Part shown: positions 1 to 29,599 of the stretch, piece after piece | Layout of the letters: each line of letters begins with the position of its first letter | Numbering within the stretch: the first letter of the stretch is position 1 | Source: Thermoleophilia bacterium | GTDB taxonomy: Bacteria; Actinomycetota; Thermoleophilia; Miltoncostaeales; Miltoncostaeaceae | DNA length: 29,599 nt | Assembly: GCA_029861485.1 (NCBI GenBank) | Contig: JAOTZF010000001.1 | Span: 1-29,599, forward strand | Reading direction: 5' to 3' | The notes under the pieces: generated by a model | Seen by the model: the letters and a program-made list of their open reading frames with translations, nothing else | Told to the model about the DNA's origin: nothing | Databases searched by the model: none | Made by a program: the position numbers and the translations under genes

Positions 1-87
1 GCCGGGCAAGATCTCTCGCGAGGCTTTGGGGCGGTCGTAGTGTGAGGGTTCGAACGTGACCCACGCCCTGGGGTCAAGACGGGCCTA

Positions 88-203
88 GTGGGATTGAAGT
101 TGAACCCACACCCCCTGTAAATCGGATTGTTCGACATTCTTCAAAGCCTGAGGCTTCCTCCAAGATAGGCCGACGCAAGGAAGTGGGACTCAAGTTGAAC
201 CCC
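88..203. repeat. 116-bp direct repeat, copy 1
   Basis: Manual alignment with 1517-1632 gives 113/116 identity, with mismatches only at 118/1547, 126/1555 and 146/1575. 60/116 GC (52%), lower than the surrounding genes. Begins with GTGGGATTGAAGTTGAACCCAC and ends with GTGGGACTCAAGTTGAACCCC. Confidence 0.97.
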
Positions 204-282
204 GTCAGGCTGGCGCGCGCCCAAATCGCCGGCTGAGGGTATGCCAGCCGGTGCACGAAATGGTTGGAGGCGTGGTCGCGGC

Positions 283-1263
283 TCACATCGTGATGAGGAC
301 CTTGCCCCGGGCGCGCCCAGCCTCGATGTAGCGGATCGCTGCGGGGACCTCCTGCAGTGGGTAGGTTCGGTCGATGACGGGTATGACCTCTCCCGCTTCG
401 ATGAGTTCCTTCACCGACTGAAGCGCCTCTTTGCTGCCCTTGAAGAAGGGCGCATGGAGCGTCTGTTTGATGAACGGCGACAACATCATCGCGCGGAGGT
501 TGCGGTCTGTCCCACCGACCCAACGCCCACCCCGTCCGCCGATTATCACGAGGGTGCCGTCGGGCGCGAGCCCGCGCCGGAGGTGCCGAAGAGACCGGTT
601 GCCGGCGGTGTCCAGGATGACGTCGTAGCGCCGAACCCCATCCGCGAATTCCTCCTTGGTGTAGTCGATGACGTGATCCGCGCCAATCGATCGCACGAGA
701 TCCATCTTCGCCGTGCTGCAAAGGCCGGTTACCTCCGCACCGAGCGTCTTGGCGATCTGAACTGCGAACGTGCCGACGCCCCCCGCCGCACCGATGACCA
801 GCACAGTCTTTCCCGGCGTGACCTCCCCGAGATCGCGGAGCGCCCGCAAGGCTGTCGGACCGGACGAGGGCACGGCGGCCGCCTGTTCGAAAGTGAGGCC
901 CTCCGGCTTCCCAACCAGGGTGTCCGCCCTGGCGCACGTGTACTCGGCAAGGGAGCCATAGCCGGTACGAAAGCAGTCTCCGAACACCTCATCACCCGGC
1001 TGGAACTCGGTCACACTCGCTCCGATCGCCTCCACCAGGCCGGCGAAATCCGTGCCGCGCACGGGAACCTTAGGTTTGCGGAACCCGAAGCCCATCAGCC
1101 GGATCACGTAGGGCACTCCGGTGGTAAGAGCCAGTTCACCGGGATCAATGGCGGCCGCGCGAACTTCTACCAACACCTCATCGGGCCCGATCGCCGGAAC
1201 ATCGATGTCTTCGATACGAAGGACCTCGGGTGGGCCGTATCGGTCTTGGACCATCGCCTGCAT
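283..1263 (-). CDS. NAD(P)-dependent alcohol dehydrogenase/quinone oxidoreductase-like protein (MDR superfamily, likely Zn-independent)
   Basis: MQAMVQDRYGPPEVL N-terminus, GTDFAG in place of the GHE Zn motif, GAAGGVG Rossmann motif, C-terminal IDRTYPL...GKV. Start moved to ATG 1263, which has GAGGTG just upstream. Confidence 0.9.
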   Translation of the reverse strand: MQAMVQDRYGPPEVLRIEDIDVPAIGPDEVLVEVRAAAIDPGELALTTGVPYVIRLMGFGFRKPKVPVRGTDFAGLVEAIGASVTEFQPGDEVFGDCFRTGYGSLAEYTCARADTLVGKPEGLTFEQAAAVPSSGPTALRALRDLGEVTPGKTVLVIGAAGGVGTFAVQIAKTLGAEVTGLCSTAKMDLVRSIGADHVIDYTKEEFADGVRRYDVILDTAGNRSLRHLRRGLAPDGTLVIIGGRGGRWVGGTDRNLRAMMLSPFIKQTLHAPFFKGSKEALQSVKELIEAGEVIPVIDRTYPLQEVPAAIRYIEAGRARGKVLITM

Positions 1264-1516
1264 GGCACCTCTTCGCGTTGAGGCGCGGACGGCGCCGGTT
1301 CTCACGGATGTCAAGCAACGCTAGTCCGTGGTCTGACGCCGAGACGTCCCCGAAAGCCCCTGAAACGGTCTGCGGCAATGCCGCGCCGCGGGACGGCGGA
1401 GGTCACTCGCTCTATGGAGTGGAGCCTGTCCGCCTCAGACCTGCGAGCCCGGGAGCTGCTGCTATCGGATATCGCTAGGCGGTTGACGCGAGACCGCACC
1501 CGGAGTGAAACGGGCC

Positions 1517-1632
1517 GTGGGATTGAAGTTGAACCCACACCCCCTGCAAATCGGCTTGTTCGACATTCTTCAAAACCTGAGGCTTCCTCCAAGATAGGCC
1601 GACGCAAGGAAGTGGGACTCAAGTTGAACCCC
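1517..1632. repeat. 116-bp direct repeat, copy 2
   Basis: 113/116 identical to 88-203 at offset 1,429. Both copies are preceded by ACGGGCC(TA). Confidence 0.97.
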
Positions 1633-1776
1633 AACGTCGTCGGCCAGACGCCGGTCTGTCTGTGTTGGTTTGGGAGCGTCGGACGACTACGAGCTGACAA
1701 CGACCTCGCGTTGTGAGGTGGCGGTGGCATGCTTCTGGGGCAGATGCCGCCTCATCGTGGACTGACCATGAGGCGT

Positions 1777-4137
1777 CTATTCGTAAGCAAGCGTGTCACG
1801 GATGGTGAGCTTGGCTGCGACCCGCGCGGGGCGGGTTGCGCCGAGCGCTCCGATGACAAGCGCAATGGGAATCCAGACGGCGATGCCGACCCACGAGAGG
1901 CTGGCCGGTAGCGACGCCGCGAGCAGACTGCTGCCGATCACCTCGCGCAACAAGAAGTCCACCACGAAGGAGAGGGCAATCCCGAGCACGCATCCGGCCG
2001 CAGCGATGGCGAGCCCTTGGAGTAGCAGCAAGCGCGTAACGGCCCAACCCGATGCGCCAAGTGTGCGGATCACCCCGACCTCACGGGTCTGTTCGATGAC
2101 TCCGAGAGTCATTGTGCCGGCCACTCCGATCGCGGCCACGATCGCCAGGATGGCTCCGACCGCCAGCAGGAGAACAACGACGAGAACGAAGAGATTGTTG
2201 ACCAAGTCCCGGCGATCAGAGTTGGTTTGGACCACGCCGACCGGAATCCCCGCGTCGCGAGCGGTCGCCTCAATGCGGTCGGCGACTGCAGCCTGATCGG
2301 CGCCCGGTGCGAGTCGCACGGCCAGGAAGTTCGTCTGCCCGACCTCGCCGAGCTCGGCCGCCAGATCCTCGGTTGGCACGTAGACGACAGGGCCGACCAG
2401 GGTGGTGGTCGAAACACCGACGATTCGCCACTCGCGGCGGGCCCCCTCGATGTCGAGTACCACCTGGTCACCGACGCCGACATCGGATTCCTCATCGGCG
2501 AAGTGAGAGTTGACCACGATTGGATGGTCGTCGGCCGCCTCGAACCACCTACCTTCAATCAGGGTTGGGTCGATTGACGGCGAGCCGGTCGGTGCCGCGA
2601 TGAGGCTGACATTCTCGTTCTCCGTCCCATCCGGACGGATGCGGAACGCCTGCTTTTCGAACCAGCCTTCGACTCCTTCGACCGCCTGATCCTTCTCCAG
2701 GACCGCAGCGGCCGTCTTGAGTTCGGTGGTTTCGGTGAGTGCGAGCTCGACGTCATATGACCAGTAGCCGGCAACGTCATCACCGAGGCGCGAGAGGGCT
2801 TGACCGGTGCTGAGAACGCCGACAAGAACAGCGCCGCTCACGGCGATGGTCAGCACGGTGAGTACAAGCCGGGAGCGGTTTCGCACGGCGTTTCGATAGG
2901 CAAGCACTGTCGGTCGGGCGAAGGGCAGGACGGCCCGTCCTCGGCGCGCGGGTGTGGTGATTCCCCGGTCGGAGATTGCCTCTTGGACTGTGACGCGCGA
3001 GGCCCGGCGGACCGAGAGGATCACCGCGGCGATGGGAAGCAGCGTGGCGATCACGATTTCAATCACGATGGTCGCCCACGGGATACCCAGCGGCTCGAGA
3101 TCGAAATTGGCCAGGTCGGCAATGAAGCCGGCGAGGAACCGACCGGTCAGCACTGAGAGCGGAATCGCCACGATGAGGGCGCCCAGGGATAAGAGCAGCA
3201 CGTAGGCGAGGTATTGAGTGGTCAGCTGTCCCGATGTGCCGCCGATTGCCTTCATCACTCCGACCTGGCGTCGCTGTTGCGCCAAAAGCGCGGACACCGT
3301 GTTGATCACCAGGGCGACGGCAATCACGAGCGCAAGCAGCGACAGCAGCCGCATGATGGAGACGACGGATGCTATGGCGTTGTTGGCCCGGTGCTCGCTC
3401 GGCTCTTGAATGGCGCTCGACTCGATAGCAACGTTGGCCGGTTCGAGCACGCCATCGCGAACCGCGGTGGTCATCCCGATCGCCTGATTGCGATCCAACG
3501 GATCATCGGAGGCTCGGATGTAGAGCGAGTTGAGGAGTCTCGAGCCTGTGAGCTTGGCCATCGTCGCCATCGACAGATAGGCGCGTGCCGGACCACCGAG
3601 TGTGGGTGTGACTTCGTAGACGTCAAAGGCGGTCCCGTTGACTGGTAGATCGACCGGCGTCTTGCCGGGCAGGTTGATTGAGACCGTGTCGCCGACCCCT
3701 GCGCCCAGTTCATCGACCGACGACCGTTCCACCACGATTGCGTCGTTTGTCGGGGGCCACGTGCCGGTAGCGGGCTCAATTTTCGCAACCCGGTTCTCCG
3801 CGAAGTCGTTCATCGCGACGAGCTCCACGTTGACCGAGTCGCCCTTTGCATTGGTGACGCGCGTTTCGAGAATGCGCCGCCCCTCGACCTCGCTGACCGT
3901 CGGGTGGGCCGCGACGTCGTCCACCAGTTCGCTCGAGAATGGCTCGGTTCGCAGCATCGCCGAGGGTGGGTTGGCACCCAGGAAGCTCGACTCGAACGAG
4001 GTCCCAATCGTGGCGCCAGCCAAGTACATGGCGCCAACCGCGAGCATTCCAACCGCGAGCGAAGCAATCGCCAAGATCGAGCGTGACTTGTTGAATACGA
4101 GGTCCGAGCGGACCTTGCGCCAGCGCGAGCCCATCAC
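1777..4137 (-). CDS. ABC transporter permease, FtsX/MacB-like (two FtsX-type domains)
   Basis: 786 aa, two TM bundles each followed by Q(RR/TR)xVGVxxxxG(G/A) signatures, large extracytoplasmic domains. 4-bp overlap with the upstream ATPase. Confidence 0.9.
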   Translation of the reverse strand: MMGSRWRKVRSDLVFNKSRSILAIASLAVGMLAVGAMYLAGATIGTSFESSFLGANPPSAMLRTEPFSSELVDDVAAHPTVSEVEGRRILETRVTNAKGDSVNVELVAMNDFAENRVAKIEPATGTWPPTNDAIVVERSSVDELGAGVGDTVSINLPGKTPVDLPVNGTAFDVYEVTPTLGGPARAYLSMATMAKLTGSRLLNSLYIRASDDPLDRNQAIGMTTAVRDGVLEPANVAIESSAIQEPSEHRANNAIASVVSIMRLLSLLALVIAVALVINTVSALLAQQRRQVGVMKAIGGTSGQLTTQYLAYVLLLSLGALIVAIPLSVLTGRFLAGFIADLANFDLEPLGIPWATIVIEIVIATLLPIAAVILSVRRASRVTVQEAISDRGITTPARRGRAVLPFARPTVLAYRNAVRNRSRLVLTVLTIAVSGAVLVGVLSTGQALSRLGDDVAGYWSYDVELALTETTELKTAAAVLEKDQAVEGVEGWFEKQAFRIRPDGTENENVSLIAAPTGSPSIDPTLIEGRWFEAADDHPIVVNSHFADEESDVGVGDQVVLDIEGARREWRIVGVSTTTLVGPVVYVPTEDLAAELGEVGQTNFLAVRLAPGADQAAVADRIEATARDAGIPVGVVQTNSDRRDLVNNLFVLVVVLLLAVGAILAIVAAIGVAGTMTLGVIEQTREVGVIRTLGASGWAVTRLLLLQGLAIAAAGCVLGIALSFVVDFLLREVIGSSLLAASLPASLSWVGIAVWIPIALVIGALGATRPARVAAKLTIRDTLAYE

Positions 4138-4877
4138 GCCACCCTCGCGCGTTCTGAGACAGCACCGTCTTTGACTTCGACGATCCGACGGGTGCGCTCG
4201 GCCAGCTCCCGGTCGTGTGTGACCATGAGGATGGTCCGATCGCTCTCGACCAGCTCATCGAAGAGATCCATCATCGTGGACGCAGACTCCGAATCGAGGT
4301 TTCCCGTCGGCTCGTCGCCCAGGATGATCGGAGGGTCGTTGGAGAGGGCGCGGGCGATCGCCGCGCGCTGTTGTTGACCGCCTGACACCTCAGAGGGCAA
4401 CTTCTCCGCCTGGTCTGCGAGTCCGACCCGATCCAGAAGCTCGCGCGCAAACTCAGGCCGCTGCCGCCGAGGGTGGACCCCACAGAAGTCCATCGGAAGC
4501 ATCACGTTCTCGGCCAGGCTCAGCGTGGGAAGCAACTGGAAGAACTGAAAGACGACACCGACGTTCTTGCCGCGCCACCGCGCGGTCTCGTTTTCGTTGA
4601 GCGCCGATACCTCGACGCCGTCCACGACGACCCGGCCCTCGGTGGGCCGGTCAATGCCTGCCATCAAGTTGAGTAGTGTCGATTTACCCGAGCCAGAGGG
4701 CCCGACCACTCCAACGAACTCGCCAGCGCCGACCAACAGATCCGCGCTCTTTAGCGCGGTGAAGCTGATGCCACCGGTCGTATAGGTCTTCGATACCCCG
4801 TCAAATCTGATCAGCCCGGAGGTGTCGTCGTCGTTGGATGGCGAAGAATCGTCCTGAGAATGTCGTCCAAACCGCAC
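4134..4877 (-). CDS. ABC transporter ATP-binding protein (LolD/MacB-like)
   Basis: Walker A GPSGSGKS, Q-loop VFQ, signature VSGGQQQR, Walker B ILGDEPTGNLD, H-loop VTHD. Start placed at GTG 4877, 8 nt after GGAGG. Confidence 0.92.
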   Translation of the reverse strand: MRFGRHSQDDSSPSNDDDTSGLIRFDGVSKTYTTGGISFTALKSADLLVGAGEFVGVVGPSGSGKSTLLNLMAGIDRPTEGRVVVDGVEVSALNENETARWRGKNVGVVFQFFQLLPTLSLAENVMLPMDFCGVHPRRQRPEFARELLDRVGLADQAEKLPSEVSGGQQQRAAIARALSNDPPIILGDEPTGNLDSESASTMMDLFDELVESDRTILMVTHDRELAERTRRIVEVKDGAVSERARVA

Positions 4878-5583
4878 CGTCTGCACCTCCGTTGTGGTCT
4901 CCCGAAGGCTCTTCGGGGATCGCCGCGTGGCACAGGATGCGTCGGTCCCCCAGGGCACGCATCCGTGGCAATCCACATGCAGTTCGGGCGCTACTGGAGC
5001 GGCCGGACCGGGTGGCAGGCCCGGCCGTGAGCGAGAAGATGGCGTTTGGCGCCACTGAAACGCCTGGAACGCGCCACATTAGGGCGAGCAGCGATGCCGA
5101 GAAGCGAGCCAAGAAACCCCTGCATGACCATCATCCGGACTCCGTAGTTATCCGCATGCGGGAATCCGCCCGTGCGTAGCGCGACAACAAGGACTCACGA
5201 GTCCAAGGCCAGGCTGCAGCCAGCCAGGGTTCGGTTTTCACTGGACTACCGGCACGGGCCTGTATGCACCCGAGCTCACTGACCCTCGCCGCCGGACGAC
5301 CGACAAGGTCGGCCTCACGCCTTCGGCGGCGGGTCGATCTACGGGTTAGCTAGCGCTCCAGTCGGTAGTCGTCGGTGCAACGGGGTCAGCGCGAGGCCGA
5401 GACGCCAAGTAATGGTGGCGCAACTCGTCATCCTGGTCGGCCTGGATGTTGCGGAGATCTTCCGCGTGTAGTCAGCAAGAGTCCGGAGCGGGCCGGGTTC
5501 GAAAGCGACTCATTTCTTCGTGCTCGGCCGCAGCGATACGAAGACACCGCGACCAGGGGAAAGCCCCGTTGTCCACAGGACGT

Positions 5584-5614
5584 ACGGGCTTAGTGGGAGT
5601 GAGGTCGAACCAAA
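5584..5614. repeat. Degenerate single copy of the repeat-boundary site
   Basis: ACGGGCTTAGTGGGAGTGAGGTCGAACC (5584-5611) matches ACGGGCCTAGTGGGATTGAAGTTGAACC (79-106) at 24/28, same orientation. The rest of the 116-bp unit is absent here. Confidence 0.7.
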
Positions 5615-5798
5615 CCCGTTATCTCGCGATGGCGAGGACGGGCAAGCGCGGACTCTCGCCATTGCCGGGAGTCGCCCGTTGTTATCGGGGTTTTCCCCGG
5701 ATGCCTCGTGCCGCGAACGACCCCGATGATCTGCGCTCGAACGCGCGTTACACACGCCCGGTATTGGCGCGCGGCGAGTTCCGGGAGGGGTACGAAAG

Positions 5799-6359
5799 AT
5801 GGAAGGCAAACCGACCCCAGACGACCCGTCGGACAACGAGGCTGACGCCAGCGCGAACCGTCGCTGGCCGACATGGAGACGGCTCCTGTTCATCGTCGGG
5901 GCCATCGTGGTCGGGTTGCTCGTCCTCATCCAGGCGGTGCCCTACGGACGCGATCACACCAATCCCCCAGTGACGGCCACGACAACCTGGGACAGCCCGC
6001 AGACCCAGTCACTCTTTGCGACAGCGTGTGGCGACTGCCATTCCAACGAGACCGAGTGGCCGTGGTACTCCAACATCGCGCCGGTCTCCTGGCTGACCGA
6101 AAAAGACGTCAAGGACGGTCGCGAGGAGCTGAACACCTCGGAGGCGCAGTCCGAGGTTGAAGTCGAGGAGATGGTTGAGGTGATCCGCGACGGGAGTATG
6201 CCGCCGTGGTTCTACACCATTCCCCACCCCGACGCCGACCTCTCTTCTCGAGAGAAAGAGGCCCTCATCACGGGGCTTGAGGCCACCTTCCTCGGTAGGG
6301 AGACCACTGACCCACGAGGTGAGGAGGCGGAGTCTGAGGACGAGCAGGACGAATCCTGA
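5799..6359 (+). CDS. Membrane-anchored c-type heme-binding protein (Haem_bd-like)
   Basis: GGAGGGG RBS; N-terminal TM helix; CGDCH (CxxCH) followed by SNETEWPWYSNIAPVSWL; distal MPP motif. Confidence 0.85.
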   Translation: MEGKPTPDDPSDNEADASANRRWPTWRRLLFIVGAIVVGLLVLIQAVPYGRDHTNPPVTATTTWDSPQTQSLFATACGDCHSNETEWPWYSNIAPVSWLTEKDVKDGREELNTSEAQSEVEVEEMVEVIRDGSMPPWFYTIPHPDADLSSREKEALITGLEATFLGRETTDPRGEEAESEDEQDES

Positions 6360-6462
6360 GCATCCGGTCCAGCGAGTACTCCTCGTGTGACCCGTTCGAG
6401 CAGACCTAGCTGAACCGGCCTGGGGGTGATGGAGGCTTCTGACCGCTGAGAGGATGGAAGCC

Positions 6463-6780
6463 ATGAGCAAGAGGTATCCCCCGGAGATGAAGGAGCGCGC
6501 CTGTCGCCTGGTGGCCGACTGGCGACGTGAGCGACAACGATCAAACGGCGGCTTCAACGAGGTCGCGGCGCAGCTTGATGTCCACCCCGAGTCTCTACGC
6601 GGCTGGTTTCGCCAGTGGCAGATCGACGCCGGTGAGCAACCGGGCATCACGACGGAGGAGCAGAAGCGGATCACCGAGCTGGAGAGGGAGGTCCGAGAAC
6701 TCCGACGAGCCAACGAGATCCTCCGGTCTGCCTCGGCTTTTTTCGCGGCGGAGCTCGACCGCCCACGAAACTCGTCGTGA
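6463..6780 (+). CDS. IS3-family transposase OrfA (HTH)
   Basis: SKRYPPEMKERA...VAAQLDVHPESLRGW...ELRRANEILRSASAFFAAELDR, typical IS3 OrfA. Alternative ATG at 6454. Confidence 0.92.
   Translation: MSKRYPPEMKERACRLVADWRRERQRSNGGFNEVAAQLDVHPESLRGWFRQWQIDAGEQPGITTEEQKRITELEREVRELRRANEILRSASAFFAAELDRPRNSS
6738..6744 (+). promoter_or_regulatory. Putative -1 ribosomal frameshift site (T TTT TTC) joining OrfA and OrfB
   Basis: GCTTTTTTCGCG near the end of orfA, the usual position in IS3-family elements. Confidence 0.65.
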
Positions 6781-7685
6781 GCTACATCGACCAGCACAAG
6801 GACCAGTTCGGGGTCGAGCCCATCTGCGGCGCTTTGCAGGTGGTCTCATCGACCTACTACGCCGCCCGCTCGCGTCCGCCCTCTGCGCGCCAGCGCGAGG
6901 ATCAACGACTCAGTGCTGAGGTGATGCGCGTGTTCGAGAGCAACTACCGGGTGTACGGCAGGCGCAAGATCTGGGCTCAGCTCAACCGCGAAGGCATCCC
7001 GGTCGGGCGCGACCGGGTGGAGCGCCTGATGAAGCAGGCAGGCATCGCGGGAGCAGTCCGAGGAAAGAGAGTCAGAACGACCCGTCCGGACGAGCGCGCT
7101 CCACGTGCGCCTGATCTGGTCGATCGCGATTGGGCGGTATCTGCGCCCAATCGCGTCTGGGTCTCGGACTTCACGTACGTGGCCACCTGGTCGGGCATGG
7201 CGTATGTGGCGTTCGTGATCGATGTCTACTCACGACGGATCGTGGGGTGGCGGGTCGCCTCATCGATGCGCACCGCACTCGTGCTCGATGCGCTCGAGCA
7301 GGCAATCTGGGCGCGTGATGAGCGCCTCGAGGGCCTGATCGTTCACACCGACGCCGGCAGTCAATTCACGGCCATTCGTTTCACCGAGCGCCTGGCTGAG
7401 GTCGGTGCGGCACCATCGGTGGGATCGGTCGGCGATCCGATCGACAACGCGATCGCCGAATCGACCATCGGGCTCTACAAGAGCGAGCTGATCCGACGGC
7501 GCGGGCCCTGGCGCACCCTCGATGAGCTGGAGTTCGCCACCTTCGAGTACGTCGACTGGTTCAACCATCGTCGCCTGCACGGCGAGATCCGCCAGCGACC
7601 ACCTGCCGAGGTCGAAGACCTCTACTACCGTCAACGACCCGCCCCGATGGAGGGGCTCAACTCAGAAGAAATCGGTCTCCACTAA
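6777..7685 (+). CDS. IS3-family transposase OrfB (DDE integrase core)
   Basis: WVSDFTYV, HTDAGSQF, DNAIAES...KSE DDE triad; YVDWFNHRRLH C-terminus. Stop lies within the IRR. Confidence 0.95.
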   Translation: MSYIDQHKDQFGVEPICGALQVVSSTYYAARSRPPSARQREDQRLSAEVMRVFESNYRVYGRRKIWAQLNREGIPVGRDRVERLMKQAGIAGAVRGKRVRTTRPDERAPRAPDLVDRDWAVSAPNRVWVSDFTYVATWSGMAYVAFVIDVYSRRIVGWRVASSMRTALVLDALEQAIWARDERLEGLIVHTDAGSQFTAIRFTERLAEVGAAPSVGSVGDPIDNAIAESTIGLYKSELIRRRGPWRTLDELEFATFEYVDWFNHRRLHGEIRQRPPAEVEDLYYRQRPAPMEGLNSEEIGLH

Positions 7686-8041
7686 GCCCAGGCCGGTTCA
7701 TTTTGCTGGAGGACCCCTCAACCGTGATCCAAACGGGGCCGACCGGCAGATGGACTCCACCTCAACGCCACCCCCTCTGTCAATCACTGGTGGACCTGAC
7801 CCCCTCTCACGGACACCTGCTGACCGGAGAGAACCCGGCACGAAAGGGGCCCCCACGGCCCACGACTGCAACGCTGCTGATCTCGATGCCGTGATCGCCG
7901 CGCGACTGACGGGTGCGCCATCGGCTCGACGGCGAGTGGTTGATCGAACACGATCGCGGCTGTCCTGGCCCTGTCGAACACGCAGCGACAGCCGGGCCAC
8001 AGAGCCGAGGCCGCCTTTGCCACGCGTCGCGGAGGCAACCA

Positions 8042-8067
8042 AAGACCCCGTCTGAACGGCGTTCTCG
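8042..8067 (-). terminator. Possible imperfect terminator hairpin downstream of tRNA-Pro
   Basis: Minus strand GAGAACGCCGT-TCAG-ACGGGGTCTTT: 4-bp perfect core, mismatched extension, short U run. Confidence 0.3.
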
Positions 8068-8070
8068 TAG

Positions 8071-8144
8071 TCGGGGCGGCAGGATTTGAACCTGCGACCT
8101 TCCGGCCCCCAGCCGGATGCGCTACCAGGCTGCGCCACGCCCCG
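8071..8144 (-). tRNA. tRNA-Pro(GGG), CCA not encoded
   Basis: CGGGGCG/CGCCCCG acceptor stem, GCGC D-stem, TCCGG-CTGGGGG-CCGGA anticodon arm, GCAGG-TTCAAAT-CCTGC T-arm, discriminator A followed by CTA. Confidence 0.97.
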
Positions 8145-8153
8145 TTCCGGCCG

Positions 8154-8164
8154 AGGCTACCACA
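8154..8164 (-). promoter_or_regulatory. Extended -10 promoter element for tRNA-Pro
   Basis: TGTGGTAGCCT (TG-n-TAnnnT) ending 9 nt before the mature tRNA 5' end. Confidence 0.55.
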
Positions 8165-8177
8165 GGCCCCGCGGCAC

Positions 8178-9944
8178 TCACGGCAGGCTCTCCCAGAGCT
8201 CACGCACTGCGGTCGCGGTACCTGCCAGCGGTACCTGCTCGGCGCGCTGATCGGCCCTGACCTGGGCCTCGATCGGACCATCGGGAAGGGTCCGCTTTCC
8301 GATGGTCAGTCGCAACGGGCAACCGAGCAACTCGGCCTCCACGAACTTCTCGCCGGGCTTCACGTCCTCTCGGTCGTCATAGAGCACGTCGAGTTTCGCC
8401 TCTGTGAGCTCGACGAAGAGCCGGTCTGCCAGCTCCGCCTGCTCCGTCCCGGACGCCCCGATGAGAACGAGGTGCACGTCGAACGGCGCCAGCGGCTTCG
8501 GCCAGACGATGCCGGCGTCGTCGTTGCTCTGCTCGATCGCCGCGGCGGCGATTCGGGCGGGGCCGATCCCGTAGGAGCCCATGACGATCGGGCGCTCGTT
8601 GCCATCCTCGCCGAGATACGTCGCCCCAAGCGCCTCCGAGTAGCGGGTGCCCAGCTTGAAGATGTTGCCGAGCTCGATCACCTTCTCCAGCAGCAGCGGC
8701 TGGCCGTCGACCACGCTCAGCTCACCCTCGAGCACCTCCCGGATGTCCGCGGTCTCGGCGGTGAAGTCACGCCCGAGCACTGCGCCGCGCAGATGGACGC
8801 CCTCGCGATTGGCCCCAGTGACGTAGTGACCTCGAGCGATGGTCTCGTCGGCGATTACGCGCACGCCGTCGAGGCCGACCGGGCCGATGGAGCCCGGGGG
8901 GCAGCCGAACCACTGCTCGATCTCCTCGGGGTGCGCCGCGCGGTGGGGCCCGATGATCCTCGCGAGCTTCTTCTCGTGCACCTGATGCTCGCCACGGACG
9001 ATCGCGAGCACGGGGCCGTCGTCGTTCACGACGCACACGTTCTTCGAGAGTCGGGCCGCGGGAAGCCCGGTGAGTTGCACCAGCTGGTCGATGGAGCCGA
9101 CATCGGGGGTGTCGAATGGCTCGGGCTCGCCGGGCGTCTCGCCGAAGGCGGGCTCGTGCGCGACCGATACCGCCAGCTCGACGTTGGCCGCATAGCTCCC
9201 ATCGGCGGTTCGAGCGATGAGGTCTTCCCCGGCCGGGCTCGGGGCCATGTACTCGTGCGCCCCGCGGCCGCCCATCATGCCCGTATCGCTCTCCACGCGA
9301 TGCCACCTGACCCCACACCGATCGAAGATGCGCCGATAGGCGATCGAGTGCGCCTGGTAGGAGGCGTTAAGACCGGCGTCGTCGCGGTCGAACGAGTACG
9401 AGTCCTTCATCTGGAACTCGCGCACCCGCAGCAGCCCGCCCTTGGCCCGTGGCTCATCGCGGAGCTTGGTGTGGATCTGATACCAGGACTGAGGAAGGTC
9501 ACGGTAGCTCCGGAGCTCGCGCGCGGCGTGCCAGGTGATGATCTCCTCGTGAGTCATCGCGAGGACCATCGCCCGGCCCCCCCGATCTTCGAGGCCGAAC
9601 TGCTCATCCAACGGGTAGCGCCCGGTCTGCTCCCAGATCTCGGCGGGATGCAGCACCGGCATCATCAGCTCTTGGGCGCCGATCGCGTCCATCTCCTCGC
9701 GGATGATCCGGTTGATGCGCTCGAGGACCTTCAGGCCGAGCGGCAGGATCGTGTAGAGCCCCGCGGCGAGCTGACGCACCAACCCGGCGCGCACCATCAG
9801 CTTGTGGCTGATCGCCTCGGCATCAGCCGGGGGGTCGCGCAGGGTCGGCCAGAGCCGGCCGGACAGGCGCCACGAGCCCGCGACCGGAGCAGCGGGCATC
9901 GCCCAGCCCTCCGGGGCCTGAATGCTGTCCATCTCCTCGCTCAC
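8178..9944 (-). CDS. proS: Proline--tRNA ligase (bacterial type with INS editing domain)
   Basis: PTLRD...ISHKLMVRAG, LAMTHEE, RDEPRAKGGLLRVREF, editing insertion, GNIFKLGTRYS, MGSYGIG, C-terminal anticodon-binding domain. Start uncertain (GTG 9944 chosen; ATGs at 9932 and 9899). Confidence 0.96.
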   Translation of the reverse strand: MSEEMDSIQAPEGWAMPAAPVAGSWRLSGRLWPTLRDPPADAEAISHKLMVRAGLVRQLAAGLYTILPLGLKVLERINRIIREEMDAIGAQELMMPVLHPAEIWEQTGRYPLDEQFGLEDRGGRAMVLAMTHEEIITWHAARELRSYRDLPQSWYQIHTKLRDEPRAKGGLLRVREFQMKDSYSFDRDDAGLNASYQAHSIAYRRIFDRCGVRWHRVESDTGMMGGRGAHEYMAPSPAGEDLIARTADGSYAANVELAVSVAHEPAFGETPGEPEPFDTPDVGSIDQLVQLTGLPAARLSKNVCVVNDDGPVLAIVRGEHQVHEKKLARIIGPHRAAHPEEIEQWFGCPPGSIGPVGLDGVRVIADETIARGHYVTGANREGVHLRGAVLGRDFTAETADIREVLEGELSVVDGQPLLLEKVIELGNIFKLGTRYSEALGATYLGEDGNERPIVMGSYGIGPARIAAAAIEQSNDDAGIVWPKPLAPFDVHLVLIGASGTEQAELADRLFVELTEAKLDVLYDDREDVKPGEKFVEAELLGCPLRLTIGKRTLPDGPIEAQVRADQRAEQVPLAGTATAVRELWESLP

Positions 9945-9958
9945 AGCGAGGGACCCTC

Positions 9959-11014
9959 TCACATGCGGCCGTCGGTACCGGCCAGGAGGTCCGCCGCCCG
10001 TTCGGAGTCGGCAACCGCGTTGTAGATGAAGAACGACAGCCGTGCCCGTCCGGCCCGCACGGCGGCGGTCACTCCGCCCCGGAGCAGCGCCTCAGCCCTT
10101 GGGGTGTCCACGCTCACGATCGCGCTGTCCGACGGCGGCATGTTCAGACGCTCACGCAGGTGGTTCGCGAGGCTCACGCTGTGGGAGCGGATGCGCTCGC
10201 GATCCAAACCGGCAAAGAGCTCGAGCGTCGGAGCCGCGGCCGCCATCGCCTGCCATGGAGGCGAGACGTTGAAGCGCCTCGCGTCGGGCGCCAGGCGGAG
10301 CGGGGGCCCGTACAGCGTCTCCCAAGGGTCCTCACCGCTGTACCAGCCGGGGAATCGCGGCGTCAGCCAGTCGTCGTCCGGGTCGGTTGTGATGAAGCCT
10401 GTGCCACGCGGGCAGCAGAGCCACTTGTAGGCGCCACATGCGGTGATGTCGAAGCGCTTGAGATCCAGCGGGAGCCAGCCGACGGCCTGGGTCACGTCGA
10501 GGTAGGTCCTGGCCTTGGCCTTACGTGCCGCCTCCGCGAGCCGGTCGGTGTCGATGACCCGGCCGTCGGCCGACTGGACGGCGCTTACAGCCACGAGGTC
10601 GTCGCGCGGGTCGATCTCATCGATGAGCCTCTGCAGGGGCACTGTGCGAACCCGTAGCCGCGAATCGGCCAGGAACGGGAACAGCAGCGAGGTGAAGTCC
10701 TCGCGCGCGGCAAGCACCCGGGCGCCCGCCGGAAGCGATGAGGCCACGAGCCCCGAGGCGACCGACACCTGGCTGATGATCGCGACCCACGAGGTGGGCA
10801 CCTCCACCAGGCGGGCGTAAGCCGACCGCGAGCGCTCGACATCCGCATCGAAGGCCGGAATCAGCTTGCTGCCGTTCTCCCACACCCTGAGGTGCTCGTG
10901 AAGAGCGCTCAGTCCCACCTTCGGAGGCAGTCCGACCGAGGCGGTGTTGAGGTAACCGGGGCCGGCCGAGAACTGCTGGCGCACGACCTCGTCGAGGGAC
11001 TCCACCGGATCCAC
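9959..11014 (-). CDS. Aminotransferase class V-fold PLP-dependent enzyme
   Basis: YLNTASVG, DVTQAVG (PLP Asp), CGAYKWLCCPRGTG (Schiff-base Lys), RLSFFIYN C-terminus. Confidence 0.88.
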   Translation of the reverse strand: MDPVESLDEVVRQQFSAGPGYLNTASVGLPPKVGLSALHEHLRVWENGSKLIPAFDADVERSRSAYARLVEVPTSWVAIISQVSVASGLVASSLPAGARVLAAREDFTSLLFPFLADSRLRVRTVPLQRLIDEIDPRDDLVAVSAVQSADGRVIDTDRLAEAARKAKARTYLDVTQAVGWLPLDLKRFDITACGAYKWLCCPRGTGFITTDPDDDWLTPRFPGWYSGEDPWETLYGPPLRLAPDARRFNVSPPWQAMAAAAPTLELFAGLDRERIRSHSVSLANHLRERLNMPPSDSAIVSVDTPRAEALLRGGVTAAVRAGRARLSFFIYNAVADSERAADLLAGTDGRM

Positions 11015-11028
11015 GCGGCGATCCGACC

Positions 11029-12255
11029 TCAGGAGACGGCGGCAGACGAGTAGGTCCGCTCCACGTACTCCTCGACCATGGCGATGAAGTCCTCGGCGAG
11101 CGTCGGGCCGTGCAGGGTCGCCACCTTCTCCCCGTCCACGTACACCGGCGCCCGCGGCTGCTCGCCCGTGCCCGGCAGGCTAATGCCGATGTTCGCGGCC
11201 CGACTCTCCCCCGGCCCGTTCACGACGCAGCCCATGACCGCCACCGTCATCTCGGCGACGGCGGGACGATCGCGCTTCCACGCCGGCATCCGCGCGTCGA
11301 GGTGGGCTTGGATCTCCTCGGCCAGCTCCTGAAAGACGGTGCTCGTCGTGCGACCGCACCCCGGGCAGGCCGTGACCTGCGGCCGAAAGGCCCTCAAGCC
11401 AAGACTCTGGAGCAGCTCGTGGCACACTCGGACCTCGAGCGTGCGATCGCCGCCGGGCTCCGGTGTCAAACTGGCGCGAATCGTATCTCCGATGCCCTGC
11501 TGCAGCAGGATCGAGAGCGCCGCCGAGGTCGCGACGATACCTTTGGCCCCCATCCCGGCCTCCGTCAGACCGAGATGCAGCGGATAGTCGCAGCGCCGGG
11601 CGAGTTCCTCGTAGACGGCGACCATGTCCTGCAGCCGGCTGACCTTGCAGCTGATGACGATGCGGTCCGACGGGAGGCCGATCTCCTCGGCAGCTGCGGC
11701 GGAGCTTAGGGCGCTTTCCACGAGTGCACGCCGCACGACGAGCTCCGCGTCCTTAGGTTCGGACAGGCCGGCGTTCTCGTCCATGAGGCGATCGAGCAGC
11801 TCGGGATCGAGCGAGCCGGCGTTGACCCCGATCCGCACGGGCTTCGCGAAGCGAATGGCCGTCTCGATCATGGTCGCGAAGTTCTCGTCGTGGCGCGCAC
11901 CGCGCCCGACGTTGCCCGGATTGATGCGCAGCTTGTCGAGTGCCTCCGCGCAGTCGGGCACCTCGGTCAGCAGGCGGTGTCCGGTGAAGTGGAAGTCGCC
12001 GACCAGCGGCACGGTCACCCCGTCGGCGCAGAGGCGCTCCCGGATCTCCGGCACCGCGCGCGCCGCTTCCCGGGTGTTTACGGTGATCCGGACGATCTCC
12101 GAGCCTGCCTCGGCGAGCGCGGTCACCTGGTCCGCGGTAGACCCGATGTCGGCGGTGTCGGTGTTGGTCATGGACTGCACGACGACCGGGGCGCCACCGC
12201 CCAGCGCGACGCCGCCGACGTCGCAGGCATGGCTTGTGCGCGTTGAGCGTGCCAA
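11029..12255 (-). CDS. ispG: (E)-4-hydroxy-3-methylbut-2-enyl-diphosphate synthase
   Basis: [47 protein letters not shown], [4Fe-4S] ligands CPGCGRT and [12 protein letters not shown] start. Confidence 0.97.
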
Positions 12256-12285
12256 CGGGCCGATCCTACTCCGGCGCGCCGGGGA

Positions 12286-13401
12286 TCAGCGCCCGAGCTC
12301 CTCCGCGATGTTGCCGCCCCGGATCAACTCGATGTCGTTCTGCAGGATGTAGAGAAAGGCCAGCACTACGAGGATGATCCCAAACAAGGCGATCCGCTCG
12401 TAGACCTTCCCGGGCAGCGGTTTGCCCATGATCCGCTCGGTGAGCGCGATCACGATGTGCCCCCCGTCGAGCGGCAAGATGGGCAAGAGGTTGAAGACGC
12501 CGAGCGCGAAGCTGATCGCCCCGAGGAACGCGATGATCGTGATGAGGCCGTCATCGGCCACGACGTCGAAGATCGCGCCAGCCCCCACGACGGAGTTCAC
12601 CTGCTGGCGTGCTTCCTCCTCGAAGATCAGGCGCTTGAAGAGATCGCCATATGCCTCGGTCAGCAGGACCATGCGATCCCACCCGAAATCCAGGCCGTCG
12701 ATCGGACCGAGATTCGTGCGCCCCTCCTCAGGAATCTGCGCGAAGGTGAAACCCAGCTGGCCGCGCCCGAGCTCCTCGTTGATGACAACGGGCGCAACCG
12801 CTCCCGTGAGCTGCTCACCATCACGCTCGTACACCACCTCGATCGTCGTGCCGACGTTCTCCTGGATCTGGTACCGGATCCCTTCGACGATGCCGGGCTC
12901 AGCGCGAACGTTGTTCACCGAGATCAAGCGGTCGCCCGGCTCGAGACCGAGCTGCGCGGCGGGCGTGGGCTCGCCGTCGACGCTGGTGGTCACGGCCGCG
13001 ACCTCGTTTGCCAGCGAGAAGTTCGGGGTGCCGATCCAGGCGATCGCCGCGAAGGCGATGAACGCCACGACGATGTTTACGGCCGGCCCCGCGAGGATCG
13101 TGGCGATGCGTCTGCCGGTGGTGGCGTTGTAGTACGTACGCGCCTCGTCCTCGGGCGGGACGTCCTCGCTCCGCGTCATCCCGGTGATCTTCACGTAGCC
13201 CCCGAGCGGCAGCCAGCCGATGCCGTACTCGGTCTCGCCGCGCTGAAACGACGTGATCGGCCGGCCGAAGAAGATCGAAAAGCGCTCGACCTTCATGCCC
13301 GACCACTTCGCGACCACCAGGTGCCCGAGCTCGTGAACGAGCACGAGGAACATCAGGATCGCAACGAACAGCCCGATGTCCAGAATGCTGTCCACGCTCA
13401 T
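12286..13401 (-). CDS. rseP: RIP metalloprotease RseP (M50, PDZ)
   Basis: VHELGH, ILAGPAVN, PDZ-like LEPGDRLISVN, NLLPILPLDGGH. Confidence 0.95.
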   Translation of the reverse strand: MSVDSILDIGLFVAILMFLVLVHELGHLVVAKWSGMKVERFSIFFGRPITSFQRGETEYGIGWLPLGGYVKITGMTRSEDVPPEDEARTYYNATTGRRIATILAGPAVNIVVAFIAFAAIAWIGTPNFSLANEVAAVTTSVDGEPTPAAQLGLEPGDRLISVNNVRAEPGIVEGIRYQIQENVGTTIEVVYERDGEQLTGAVAPVVINEELGRGQLGFTFAQIPEEGRTNLGPIDGLDFGWDRMVLLTEAYGDLFKRLIFEEEARQQVNSVVGAGAIFDVVADDGLITIIAFLGAISFALGVFNLLPILPLDGGHIVIALTERIMGKPLPGKVYERIALFGIILVVLAFLYILQNDIELIRGGNIAEELGR

Positions 13402-14516
13402 CGACCGGCTTCCGCCAAACCTGCAAGGCTGCCCTTCGCGGCCTCCCGGCCGCGTGCATCGGCCTCAAGCACGGTGTCTAGGTCGCGCGCGGGACCGGCG
13501 TGCACCGCGCCCAGCGTGGCCGCCACCACGCGAGGGATGTCGCCGAACGGCAGCCGGTTGTCGAGGAAGGCCTGTACTGCCACCTCGTTGGCCGCATTCA
13601 TGATCGTGGGCGCCGTGCCCCCGGCCTCACCTGCGGCGCGGGCAATGGCAAGACATGGGAATGCTTCGGCATCCGGGACATGAAACGTGAGCTCGCGCCC
13701 CACGAGGTCGAAACGCGGCCCCTCCGGCGGCGCCTGCGGATGGCGCAGCGCATAGCCGATCGGAATGCGCATGTCCGGCGGACCGGCATGGGTCAGCAGG
13801 CTGCCGTCGACCAGACGGACCATGGCGTGAATCACCGACTGCGGATGCACGACCACCTCGATTCGGTCATACGGCAGCCCGAACAGGTGATGGGCCTCGA
13901 TGATCTCGAGCCCCTTGTTCATCATCGTCGCCGAGTCGATCGTTATCTTGGCGCCCATGCTCCACGTCGGATGCGCGAGGGCTTGGTCGGGTGTCGCATC
14001 GGCGATCTGCGCGGCTGAGCGACCTCGAAACGGGCCCCCCGAGGCCGTCAGGACGCCCGCCGCCACCTGATCCTCCGACACACCCATGAGCAGCTGGAAG
14101 AGCGCCGAATGCTCCGAGTCGACGGGTATGAGCGCCGCACCGCTGCGCTTGCGTGCCGCCGCCACCAGATCGCCGCCCACGACCAGGCTCTCCTTGTTTG
14201 CGAGTGCGACGGGCAGGCCACGCTCCAGCGCCGCCAGCGTAGGCTGCAGCCCGACGGCACCGACGATGGCATTCAGGACGAGATCCGGCTGGGAGGCCTC
14301 GATCAGCGGCGCGAGATCCGGCGCGTACGGCACCGTGCCACCGCCTGCCGCGCAGCTGGTGTGGACGATGCCGCGATCTGCCGCTTGGGCCGCCATGGCG
14401 TCATGACGGACAGCACAACTGAGGCCGCAGGCGACGAGGTCTTCGGCTGCATCGATGACGTCGAGTGCCTGGACTCCGATCGACCCGGTCGAGCCGAGGA
14501 CGAGGACGCGTTTCAC
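13398..14516 (-). CDS. dxr: 1-deoxy-D-xylulose-5-phosphate reductoisomerase
   Basis: VLGSTGSIG, LANKESLV, PVDSEHSA, HPTWSMGAKITIDSATMMNKGLEIIEA. Start placed at GTG 14516. Confidence 0.97.
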   Translation of the reverse strand: MKRVLVLGSTGSIGVQALDVIDAAEDLVACGLSCAVRHDAMAAQAADRGIVHTSCAAGGGTVPYAPDLAPLIEASQPDLVLNAIVGAVGLQPTLAALERGLPVALANKESLVVGGDLVAAARKRSGAALIPVDSEHSALFQLLMGVSEDQVAAGVLTASGGPFRGRSAAQIADATPDQALAHPTWSMGAKITIDSATMMNKGLEIIEAHHLFGLPYDRIEVVVHPQSVIHAMVRLVDGSLLTHAGPPDMRIPIGYALRHPQAPPEGPRFDLVGRELTFHVPDAEAFPCLAIARAAGEAGGTAPTIMNAANEVAVQAFLDNRLPFGDIPRVVAATLGAVHAGPARDLDTVLEADARGREAAKGSLAGLAEAGR

Positions 14517-14544
14517 CTCGTCCGAGTGTAGTGCCGTTGGCGGG

Positions 14545-15576
14545 CTACCCGTCCTGAACCAGCACCTGCGCGGTCTCGCAGAACGCCACGACGAGATCCA
14601 CGCACGCGTCCAGATCATCCGGGTGGCACGCCTCGACCACCTGGTGAACGTAGCGCGCAGGAATGGACACGGCCCCCGCGATCGCCCCGTCGCCGGCGAG
14701 CTGAAGCTCACGGGTGTCCGTACCGCCCCTCGGCATCACCTCGAGCTGATACGGGATCCCTCGCTCCTCGGCAAGTGCCACGAGGTGGTCGACCACGGCG
14801 GTGGGAACGATCGCGCTGCGATCGAAGACTTTGATCGCCGCGCCGTCCCCGACGCTCGTCACGCGCTGATGGGGCTTGGCGTCCGGCCCGTCGTTGGCGA
14901 GCGTGATGTCGATGGCAAGGCCGAGGTGCGGCCTCACCCGCGAGGCCGCGACGCGGGCACCCCGCATGCCGACCTCCTCCTGCACCGTCGCCGCCGCGTG
15001 GATGTCGCAGGCGTGCTCGCCGAGACGCTTCACGGCCTCGATCATCACGTAGAGGCCCGCGCGGTTGTCAAGGCTCTTTCCGCTCACCAGGTCGCCGATG
15101 TCATCCAGGCTCCGCTCGCGCGTGACCCGGTCGCCGGGACGCACCAGCTCGCGTACCCGCTCCTCGGGCAGCCCAAGGTCCACATAGAAGTCCTCGACCT
15201 TCGCCGGCCGGCGTTTCTCCTCGTCGGTCATGAGGTGTACGGGCTTCGCGCCCATCACCCCGAGCAGATCGTCCCTTCCGTGTACCAGCACCCGCTGGGC
15301 CGTGAGGGTTTTCGGATCGAAGCCGCCCAGGGTGAGCACCCGAAGGAAGCCGCCCTCCTCGATGTGGCTGACGATGAACCCGATCTCGTCGGCGTGAGCC
15401 GCGAGCAGCAGTCGCGGGCCGTCGCCCGCGAGCCGCGCGACCGCGCCACCGAGGGGGTCGGTCACGAATTCGTCGGCTACTGGCTCCAGCTCGTCACGGA
15501 CGAGTTGGATGACATCGCTCTCCTTGCCCGGAGCACCCGACGCGGCGCAGAGACGCTTGAGCAAATCGCGATTCAC
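14545..15576 (-). CDS. M42 family metallopeptidase (TET-like aminopeptidase)
   Basis: AAHADEIG, KSLDNRAG, QEEVGMRGA, AIDIT, GGTD, RYVH metal-site motifs. Confidence 0.92.
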   Translation of the reverse strand: MNRDLLKRLCAASGAPGKESDVIQLVRDELEPVADEFVTDPLGGAVARLAGDGPRLLLAAHADEIGFIVSHIEEGGFLRVLTLGGFDPKTLTAQRVLVHGRDDLLGVMGAKPVHLMTDEEKRRPAKVEDFYVDLGLPEERVRELVRPGDRVTRERSLDDIGDLVSGKSLDNRAGLYVMIEAVKRLGEHACDIHAAATVQEEVGMRGARVAASRVRPHLGLAIDITLANDGPDAKPHQRVTSVGDGAAIKVFDRSAIVPTAVVDHLVALAEERGIPYQLEVMPRGGTDTRELQLAGDGAIAGAVSIPARYVHQVVEACHPDDLDACVDLVVAFCETAQVLVQDG

Positions 15577-15604
15577 GGGGCCCGACCCTACGTGACCCGC
15601 CGCC

Positions 15605-16393
15605 TCATAGCACCAACCACACCGTGATGAGGTATCCCGGGATTACCGAGAAGAGCAAAGCGTCGAATCTGTCGAGCACGCCGCCGTGGCCGAGCAGAAG
15701 CGTGCCGGAGTCTTTGACATGCGCATCGCGCTTCAAACGCGATTCGAAGAGGTCTCCGAGGTATGCCGCGCCGCAGATGGCGGCTCCGAGCACGACGGAC
15801 TCCAGATGCCCGATCCAGTCCATGTAGAGGCCCGCGACCCAAACGGCCAGCACACCGACCACGAACCCGACGACGAAACCCTCCACGGTCTTGTGCGGCG
15901 AGATGTTGGGGGCGATGGGCCGCCGCCCCCACAGCTTGCCGCCGAAGTACGAGGCGGTATCGAACACCCACGTGCCGACGAGCACGTTGATCACCGCGGC
16001 GTCACCGACCTCGAGCCGCCGCAACAGCACCAAGACGGCGAGCGGCGCCCCGAGGTAGAGCACTCCGAGCGCGGTGACGCCCAGGCGCGAGACCAGGTGC
16101 TTACCACCGGGCACCAGCACGGCGGCGAGTGCCAGGCAGCCGAGGGTCGCGCCCAGCCCGAGCACCATCGCCCGCTCAGGCGGGGAAACCGTGCCCGCGA
16201 AAACGACGGTCGCCGCAACCCCGACGTAGCCCGCCCAGCGGAGCGGCCGGTATGGGTCTGCGACCCGGTAGAACTCGAACAGCCCGATCAGCGAGATGAT
16301 CAGCGCGAGGCCGATGAAGAGCGGCCCACCCAGGGCGACCGCGAGCAGGACGGCGATCACCCCCGGGATCGCGACGATGAGGCGCGTGGTCAT
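15605..16393 (-). CDS. cdsA: Phosphatidate cytidylyltransferase
   Basis: Multi-TM; SPHKTVEG and GDLFESRLKRDAHVKDSGTLLLGHGGVLDRFD signature. Confidence 0.95.
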   Translation of the reverse strand: MTTRLIVAIPGVIAVLLAVALGGPLFIGLALIISLIGLFEFYRVADPYRPLRWAGYVGVAATVVFAGTVSPPERAMVLGLGATLGCLALAAVLVPGGKHLVSRLGVTALGVLYLGAPLAVLVLLRRLEVGDAAVINVLVGTWVFDTASYFGGKLWGRRPIAPNISPHKTVEGFVVGFVVGVLAVWVAGLYMDWIGHLESVVLGAAICGAAYLGDLFESRLKRDAHVKDSGTLLLGHGGVLDRFDALLFSVIPGYLITVWLVL

Positions 16394-17160
16394 CGCCCCC
16401 CGAACCGCCGCTCACGGCTCGCGTAGCTCGTGAGGGCCGCCTCGAAGTCCGACGTCGTGAATTGCGGCCAGAGGCGGTCCGAGAAGTACAGCTCCGAATA
16501 GGCCGACTGCCAGAGCAGGAAGTTCGACAGGCGGTGCTCGCCGCTTGTGCGGATGATCAACTCGGGGTCGCGCAGCTCGGGGTCATACATCAAGCGTCCG
16601 AACTCCTCCTCGCCGGCCTCGGCCCCGTATTCGGCCACGAAGCGACGGGCAGCCTCGACGATCTCACCACGGCCGCCGTAGTTCATCGCGACCACGAATC
16701 GCATACCGTCGTTGTCGGCCGTGAGCTCCTCCGCCCGGGCGATCTGGCGCTGCAGCTCGTCACTGAGCTCCTCGCGGCGGCCGATGAAGCGCATTCGGAC
16801 GTTCTCGGCGTGCAGCATGCCGAGCTCCCGGTGGATCAGCTCGACGAACATGTCCATCAACCCGACGACCTCGGCATCCGGCCGGGCCCAATTCTCGGTG
16901 GAGAAGGAGTAGACCGTCAGGTACCTCACCCCCCGATCGCTGGCATAGCGGACGATCTTCTTCAGGGCCTCGGCGCCGGCGCGATGCCCGGCGCCTATCG
17001 GCAGGCGCCTCTCGCGGGCCCACCGGCCATTTCCGTCCATGATGATGGCGACCGACTCCGGGAGCTCGGCCAGGGGCACGGTCGGCTCGGCCGCCGCGGG
17101 ACGCAGCAGCACACGCGCCCAGCGCGCACGGCGCCGAAGCGGTGCAAGCACCGCGCTCAA
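16390..17160 (-). CDS. uppS: Polyprenyl (undecaprenyl) diphosphate synthase
   Basis: IIMDGNGRWA, FSTENWARP, NYGGR, IRTSGEHRLSNFLLWQSAYSEL. Start uncertain (TTG 17160 or 17169). Confidence 0.95.
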   Translation of the reverse strand: MSAVLAPLRRRARWARVLLRPAAAEPTVPLAELPESVAIIMDGNGRWARERRLPIGAGHRAGAEALKKIVRYASDRGVRYLTVYSFSTENWARPDAEVVGLMDMFVELIHRELGMLHAENVRMRFIGRREELSDELQRQIARAEELTADNDGMRFVVAMNYGGRGEIVEAARRFVAEYGAEAGEEEFGRLMYDPELRDPELIIRTSGEHRLSNFLLWQSAYSELYFSDRLWPQFTTSDFEAALTSYASRERRFGGR

Positions 17161-17240
17161 GCCTCGCAACGTGCAGAGCGTCGAGATCGCACCGGGGAAA
17201 CCTAGCGACCGGCGTGCGGCTGGGCGCGGCCGACGGCCCG

Positions 17241-17795
17241 TCAGATCTCGAGGATCTCGCTCTCTTTGCCCGCGAGCATCTCGTCGATCTGCCCGACGTA
17301 ATCGTCGGTGAGCTTCTGCACCTCGCCCTGCCCACGGCCGAGCTCGTTCTTCGAGAGCTCGCCCCCTTTCTCGGCACGCTTCATCTCGTTGTTGGCGTCG
17401 CGGCGAACATTGCGAACGGCGATGCGCCCCTCCTCCGCGATCTTGCCGGCGACCTTCACGAGATCCTTGCGGCGCTCCTCGCTGAGCTCGGGAATCGGAA
17501 GCCGGATCAGCTGACCGTCGTTGGCCGGGGTCAGCCCGACATCCGACTCTTGGATCGCTTTCTCGATGGCGGTGATCAAGGATGGGTCATACGGCTGCAC
17601 CGTGAGCATCCGCGGCTCGGGTACGTTGAGCTGCGCCACCTGGTTGAGGGGAGTCTCCGCGCCGTATGCGTCCACGGTGATCCGGTCGAGCAAGGCGGTC
17701 GAGGCCCGCCCCGTGCGGACGGTGCCGAACTCGTCGCTCACGCTCTTGACCGCGCCTTCCATGCGTCTCTTCGCGTCTTCGATGCGCTCTTTCAC
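17241..17795 (-). CDS. frr: Ribosome recycling factor
   Basis: VRTGRAS, VQPYD, NDGQLIRLPIPELSEERRK, RIAVRNVRRDAN. AAGGAG RBS. Confidence 0.97.
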   Translation of the reverse strand: MKERIEDAKRRMEGAVKSVSDEFGTVRTGRASTALLDRITVDAYGAETPLNQVAQLNVPEPRMLTVQPYDPSLITAIEKAIQESDVGLTPANDGQLIRLPIPELSEERRKDLVKVAGKIAEEGRIAVRNVRRDANNEMKRAEKGGELSKNELGRGQGEVQKLTDDYVGQIDEMLAGKESEILEI

Positions 17796-17797
17796 GC

Positions 17798-18550
17798 CTA
17801 CTCCTTGCTGGTGGCGGAGACGATGGTCCCCACCCGTTGGCCATCCAGAATGCGCTGGATGTTGTTCGGGTCATCGAGGTTGAACACCATGATCGGCAGG
17901 TCGTTGTCCATGCAGAGCGACAGCGCCGTGGTGTCCATGACCTTGAGGCCGCGCTCGATGGCCTCGCGGTGGCTCAGCCGAGGAATGAGGCTGGCGTCGG
18001 AGTTCACGCGTGGATCGTCATCCAGCACCCCCTCCACCCCGTTCTTTGCCATCAGGATGCACTGGGCGCCAATCTCCAGGGCCCGCAGCGCCGCGGTCGT
18101 GTCGGTCGTGAAGAACGGGTTGCCGGTGCCCGCCGCGAAGATGACGACCCGCCCCTTCTCGAGGTGCCGCATGGCGCGACGCCGGATATAGGGCTCAGCC
18201 ACCTCCTGCATGGCGATTGCCGACTGGACGCGGGTCGCGAGTCCTTCCTTCTCCAACTGGTCCTGGAGGGCCAGAGCATTGAGCACCGTCGCGATCATGC
18301 CCATGTAGTCGGCCGTGGCCCGATCCATGCCCGACGCCGTGCCGGAGACCCCACGAAAGATGTTGCCGGCCCCGACCACGATCGCGACCTCGACTCCCCT
18401 CGCCGCCGCGCTCGACACGGCGCTCGCGATACGCGCGATGCGCTGCGGGTCGATCCCGTATCCGTCGTCTCCGGCGAGCGCCTCGCCGGAGAGCTTGAGG
18501 ACGACCCTGCGGTAGGGGGCCCTCTCGGAATCTCCCGTGTCAGCCGCCAA
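17798..18550 (-). CDS. pyrH: UMP kinase
   Basis: [46 protein letters not shown]. Start uncertain (TTG 18550 overlapping the tsf end). Confidence 0.96.
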
Positions 18551-19142
18551 GCTCGAACCGCACGAAGCGTCGGATGGTGACGTTCTCGCCGAGCTTGCCG
18601 GAGAGCGCCGCGCGCAGCTCCTCGATCGTTCGTGGCTTCTTCGCGTCGAGGTCCTTGACGAACGGCTGCTCGAGCAGCGTGATCTCAGAGAGCGCCTTCT
18701 TGAGCTTGCCCTCCACGGCCTTCTCGCGCGCCTGGTCGGGCACATCGGTCATCTGCTCGATGAAGATCGCCTTCTCGCGGTCCACGAACTCGTCGGGGAC
18801 ATCGTCGACCGCGACGTACTCCGGCCTCGAGGCGGCGATGTGGAGCGCGACGTCATGGACGAATGCCTGGAACTCCTCGTTGCGGGCCACGAAGTCGGTC
18901 TCGCAATTGACCTCGAGCAGCACGCCCACCCGGCCGCCCTGATGGATGTAGCTGTCCACGATGCCCTCGTTGGCGTCCCGGCCGGCACGCTTCGCCGCGT
19001 CTGCGAGCCCCTTCGTGCGCAGCAGGGTCGTCGCCCCCTCCATGTCGCCCCCCGACTCCTCGAGGGCGCGCTTGCAGTCCATCATTCCGGCGCCGGTCTT
19101 GCGCCGCAGCTCACTCACGTCTTGGGCCGAGATCTTGCTCAC
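18540..19142 (-). CDS. tsf: Elongation factor Ts (short ~200-aa form)
   Basis: [45 protein letters not shown]. Confidence 0.97.
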
Positions 19143-19189
19143 GCGTCAATCACCTTGAGAATCGCGGTTGGGTCGGATGGAGAAACGGG

Positions 19190-20164
19190 CTACTGCGAGC
19201 TCTCGACGTCCGCCTGGGGCTCCGTGGCCTCGGGGGCAGAGACCTCGGGGGCAGGCGCCTCTGCCGCGGCCGCCTCTGCCGCCGCGGGCTCTACAGCAGC
19301 GGGCTCCGGCTGAGGCTCTGCCGCAGGCTCGGCGGGCGCTGTCTGCGCAGGGGGCCCCTGCTCGACCTCGGCCGGCGCAGGCGTCGCCTGCGGCGCGGGA
19401 TCCCCGGCGGGGGCCGCCGGCTCGGCGGGCGCCTCGGCCTGGGCAGGCTCGGGCTCGGCGACGGCCTCGCTCGCAACCTGCCCGCCCATTCGCCCTTCGA
19501 TCACGCCGTCGGCCAGAGCGCCCAGAACGAGATCGCACGAGCGAATGGCATCGTCGTTGCCGGGAATGATGTACGTGGCCTCGTCAGGGTCGCAGTTCGT
19601 GTCGACCAGGCCGATGATCGGAATGCCCAACCGGTTGCACTCGCGCACGGCGATGGCCTCGTTGTTGAGGTCGACGATCACGACCGCGTCCGGCAAGCGC
19701 TCCATCGCGGAGACACCGCCGAGGTTTGTCTCGAGCTTCTCGAGCTGGGCGACGGCCGAGAGCCGCTCTCGGGTGGGCAGTAGCTTGAGCTGATCGCCTT
19801 CTTTCTGGGTGCGCAGCTCGTGAAGCCGCTGCACGCGCTTGTTGACCGTGTCCCAGTTCGTGAGCAGGCCGCCCAGCCAGCGGTTCGCGACGCTCGGCAT
19901 ACCGCAGCGATCGGCGTCTCGCGCGATGGAGTCCTTGCATTGCTTCTTGGTGCCGACGAACAGCACGACACCGTCGCGTTCGGCGATGGCGCGCACGAAG
20001 GCCTGCGCCCGCTCCAGCAAGACCAGCGTTTGCTGGAGATCAATGATGTAGATGCCGCTGCGCTCGCCGAAGATGTATCGCTTCATCTTCGGGTTCCAAC
20101 GGCGCGTCTGGTGGCCGAAGTGGACTCCGGACTCCAGCAGCTGCTTCATCGTGACAGTGGCCAC
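19190..20164 (-). CDS. rpsB: 30S ribosomal protein S2 with Ala/Pro/Glu-rich C-terminal tail
   Basis: [44 protein letters not shown]. Confidence 0.98.
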
Positions 20165-20169
20165 GTGCT

Positions 20170-20262
20170 GCTCCTTGGTGGTTGGAATGCTTCGCCGCCG
20201 CGCCGCCGGTGGAACCCCCGTGGGGCACCGCCACCGGACATCGATACGCGTCGGGTCGTCTT
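20170..20262 (-). ncRNA. rpsB 5' leader (S2 autoregulatory, t44-like)
   Basis: Minus strand ACGCGTATCGA...GGTGCCCCACGGGGG...CAACCA resembles, from memory, the enterobacterial rpsB leader. Boundaries approximate. Confidence 0.55.
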
Positions 20263-20274
20263 CAGGTCGGAGGA

Positions 20275-20280
20275 ATCCTA
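20275..20280 (-). promoter_or_regulatory. -10 element for the rpsB-tsf operon
   Basis: TAGGAT overlapping the rluD stop codon, just upstream of the rpsB leader. Confidence 0.45.
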
Positions 20281-21219
20281 GCGGTCGGGAGACCGCGGCA
20301 GGTCGTGCGCGGGGTCGATGCGATCAAGGGCGTCAGACAGGTCCGAATGCAGGGCGCTGCGAAACTCGACGAGCTCTCCGCTCTCCGGGTGGGGAAAGCC
20401 GAGGTACCAGGCGTGCAGGAACTGGCGCGAGAGCCCGAGATCGGGCTGGCGTTTCCCGTAGACCTGGTCGCCCACCACCGGGTTCCCCTCCGATTCCAGG
20501 TGCACCCGGATCTGGTGGGTGCGCCCGGTCTCCAGGCGGGCCTCGACGTAGCTGAAGCGGCCCGGCTGCCCGATGCGGCGCAGGTGTGTCACGGCGTCGC
20601 GCCCCTCTGACGCCATGACGCTCATCCGGGTGCGATTGCGGGCATCCCGGCCGATCGGCCGCTCGATGGTCAGTGCCGGTGGCATGCGGCCGTGAACGAG
20701 CGCCGCGTAGCGCCGCTCGATCTCGCGGTCGCGCAGGAGTCGCTGCAGGCGGCGATGCGCTCGGGGCGTGCGGGCGACGACCAACAGGCCCGAGGTATTC
20801 CTGTCGAGCCGGTGCACGATCCCCGGGCGCAGGGGGTCGTGACCGCCCGCGATGGCTCGCGCCAGCAGCCCGTGTACGAGCGTGCCGCTCTCGTGACCCT
20901 TGCTGGGGTGGGTCACGACCCCTGCCGGCTTGTCCACGACCAGCAGCGACTCGTCCTCGTAGAGGACCTCGTGGGGGACATCCTCGGGGCTCAGCTTTGC
21001 CTCAGGCGCGGCTTCGACGGGTCGAACGCTCACGCGCTCCCCGGGCACGAGCTGATGCCGCTTGACTCGCGGCTGTCCATCCACCAGCACGCGCCCCCGG
21101 TCGATCAGCCGCTGGGCCTCGGCGCGACTTCCTACCGGCTCCAGCGCCCCCACAACCACGTCGAGCCGCCGACCCGCCTGCTCAGGGCCGACGACGATCT
21201 CGAGCGTGGGCCCGGTCAT
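20278..21219 (-). CDS. rluD: RluA/RluD-family pseudouridine synthase (N-terminal S4 domain)
   Basis: GRRLDVV S4 domain, [16 protein letters not shown] catalytic Asp, [19 protein letters not shown] 21219 overlaps the lspA stop (ATGA). Confidence 0.92.
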
Positions 21220-21743
21220 CCCTCGCCGTCGAAGAACGTGAGCCCCAGGACGATCAGCGCCACTCCGCACACGATCCCGACGTCGGCCGCGTTGAACGCC
21301 GGCCAGGCCACGGGATCGAGGAAGTCCGTCACCCCCCCGCGGGCGACGCGGTCGATCAGGTTCCCGAGACTCCCGCCGATCAGCATCCCGCCGCCGATCG
21401 CCACCGCAAGGCTGCGCCGCGCGGTGCGGGCGACCGCGATACCGATCGCGATGAGCGCCACGACGGTGAGCGCCGCCACGAGCTCGGGGCGCCCCGGGAA
21501 CAGACCGAAGGCGATGCCTTCGTTCCGAACCCGCGTGAGACCGAACCCCGGGACGAGGCCGATGTAGTCGCCCGACTCGATCGTCGACCGCGCCAGGATC
21601 TTGCTGGCCTGATCGAGCACGACCACGACACCGGCGATGACCAGAAGCAGCGTCGCCCGCATTCGCGCCGAGTAATGGAGGCGCCGCCGCCCTGCCGCGA
21701 GAGCTACATCGCCGGGGCGGGGAGCCTCGCTCGCGGCGCTCAT
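21216..21743 (-). CDS. lspA: Lipoprotein signal peptidase II
   Basis: DQASK, NEGIAFG, GSLGNLIDRV, VTDFL, PAFNAAD. Start is 21743 (ATGA overlap) or ATG 21662. Confidence 0.94.
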   Translation of the reverse strand: MSAASEAPRPGDVALAAGRRRLHYSARMRATLLLVIAGVVVVLDQASKILARSTIESGDYIGLVPGFGLTRVRNEGIAFGLFPGRPELVAALTVVALIAIGIAVARTARRSLAVAIGGGMLIGGSLGNLIDRVARGGVTDFLDPVAWPAFNAADVGIVCGVALIVLGLTFFDGEG

Positions 21744-22057
21744 GAGACTGCGGCTTCCCCGGCAGCCTTCAGCCGGCCGGCCAATGTGGAGGGATCGCCA
21801 TCGATCTCGACTAACTTACGCGCCCCGCCGGAGCCGCGGCGAATCCTGGCCTTGCGGGGACGTACTCCGGCAAGCTCCGCCAGGTAGGCGCACAGAGCAG
21901 CGTTCGACTGCCCTTTGTGTGGAGCCGCCGCGATTTGGACCCTCAACAGACCATTCTGCTCGCCCACGATTCGCGTCGTCCTGCTACGCGGGACGGCCTT
22001 GACCGCGACCATGACGCCGCCGTCGCGGAGCGAAAGCCAGTCCGGGAGAGCGATCAG
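21740..22057 (-). CDS. yggU: DUF167/YggU family protein
   Basis: VKAVPRSRTTRI, RVQIAAAPHKGQSNAALCAYLAE, RRGSGGARKLVEI. Start uncertain (CTG 22057 overlapping the yggT stop, or ATG 22012). Confidence 0.8.
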   Translation of the reverse strand: MIALPDWLSLRDGGVMVAVKAVPRSRTTRIVGEQNGLLRVQIAAAPHKGQSNAALCAYLAELAGVRPRKARIRRGSGGARKLVEIDGDPSTLAGRLKAAGEAAVS

Positions 22058-22323
22058 CCGCCGAGGATGTTCGAGAACACGCTGCGGAGGATGAACAGGA
22101 CGAAGATCGCGGCGATCGGCGAGATGTCGAACATGCCGATCGGAGGAATGAAGCGCCTGAACAAGCTCAGGTACCACTCGGTGCTCTGAATGATGAAGTC
22201 ATAGACCGACCGCAGCGCCCCGCCCTGGGGCACGGACGGGAACCACGAGAGCAGGATGCGCACGAAGATGAGGACGATGAAGACGAGGAACAGCGCATCG
22301 ACGTATGAGGCAATGGTGTCCAT
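22054..22323 (-). CDS. yggT: YggT/YlmG family membrane protein
   Basis: RILLSWFP, STEWYLSLFRRFIPPIGMFDISPI. AGGAG RBS. Confidence 0.93.
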   Translation of the reverse strand: MDTIASYVDALFLVFIVLIFVRILLSWFPSVPQGGALRSVYDFIIQSTEWYLSLFRRFIPPIGMFDISPIAAIFVLFILRSVFSNILGG

Positions 22324-22361
22324 CTAGCTCCCTGATGCGGTCCCCGCCAGCGCGGCCGAGA

Positions 22362-23162
22362 CTACAGTTCCTCCGCGCGAGCGGCAGCTGCTCTTACGGC
22401 GTCAGCCATGTGAGCCCGGACCGCTCCGCGCTCGAGGACGGTGAGGCCGGCGAGTGTGGTGCCGGCCGGCGACGATACGCGCTGCCGCAACTCCGCCGGG
22501 TCCTTGCCGCCGCCGAGCAAGGCGGCCGTGCCCGCAAGAACCGCGGGGACCATTTGGCGAGCTTGGGCGCGCGGCAGTCCGGCGGACACGGCACCCTCCT
22601 CGAGGGCTTCGGCGATCAAGGCGACGAAGCCCGGGCCGCTACCCACCAAGGCCGTCGCGACCGAGAATGCGCCCTCCGGCAGGGCCACAGAGGTACCGAG
22701 GGCGTCGAGGGCGTCGAGCAGCTCGGCCTCGCGCCCGTCGGGGAGGGCGCGAGTGGCGACGGCGATCAGTCCGGCCGCGTGCCGTACCGCGAGGTTCGGC
22801 ATGGTTCGCGCGAGAGGCGTATCCGGCAGGGCCTCTGTGAGACGGTCGAGCGTCCATCCGGCCATCACCGACAGCACCACACTTCGTTCGCTCAACTGCG
22901 GCCGCAGCGCCTGGAGAGCGGCCTGACCGTCGGCGGGCTTGACGGCGACGCACACCAGATCGGCGGCCGCCACGTCGTGGAGCGACCCCGTGGCGAGCCC
23001 GTCCCTCTCCTGCGCCGCGCGAGCAACCGCGGCCACCGCGTCGTACACCGCAACCGGACGACCCGTGCGCGCCAGGCCGACCCCCATGGCAGACCCCATA
23101 GCGCCGGCGCCGACGATGCCGACCGTGCGCGGCCACGCGGCCGCCTTCGATGCGGGGCTCAC
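22362..23162 (-). CDS. proC: Pyrroline-5-carboxylate reductase
   Basis: IVGAGAMG, AVKP, SVMAG, RTMPNL, GSGPG, VSSPAGTT. Confidence 0.93.
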   Translation of the reverse strand: MSPASKAAAWPRTVGIVGAGAMGSAMGVGLARTGRPVAVYDAVAAVARAAQERDGLATGSLHDVAAADLVCVAVKPADGQAALQALRPQLSERSVVLSVMAGWTLDRLTEALPDTPLARTMPNLAVRHAAGLIAVATRALPDGREAELLDALDALGTSVALPEGAFSVATALVGSGPGFVALIAEALEEGAVSAGLPRAQARQMVPAVLAGTAALLGGGKDPAELRQRVSSPAGTTLAGLTVLERGAVRAHMADAVRAAAARAEEL

Positions 23163-23169
23163 GGGCGGC

Positions 23170-23733
23170 TCAATACTGGTTGAAGAAGCCCTTCTCGAGG
23201 AGCCGCGCCCGCTCCTCTGCGGAGACCTCGACGTTCTCTGGGGTCAGCAAGAAGACCTTGTCGGCGATCCGCTGCATGCCCCCGTCGAGGGCGTAAGTGA
23301 GCCCGCTCGCGAAATCGATCAGCCGCTTGGCGAGGTCGACCTCTGAGCCCTGCAGGTTCACGATCACCGGAACGGAGTTCTTGAACCGGTCGGCGATTTG
23401 CTGCGCGTCGTTGAAGTTCTTCGGCACCACCAGATGCACCTCGGACCGCGAGGGCGGCGCGACAGCCCGCACCGGCGCGCGACGGCGCTCGCGTTCCTCC
23501 TCGGCGAAGATATCGTCGAACTCCTCGTCGCGGCGACGCGGTCCGAGGCGCCTGACGTTCGGGCGCTCCCGGTATGAGCGCTCGAGGTCCTCCTGGGGGC
23601 CGCCGCCGCGCGACCCGCGCGGCGGCGGCTCGTCCTCGTAGTCCTCATAGTCCTCGTACTCGTCAGCGGGATCTGCCATCCCGAAGTACACGAGCGTTCG
23701 CTGCCAGATGTTGCCCACTCCCATCGTGCTCAC
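23170..23733 (-). CDS. sepF: Cell division protein SepF
   Basis: N-terminal amphipathic IWQRTLVYFG, acidic linker, PKNFNDAQQIAD, VIVNL, RLIDFASGLTYALDG. Start GTG 23733 or ATG 23724. Confidence 0.95.
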   Translation of the reverse strand: MSTMGVGNIWQRTLVYFGMADPADEYEDYEDYEDEPPPRGSRGGGPQEDLERSYRERPNVRRLGPRRRDEEFDDIFAEEERERRRAPVRAVAPPSRSEVHLVVPKNFNDAQQIADRFKNSVPVIVNLQGSEVDLAKRLIDFASGLTYALDGGMQRIADKVFLLTPENVEVSAEERARLLEKGFFNQY

Positions 23734-24425
23734 CCCTCGCGGGCTTGGTCGATCAAACCTCGGCCGACTCGCACGAGGGTTGCACCCTCCTGCGTGGCGA
23801 CGAGGTAGTCCTGGCTGGTCCCCATGGAGAGATCCGCGAAGTCGTGACGGGCGTCGGACCTCTCCGACAGCCGGTGCGCGAACTCGCGAGTGGCCGCAAA
23901 GAACGGGCGACTCACCTCGGGGTCTTCGGTCATTGGCGGCATCGACATCAAGCCCCCTATGACCAGATTGTCGTGCTCGGAGACCTCGTCGACGAACCGC
24001 TCGAGGTCTGAGGGCACGATACCAGCCTTGGTCCCTTCTTCACCGATGTTGACTTCGACGAGCACCCGCACAGGCCCTTCCGCACGCGTCGCGATCTCGG
24101 CCGCGAGACGCGCCGAATCCACCGAATGGATCAGGCGCACCGCGGGCAGCACGTCGCGAACCTTGCGGCGCTGGAGATGGCCGATGAAGTCGAACTCCAG
24201 CGCACCCTGGGATGCTGTCATCTTGCTCAACATGTCCTGCAGTCGGTTCTCTCCGAGCCGTCGAACACCTGCTTCGAGGAGCGCGCCGACCTCCTCAGAG
24301 GCGATGTACTTGCCCGCCAGGAGCAGCTCGACGTCCTCCGGCGCGCGCCCGCTCTGGCGCGCCGCTTCGTCGAGCAGCTCGCGGCTGCGGCCGATCGCCT
24401 GCCGTAGCTTGCCCGGATCCAACAC
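23730..24425 (-). CDS. yggS: PLP homeostasis protein YggS/PLPBP
   Basis: AGKY, LGENRLQD, FIGHLQRRKV, IHSVDS, VEVNI, SMGTSQDY, VRVGR. Start uncertain (GTG 24425 gives 231 aa). Confidence 0.93.
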   Translation of the reverse strand: MLDPGKLRQAIGRSRELLDEAARQSGRAPEDVELLLAGKYIASEEVGALLEAGVRRLGENRLQDMLSKMTASQGALEFDFIGHLQRRKVRDVLPAVRLIHSVDSARLAAEIATRAEGPVRVLVEVNIGEEGTKAGIVPSDLERFVDEVSEHDNLVIGGLMSMPPMTEDPEVSRPFFAATREFAHRLSERSDARHDFADLSMGTSQDYLVATQEGATLVRVGRGLIDQAREG

Positions 24426-24483
24426 CTCCTCAGCGTGACAGATCGGGCGGATCGCCCCTCGTTGCGGCGGTTTTCGCGCGCCA

Positions 24484-25230
24484 TCACGCGATCCAGACCA
24501 CGCCGGCCTGCCGGCCGGTGCGCGCCCCCTCGACGCGATGGCTGAAGAAGTAGGCCGTGTCGGCCGTCGAGCGGAGAACATCATGGACTGCCTCCTGCGC
24601 AAGGCCGCTCTCGGTCAGGCAGATGCGCGCACAGGCTCGCAGATCCACCCGGCGTCCATCGACCACACCGGCGCCGAAGCGCCCTGCGAAGCGCTCCGCC
24701 AGCGACGCGTCGACCTCGTAGCCGGCCTGATCGATGCAGGGACCGATCGCGCCGGAGAGCGGGCCCTCGCCGGGCAGCGCCGCGCATACGGCGCCGATCG
24801 TGTCCGCCATCAGACCTCTCCAGCCGGCGTGCGCCGCCCCGACGCCGCTCCCATCGCCGCGCCACAGGAGGACCGGGACGCAATCGGCCGCCATGACCAC
24901 CAGGGGCAGACCCACGCGATCGGTCACCATGCCGTCGGCGGCCGGCCACCCGGTCAGGCCTCCGCAGAAGCGCCCGGGCCGCAGCGGTCCGGACACCGCA
25001 ACCACGTCCGCGGCATGGACTTGGCGCAACATGCTCACCCTTGCGGGATCGACTCCCAGGCTCGCGCAAAGCGCCCGCCGGTTCTCGCGAACCACCGCAG
25101 GGTCGTCGCCGGTCGAGGTCGCGAGGTTCGCCTCGTCGAAGGGGGGGCGGGACCGTCCCCCGCGCCGGGTCGTGAAGACCGCTCGCACCTCGCACCCCGT
25201 GTCCACGGGGATAGTGACGGGGGGGATCAT
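24484..25230 (-). CDS. pgeF: PgeF/YfiH (polyphenol oxidase-like, purine nucleoside phosphorylase LACC1 family)
   Basis: FTTRRGG, LRQVHAAD, AADCVPVLL, AAHAGWRG, FFSHR, GRQAG. ATG 25230 overlaps the upstream stop. Confidence 0.9.
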   Translation of the reverse strand: MIPPVTIPVDTGCEVRAVFTTRRGGRSRPPFDEANLATSTGDDPAVVRENRRALCASLGVDPARVSMLRQVHAADVVAVSGPLRPGRFCGGLTGWPAADGMVTDRVGLPLVVMAADCVPVLLWRGDGSGVGAAHAGWRGLMADTIGAVCAALPGEGPLSGAIGPCIDQAGYEVDASLAERFAGRFGAGVVDGRRVDLRACARICLTESGLAQEAVHDVLRSTADTAYFFSHRVEGARTGRQAGVVWIA

Positions 25231-26390
25231 TCGGAGGCCGCCCCCAGCGCGACGCGAAGCTGTGCATCCCGCGTCTCTGCCTGCCCATCGAGCATGGCGG
25301 CCCGAGCGGCATCGAGGCCGCGGCCGATCGCAGGGCCCTGAGGGACCCCGGCATCGATCAGCGCAGAACCGTCGATCTCCAGTTCTCGCAGGCGGTCGCG
25401 TACGAGCCAGTCCCCGGCCCACGGGGCGCCTCTCGCCGCCGCGACGATCGCCGCCGCGAGCGGCGCCAGCCCGAGCCGCCGATCCGCGGCCGACGGAGAA
25501 TCCATGCGCTGGAGATCGGTCACCAGGTAGTCCGCGGCCGTGGACGCGCGGGCCTGCTCGACGGCCCAGCCGGGTAGCGCGACGCGCCTCAGCAAGGCCT
25601 CGCTGGCAAACCTGCCCATGAGGAGGGGCCACCGTTCGACAACGGGTACGCCGTCGCGTGCCATAACCTCGTCGAGCGAGGCCGCGGTGCCGGGAGGATC
25701 CTCGGCGGCGAGCCCGCGCGCACCGAGCTCTCGGAGCAGCTCGACCGCGGGCGCCGGATCGCGCTCGCCGAAGAGCCGGCGAAGCTCCTCGGCGACCCGA
25801 GCATTGCCCCAATCAAGCCGGGGGGCGTGGGTCTCGGCGGCCCGTCTCGTCCCATTCTCGAGCGCGAAACGGAGCCGCGCGGCTTGGCGCGCCGCGCGCA
25901 CGATGCGGCTGGGGTCCTCCTCGAACGCATCCGGCCGGAGATTGCGGATCAGGCGGCGCTCGAGATCGGCACAGCCGCCGAGTGGATCTACGAGCGTGCC
26001 GGCGTCGGGGCCGACCAGCCGCAGCGCCATGGCATTCACCGTGAAATCCCGGCGCCTCAAGTCATCATCGAGGGTGCCAGGCTCAACCTCCGGCAGAGCC
26101 CCCGGACGTGGATAGCTCTCGCGACGTGCGCCGACGAAGTCGAGATGCGTACCGTCGTCGAAGTGCACCGAGGCCGTCCTGAAGCGCTCGTGCAGGGACA
26201 GCCGCGCCCCGAGCCGCTGCGCCACCCGCCCCGCCACGGCGGCCACGTCGCCCTCGACGACCAGGTCGACGTCATCACCGAGCGGTGTCCCGAGCAACCC
26301 GTCGCGCACCACTCCGCCGACCAGGCTCACGCACGGCTCGAGGGCATCGAGAGCGCGCTCGAGCGCAGGATGCGACCTCACGCGCCTCAT
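25227..26390 (-). CDS. Class II tRNA nucleotidyltransferase (CCA- or A-adding type), no HD/CBS/DHH domains
   Basis: LVGGVVRD, DVDL, RFRTA, ARRESYPRPGALPEV loop, DLRRRDFTVNAMA, EDPSRIVRAAR. Confidence 0.88.
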   Translation of the reverse strand: MRRVRSHPALERALDALEPCVSLVGGVVRDGLLGTPLGDDVDLVVEGDVAAVAGRVAQRLGARLSLHERFRTASVHFDDGTHLDFVGARRESYPRPGALPEVEPGTLDDDLRRRDFTVNAMALRLVGPDAGTLVDPLGGCADLERRLIRNLRPDAFEEDPSRIVRAARQAARLRFALENGTRRAAETHAPRLDWGNARVAEELRRLFGERDPAPAVELLRELGARGLAAEDPPGTAASLDEVMARDGVPVVERWPLLMGRFASEALLRRVALPGWAVEQARASTAADYLVTDLQRMDSPSAADRRLGLAPLAAAIVAAARGAPWAGDWLVRDRLRELEIDGSALIDAGVPQGPAIGRGLDAARAAMLDGQAETRDAQLRVALGAASE

Positions 26391-26395
26391 GAGCC

Positions 26396-26401
26396 TAGAA
26401 T
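26396..26401 (+). promoter_or_regulatory. -10 element (TAGAAT) of a probable leaderless promoter for the 85-aa orphan gene
   Basis: TAGAAT 7 nt upstream of GTG 26409, with no SD. Confidence 0.55.
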
Positions 26402-26408
26402 TGTCGTC

Positions 26409-26666
26409 GTGGCGTCCTATGACCCGCTCTCCGAGAAGCTACCGACCCATGCCAAAGTCGCCGAGCCGCGCCTCGCTGCGGCCCTCGCACGTTACGAGAC
26501 CCTCACCGTGCCAGAGCTGGAGGACGCCTTCGCGCAGAACGACGCGGCGTTCAAGTCCTGGGTCCAGGAGCCGGGCAACGCCGAGCGCCCGATCAACGAG
26601 TTCCCGGGCTACATCGATCGCATCGCGATCGACAGCCTCATCGAGCGCCGCACCTGGATGGAGTAG
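26409..26666 (+). CDS. Hypothetical 85-aa protein (MASYDPLSEKLPTHAK...IERRTWME)
   Basis: C-terminal part of the 25827..26666 ORF. Strong GC3 bias and natural residue composition from GTG 26409, and it exactly fills the gap between the nucleotidyltransferase gene and ridA. No family recognised. Confidence 0.8.
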   Translation: MASYDPLSEKLPTHAKVAEPRLAAALARYETLTVPELEDAFAQNDAAFKSWVQEPGNAERPINEFPGYIDRIAIDSLIERRTWME

Positions 26667-26669
26667 ACC

Positions 26670-27062
26670 TCAGCCGCCGAGGACCGCGATGGCGTCGATC
26701 TCGACCTTGGCACCGAGCGGCAGGGCGCAGACCTCGACGGTGGCGCGAGCCGGCGTGTGGCCCTCGAGCGCCGCGCCGTAAGCGGCGTTGACCGCCCCGA
26801 AGTCGTCGAGGTCGGTCAGATAGATCGTGCAGCGGACGATCTCGGGAATCGATCCGCCGGACGCACGCAGGATGGCGAGCAGGTTGCTCATCGCCTGCTC
26901 GGTCTGCGCGGTGATCTCGTCTGACACGATCTCACCGCTCAGCGGGTCGATCGGCACCTGGCCGGAGATGAAGACCAGCTCTCCGCTGCTCGCGACGATC
27001 GCCTGGCTGTAGGGGGACCCGTGCACCGGAGCCGGCGCGTCGGCAGTACGGATGCTCTTCAC
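26670..27062 (-). CDS. ridA: RidA/YjgF/UK114 family enamine/imine deaminase
   Basis: [37 protein letters not shown] (catalytic Arg), [17 protein letters not shown] overlap with hisF. Confidence 0.92.
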
Positions 27063-27814
27063 GGCCGCACCTCCACCCCGTCGCTCGACATCGCCTGCTT
27101 GACCTCGGAGATCGTGTGGATGCCGTCGTGAAAGATCGACGCCGCCAGTACGGCATCGGCGAGCCCCTCTTTCACGGCCTTCGCGAAATCACCCGGTCCG
27201 CCGGCGCCACCGGATGCGATGACCGGTACGCCCACCGCGCCGGACACGGCGGCAAGCAGGTCGGTGTCGAAACCGTCTTGGGTGCCGTCGCGATCCATGC
27301 TCGTGAGCAGGATCTCCCCTGCTCCGCGACCAACTGCTTCCTTCGCCCACTCCACGGCCTCGAGGCCGGTCGGCTCACGGCCCCCGTTGAGGTAGACCTC
27401 CCAACCCCTCCCGTCCTCACGGCGCTTGGCGTCGATGGCGACCACGATGCACTGGGCGCCGAAGCGGGTCGATGCGCGCGTGATGAGGTCCGGGTCCTTG
27501 ACCGCGGCGGAGTTGATGGACACCTTGTCGGCGCCCGCCGCCAGCACCGCCCGAATGTCCTCCTCGGTGCGTATGCCGCCACCGATGGTGAAGGGAATGA
27601 ATACCTGCTCGGCCGTACGCGCGGCGAGGTCCACGATGGTCCGCCGCTTCTCGTGGCTGGCGGTGATGTCCAGGAACACCAGCTCATCGGCGCCCTCGCG
27701 GTCATAGCGGGCTGCGAGCTCAACCGGATCGCCGGCGTCCCGAATGTCGACGAAATTGACGCCCTTCACCACCCGCCCCTGATCGACGTCGAGGCACGGA
27801 ATCACCCTGATCAT
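27059..27814 (-). CDS. hisF: Imidazole glycerol phosphate synthase cyclase subunit
   Basis: [51 protein letters not shown]. Confidence 0.98.
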
Positions 27815-28560
27815 GCCGCGGCTCCGTCGGCCTCGGCCAGCACACCCACGGCCTCGTCCATCGTGAAGCGCTCCTCGTAGAGCGCGCGCCCCACGACGAC
27901 CCCGGTGATGTTCGGCACGCGGAGATTCTTCACCGACCGCAGATCCCCAAGCGACGAGATGCCGCCTGAGGCGATGACGTTCAACGGCGCAGCCGCACGG
28001 GCGAGTCGTCGCAGCGCCTCATGGTTCGGCCCGCCGAGCATGCCGTCCCGGGCGATGTCGGTGTACAGCAGGTGACGGACCCCGCGCTTGACGAGGTCGG
28101 TCGCGACATCCACTGCATCGCGATCAGTGACCCGAGTCCACGCATGCGTCGCGACCTTCCCGTCGCGGGCGTCGAGCGCGACCACCAATCGATCGCCGAG
28201 CCGCTCCACCGCCCAGGCGAGCAGGTCCGGGTCCTCGAGGGCCACCGTTCCGACCAACACGCGCGTGACCCCCGTTGCGATGGCCGTCTCGATCGCCGCC
28301 CGCGAGCGCAGGCCGCCACCGAGGTGCACCTGCCCCGGGAACTGAGCGGCGATGCTCGCGACCAGGGCTGCGTGGACCGGCTCGCCGGTGCGGGCGCCGT
28401 CGAGATCGACGACGTGGAGGGCCGTCGCACCACCCTCGGCAAACTCGCGCGCCTGCGCCAAGGGGTCGTCGTTGAACACGGTGGAGCGATCGAAATCGCC
28501 CTGCACGAGCCGCACCGCACGGCCATCGCGCAGGTCGATCGCGGGATAGAGAGTGATCAC
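27811..28560 (-). CDS. hisA: ProFAR isomerase
   Basis: [60 protein letters not shown] 28560 overlaps the hisH stop. Confidence 0.96.
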
Positions 28561-29189
28561 GCTGCCGCCGCTACCTCGAGCTCGGTGAGCCAGCGCCTCA
28601 ACAACCCGAGGCCGGCCGTGCTGGATTTCTCGGGGTGGAATTGAACTCCGGTCACGCGCTCTGCCCCGGCGGCGGCGCAAAAACGCTCGCCGTATTCTGC
28701 GGTACCGAGCACGGCCACGGGATCGGCCGGGTGCACAGCGAATGAGTGAACGAAGTAGTACGTGCGGTCGTGCGGGCTGTCCGCCCCGGCGGCGATGGTC
28801 GCCCAGTCGTTCCACTCGACCGTGTTCCAGCCGATCTGCGGCAGCTTCCGATCGGTGCGCAGTGCCCGGACGTCGCCCCTGATCAGCCCGAGCCCGGACT
28901 GGCCGGGGCTCTCCTCACTCTCGTCGAACAAGAGCTGAAGCCCCAGACAGATCCCGAGTACGGTCGAACCGTCCTGGTGGGCTCGGTGCACCGCGTCATC
29001 GAATCCGGCAGCGCGGATGCGCCTCATGGCCTCGCCGAAGTGGCCAACGCCCGGCAGCACGACGGCGGCCGGCACGCCGAGCTCGTCGCCCGAGCGCACA
29101 ACGCGCACGCGCGCGCCGAGACGCTCCAGGGCCTTGACCGCGCTGCGGAGGTTGCTCATCTCGTAGTCGAGGACGACGACCTCGCTCAC
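28557..29189 (-). CDS. hisH: Imidazole glycerol phosphate synthase glutaminase subunit
   Basis: LPGVGHF, LGICLGLQLL, PQIGWN, YFVHS, QFHPEKS. GTG 29189 overlaps the hisB stop. Confidence 0.97.
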   Translation of the reverse strand: MSEVVVLDYEMSNLRSAVKALERLGARVRVVRSGDELGVPAAVVLPGVGHFGEAMRRIRAAGFDDAVHRAHQDGSTVLGICLGLQLLFDESEESPGQSGLGLIRGDVRALRTDRKLPQIGWNTVEWNDWATIAAGADSPHDRTYYFVHSFAVHPADPVAVLGTAEYGERFCAAAGAERVTGVQFHPEKSSTAGLGLLRRWLTELEVAAAA

Positions 29190-29599
29190 AAGGAACCTTT
29201 GGTCGACGGAATGCCGGTCACCCTCGGATTGTGGCTGACCGCGACCCGCAACGCACGGGCGACGGCCTTGAAGCACACCTCGATTTCATGGTGAGGGTTG
29301 CCGCCGTTCCTCAAGGTGAGGTGGAGCGTCAGACGACCGTGGGAGGCCAGCGAGCGCATGAACTCCTCGAGGAGATCGGTCTCGAAGCCGCCGATGTTGC
29401 CCGGCGGCACGTCGACATCGACGACTGCCAAGGGGCGCCCGGAGATGTCGATCGCCGCCTCGGCCAGGCACTCGTCCATCGGCACCAGAGCGGCGCCGTA
29501 GCGCTCGATGCCGCTTCGATCGCCAAGCGCGCTGTGGATAGCCTGGCCGATGGCGATGCCGGTGTCCTCCACGGTGTGGTGGCTGCCGGTTTCGAGATC
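29186..29599 (-). CDS. hisB: Imidazoleglycerol-phosphate dehydratase (5' truncated by window edge)
   Basis: HHTVED, PMDECLA, DISGRP, GGNPHHEIEVCFKA, IPSTKGSL. Confidence 0.97.
   Translation of the reverse strand, partial: DLETGSHHTVEDTGIAIGQAIHSALGDRSGIERYGAALVPMDECLAEAAIDISGRPLAVVDVDVPPGNIGGFETDLLEEFMRSLASHGRLTLHLTLRNGGNPHHEIEVCFKAVARALRVAVSHNPRVTGIPSTKGSL

Follow-up and report, generated by a model that had tools for sequence, protein, structure and literature searches.

The window, the whole stretch of 29,599 nucleotides (nts) that was analysed, begins with a row of small gene cassettes, each of which ends, on the minus strand, in one copy of a recurrent intergenic site. The row is broken off by an insertion sequence. 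Its elements are the following.

1..79, minus strand: opening of the cassette that lies next downstream, truncated at the contig edge; its "class b" start reads TCTTGACC...GTCACGTTCGAACCC
80..203, minus strand: terminal site (long form) of the oxidoreductase cassette; nhmmer E=1.3e-14; cassette junction 79|80
80-106, minus strand: main motif of this site, an apparent mimic of a tRNA-Ser 3′ end; conserved GGGGGTGT up to 113
114-182 and 183-203, minus strand: interior of the same site, and its second, partial motif
204..1510, minus strand: body of the oxidoreductase cassette, with gene 283-1263 and its own upstream region 1264-1510
1511..1632, minus strand: terminal site (long form) of the ABC-transporter cassette; junction 1510|1511; main motif 1511 to ~1535, without the TA of the left copy; second motif 1612-1632
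1633..5584, minus strand: body of the ABC-transporter cassette (Pfam)
1777-4137, minus strand: MacB/FtsX-type permease (Pfam)
4134-4976, minus strand: ABC ATPase (Pfam)
600-nt stretch opening at the junction: upstream region of the ABC-transporter cassette, with a "class a" start containing TTGTCCACA (5569-5577, plus strand)
5585..5619, minus strand: end site of the haem-binding-protein cassette, short-form and diverged (GGTTCGACCTCACTCCCACTAAGCCCG); E=1e-6; junction 5584|5585
5620..6410, minus strand: body of the Haem_bd cassette; its gene, 5799-6359, is on the plus strand, antisense to the site
6411..7700, plus strand: IS3-family insertion sequence; orfA ~6464-6780, orfB 6777-7685, frameshift pseudoknot

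The two long-form sites contain a single 116-nt repeat family (88-203 and 1517-1632), whose copies are 113/116 identical (97%) and lie 1429 nts apart; repeat pairs of this kind are expected by chance at ~1e-51. Identity runs from GGGCC (81-85 and 1512-1516) across a TA indel before GTGGG, is interrupted by three mismatches at positions 118, 126 and 146, and ends abruptly after 203 and 1632. The repeats are non-coding, and their GC contents of 51.7% and 52.6% lie below the 65.3% of the enclosed DNA and the 67.4% of the window. A 20-22-nt motif stands at both ends of each unit in direct, not inverted, orientation (at 88 and 183, and at 1517 and 1612). Between the repeats lies one supported gene (283-1263, minus strand), together with ~250 nts upstream of it. 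Its 326-aa product is a zinc-type medium-chain dehydrogenase/quinone oxidoreductase (Pfam ADH_zinc_N_2 9e-28, ADH_zinc_N 2e-16, ADH_N 3e-13). On all of these points, namely near-identical, AT-richer, non-coding repeats with a sharp end and no terminal inverted repeats, enclosing exactly one gene and its upstream region, alignment and base composition bear out the original prediction. Its further proposal of a mobile cassette bounded by a recombination site stands in part. The sites do delimit single-gene cargo, but the moving unit does not have the form "repeat-gene-repeat". A cassette comprises a single site of its own, located at the 3′ end when read on the minus strand, and the boundaries are 79|80 and 1510|1511; the right-hand repeat therefore belongs to the ABC-transporter cassette.

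The close similarity of the two copies is itself a local matter. In independent Logan contigs of runs X1 and X2 and in the metagenome contig L130, the oxidoreductase gene is accompanied by a left unit whose interior is ~24% diverged, with 24 differences that all fall within 116-273. One X3 contig is identical to the window from 174 to 418. The near-identity thus belongs to one population allele and not to the cassette as such. It probably arose secondarily, when in this allele a copy of the neighbor's site took the place of the diverged site that the cassette had of its own, and two such copies would make the 1.4-kb oxidoreductase cassette deletable. The 1,429-bp circle or empty allele that had been anticipated did not appear in the contigs of four public runs, which contained neither an excised form, nor a 1429-nt skip, nor a circle joint, a weak negative since contigs drop rare variants.

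The third cassette carries a haem-binding protein gene (Pfam Haem_bd 2.6e-35), and its start region is interrupted by the IS3-family element, inserted ~15 nts inside the cassette start. The element has rve/HTH_21 domains and a pseudoknot recognized as Rfam ALIL (73.5 bits), and is multi-copy (depth 23 vs 6). On its right side an alternative continuation, "AGCCGTC" followed by the motif, is present in runs X1 and X3 and points to an AGC target duplication. The array of the window has no visible head, since base 1 is also the first base of the contig and the path to a tRNA-Pro passes through this multi-copy insertion sequence.

The motif at the cassette ends

On the minus strand, both repeats finish with a 27-nt motif, GGTTCAACTTCAATCCCACTAGGCCCG, that resembles the T-arm and acceptor 3′ end of tRNA-Ser. 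The site as a whole follows a fixed order at the end of each cassette, GGGGGTkT, then GGGTTCAACTTCAATCCCAC, then TAGGCCCG, and the long form bears an extra, partial copy of the motif 95 nts upstream of the main one. The motif recurs at 5585-5611 in the window and on two other contigs of the metagenome-assembled genome (MAG) to which the window belongs, such that this 1.66-Mb MAG holds 8 full sites on 3 contigs, co-oriented within each contig. A congeneric MAG, G001, gives 19 motif hits vs 1 for the control, and the motif is present in 18 of 101 Miltoncostaeaceae (Thermoleophilia) genomes. The copies are few and intergenic, and they cut contigs into 0.7-3.9-kb units of one to two unrelated genes.

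What the motif shares with tRNA-Ser is GGGTTCrA..ATCCC..CCG|YT. The consensus at the junctions reads GCCCG|YT, where Y is found in 56 of 58 sites, and the 3′-end consensus of tRNA-Ser genes is CTCCG|YT (18/18). A genuine tRNA as source was rejected, as a tRNA with the motif's T-arm and acceptor occurs in 0 of 61 family genomes. Judged by these comparisons, the motif appears to be a mimic of a tRNA 3′ end and not a copy of one, unlike ordinary displaced tRNA fragments. Across the junction, class a and class b cassette starts, the latter exemplified by window positions 1..79, are imperfect inverted copies of the motif. Such starts occur at 25 of 77 junctions, and at the remaining 52 the conserved right half is unrecognisable. 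Many junctions are followed, after 6-8 nts, by a TGTGGAyAA box, a candidate DnaA site. The central palindrome, which might argue for a serine recombinase, holds only for this minority and was therefore dropped as general evidence.

The site has no catalogued counterpart among the collections searched. At the repeat unit, Rfam returned nothing but CRISPR-DR24 (E=8.3) and ARAGORN no tRNA or tmRNA; blastn with the repeat site gave no hit in the plasmid (PLSDB) and phage (INPHARED) collections, and IMG/VR gave only chance 17-mer matches. An attC-like or REP-like hairpin was rejected, as DNA folds of six junction regions were no better than shuffles (z = +0.3 to -1.3), and RNAalifold on nine long-form units detected no covariation (term +1.17, double changes in 3/22 pairs only). 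A promoter or terminator role, considered by eye, was dropped, since genes lie in both orientations with respect to the site.

Anchoring at tRNA-Ser and exchange between genomes

In nine genomes from about seven other genera (G008, G021, G022, G030, G068, G102, G111, G114, G123), a same-strand tRNA-Ser gene precedes the motif at a distance of 1-7 kb, as it also does in the metagenome contigs L120/133, L122, L126 and L129. The heads are tRNA-Ser genes with TGA, GCT, CGA or GGA anticodons. Behind them the arrays run head to tail, tRNA-Ser followed by one cassette with its site after another, the motif closing each cassette of one to two genes. Within the window's own MAG, contig C72 carries a real tRNA-Ser(GGA) followed by a start of the type seen at 1..79. 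The DNA directly after this tRNA is the DNA that follows the motif in G001 C182 and in L125, and the switch between the two contexts falls exactly at CCG|CTTCGG. A head at a tRNA 3′ end with co-oriented units, as expected of an additive island, is thereby found for the element family, including the tRNA-Ser(GGA) on C72.

In seven sets of sequences that have upstream DNA in common but differ downstream, or vice versa, the switch is always at the motif's 3′ end, and several of these junctions are reproduced in independent assemblies. The exchange point lies in the last few bases, ...CCG|YT, a sequence shared by tRNA-Ser 3′ ends, and homology at exchange points amounts to only ~30-45 nts. The oxidoreductase cassette has a different downstream neighbor in L130. 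In G001 C243 the 1511..1632 unit (96%) follows the same permease gene, the ABC-transporter cassette being 98.3% identical over 2295 nts, with unrelated DNA beyond the junction. In G001 C105 the haem-binding cassette recurs with an identical site (its body 98.4% identical to 3233-4057) beside a different downstream neighbor. The comparison of related genomes that the original prediction had called for accordingly turned up different cargo between copies and different neighbors for the same cargo. As in additive islands, related genomes differ in which units they contain and in how these are ordered, and the breakpoints lie at the repeats. Shared cassettes are 96-99% identical, whereas core DNA of the window's MAG and G001 is 76-80% identical, a contrast that depends partly on binning, since all genomes are MAGs.

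Known systems and competing explanations

The repeats are probably the 3′-terminal attachment sites of two neighboring cassettes, both devoid of a recombinase, in a tRNA-anchored additive genomic island. Where the site had seemed unassignable to any known class, it can now be placed, in all likelihood, as a tRNA-Ser 3′-end mimic such as integration at tRNA genes leaves behind, in arrays that start at tRNA-Ser. By these in silico comparisons, the locus is a genome island of familiar style whose form is unusually close to that of an integron, its cassettes swapped between species of one family of sediment actinobacteria. Additive islands have been described from several lineages. In the tycheposon islands of Prochlorococcus, partial tRNA repeats mark the ends of successive insertions (10.1101/2020.12.28.424599); the ssrA islands of Dehalococcoides, of which 15 are without an integration module, have insertions marked by partial repeats (PMC3146451); and fGI1 of "Ca. 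Actinomarinales" is an additive island in which repeats mark successive insertion ends (PMC7771536). Like these flexible islands, formed by tRNA/tmRNA accretion, and like cis-mobilizable elements (CIMEs), the present arrays have a tRNA gene's 3′ end as their starting point; a direct repeat that looks like the 3′ part of a tRNA closes each unit, newer units push older ones outward, many units are without an integrase of their own, and the cargo consists of accessory metabolism and regulation. An extra conserved motif upstream of the repeat that does not align with the RNA gene is also shared with Dehalococcoides (PMC3146451). The differences are equally specific. Here the repeat does not reproduce the resident tRNA; it is a specialized mimic that is conserved from genus to genus and has a 12-nt "T-loop" and a non-Ser acceptor; exchange takes place at the very 3′ end (CCG|YT) and not in the T- or anticodon loop; the units are tiny (0.7-3.9 kb, one to two genes), and none of the ~40 examined carries an integrase; the long form has its second motif 95 nts upstream; and all four tRNA-Ser isoacceptors serve as heads.

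The original prediction had likened the layout to res sites, integron cassettes and pdif modules, and the site departs from all three. With integron arrays (IntI, attI, attC) it shares single-gene, recombinase-less cassettes of unrelated function arranged head to tail, a conserved site at the cassette 3′ end with exchange at the end of the site, and, as in chromosomal integrons, very similar sites within one array. However, IntI, attI and Pc are absent beside the array, the array contigs of the genomes searched encode no tyrosine recombinase, and the platform is a tRNA gene. The core boxes are direct and not inverted: GTTGAAC fits the attC consensus GTTRRRY but occurs twice in direct orientation, the single-strand hairpin is not significant and covariation is lacking. 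Moreover, the cassettes have their own upstream regions and lie in both orientations. Modules of the pdif/IMEX type, which use host XerC/XerD and dif-like sites, resemble the cassettes in lacking a recombinase, in having short specific sites and in that they would rely on a recombinase encoded elsewhere, and an Xer-like gene is universal in the family (94/101 genomes). Judged on orientation, the resemblance ends there, for the sites on each contig point one way and do not alternate between XerC/D and XerD/C as 28-bp dif-like sites do, and they are chromosomal, beside tRNA genes. The length of ~120 bp and the more than one binding-site-like motif per unit recall res sites, but the motifs are direct instead of dyad-symmetric subsites, no resolvase or transposon is adjacent, and the sole small serine recombinase, encoded by a conserved gene elsewhere in the chromosome, does not track the motif.

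Among the competing explanations, the one that survives best, although unlikely, is an ordinary intergenic repeat of the REP/BIME or MITE kind without a dedicated recombinase, the varied gene orders being products of homologous recombination between dispersed copies. The repeat is indeed multi-copy and strictly intergenic, no recombinase was found nearby, and the left copy was seemingly converted to its neighbor's sequence, as homologous recombination or gene conversion could do. Yet the MAG holds only the eight full, co-oriented copies on three contigs, with direct motifs and predicted hairpins no more stable than shuffled sequence, and the motif is tightly tied in position and strand to tRNA-Ser across genera. 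Exchange always falls at the same few bases despite the short shared homology, and near-identical cassettes occur in genomes that are 20% diverged. Another outcome that would have undone the original prediction, the end of a known insertion sequence, fares no better, and neither does plasmid or phage sequence: the ends of the window's IS3 element, TGAACCGGCC..., are unrelated to the repeat site, and no catalogued match exists in the collections above.

It is rather improbable that the cassettes are non-autonomous transposons in which the motif and its inverted partial copy act as terminal inverted repeats, and a target-specific (e.g., Tn7-like) transposase inserts them just behind a tRNA-Ser 3′ end or the end of an earlier copy. 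The inverted motif copies at class a and b starts are what this would predict; the orientation-specific, tRNA-proximal insertion and the stacking resemble attTn7-type behavior, and the two direct motifs of the long form recall the multiple transposase-binding sites of a transposon end. Against this, adjacent cassettes are separated by neither a spacer nor a target-site duplication beyond the shared CCG, the inverted copy is missing at 52 of 77 junctions, and apart from the unrelated IS3 element the array contigs are without a Tn7-type or other transposase.

An action of the motif at the RNA level, as a tRNA-like minihelix in 3′-end processing, stability or termination to which the breakpoint is incidental, is very unlikely. 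The likeness to a T-arm and acceptor, the GGG/CCC stem that is always present and the sense orientation of ~60% of cassette genes would suit such a role, but the best-conserved part is the would-be 12-nt loop and not the stems, compensatory changes are wanting in the RNAalifold analysis, the fold is no better than shuffles, many cassette genes are antisense to the motif, and neither Rfam nor ARAGORN recognizes it. Very unlikely too, finally, is that the near-identity of the copies or the cassette order itself is a MAG assembly artefact, for although the left unit of X1 and X2 departs from the window at 24 positions and the multi-copy IS3 junction (7700/7701) has its alternative continuation in X1 and X3, independent X1 contigs span 86-1546 (1461 nts) and 2257-6440 (4184 nts), the X3 contig is exact over its 174-418 match, and many junctions recur in separate metagenome assemblies.

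A proposed recombinase acting in trans

If the repeats are attachment sites of an additive island, each cassette would be a small non-autonomous integrative element with a split attP. The mimic would supply the core site on one side; the other would be the start of the cassette, which often repeats part of the mimic in inverted orientation. A site-specific recombinase provided in trans would integrate cassettes at tRNA-Ser or at an existing site; its likeliest source is an ICE or phage-like element with a tyrosine integrase that targets tRNA genes. Excision would proceed by recombination between two sites through the same enzyme. A bolder proposal, tentative and less likely than not, is that Miltoncostaeaceae possess a dedicated cassette-capture system parallel to integrons, in which tRNA-Ser is the attI-like platform, the mimic is the attC-like site with an optional accessory second motif, and a predicted trans-acting recombinase shuffles cassettes and passes them between species. 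To our knowledge, integrons are reported as missing from Actinomycetota in IntegronFinder surveys. At this locus, one actinobacterial family is seen to build single-gene cassette arrays another way, behind tRNA-Ser and with a conserved tRNA-mimic site, and to have nearly identical cassettes in species whose core genomes are ~20% different. The 27-nt motif offers a simple handle for the flexible gene pool of these uncultured sediment bacteria, to which nitrite reductase, efflux pumps, oxidoreductases and signalling proteins belong. A specific question for biochemistry arises as well, namely which recombinase recognizes both the tRNA-Ser 3′ end and its mimic; were that enzyme found, the short site and tRNA platform could become a cassette-integration tool for high-GC Gram-positives.

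The arrays themselves gave no recombinase, either within or beside them, in the window's MAG, its congener and four other genera; PF00589 and PF00239 searches of six genomes found none near arrays, and the flanks of tRNA-Ser pairs hold accessory genes only. The single PF00239 gene of the window's MAG is on another contig in a conserved chromosomal context. Co-occurrence was uninformative for the Xer-like gene, whose presence in 94 of 101 genomes does not follow that of the motif. A 207-aa serine recombinase was no more informative: it is present in 62 of 101 genomes, common in motif-less ones and absent from motif-bearing G021. An adjacent pair of Xer-like tyrosine recombinases scores <=78 bits with TIGR02249, vs the integron-integrase cut-off of 265. 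When nine recombinases were compared by tblastn with all array loci, two matches resulted, the integrases of L119 and G105. The former is of tRNA-Gly(CCC) type and has its own partial tRNA-Gly att. The latter belongs to an ICE-like element with no second motif within 40 kb to mark its other end; in it a 444-aa tyrosine integrase lies 135 nts after the motif and is followed by an excisionase-type HTH gene and TrbC/EccE-like genes.

Repeat units and cassettes

The window holds a single 116-nt direct repeat, its copies 97% identical (113/116, with mismatches at 118, 126 and 146), and the chance expectation for such a pair is ~1e-51. Identity ends sharply at 203/1632, while on the other side it extends to 81/1512 across a TA indel. 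The repeats have 52% GC versus 65% for the enclosed DNA, and within each unit a 20–22-nt motif stands at both ends, in direct orientation, 95 nt apart.

88–203, motif read on the minus strand: first repeat unit
283–1263, minus strand: the one supported gene between the repeats, a zinc-type medium-chain dehydrogenase/quinone oxidoreductase with its own upstream region of ~250 nt
1517–1632, motif read on the minus strand: second repeat unit
5585–5611: further left-hand motif with its GGGCCTA prefix

The original prediction was correct in describing two direct repeats around one gene. Its idea of a cargo module bounded by recombination sites is broadly right, but the module boundaries need revision. 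The prefixed left-hand motif also recurs three times on contig C226 and twice, in degenerate form, on C107. In all, the metagenome-assembled genome (MAG) holding the window (1.66 Mb, 238 contigs, 67% complete) carries eight full sites, all intergenic and co-oriented within each contig; the units that they delimit each have one or two genes, unrelated to one another. Copies in related genomes likewise bound such small units, the cargo varying, as the prediction had anticipated.

Cassettes of the MAG
Window: oxidoreductase; MacB-type permease with ABC ATPase; haem-binding protein
C226 (locus L009), 1643–3391: ArsR-type regulator with cytochrome cd1 nitrite reductase (nirS)
C226, next cassette: 963-aa CHASE4-PAS-GGDEF-EAL protein
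C107: a glyoxalase

The two C226 cassettes thus place denitrification and c-di-GMP signalling genes in the mobile pool. The congeneric MAG G001 has 19 motif matches versus 1 control match, including six more long-form (two-motif) units with motifs 94–95 nt apart and interiors only ~75% identical to those of the window. Across the family, a 17-nt core is present in 18/101 genomes, with zero control matches.

Neighbour switching and two alleles

Clustering of the 400 nt upstream and 400 nt downstream of 88 sites yielded seven sets in which one side is common at no less than 88% identity and the other differs. Between window 5585 and G001 C105 3234, the Haem_bd cassette and its site are the same and the downstream DNA is different; the ABC cassette is followed by the oxidoreductase cassette in the window and by unrelated DNA in G001 C243; the further sets are U0, U1, U3, D0 and D4. 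The switch falls in all sets at ...CCCG|, and a diverged site variant (GGTTCGACCTCACTCCCAC...) stays with its upstream cassette, which places the exchange point within the last ~8 bases of the site. Recurrence of junctions in independent assemblies (L134/L135/L136, L121/L122, L127/L136 and L131/C226) argues against random chimeras. Cassettes common to the two MAGs are 96.4–99.1% identical, versus only 76–80% for 19.8 kb of window core against G001, and within individual G001 contigs segments at 98% identity adjoin others at 70–79%. Such a pattern suggests that cassettes have been exchanged horizontally in recent times, with the caveat that all of these genomes are MAGs.

Four sediment metagenomes were searched in addition, as Logan contigs. 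Independent contigs cover 86–1546 and 2257–6440, so the gene order is real. The predicted excision of a 1,429-bp cassette found no counterpart there: none of these contigs skips 1429 nt or carries a circle joint. A contig over the oxidoreductase cassette in runs X1 and X2 has 24 differences from the window, all within 116–273, and the same diverged unit occurs in L130, where the cassette has a different downstream neighbour; a contig of run X3 is identical to the window over 174–418. Two alleles therefore exist. One retains the cassette's own site, its interior ~24% different; in the window allele that site has been exchanged for one copied from the ABC cassette next to it. The 113/116 identity that drew attention to the pair is real, but its meaning changes: it is secondary to this replacement.

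The tRNA-Ser-like motif and the predicted site

On the minus strand the site runs GGGGGTkT, GGGTTCAACTTCAATCCCAC, TAGGCCCG, and in sequence the motif is a mimic of the 3′ end of tRNA-Ser. A genuine tRNA-Ser(GGA) on C72, another contig of this MAG, has the 3′ end ...GGGTTCAAATCCCTCCCTCTCCG and continues as CTTCGGCCCTAGGGCGTGA...; the DNA 3′ of this gene is preceded by the motif instead in G001 C182 and metagenome contig L125, the switch lying exactly at CCG|CTTCGG. The junction consensus is GCCCG|YT at motif sites (Y in 56/58) and CTCCG|YT at tRNA-Ser genes (18/18). Among 61 family genomes, none has a real tRNA carrying the T-arm and acceptor of the mimic. Other genera of the family have the motif 1–7 kb 3′ of a co-directional tRNA-Ser gene.

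Motifs downstream of tRNA-Ser genes
G030, G022: tRNA-Ser(TGA)
G008: tRNA-Ser(CGA)
G021: tRNA-Ser(GGA), then three successive sites
G068, G102, G111, G114, G123: tRNA-Ser
Metagenome contigs L120/133, L122, L126, L129: tRNA-Ser

In L129, each gene of a divergent tRNA-Ser pair heads an array, in opposite directions. The exceptions are G105 and G117. The latter has four motif loci without tRNA-Ser within 10 kb, and in L150 (G117:C1, 2256–3515) a tRNA-Met(CAT) gene of the same strand stands 1.2 kb upstream of the motif; tRNA-Ser is thus not the sole possible head. Beside a divergent tRNA-Ser pair, L120 carries inverted motifs at 7328–7354 (−) and 8984–9010 (+), as does L133, and recombination between them would flip, not delete, the ~1.6-kb segment. 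On C72, the space between tRNA-Ser(GGA) and tRNA-Val(CAC) contains a different, unrelated short repeat (L069, 742–845), which matches at least seven G001 contigs at 72–83% identity.

Single-strand folds of six junction regions are no better than shuffles (z +0.3 to −1.3), nine long-form units contain no covariation, and the best-conserved part of the site is the would-be loop. These results make the site look like a place where protein binds double-stranded DNA rather than an attC-like hairpin, REP element or RNA. Among 77 cassette starts, 14 (class a) carry TGTGGAyAA, a DnaA-box-like 9-mer, at +6 to +8, 11 (class b) carry an imperfect inverted copy of the motif, and 52 fall outside both classes. 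The class a start also occurs 3′ of many genuine tRNA-Ser(TGA/GCT/CGA) genes and class b 3′ of tRNA-Ser(GGA). A perfect actinobacterial-type DnaA box, TTGTCCACA, lies at window 5569–5577, with other copies reading TTATCCACA; the spacing between box and cassette junction is fixed, the box also follows several genuine tRNA-Ser genes, and two control windows gave 0 matches. Two readings could apply: a recombinase half-site that looks like the box by chance, or a role for DnaA itself as host factor. The arrangement may amount to a split attP. On that reading the P side would have the mimic for its core site, with the second motif of the long form possibly serving as an arm-type or accessory site, and the cassette start would be the P′ side; the tRNA-Ser 3′ end with its flank would be the natural attB.

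The site fails the defining tests of integron attC/IntI, res sites and pdif modules, and the unit those of MITE/REP and IS ends; the unit matched nothing in plasmid, phage and IMG/VR collections. Nor does the earlier view of a site assignable to no known class hold, since the motif mimics tRNA-Ser and the general kind, tRNA-anchored additive islands, is already described. In tycheposon islands, successive insertions are separated by partial tRNAs, and there are scattered remnants (10.1101/2020.12.28.424599). The ssrA islands of Dehalococcoides are tandem, with a 20-bp repeat and, upstream of it, a further motif that shows no alignment to ssrA, and fifteen of them, without integration modules, were proposed to be cis-mobilizable (PMC3146451). 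Additive islands of 'Ca. Actinomarinales' contain small cassettes inserting at tRNAs (PMC7771536). The Miltoncostaeaceae system, as read from sequence, departs from these in five features: a dedicated mimic, conserved from genus to genus, takes the place of a tRNA copy as its site; the exchange point falls on the outermost 3′ bases; the cassettes match those of integrons in size; an integrase is missing from all of ~40; and there is a two-motif long form. A literature search found no paper describing these tRNA-Ser-mimic sites. The system, known from MAG data, is moderately surprising for Actinomycetota and offers a clear biochemical question, namely the enzyme.

Candidate enzymes and neighbouring elements

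Searches for PF00589 and PF00239 genes found none on the array contigs, nor any within 10 kb of those tRNA-Ser arrays that were examined. The only positive recombinase lead is in G105, where a 444-aa tyrosine integrase begins 135 nt past a motif, followed by an IclR regulator, an excisionase-type HTH_17 protein and TrbC/EccE-like genes; by its gene content this is an ICE-like element at a motif as if at a tRNA. Other integrases in these genomes each adjoin another tRNA (Gly, Val, Cys or Lys), so tRNA-targeting tyrosine integrases are common in the family. An Xer-like pair is present in the window MAG (C99) and G001 (C102), with an orthologous pair in all six genomes examined; one member, searched family-wide as a single gene, occurs in 94/101 genomes. 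The two tyrosine recombinase genes are adjacent and overlapping, beside a PknB-type kinase gene, with a third 10–15 kb away, a tandem layout unusual for xerC/xerD. A 207-aa serine recombinase occurs in 62/101 genomes, many of them motif-less, and is absent from motif-bearing G021. Metagenome contig L119 (Ga0224508_10008849, 4245–7100) encodes an excisionase-like protein and a tyrosine integrase, followed by a reversed 47-nt partial tRNA-Gly(CCC), a low-GC hydrolase gene and a long-form unit; its layout identifies it as a putative tRNA-Gly-specific integrative element lodged within a cassette array.

An IS3-family element with orfA/orfB and an ALIL frameshift pseudoknot occupies 6411–7700. It is multi-copy (depth ~23 vs 6), and its window flanks, ..CCTAGC| and |TTTTGC, have no target duplication; in X1 and X3 the right end runs on as AGCCGTC plus motif, as in G001, giving an AGC target duplication. 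The assembler may thus have picked one of the possible continuations at a repeat when joining the array to 7701–29599, the tRNA-Pro side. The window element is inserted ~15 nt after a junction, and another member of this IS3 family abuts a motif ~7 nt upstream of it (~250–300 on C226, L009; joint 112->6410 in run X1); these insertions hint at an IS3 preference for the neighbourhood of the sites.

Follow-up and report, generated by a model that had tools for sequence, protein, structure and literature searches.

A conserved tRNA-end-like site at the joints of small cargo modules in Miltoncostaeaceae

The window, i.e., the whole stretch of 29,599 nt that was analysed, is the entire contig of a MAG that is 67% complete. 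Between its joints, the left part of the window harbours genes for an alcohol dehydrogenase, for the two proteins of an ABC transporter and for a haem-binding protein, followed by an insertion sequence and a tRNA gene (Table 1). At about 8 kb the GC content rises from ~0.63-0.65 to 0.67-0.73 (8071-29599) and the cumulative GC skew turns down; the first-pass annotation had remarked that the genes to the right of this position are almost all located on the minus strand.

Table 1. Features of the window and positions of the small ORF of a recurrent module at other loci.
Feature	Position	Strand	Description
Short-form module tail	47-79		degenerate inverted site copy (GGGTTCGAAC...CCCAC); can pair with site A to form an imperfect hairpin
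Site A	80-109	-	tRNA-3'-half look-alike; aligns to the 3' part of tRNA-Pro(TGG) with a 5-nt gap
Interior of 95-nt cargo-less unit X	110-182		conserved head sequence after site A
Site B	183-203	-	second T-arm-like copy, without the conserved acceptor-like strand
Module 1	204-1509	-	zinc-type alcohol dehydrogenase gene (283-1314), upstream region and degenerate tail
Site A'	1510-1538	-	copy of site A minus 2 nt of the acceptor-like strand
Site B'	1612-1632	-	copy of site B
Module 2	1633-5479	-	ABC transporter: FtsX/MacB permease (1777-4137) and ATPase (4134-4976)
Module 2 long-form tail	5480-5583		GGGTTCGAAAG..., ACCAGGGGAAA, GTTGTCCACAGG; GTTGTCCACAGG includes a DnaA-box-like 9-mer
Site C	5584-5611	-	diverged site; loop TTCGACCTCACT, TAAGCCC, G
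Module 3	5612-6410	+	Haem_bd-domain gene (5799-6359); tail interrupted by IS3
IS3-family insertion sequence	6411-7700	+	outside the system; multi-copy repeat joining the contig
tRNA-Pro(GGG)	8070-8144	-	3' end toward the array, co-oriented with the sites; linkage through IS3 only
87-120-aa ORF, L087	7858-8121
87-120-aa ORF, L091	8502-8765
87-120-aa ORF, L089	10239-10601
87-120-aa ORF, L092	8049-8393
87-120-aa ORF, L084	6819-7259
87-120-aa ORF, L090	13361-13624

Three of the sites had been read in the first-pass annotation, on the minus strand, as mimics of a tRNA T-arm and acceptor strand with five additional nucleotides in the loop. The sequence of the window agrees with this reading for site A (GTGGG, the 12-nt loop TTCAACTTCAAT, CCCAC, TAGGCCC and G), site B (GGGG, TTCAACTTGAGT and CCCAC) and site C (GG, TTCGACCTCACT, CCCAC, TAAGCCC and G). 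Deletion of the five nucleotides does yield T-loop-like heptamers, and the 7-nt acceptor-like strand is, together with the following G, indeed present 3' of sites A and C and 90% conserved across the site family. A degenerate pattern built from these three sites, GTGGGANTNARGTYGAACC, matches the window exactly at five positions (88, 183, 1517, 1612 and 5593) at a chance expectation of 0.21, and five matches were reached in none of 100 shuffles. Two of the copies, sites A' and B', had not been listed before; the matches at 1517 and 1612 belong to 1517-1632, which directly repeats the 116 nt of 88-203 with 97% identity. ARAGORN identified the tRNA-Pro as the only tRNA of the window and recognised no cloverleaf at the sites, and a search against Rfam with E-values up to 1 gave no match at these positions.

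Alignment of all copies revealed that the joint in this genus is a composite. It starts with the site in degenerate, inverted form (GGGTTCGAAC...CCCAC). Next comes variable sequence, about 25 nt long in the short form and about 90 nt long in the long form, the latter including ACCAGGGGAAA and GTTRTCCACAGG. The joint ends with the site, after which there is often a conserved 95-nt unit closing with a second, weaker site. In long-form tails (window 5567-5578 as well as L052, L045, L224, L230 and L234), either TTATCCACA or TTGTCCACA is located 4-5 nt from the joint. We take TTATCCACA to be the DnaA-box consensus and TTGTCCACA to be its high-GC actinobacterial variant.

The connection of the array to the tRNA-Pro gene of the window runs through the IS3-family element, which has terminal inverted repeats of 24 nt and an rve transposase, with an ALIL frameshift pseudoknot at 6735-6848. 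This element is covered at ~4x the depth of its flanks, and on contigs from two sequencing runs its right end is followed first by the sequence expected to continue the tail of the haem module and next by a site. Because of this depth and of the alternative joins in the two runs, the contig path from the array through IS3 to tRNA-Pro may be an assembly join. In population contigs the element is flanked by an AGC duplication, and a second IS3 copy directly follows a site core (joint of 112 to 6410). The 3' end of the tRNA-Pro(GGG) gene, at 8067-8070, is a variable junction: across four sediment runs, its left flank takes at least three different forms. A contig of a congener (G001:C49) is homologous to the window from 8069 rightwards only. 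Population contigs also display a 30-nt 3' fragment of the tRNA-Pro that runs on into foreign sequence (loose ends at 8098-8100). Some parts of the window are without cover in runs X2-X4.

The core of the site was found in 19 of 111 genomes of the Miltoncostaeaceae (Thermoleophilia), which belong to 8 of the 25 genera, with no match in the control, and additionally on 19 metagenome contigs. There are 1-13 copies per genome which are clustered in arrays; the genome of the window has 10 matches on four contigs, the window contig and three others, and G102 harbours several site loci. The family alignment shows a conserved block of ~37 nt within variable flanks, and 43 distinct members align without gaps. 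The first-pass annotation had proposed to survey related genomes for the T-loop with five additional nucleotides, and the 12-nt loop proved to be kept in 53 of 54 distinct copies (13 nt in the remaining one). As the insertion is identical in these 53 copies across genera, it appears to have arisen once and to have been inherited, and the earlier suggestion that each recombination event leaves a 5-nt footprint does not hold. The stem reads in the window as had been described, but is weaker outside the genus: across the 43 copies, 76% of the cells pair, and the outer pair is formed in 10. One stem pair covaries (UA in 23, CG in 9 and UG in 7 copies). Exact 19-mer matches in other phyla, which were considered as relatives of the site, fall within conserved coding sequence and are unrelated to it; their opposite strand reads FNFNPA, which we assume to be a MraY/WecA-type motif. 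A full long-form site of this genus is present on a 5.8-kb contig binned as Gemmatimonadota (L137/L228, JAOTWJ010000178.1 = Ga0224512_10013456), which suggests either mis-binning or transfer. At a further locus (L086, G068:C55, 9680-10510) a variant of the core, GGGATTCAAGTTGAACC, forms inverted doublets ~45 nt apart with long perfect hairpins, in contrast to the direct arrangement at other loci.

Short repeats of this kind could belong to a REP/REPIN- or MITE-like non-autonomous element mobilized into intergenic DNA by a transposase that targets T-arm-like hairpins, to which the tRNA likeness would be due, and any shuffling of the sequences in between would then be a by-product of homologous recombination between copies. 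In line with such a repeat, copies are found singly, as direct doublets and, in G068, as inverted doublets, and the hairpin followed by 8 nt to the junction is similar to the right-end geometry of IS200/IS605 elements (IS608). However, the Y1 transposase (PF01797) is absent from genus g1 (G000 and G001) and from all 19 genomes of the site-bearing genus g25, the copies are few (1-13 per genome) and clustered rather than dispersed, and their orientation follows that of the neighbouring tRNA. We therefore regard this explanation as unlikely.

The combination of T-arm and acceptor strand displayed by the site is absent from all 27 tRNAs of the window's genome, among which tRNA-Leu(CAA) has only the stem in common with it. 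By pattern search, no tRNA ending in CCCRC-YAGGCCC-R was found in five genomes, two of which are 94-100% complete. Since these five genomes hold no matching tRNA, the sites are not displaced fragments of a resident tRNA, as the first-pass annotation had considered. Pattern searches for a tRNA with the acceptor pair GGGCYTA/TARGCCC or with a tRNA-Ile-like start gave no candidate either, and every match to CCCRC-CAGGCCC-R was coding. The site is likewise unlike the tRNAs beside which it is found, i.e., tRNA-Pro(GGG), tRNA-Ser, tRNA-Arg and tRNA-Met.

The arrays are nonetheless arranged with respect to tRNA genes. At L083, L087, L089, L090, L091 and L092 they are located 3' of intact tRNA-Ser or tRNA-Arg/Met genes and on the same strand, and the tRNA is tRNA-Ser(TGA) in G098, G030 and G099, tRNA-Ser(GGA) in G021, and tRNA-Arg and tRNA-Met in G102. 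On the metagenome contig L230, co-oriented arrays lie beside both members of a divergent tRNA-Ser pair. The geometry of the window is alike, with the sites on the 3' side of the tRNA-Pro and in the same orientation; exceptions with regard to orientation are L086, which is mixed, and L220, which is opposite. A tRNA is present in 7 of 10 loci of 20 kb. The junctions also involve tRNA ends. The tail of a recurrent small-ORF module adjoins tRNA-Ser(tga) in L091 and fragments of tRNA-Ser in both L089 and L084; in L087 and L092 it adjoins the site. In L224 and L230, the long-form tail meets the end of a real tRNA-Ser at the very base where it elsewhere meets the site. When tails joined to a tRNA-Ser end, to a tRNA-Ser fragment and to a site are compared, all three can be aligned, nucleotide by nucleotide, as far as the discriminator position.

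With regard to sequence, the site of this genus can be aligned to the last 40 nt of tRNA-Pro(TGG), with a 5-nt gap in the T-arm and several changes. The match includes the 9-mer GCAGGGGGT, an uninterrupted run in the anticodon stem and variable loop, and it continues over the first ~15 nt of the interior of unit X into the variable loop and anticodon stem. The alignment score is 29-33 compared to 21-23 +/- 3 for shuffles, corresponding to a z of about 2.6-3.8 above the best shuffle scores, which is of moderate significance as single shuffles reach the observed score. In the form of the site found in other genera, 15 of 17 positions agree with the T-arm of tRNA-Pro(GGG) by manual count when the five nucleotides are removed. 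Unit X and site A were also considered as a complete pseudo-tRNA, which was dismissed because the tRNA likeness is limited to the 3' 40 nt.

A classical tandem island array exists in the same genus: on G001:C30 (L174, 8236-15059) a tRNA-Met(CAT) is accompanied by three exact or near-exact copies of its 3' 45 nt at 13.4, 12.1 and 8.2 kb, which are 1.4-3.9 kb apart and each located beside a conserved small hairpin. Based on the arrays 3' of tRNAs, the shared junctions, the tRNA-Pro match and this tRNA-Met array, the likeness of the site to a tRNA end is not due to chance. A coincidental resemblance had been envisaged in the first-pass annotation for a lineage without a tRNA of this T-arm/acceptor combination; such a tRNA is indeed absent from the five genomes searched, yet the placement, the junctions and the tRNA-Pro match argue otherwise. 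Thus, in position, orientation and sequence the sites are tRNA-3'-end-like, the best match being tRNA-Pro with the 5-nt gap.

The sites might also be decayed, functionless fragments of a tRNA (tRNA-Pro or tRNA-Ile) from a donor lineage that arrived with islands, so that their conservation would reflect recent common descent. The likeness to tRNA-Pro and the classical tRNA fragments within the same genus would fit, and TAGGCCC and CAGGCCC are acceptor strands of tRNA-Ile in other bacteria. We consider this distinctly unlikely, as the deviant form with the 12-nt loop is kept in at least eight genera and in metagenomes, whereas flanks and modules have diverged to 75%, which rather argues for copying or selection. 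The covariation at one stem pair similarly speaks against decay.

The DNA between the joints is modular. Apart from the cargo of the window, the arrays carry genes for a cd1 nitrite reductase, a GGDEF-EAL protein, glyoxalase, copper oxidases, methyltransferases, cupins, MarR, SRPBCC and DUF899 proteins; in every array the genes occur on both strands relative to the site, and they possess upstream regions of their own. Three parts of the window (1511-3801, 3942-5573 and 5584-6408) are 97-98% identical to sequences on three contigs of the congener G001, where their left neighbours differ. Module 2 corresponds at this identity to G001:C243, to which homology begins at position 1511 of the window, and to G001:C167, and site C with the haem-binding module recurs in G001:C105 next to another left neighbour. 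Between G000 and G001, the homology breakpoints coincide with the acceptor-side edge of the site. Across genera, modules 250-830 nt long reappear with 75-93% identity in changed order and orientation, and in four sediment runs several different sequences are found to the left of positions 76-81 and to the right of positions 113-117 around site A. A recurrent module of ~390 nt consists of an ORF of 87-120 aa without Pfam match followed by a GC-rich hairpin; it recurs in three genera and five or more genomes, with 74-88% identity. Comparison of the neighbouring genes of the arrays revealed no conservation other than shared cargo (methyltransferase, cupin and the 87-aa ORF). A gene flanking L091 was discarded as a marker of an empty site, being itself a mobile module. 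The sites hence act as joints of cassettes, as had been proposed: they delimit cargo modules, the tails of which abut the site or the 3' end of tRNA-Ser at the same nucleotide. Recombination at the T-loop, which had been put forward as well, does not agree with these data, as the module junctions are located at the acceptor-side edge of the site instead.

No integrase was found in or beside the arrays in any that we examined. The only integrase near a site, at L221, belongs to a family (C4/L221) that occurs at many tRNAs; it was rejected as the enzyme of the site since it is a general tRNA-targeting family and never located within 1.5 kb of a site. Tandem genes for XerC/XerD-like tyrosine recombinases are present in every genome of the family examined (G000:C99 2460-4054, G001:C102, G098:C1 at 1.911 Mb and others) and lie at contig ends in both MAGs of the genus. 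They were similarly rejected, being present in all genomes and not near the sites, and are probably housekeeping genes. The ubiquity of this pair would nevertheless allow the site to be read as the chromosomal dif sequence, alongside which Xer-exploiting modules are stacked; two 8-nt arms with a 6-nt spacer, the frequently single copy per genome and the peak of the cumulative GC skew at about 7 kb of the window might be taken in its favour. However, on three long contigs (G098, G092 and G099) the sites are located 370-600 kb from dnaA and not opposite to it, which refutes this reading if the replichores are roughly equal, and G102 has multiple loci. Furthermore, the core as read does not display the dif-type motif ATAA..TTATG. 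A role as dif is thus extremely improbable.

More features are shared with attC sites of integrons. The site and the inverted arm 40-110 nt away could fold as single-stranded hairpins, and the arrays would then represent a CALIN array. The outer boxes of the imperfect hairpin are paired, and it also has an inner stem, a spacer that does not pair, bulged bases and a centre that varies from 60 to 130 nt. GTTGAAC matches GTTRRRY, and the spacing is that of cassettes. Glyoxalase, cupin, MarR, SRPBCC and DUF899 genes, as present in the arrays, are also typical cargo of cassettes. Nevertheless, the integron integrase model TIGR02249 scored at best 56 bits, compared to a cut-off of 265, in seven genomes including ones that are 94-100% complete, and a literature search for integrons in Thermoleophilia returned nothing relevant. 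The junctions map to the apical, acceptor-like side and not to the G|TT of the outer box, and the genes occur in both orientations with their own upstream regions. In addition, the inverted arm, which has one extra base relative to its partner, is not evident outside genus g1, and the fold energies are no better than those of shuffles (z of -0.5 to -1.7). We therefore consider attC an improbable identity for the site.

The explanation we favour, and believe to have about an even chance of being correct, is that the site is an element-borne attachment site derived from a tRNA 3' half and carried by integrase-less cargo modules which pile up at tRNA genes. Accordingly named in tRNA sense, such a module would consist of tail, cargo, head and site, with no integrase aboard. 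The site would form the core of an attachment-type recombination joint, and would go back to a tRNA gene, namely to its 3' half. The closest candidate is tRNA-Pro (variable loop, T-arm, 3' strand of the acceptor and discriminator), although the site would by now copy none of the resident tRNAs. The loop of 12 nt (7 + 5) would have had a single origin and been inherited family-wide. Modules would be inserted or exchanged precisely where a tRNA gene, or an earlier site, ends on its 3' side, and the arrays would therefore grow on the 3' side of the tRNA with all sites co-oriented with it. The recombinase might be supplied in trans, most likely by one of the tRNA-targeting tyrosine integrases which are common in these genomes; such an enzyme would cross over just past the tRNA, with the core-binding site of the element imitating the tRNA end. 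We propose that the site mimics a tRNA end because a recombinase supplied in trans would read the same sequence in both partners. We thus infer a site-specific mechanism of recombination, ancestry in tRNA-Pro and a trans-acting integrase. Of the two origins offered in the first-pass annotation, a tRNA-derived site reused as a cassette joint or the footprint of an integrase, the tRNA-end ancestry and the role as a joint are retained, while the footprint per event and the fragment of a resident tRNA are abandoned.

Several observations speak against an attachment site of this kind. No integrase accompanies any array examined, and as the site is unlike the adjoining tRNA (Ser, Arg or Met), classical restoration of the tRNA cannot account for it. 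The similarity to tRNA-Pro is moderate (see above), 3 of the 10 loci of 20 kb lack a tRNA, the linkage to tRNA-Pro in the window depends on a repeat, and homologous recombination between conserved sites could also give rise to the breakpoints. Alternatively, the modules might constitute a cassette system of its own that lands on tRNA 3' ends, in which integrase-less modules with a terminal tRNA-end mimic are moved by a trans-acting recombinase that cuts at the mature tRNA end. Compared to an integron, the tRNA gene would take the role of attI and the tRNA-end mimic that of attC. Such a system is conceivable, if on balance rather unlikely.

Among known systems, REP/REPIN and IS200/IS605 palindrome elements resemble the sites as short intergenic hairpin repeats which sometimes form inverted doublets; they differ from the low-copy, clustered arrays described here, in which the site-richest genera lack a Y1 transposase. 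Similar to attC and CALIN arrays, structured, imperfectly palindromic joints of variable length separate units of the size of single genes, the cargo families are similar, and the arrays are integrase-less. In contrast to integrons, the family lacks IntI, the crossover is off the outer box, the genes have no orientation bias, the sequence is conserved rather than the structure, and the arrays are bound to tRNA genes. tRNA-linked islands are generally attributed to integrases which restore the tRNA by using an exact copy of its 3' part, and integrase-less elements of the CIME type as well as pSAM2, which resides at tRNA-Pro, belong to the same class with partial-tRNA attachment sites. The closest parallels are tandem tRNA-targeting integrative elements with partial-tRNA attachment repeats such as those in the tycheposon islands of Prochlorococcus (bioRxiv 10.1101/2020.12.28.424599). 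As in these elements, the repeats are tRNA-3'-like and located 3' of a tRNA gene in the same orientation, successive units are pushed outward, many units have no integrase, and the content varies among close relatives. Unlike there, the repeat copies neither the adjacent tRNA nor any other tRNA of the lineage, one deviant form is found across genera beside tRNA-Ser, tRNA-Arg, tRNA-Met and perhaps tRNA-Pro, the junctions are at the very 3' edge of the tRNA, and the arrays are without integrase. If the site is merely a decaying fragment, the finding is an ordinary one. If a recombinase does recognise it as a tRNA-end mimic, the site illustrates how several tRNA landing sites can draw on one pool of cargo genes, and its ~37 nt would provide a sequence handle on the flexible gene pools of uncultured sediment Actinomycetota. 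New with respect to the known theme of tRNA-linked islands is that a single deviant look-alike, conserved across genera beside different tRNAs, delimits small integrase-less modules which are shuffled between genomes.

Follow-up and report, generated by a model that had tools for sequence, protein, structure and literature searches.

A tRNA-Ser-like two-box repeat at gene cassette junctions in Thermoleophilia points to an attachment system of a large serine recombinase

Introduction

SCCmec-type composite islands, which use the serine recombinases CcrAB or CcrC, occupy the 3' end of rlmH, and the repeats of the Dehalococcoides islands derive from the 3' end of ssrA itself. Canonical large serine integrases, to our knowledge, need no accessory site and do not recombine attP with attL, and we know of no accessory sites for the large serine recombinase class. 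From such textbook behaviour, neither tandem arrays nor a second box of the kind described below (site B) would be predicted. In large serine integrases, the ZD (zinc-ribbon) motif of attB lies 5 bp inward relative to that of attP (PMC3783163).

This study concerns a 124-bp repeat in the genome of a Thermoleophilia bacterium. On balance, we read it as the terminal arm of a mobile gene cassette, belonging to an attachment system whose enzyme is most likely a large serine recombinase acting in trans.

Results

Layout of the window

The window is the whole stretch of 29,599 nucleotides that was analysed, from contig C217 of a genome (G000) of 1.66 Mb, 67% completeness and 68.6% G+C. The original prediction had placed two similar boxes in it, site A (88-109) and site B (183-204); their twins lie at 1517-1538 and 1612-1633, and all four are on the plus strand. 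The coordinates, the sequences and the spacing of 95 bp were confirmed, the second site B by both a box search and a matrix scan. When the window was searched for the shared 18-nt box GGGAYTSAAGTTGAACCC with up to two mismatches, four occurrences were found against 0.01 expected, and none of 100 shuffles reached four. The two repeat copies, compared over 88-203 and 1517-1632, are identical at 113 of 116 positions. The mismatches, at 118, 126 and 146, all fall within the 72-nt interior, as had been reported; the chance probability of this is about 0.24, which makes the pattern uninformative by itself. The true start of the repeat is at position 80, giving extents of 80-203 and 1511-1632 and a length of 124 nt over which the copies are 97% identical, with a 2-nt indel between them at 86-87, directly left of site A.

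The repeat flanks a single minus-strand gene (283-1263), whose Pfam domains (ADH_zinc_N_2 and ADH_N) assign it to the zinc-type alcohol dehydrogenases or quinone oxidoreductases. Left of the first copy, positions 46-79 of the plus strand hold the T2 module, in which the 3' end of a large serine recombinase gene survives as a remnant; the module is part of the left-hand neighbouring unit. A degenerate T2-like module, recognised by flank alignment (1478-1510, plus strand), forms the far end of the dehydrogenase cassette and is followed by the junction (1511-1516) and site A of copy 2. The next cassette carries, on the minus strand, a MacB-type permease (1777-4137) and an ABC ATPase (4134-4976), both assigned by Pfam. 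Further on, a T1 module (5547-5583) is followed by a third, degenerate site A of short form, without a site B (5584-5625, plus strand), which was recognised by its covariance model score.

An IS3-family element (orfA/orfB, rve domain) occupies 6411-7700, about 24 nt from the place of a site A in the sister genome G001. Through this element, metagenome contig L095 matches the window at 100% identity and then enters a site A, whereas the window continues to tRNA-Pro. The link between the array and tRNA-Pro (8070-8144) runs through the IS3 element, and its junction there may be an IS-mediated rearrangement or an assembly misjoin.

Distribution and conservation of the repeat

An exact 18-mer scan over 185,579 species genomes found true copies with conserved flanks in Thermoleophilia genomes only, apart from one bin labelled Gemmatimonadota; the remaining matches lay within coding DNA and lacked the flanks. 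With a sequence model, site A and its flanks were found in 26 of the 111 genomes of the family, mostly in one to six copies per genome, with eight in G000 and 15 in G001; the genomes of the host genus, including G000, are fragmented. Copies within an array share their orientation and lie 0.4-4 kb apart. Their cargo is varied and metabolic, comprising dehydrogenases, GMC oxidoreductases, hydrolases, transporters, a P-type ATPase and a haem-binding protein, and no recombinase was found among the sampled genes between sites.

With regard to the boxes themselves, the original prediction described them as two tyrosine-recombinase cores, each with inverted 7-bp arms around an 8-bp overlap in which exchange would take place, and with an accessory palindrome between them. 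Among 61 distinct family copies, the supposed spacer is the most conserved part (95%), and the arms reach up to 85%. The arms of the window copy are indeed complementary at six of seven positions, but this degree of inversion is kept in only 13 of the 61 copies, and of the two outermost arm positions, one pairs in 13 copies and the other in 33. The central palindrome (144-156) is likewise perfect in copy 1, and only there; it is retained only in the subfamily of the window and not in other family members, which speaks against an accessory-protein box. In an alignment of 14 long forms from G000, G001 and sediment metagenome contigs, the interior was found to diverge strongly, by about 50%, without indels. 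The comparison that the prediction had proposed, between arms and spacers on the one hand and the interior on the other, showed both boxes to be far more constrained than the sequence between them, and neither conservation nor covariation was spread over the interior.

Position of the junction

Every homology breakpoint that was mapped lies about 8 bp left of site A (approximately 80-87), and none falls in the 8-bp spacer, which is a second argument against tyrosine-recombinase cores. In copy 1, this likely crossover region (80-87) carries CGG at 80-82. Homology to contig C243 of G001 (98%) begins at window position 1511, and homology to a metagenome contig with the same dehydrogenase begins at 79. 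Homology to G001:C105 begins exactly at 5584, at the third, degenerate site; unique variants in the left arm of this site are common to both genomes, yet the left neighbours differ between the window and G001:C105. An SDR cassette is 98.5% alike in L102 and L067, and the similarity stops at the left edge of the next site. The proposal that the boxes are recombination boundaries of a gene cassette is supported.

The same junction is found at the ends of tRNA genes. In G008, the order is tRNA-Ser, cassette, site and a flank designated D. The same tRNA, cassette and site are present in G100, where they are followed by 2.9 kb (X) ending in a tRNA-Ser 3' fragment, and then by D. At the border with D, the site in G008 and the tRNA fragment in G100 therefore end within 1 nt of each other. 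In G000:C72, the T2 module directly adjoins tRNA-Ser(gga) at its 3' end; in G001:C182 and L096 it adjoins site A, and the DNA upstream of T2 is also common to the tRNA-Ser(gga) locus and the site A loci. The start module T1 lies behind tRNA-Ser in G030 and behind the site in G000 and G001.

Near-identical modules are carried by unrelated cargo, as in the dehydrogenase and MacB cassettes or in L022 and L095, and related cargo is found with differing modules, the break then lying at the right edge of site B. Modules shared by unrelated cargo require a second breakpoint at site B, or gene conversion. In another account, no dedicated recombinase would be involved: the modules would be portable homology that allows RecA-dependent homologous integration of circular or linear DNA with a similar module, and gene conversion would homogenise neighbours. 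Such an account would fit the 97% identity of the window copies over 124 nt, the location of breaks at the limits of shared sequence, and the lack of a recombinase gene linked to the arrays of G000 or G001. It is nevertheless improbable, since the junction is precise to 1 nt relative to tRNA ends that share little sequence with the site, orientation is strict, and integrase genes or remnants adjoin the site. Moreover, the neighbouring modules in G001:C182 differ strongly from each other.

Two small rearrangements were observed near sites. In L096, 18 nt of the right flank of site A are tandemly duplicated, from oriented position 277 onward. A 46-nt stretch is present in one and absent from the other of two otherwise identical metagenome contigs (L101 at 3202, L102 at 6018-6065), about 112 nt from site A; it was considered as a box-linked event and set aside as unrelated to the boxes.

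Resemblance of site A to the end of tRNA-Ser

The conserved half-site spans 80-117. The reverse complement of site A resembles the T-arm of tRNA-Ser, together with the 7-nt 3' strand of the acceptor and the discriminator base. The equivalent of the T-loop comprises 12 nt rather than 7, corresponding to a 5-nt insertion. In other genera, the site is located 1-3.5 kb behind tRNA-Ser, in the sense of the tRNA; an intact tRNA-Ser is present at 8 of 15 loci, and partial tRNA-Ser-like fragments at two further loci (L071 and L075). Among the tRNAs of G000, none was found with a 3' end equal to the site. Site A was also considered as a tRNA-derived att repeat, that is, a copy of the 3' part of a tRNA, and this was rejected on account of the five extra T-loop nucleotides and of an acceptor-like strand unlike that of tRNA-Ser.

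When site A and the tRNA-Ser T-arm are compared at equivalent junctions, the distal motif of site A lies 5 bp farther from the junction. Read with the attB/attP rule of large serine integrases (PMC3783163), this shift in register suggests that site A is an attP-type half-site, for which the tRNA-Ser end would be the attB-type counterpart.

Other arrangements around tRNA-Ser genes were also noted. In G028, each of two divergent tRNA-Ser genes is flanked by site arrays, and two complete sites with acceptor-like flanks (L081 5017 and 5123, in G028:C2) lie 106 bp apart. Classical partial tRNA-Ser 3' fragments, extending from the anticodon loop to the 3' end, occur in L084 (7159-7239; G100) and L071 (3261-3314; G025), from which it appears that ordinary tRNA-targeting islands share these hot spots with the cassette arrays.

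A probable coding tail across the junction

In L015, the frame of the tail follows on unbroken from the integrase remnant, and protein P0007 shows the same continuity. Translated in this frame, the flank with site A and the codons after it give G-L-V-G-L-K-L-N-P-(H/N)-P-x-Q-x-x-L-F, in which a Leu codon has its third position at the variable base to the left of site A. Within the interior motif Q-x-x-L-F, five codons are used for the Leu that precedes Phe, and the Phe and Asp codons also vary synonymously. For the flank and the box, pN/pS is 0.36 in the integrase frame against 0.63 and 1.12; over the whole stretch it is 0.61 against 0.65 in the next frame, so that the coding signal is moderate.

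Peptide alignment and frame continuity place the tail remnant of copy 1 at 88-168 on the plus strand. Here, the T at 118 creates a premature TAA (118-120), and the frame stops at TAG 166-168. In copy 2 (1517-1597, plus strand), the frame is open up to TAG 1595-1597. The TGTTCGACA motif (codons L-F-D) and the palindrome at 144-156 (codons S-L-R-L) both lie inside the tail. To judge from these patterns of substitution, a coding role best accounts for the conserved first stretch of the interior, and the tail may be translated.

Candidate recombinases

Only one genome of the family, G092, has a full large serine recombinase gene and the site on the same stretch, and such genes are rare in the family. 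The 679-codon frame (L105 8213-10249), with Resolvase, Recombinase and Zn_ribbon_recom domains, immediately follows tRNA-Ser(cga) and is oriented toward it. It is accompanied by conjugation-type genes, namely an M78 peptidase and a conjugative coupling protein after the integrase, and site A is found 16.3 kb from the tRNA in the expected orientation. This autonomous element has site A only, which means that site B is not required there.

The remnants point to the same class of enzyme. In G001:C243, the orthologue of window copy 2, a C-terminal integrase remnant lies immediately left of site A (51% identity to the G092 integrase, E 5e-23), and its decayed frame continues across site A and on into the beginning of the interior. 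Within the T2 module of the window, the segment designated box 0 (46-64) corresponds to codons G-S-N-V near the integrase C-terminus. A word-indexed protein search returned no full-length relatives of the integrase remnant; an exhaustive search recovered them, and the products of this integrase family cross the junction, most of them into tRNA antisense and one (P0007) into site A. Since the frames cross the junction, the C-terminal tail changes with the integration state. Frames of large serine recombinases that extend past the junction into the antisense of the neighbouring tRNA were seen in G092, in L106 (1075-2925; G011) and in proteins P0002-P0004 and P0010. No intact large serine recombinase was found in G001 or in G000 as far as the latter is assembled (67% complete). 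Site A is most likely served by a large serine recombinase, an assignment made through relatives and remnants of the enzyme.

Box 0 is also present about 100 nt upstream of site A wherever T1 intervenes, at 5495-5513 in the window and at 3918 and 391 (minus strand) in G000:C226. On this evidence, T1 appears to have been inserted between box 0 and the junction.

Two other enzymes were considered. A tyrosine integrase adjoins one family copy in G092, which, together with the complementary arms of the window copy, would speak for the tyrosine-recombinase cores. The family of this integrase is scattered, however, and is not co-located with the site in any other genome, and no tyrosine recombinase (PF00589) was found on the site-bearing contigs of G000 or G001. 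Given also the arms, the breakpoints outside the spacer and the palindrome discussed above, exchange between tyrosine-recombinase cores is largely refuted. The other candidate is a serine recombinase of 207 aa (G000:C34:5026-5649; L104 1027-1647) that combines a Resolvase domain with half a Recombinase domain. Its gene is single-copy, with about 55-60% conservation over many genera of the family; 63 of 111 genomes have it, and its presence follows phylogeny. It was rejected as the enzyme of the site since it is unlinked, lying on another contig, and is missing from the site-bearing genomes G011 and G021 (96-97% complete). For the same reasons the repeat was not considered a resolvase res site. 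Several matches to orthologues of this protein contain a stop codon inside the scored stretch, which is likely the end of the open reading frame.

Interior of the repeat

As the unit lies downstream of same-sense genes in most cassettes, and as a minus-strand fold of the window copies can pair site B with site A, it could be a structured RNA transcribed with the cargo, such as a small RNA, a terminator or a 3'-UTR stabiliser. The single-sequence folds are no better than those of shuffled sequences, with z-scores of only -0.5 and -1.0. Across the 14 long forms, the covariation term of the consensus fold is -0.08, and the structure pairing B with A shows no excess covariation, its score being reached by 151 of 500 shuffles. 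Rfam, run on the window start and six related loci, gave no match at the unit, and no promoter or terminator was matched in the unit. A functional RNA is accordingly very unlikely. CRISPR-repeat, promoter, iteron or DnaA-box and terminator functions were also dropped, as promoter and terminator matches were lacking and the DnaA-box-like T1 module is variable.

The interior was also compared with the cassette-start modules, and the similarity was not significant (p 0.09-0.78). The original prediction had offered as an alternative a 95-bp non-autonomous mini-element, for which empty and filled alleles differing by 95 bp would be expected. None was found among the loci compared, and the idea is further weakened as the interior has no recognisable cassette-start module and site B never occurs alone. 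A MITE-like element was discarded in addition for its lack of inverted termini.

The second box

A matrix scan around the 61 sites found a second box in direct orientation only, at offsets of +94 (4 cases), +95 (9) and +97 (1), the G028 pair of full sites 106 bp apart being an additional case; no inverted second box was found within 220 nt of a site. Site B is restricted to the host genus, where it is present in 14 elements and never without site A. It lacks the conserved, junction-type left flank and has a purine-rich flank instead. Its conservation is below that of site A and far above that of the interior. Read in its own frame, which is offset by 2 nt, site B encodes the same peptide as site A, with the Leu codons TTG, CTC, CTA and CTG, which identifies it as a paralogue of site A. 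The break between modules and cargo at its right edge implies that exchange or conversion also occurs there. A simple site of about 50 bp without accessory sites does not describe the host genus, which has the box at +94 to +97, and fits the short forms found elsewhere.

Site B could be a former cassette end, with the 95 bp from the interior through site A representing what is left of a docked empty cassette or of a tandem duplication; site B would then have no present function, and its spacing would be constant by descent. The shared peptide with its synonymous Leu codons agrees with such an origin, as do the A-like right flank retained by some copies, a left flank that resembles the tRNA-Ser acceptor strand, the re-assortment of modules against cargo at the right edge of site B, and the G028 pair, according to which tiny units exist. 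Against it, site B lacks the junction-type left flank and never occurs alone, the interior does not resemble cassette-start modules, and no 95-bp presence/absence pair was found among the loci compared. In addition, the box and its spacing of 94-97 bp have outlasted about 50% divergence of the interior, which argues for selection. We consider the relic a minor possibility, albeit one to be taken seriously.

Site B may instead bind the same protein, or a partner of it, as a secondary site. Between a dead relic and a linked second box that is probably bound, we prefer the latter, although not strongly. The stronger proposition, that the long form is a working bipartite arm in which the recombinase or its partner must occupy a box exactly nine helical turns away from the crossover-proximal one, is put forward tentatively and is rather doubtful. 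In two genomes of genus g25, a weaker second box was seen about 31 nt after site A (L077 4423-4471 and L084 5016-5065), which may represent a different accessory arrangement.

Discussion

The proposed mechanism can be outlined as follows. Site A with its left flank would act as an attP-type half-site, the other strand of which imitates the T-arm and acceptor of tRNA-Ser with the distal motif out by 5 bp. Strand exchange would take place to the left of site A, at approximately 80-87, which is equivalent to the point where a tRNA gene has its 3' end; cassettes would consequently stack in one orientation behind tRNA genes or behind earlier cassettes. In autonomous elements, the recombinase frame would cross the junction and take its last codons from site A and from some 30-80 nt after it, and the window would retain only decayed remnants of this frame. 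Site B would be a diverged copy of the box, located 94-97 bp (about nine helical turns) inside the cassette, and modules could be swapped between cassettes at the two boxes.

If this mechanism is correct, an uncultured actinobacterial lineage possesses an integron-like cassette system that is based on a different class of enzyme, in which the end of a cassette imitates the end of a tRNA gene and each inserted unit becomes the next docking point. Given the metabolic cargo, which includes dehydrogenases, oxidoreductases, transporters and hydrolases, the arrays could be a route of niche adaptation. The tRNA mimic with its 5-bp shift would provide a natural pair of sites with which to study how serine integrases tell attP from attB, and the fixed second box would be a testable exception to the rule that large serine integrases use simple sites. 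Should the bipartite arm also prove correct, this would be an integron-like platform on which recombinase-less, tRNA-mimicking cassettes are captured, ordered and exchanged behind tRNA genes.

Several described systems share part of these features. SCCmec-type islands also form tandem stacks at the 3' end of one conserved gene, and many of their units lack a recombinase and rely on an enzyme in trans. The repeats that separate them are short copies of the target, with neither a tRNA mimic nor a two-box arm, and the host phylum is a different one. The attC sites of integrons are likewise end modules of promoter-poor cassettes, with two conserved boxes around a variable stretch of near-fixed length, and integrons have a recombinase in trans and arrays in one orientation. 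In contrast, the boxes of attC are inverted and are recognised as a folded single strand by the tyrosine recombinase IntI, whereas those described here are direct, without an inverted copy or a conserved hairpin. Membership of the attC group was rejected on these grounds, namely direct repeats, no inverted copy within 220 nt and no covarying stem. The res sites of small serine resolvases resemble the repeat in their length (about 90-120 bp) and in containing several similar recombinase sites, and direct copies lead to deletion; res lies beside the resolvase gene, whereas the only small serine recombinase here, of 207 aa, is unlinked.

In tycheposons and other tRNA-targeting islands, repeated integration at a tRNA gene pushes cargo into islands with degenerate remnants in between (10.1101/2020.12.28.424599), as in the present arrays. 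Unlike the cassettes, they are flanked by partial tRNA copies and carry their own integrase, mostly a tyrosine recombinase. The ssrA islands of Dehalococcoides are mobilised site-specifically at a single tmRNA gene (PMC3146451), and they lie in tandem, have direct repeats and are associated with a serine recombinase. The repeat described here differs in being a distinct mimic, with a 5-nt insertion and a different acceptor-like strand.

The att sites of the large serine integrases LI/A118, Bxb1 and phiC31 are similar in that a half-site measures about 25-30 bp, strands are exchanged at a central dinucleotide that is not part of the recognition boxes, and the distal motif of attP lies 5 bp farther out than that of attB (PMC3783163). 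They also have the integrase gene next to the site, as G092 and the remnant in G001:C243 suggest for the present system. By comparison, the present system has a second box 95 bp inside the element and many recombinase-less units in arrays. Its site imitates a tRNA end rather than merely sharing a dinucleotide with the target, and it is crossed by the integrase frame of a putative enzyme.

Follow-up and report, generated by a model that had tools for sequence, protein, structure and literature searches.

Site 3 of a Thermoleophilia gene array as the probable junction of two mobile cassettes

The locus raises the question of why a short motif, here called site 3, stands between an ABC-transporter operon and a heme-protein gene and recurs beside other genes of unrelated function. 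The window, i.e. the whole stretch of 29,599 nucleotides analysed (Thermoleophilia bacterium, assembly GCA_029861485.1, contig JAOTZF010000001.1), is a contig of a metagenome-assembled genome (MAG) of 67% completeness (G000). A preliminary description had placed the motif in the order site, ADH, site, ABC operon, site, heme gene, IS3, tRNA-Pro and had read it as a boundary in an integron-like or tandem-island cassette array. The flanking genes are as described there. We consider site 3 to be probably the junction of two mobile cassettes in an array built by tandem accretion through a large serine recombinase (LSR).

Direct comparison confirmed that positions 5584-5611 are identical to 79-106 at 24 of 28 bases, with four mismatches and on the same strand. 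A degenerate core pattern matched five times in the window, always on the plus strand (87, 182, 1516, 1611 and 5592), against an expectation of 0.10 from shuffled sequences, and five or more matches were reached in none of 100 shuffles. The segments 88-203 and 1517-1632 constitute a 116-nt repeat of 97% identity, each copy having two cores positioned 95 nt apart. Downstream of 5611, neither a second core nor the 95-nt interior was found by the core pattern or the profile scan, as had also been noted before, and a single core is the usual form of the site outside genus g1, the genus of this genome. The intergenic gap, given previously as ~920 bp, measures ~820 bp from the ABC ATPase start (4976) to the heme-gene start (5799). 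The sites were not called by a tRNA/tmRNA finder. Several other readings of these sequences were discarded. Exact 18-mer matches in other phyla lie in unrelated sequence with no flanking site motif, and their number is near the ~17 chance matches estimated for the size of the collection. A CRISPR-like reading of the 95-nt spacing was rejected, the interiors being part-conserved and the copies dispersed, and the reading of 5557-5594 as a Tn3-type 38-bp inverted repeat, or of the region as a MITE, was dropped because the left arm is part of one cassette and the site part of another.

Features of the array in the window (positions are those of the whole stretch)
Feature	Position	Strand	Remarks
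Decayed recombinase-tail relic	2-78	+	..PGK..EGSNVTHALG.. with in-frame stop; GGGTTCGAACGT block at 46-57
Double site 1	79-205	+	Cores 88-106 and 183-201; distal end of ADH cassette
Zn-dependent dehydrogenase gene, cargo of ADH cassette	283-1314	-	
Double site 2	1508-1635	+	Cores 1517-1535 and 1612-1630; distal end of ABC cassette
Cargo of ABC cassette	1777-4976	-	MacB/FtsX permease (1777-4137) and ABC ATPase (4134-4976)
Relic motif GGGTTCGAAAGCGACTCA	5495-5512	+	15/18 bases identical to 46-63
Type-1 head of ABC cassette	5553-5583	+	CCAGGGG..TTGTCCACAGG and 4-nt spacer ACGT; reverse complement of CCTGTGGACAAC-N8-CCCCTGG
Site 3	5584-5625	+	Single-core attachment-type site, core 5593-5611; tRNA-distal end of heme cassette
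Heme cassette non-coding leader	5626-5798	+	Contains strong hairpin
Haem_bd (PF14376) gene, cargo of heme cassette	5799-6359	+	
IS3-family element	6411-7700	+	orfA/orfB, ALIL frameshift pseudoknot; in heme cassette tail, AGC target duplication
tRNA-Pro(GGG)	8070-8144	-	Same direction as sites; linked only through collapsed IS3

Site 3 is a true module boundary. In G001, a genome of the same genus in which at least 19 sites are spread over short contigs (the site-bearing contigs are in general short MAG contigs), window 5584-6408 corresponds to G001:C105 3233-4057 at 98.4% identity with a different gene upstream, and window 1511-3801 corresponds to G001:C243 at 98.3% identity. For the ABC and heme blocks alike, homology begins exactly at the left edge of a site (1511 and 5584, respectively) and the preceding sequence differs; the other end of the ABC homology (window 5573) lies ~10 nt before the motif, with no site there. 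Since homology starts at 5584, site 3 and its variant letters move together with the heme gene; these letters are retained in the G001 copy of the heme cassette, which is homologous over 825 nt, so that site 3 is not the degenerate or empty copy it had been taken for. The heme block in G001 is followed by another site, and in the window an IS3 occupies that place. The claim that the motif bounds functionally unrelated cargo modules is borne out, as both the ABC block and the heme block have other surroundings in G001, with breaks at the motif, and an unchanged ADH-ABC-heme order is not retained there. Furthermore, the genome-wide scan proposed in the preliminary description, performed with a profile of 29 sites, gave matches on only three of the 238 contigs of this genome (C217, C226 and C107), a clustered distribution that is neither uniform nor limited to the window.

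Across genera only ~38 nt of the site are conserved. Of the 111 genomes of the family, 21 contain this 38-base site, and they represent 9 of its 25 genera; a reversed control pattern yielded no match in the same 111 genomes. Most genomes hold one or two copies by pattern, with 12 in G001 and six in G096. At all 12 loci that also hold a tRNA gene, the site is positioned downstream of the tRNA 3' end and co-oriented with it. tRNA-Ser (tga, cga and gct) was recorded ten times and Cys, Met and Arg(cct) once each, with Pro(ggg) in the window; the site sequence is constant whichever of these five tRNA types it follows. Metagenome contigs likewise have arrays behind tRNA-Ser, with as many as four sites in one orientation. 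The cargo is unrelated and non-mobile, encoding e.g. NirS, GGDEF-EAL proteins, glyoxalase, multicopper oxidase, methyltransferases, SDR, hydrolases and regulators. On another contig of this genome (locus L120, G000:C226, 1643-3391) the gene for the cytochrome cd1 nitrite reductase NirS lies between two sites, and a denitrification gene may be carried there as a cassette.

Read in the tRNA sense, a cassette consists of head, cargo and site, and the next cassette begins directly after the site. The type-1 head (CCTGTGGAYAAC-N8-CCCTGG) starts 4 nt after sites, and in G072 it begins 4 nt beyond the tRNA-Ser(tga) 3' end; as the same head occurs with the same spacing behind both, the tRNA end and the site are equivalent partners. 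One cassette immediately follows tRNA-Ser in G092 and is preceded by a site in G041. Among 62 distinct junctions, a type-1 head was recognised in ten (offset 7-9) and a second motif (ACGTTCGAACCC) in 19; the offset of the latter is 14, 23-25 or 80-84, except for one at 64. Both occur together at eight junctions, window site 3 among them, and about two thirds of all junctions are without a recognisable head. The class to which site 3 belongs, seen on eight contigs, is composed of the site, 4 bases, the CCTGTGGAYAAC head and the relic motif ~81 bases further; with both head and relic motif present, site 3 therefore represents a canonical junction class and not a decayed one. The relic at 2-78 is the type-2 head of the next cassette, which was not assembled. 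A strict head pattern searched family-wide matched only genus g1 and was abandoned as too narrow. One junction in G001 is imprecise: at locus L122 (G001:C167, ~1380-1500) the ABC head breaks off within its arm, and a PPK2 gene ends 120 nt before the joint, with no site present.

The reverse complement of the site resembles the T-arm of tRNA-Ser (stem GTGGG/CCCAC), with a loop of 12 nt versus 7 and an acceptor-like end. The boundary repeats are not copies of the target 3' end, as they share the T-stem and differ in the 12-nt loop and in the acceptor strand. Counted by hand, the GGGTTC motif and the shared CC of ..CCCG are ~20 nt apart in the tRNA, compared with 25 nt for the site and 24 nt for the head of the G085 element. 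For serine integrases, the outer motif bound by the zinc-ribbon domain (ZD) differs in its distance from the centre, being 5 bp closer to it in attB than in attP (Rutherford et al. 2013, PMC3783163), and the hand-counted difference between tRNA and site matches this shift; here the half-sites are read from sequence and the central dinucleotide is putative. By virtue of the 5-bp shift, the tRNA would resemble a B half-site and the site a P half-site, with the head resembling P'; this would also explain the odd 12-nt loop. The stem itself is not kept (79.6% of cells pair, compared with 79.2% in shuffles), the “loop” is the most conserved part, and no support from covariation was obtained for an RNA hairpin at the sites.

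A candidate enzyme is encoded in G085, where a 585-aa LSR (Resolvase, Recombinase and Zn_ribbon_recom domains; L118:13930-15686, reverse strand) reads towards tRNA-Ser(cga), abuts it and heads a 16-kb island whose end is a site. The C-terminal 70-115 residues of this protein recur as relics abutting tRNA-Ser(tga) in G095, and in G001:C243 a C-terminal relic (a pseudogene tail; E 2e-23) abuts the double site that is orthologous to window 1511-1632. Moreover, the second junction motif corresponds to the codons of the LSR tail ..GQGSNV in G085 and G001:C243, with 5495-5512 as a variant. The traces of LSR in the window itself are short tail relics only (2-78 and 5495-5512), and tblastn of 4977-5640 revealed no significant LSR remnant, only the 18-nt motif. 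Within genus g37 an intact copy is present in G085 only. No intact LSR of the G085 type was found in G000, at its 67% completeness, or in G001, the pseudogene apart, and no recombinases were found on the site-bearing contigs of either. The earlier remark that no recombinase is visible thus holds for this genome, but not for its relatives, where junctions are accompanied by the LSR or by relics of it. Neither an excised circle nor an empty site was seen; population contigs contain a joint from 7700 back to 72, which may belong to another copy of the repeated site. No displaced tRNA-Ser fragment was found beyond the G085 integrase. The tRNA-Ser genes that precede recombinase tails (L114 in G095 and L118 in G085) end in an encoded CCA, which the other tRNA-Ser genes examined do not, and this suggests that the element supplies the last tRNA bases. 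A Resolvase search also identified one short (~210-250 aa) serine-recombinase-like gene per genome in four genomes (G000:C34:5044-5634, G001:C69, G068:C8:470707 and G096:C11:415758); all have a Resolvase domain, those searched for it also the beginning of a Recombinase domain, and they recall DsiA/CcrA-like helpers.

The cassettes were most likely moved by a large serine recombinase. We infer that the sites are substrates of this LSR family, with crossover at the CC of ..CCCG. The site would then be a P-type half-site copying the T-arm and acceptor end of tRNA-Ser with its outer motif 5 bp further from the crossover, and the head would be the P' half-site, often still with the last codons of the LSR gene. 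An LSR-bearing element would integrate at the tRNA-Ser 3' end (attB) or at a resident site, and loss of the recombinase gene would leave one- or two-gene cassettes, mobile only in trans or together with a neighbour. A wider proposal, which we put forward tentatively, is that Thermoleophilia possess integron-like gene capture based on serine-recombinase chemistry, where a P-type T-arm mimic (with the 5-bp loop insertion) ends each cassette and dozens of recombinase-less single-gene cassettes, common to several genera, are served in trans by a rare LSR. On this gene-capture reading the cassette end would re-create the docking site, and arrays could therefore grow behind any tRNA-like end.

The same array might be served in trans by a tyrosine integrase that targets tRNA genes, with crossover in the ~9-nt spacer between the inverted arms TTATCCACAGG and CCTAGTGGGATT, which we regard as unlikely. 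Imperfect inverted arms are present at type-1 junctions, several tRNA-adjacent integrases occur in G000 and G001, and two tyrosine integrases were found near sites, one in G085 (134 nt past a site) and one at locus L127, which together with an HTH_17 excisionase-like gene lies ~1 kb from a double site. However, these two belong to different subfamilies (29% identity), and their homologues are found beside tRNA-Gly and tRNA-Arg genes instead of sites or tRNA-Ser. The G085 family does not track the sites, and the homologues of the L127 integrase are associated with those two tRNAs. Furthermore, none of the tyrosine integrases abuts a junction, as LSR tails do, and the 5-bp expansion of the T-loop would be left unexplained. 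Locus L127 (4235-7597, metagenome contig Ga0224508_10008849) carries a double site of the window type, then genes for an alpha/beta hydrolase and for the integrase and the excisionase-like protein; the stretch after its second core resembles window 1640-1710. Neither is it probable that the motif is a dispersed intergenic repeat (REP/MITE- or terminator-like) at which homologous recombination shuffles modules without a dedicated recombinase. The absence of a recombinase in cis, the many headless junctions, the imprecise junction in G001:C167 and the assembly breaks at the repeats would fit such a repeat, but copy number is low, the copies are clustered in this genome and mostly one or two in others, and orientation relative to tRNAs is strict. 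In addition, head spacing is fixed with respect to both the sites and the tRNA-Ser end, LSR tails occur at junctions, and the ~38 nt conserved across genera are without terminal inverted repeats.

A Xer/dif-type module, in which integrative elements exploit a dif-like site via XerC/XerD, is very improbable. The strict pattern gave a single match in four of five genomes searched and an adjacent tyrosine recombinase pair was present in every genome searched, but weaker second copies exist beside the “single” ones, sites lie behind tRNA genes, and the G041 site (1.71 Mb) is only 467 kb from dnaA (1.24 Mb) on a 3.1-Mb contig and not opposite to it; GC skew around this site is flat and uninformative. 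We likewise assign a very low probability to a structured RNA or tRNA-like processing signal at the 3' ends of acquired genes: the GTGGG/CCCAC hairpin is T-arm-like and the site usually follows cargo genes on the same strand, but Rfam searched at gathering and E-value thresholds gave no match at the sites, and the pairing in the stem, equal to that of shuffles, and the conserved “loop” argue against it. The probability of a canonical integron, with the sites as attC recombined by IntI, is next to negligible. One- or two-gene cassettes, mostly co-directional and each ending in a site, and a core containing GTTGAAC, which fits GTTRRRY, are reminiscent of such a system; yet the best score for IntI (TIGR02249) in G000, G001, G096, G068 and G085 was 56 bits against a cut-off of 265, the repeats are direct and not R''/R' inverted, and the sites fold no better than shuffles (z +0.5 to -1.9), without covariation. 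Of the integron-like or tandem-island reading in the preliminary description, the cassette array of site-bounded modules stands and the integron, with no IntI and no attC-like fold, does not.

The array is a known style of island in integron-like form, and the view that it is an undescribed system can no longer be maintained, given that the kind is already represented by Dehalococcoides ssrA islands, SCC and tycheposons. Composite SCC islands (CcrAB) consist of serine-recombinase elements stacked in tandem at one site, including recombinase-less pseudo-SCC. The arrays share with them the tandem stacking and the recombinase-less members, whereas SCC target the 3' end of rlmH (orfX), need two recombinases and are large; no Ccr pair was seen here. 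SCC are also mentioned in the work on the ssrA-specific islands of Dehalococcoides, which lie in tandem downstream of a small-RNA gene with the DsiB LSR encoded on the reverse strand beside attL, some of them lacking an integration module and being read as cis-mobilizable (McMurdie et al. 2011, PMC3146451). Tandem stacking, an LSR positioned as in G085 and members without an integration module are common to both, but the target is ssrA there and tRNA-Ser and other tRNAs here, and the repeats are 20-bp copies of the target end there and a conserved 38-nt T-arm mimic with 5 additional bases here. Moreover, our cassettes are much smaller (0.7-4 kb) and have mostly lost the recombinase. Tycheposons of Prochlorococcus integrate at tRNA genes including tRNA-Ser(tga), with newcomers pushing older elements inward and with partial tRNAs scattered over the islands (Hackl et al., 10.1101/2020.12.28.424599). 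The choice of tRNA genes, that of tRNA-Ser(tga) included, is alike; however, tycheposons bring their own integrase and replication modules and are flanked by true partial tRNAs, whereas no recombinase accompanies the sites in G000 and G001, the cargo is metabolic or regulatory and the mimic is constant whichever tRNA is nearby. With integrons the arrays have in common small, mostly one-gene and promoter-poor cassettes that end in a recombination site, and a recombinase outside the cassette, but IntI, the attC hairpin and the attI/Pc platform are all missing and the arrays are anchored at tRNA 3' ends.

These data show poorly known sediment actinobacteria gaining and swapping accessory genes singly, the cargo so exchanged comprising dehydrogenases, an efflux-type ABC pair, a heme protein, the nitrite reductase NirS and regulators. 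The site anatomy would provide a natural example of the attP/attB rule, with the T-arm of a tRNA as B and the same arm plus 5 bases as P half-site, and it makes the mechanism directly testable with one enzyme, the G085 LSR. Recombinase-less cassette arrays behind tRNA-Ser are suggested to be a widespread and overlooked alternative to integrons.

The position of the array next to tRNA-Pro, as claimed originally, is doubtful, since the link runs via a collapsed IS3 and the arrays of relatives are mostly behind tRNA-Ser. The IS3 is multi-copy in the population, with ~3.6x the depth of its flanks in population contigs, and its right end is also joined to AGCCGTC followed by a site. This flank pairs with the heme-side flank (..CCTAGC) via a 3-bp AGC duplication and matches the uninterrupted sequence of G001. 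The depth of the IS3 and the alternative paired flank indicate that the link between array and tRNA-Pro is probably an assembly chimera due to repeat collapse. The tRNA-Pro(GGG) locus of G001 is empty, its homology to the window ends at the tRNA 3' end, and its other flank corresponds to G000:C33. The 369 nt between the IS3 and tRNA-Pro (7701-8069) have no match in G001, and another IS3 left end directly follows a site core (joint 112 to 6410). The G+C content is 63-65% over bases 1-8000 and 67-73% in the remainder of the window. Folding of 5548-5697 gave z -2.3 on the plus and -3.1 on the minus strand; in the long hairpin of this segment the head of the ABC cassette pairs with an inverted look-alike in the heme leader (~5675-5698), which is retained in G001, where the head is absent. 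Finally, the type-1 head contains an exact DnaA-box-like nonamer (TTGTCCACA / TTATCCACA) at window 5569-5577 and at L120 (G000:C226, ~3835-3845), which is probably just a recombinase half-site.
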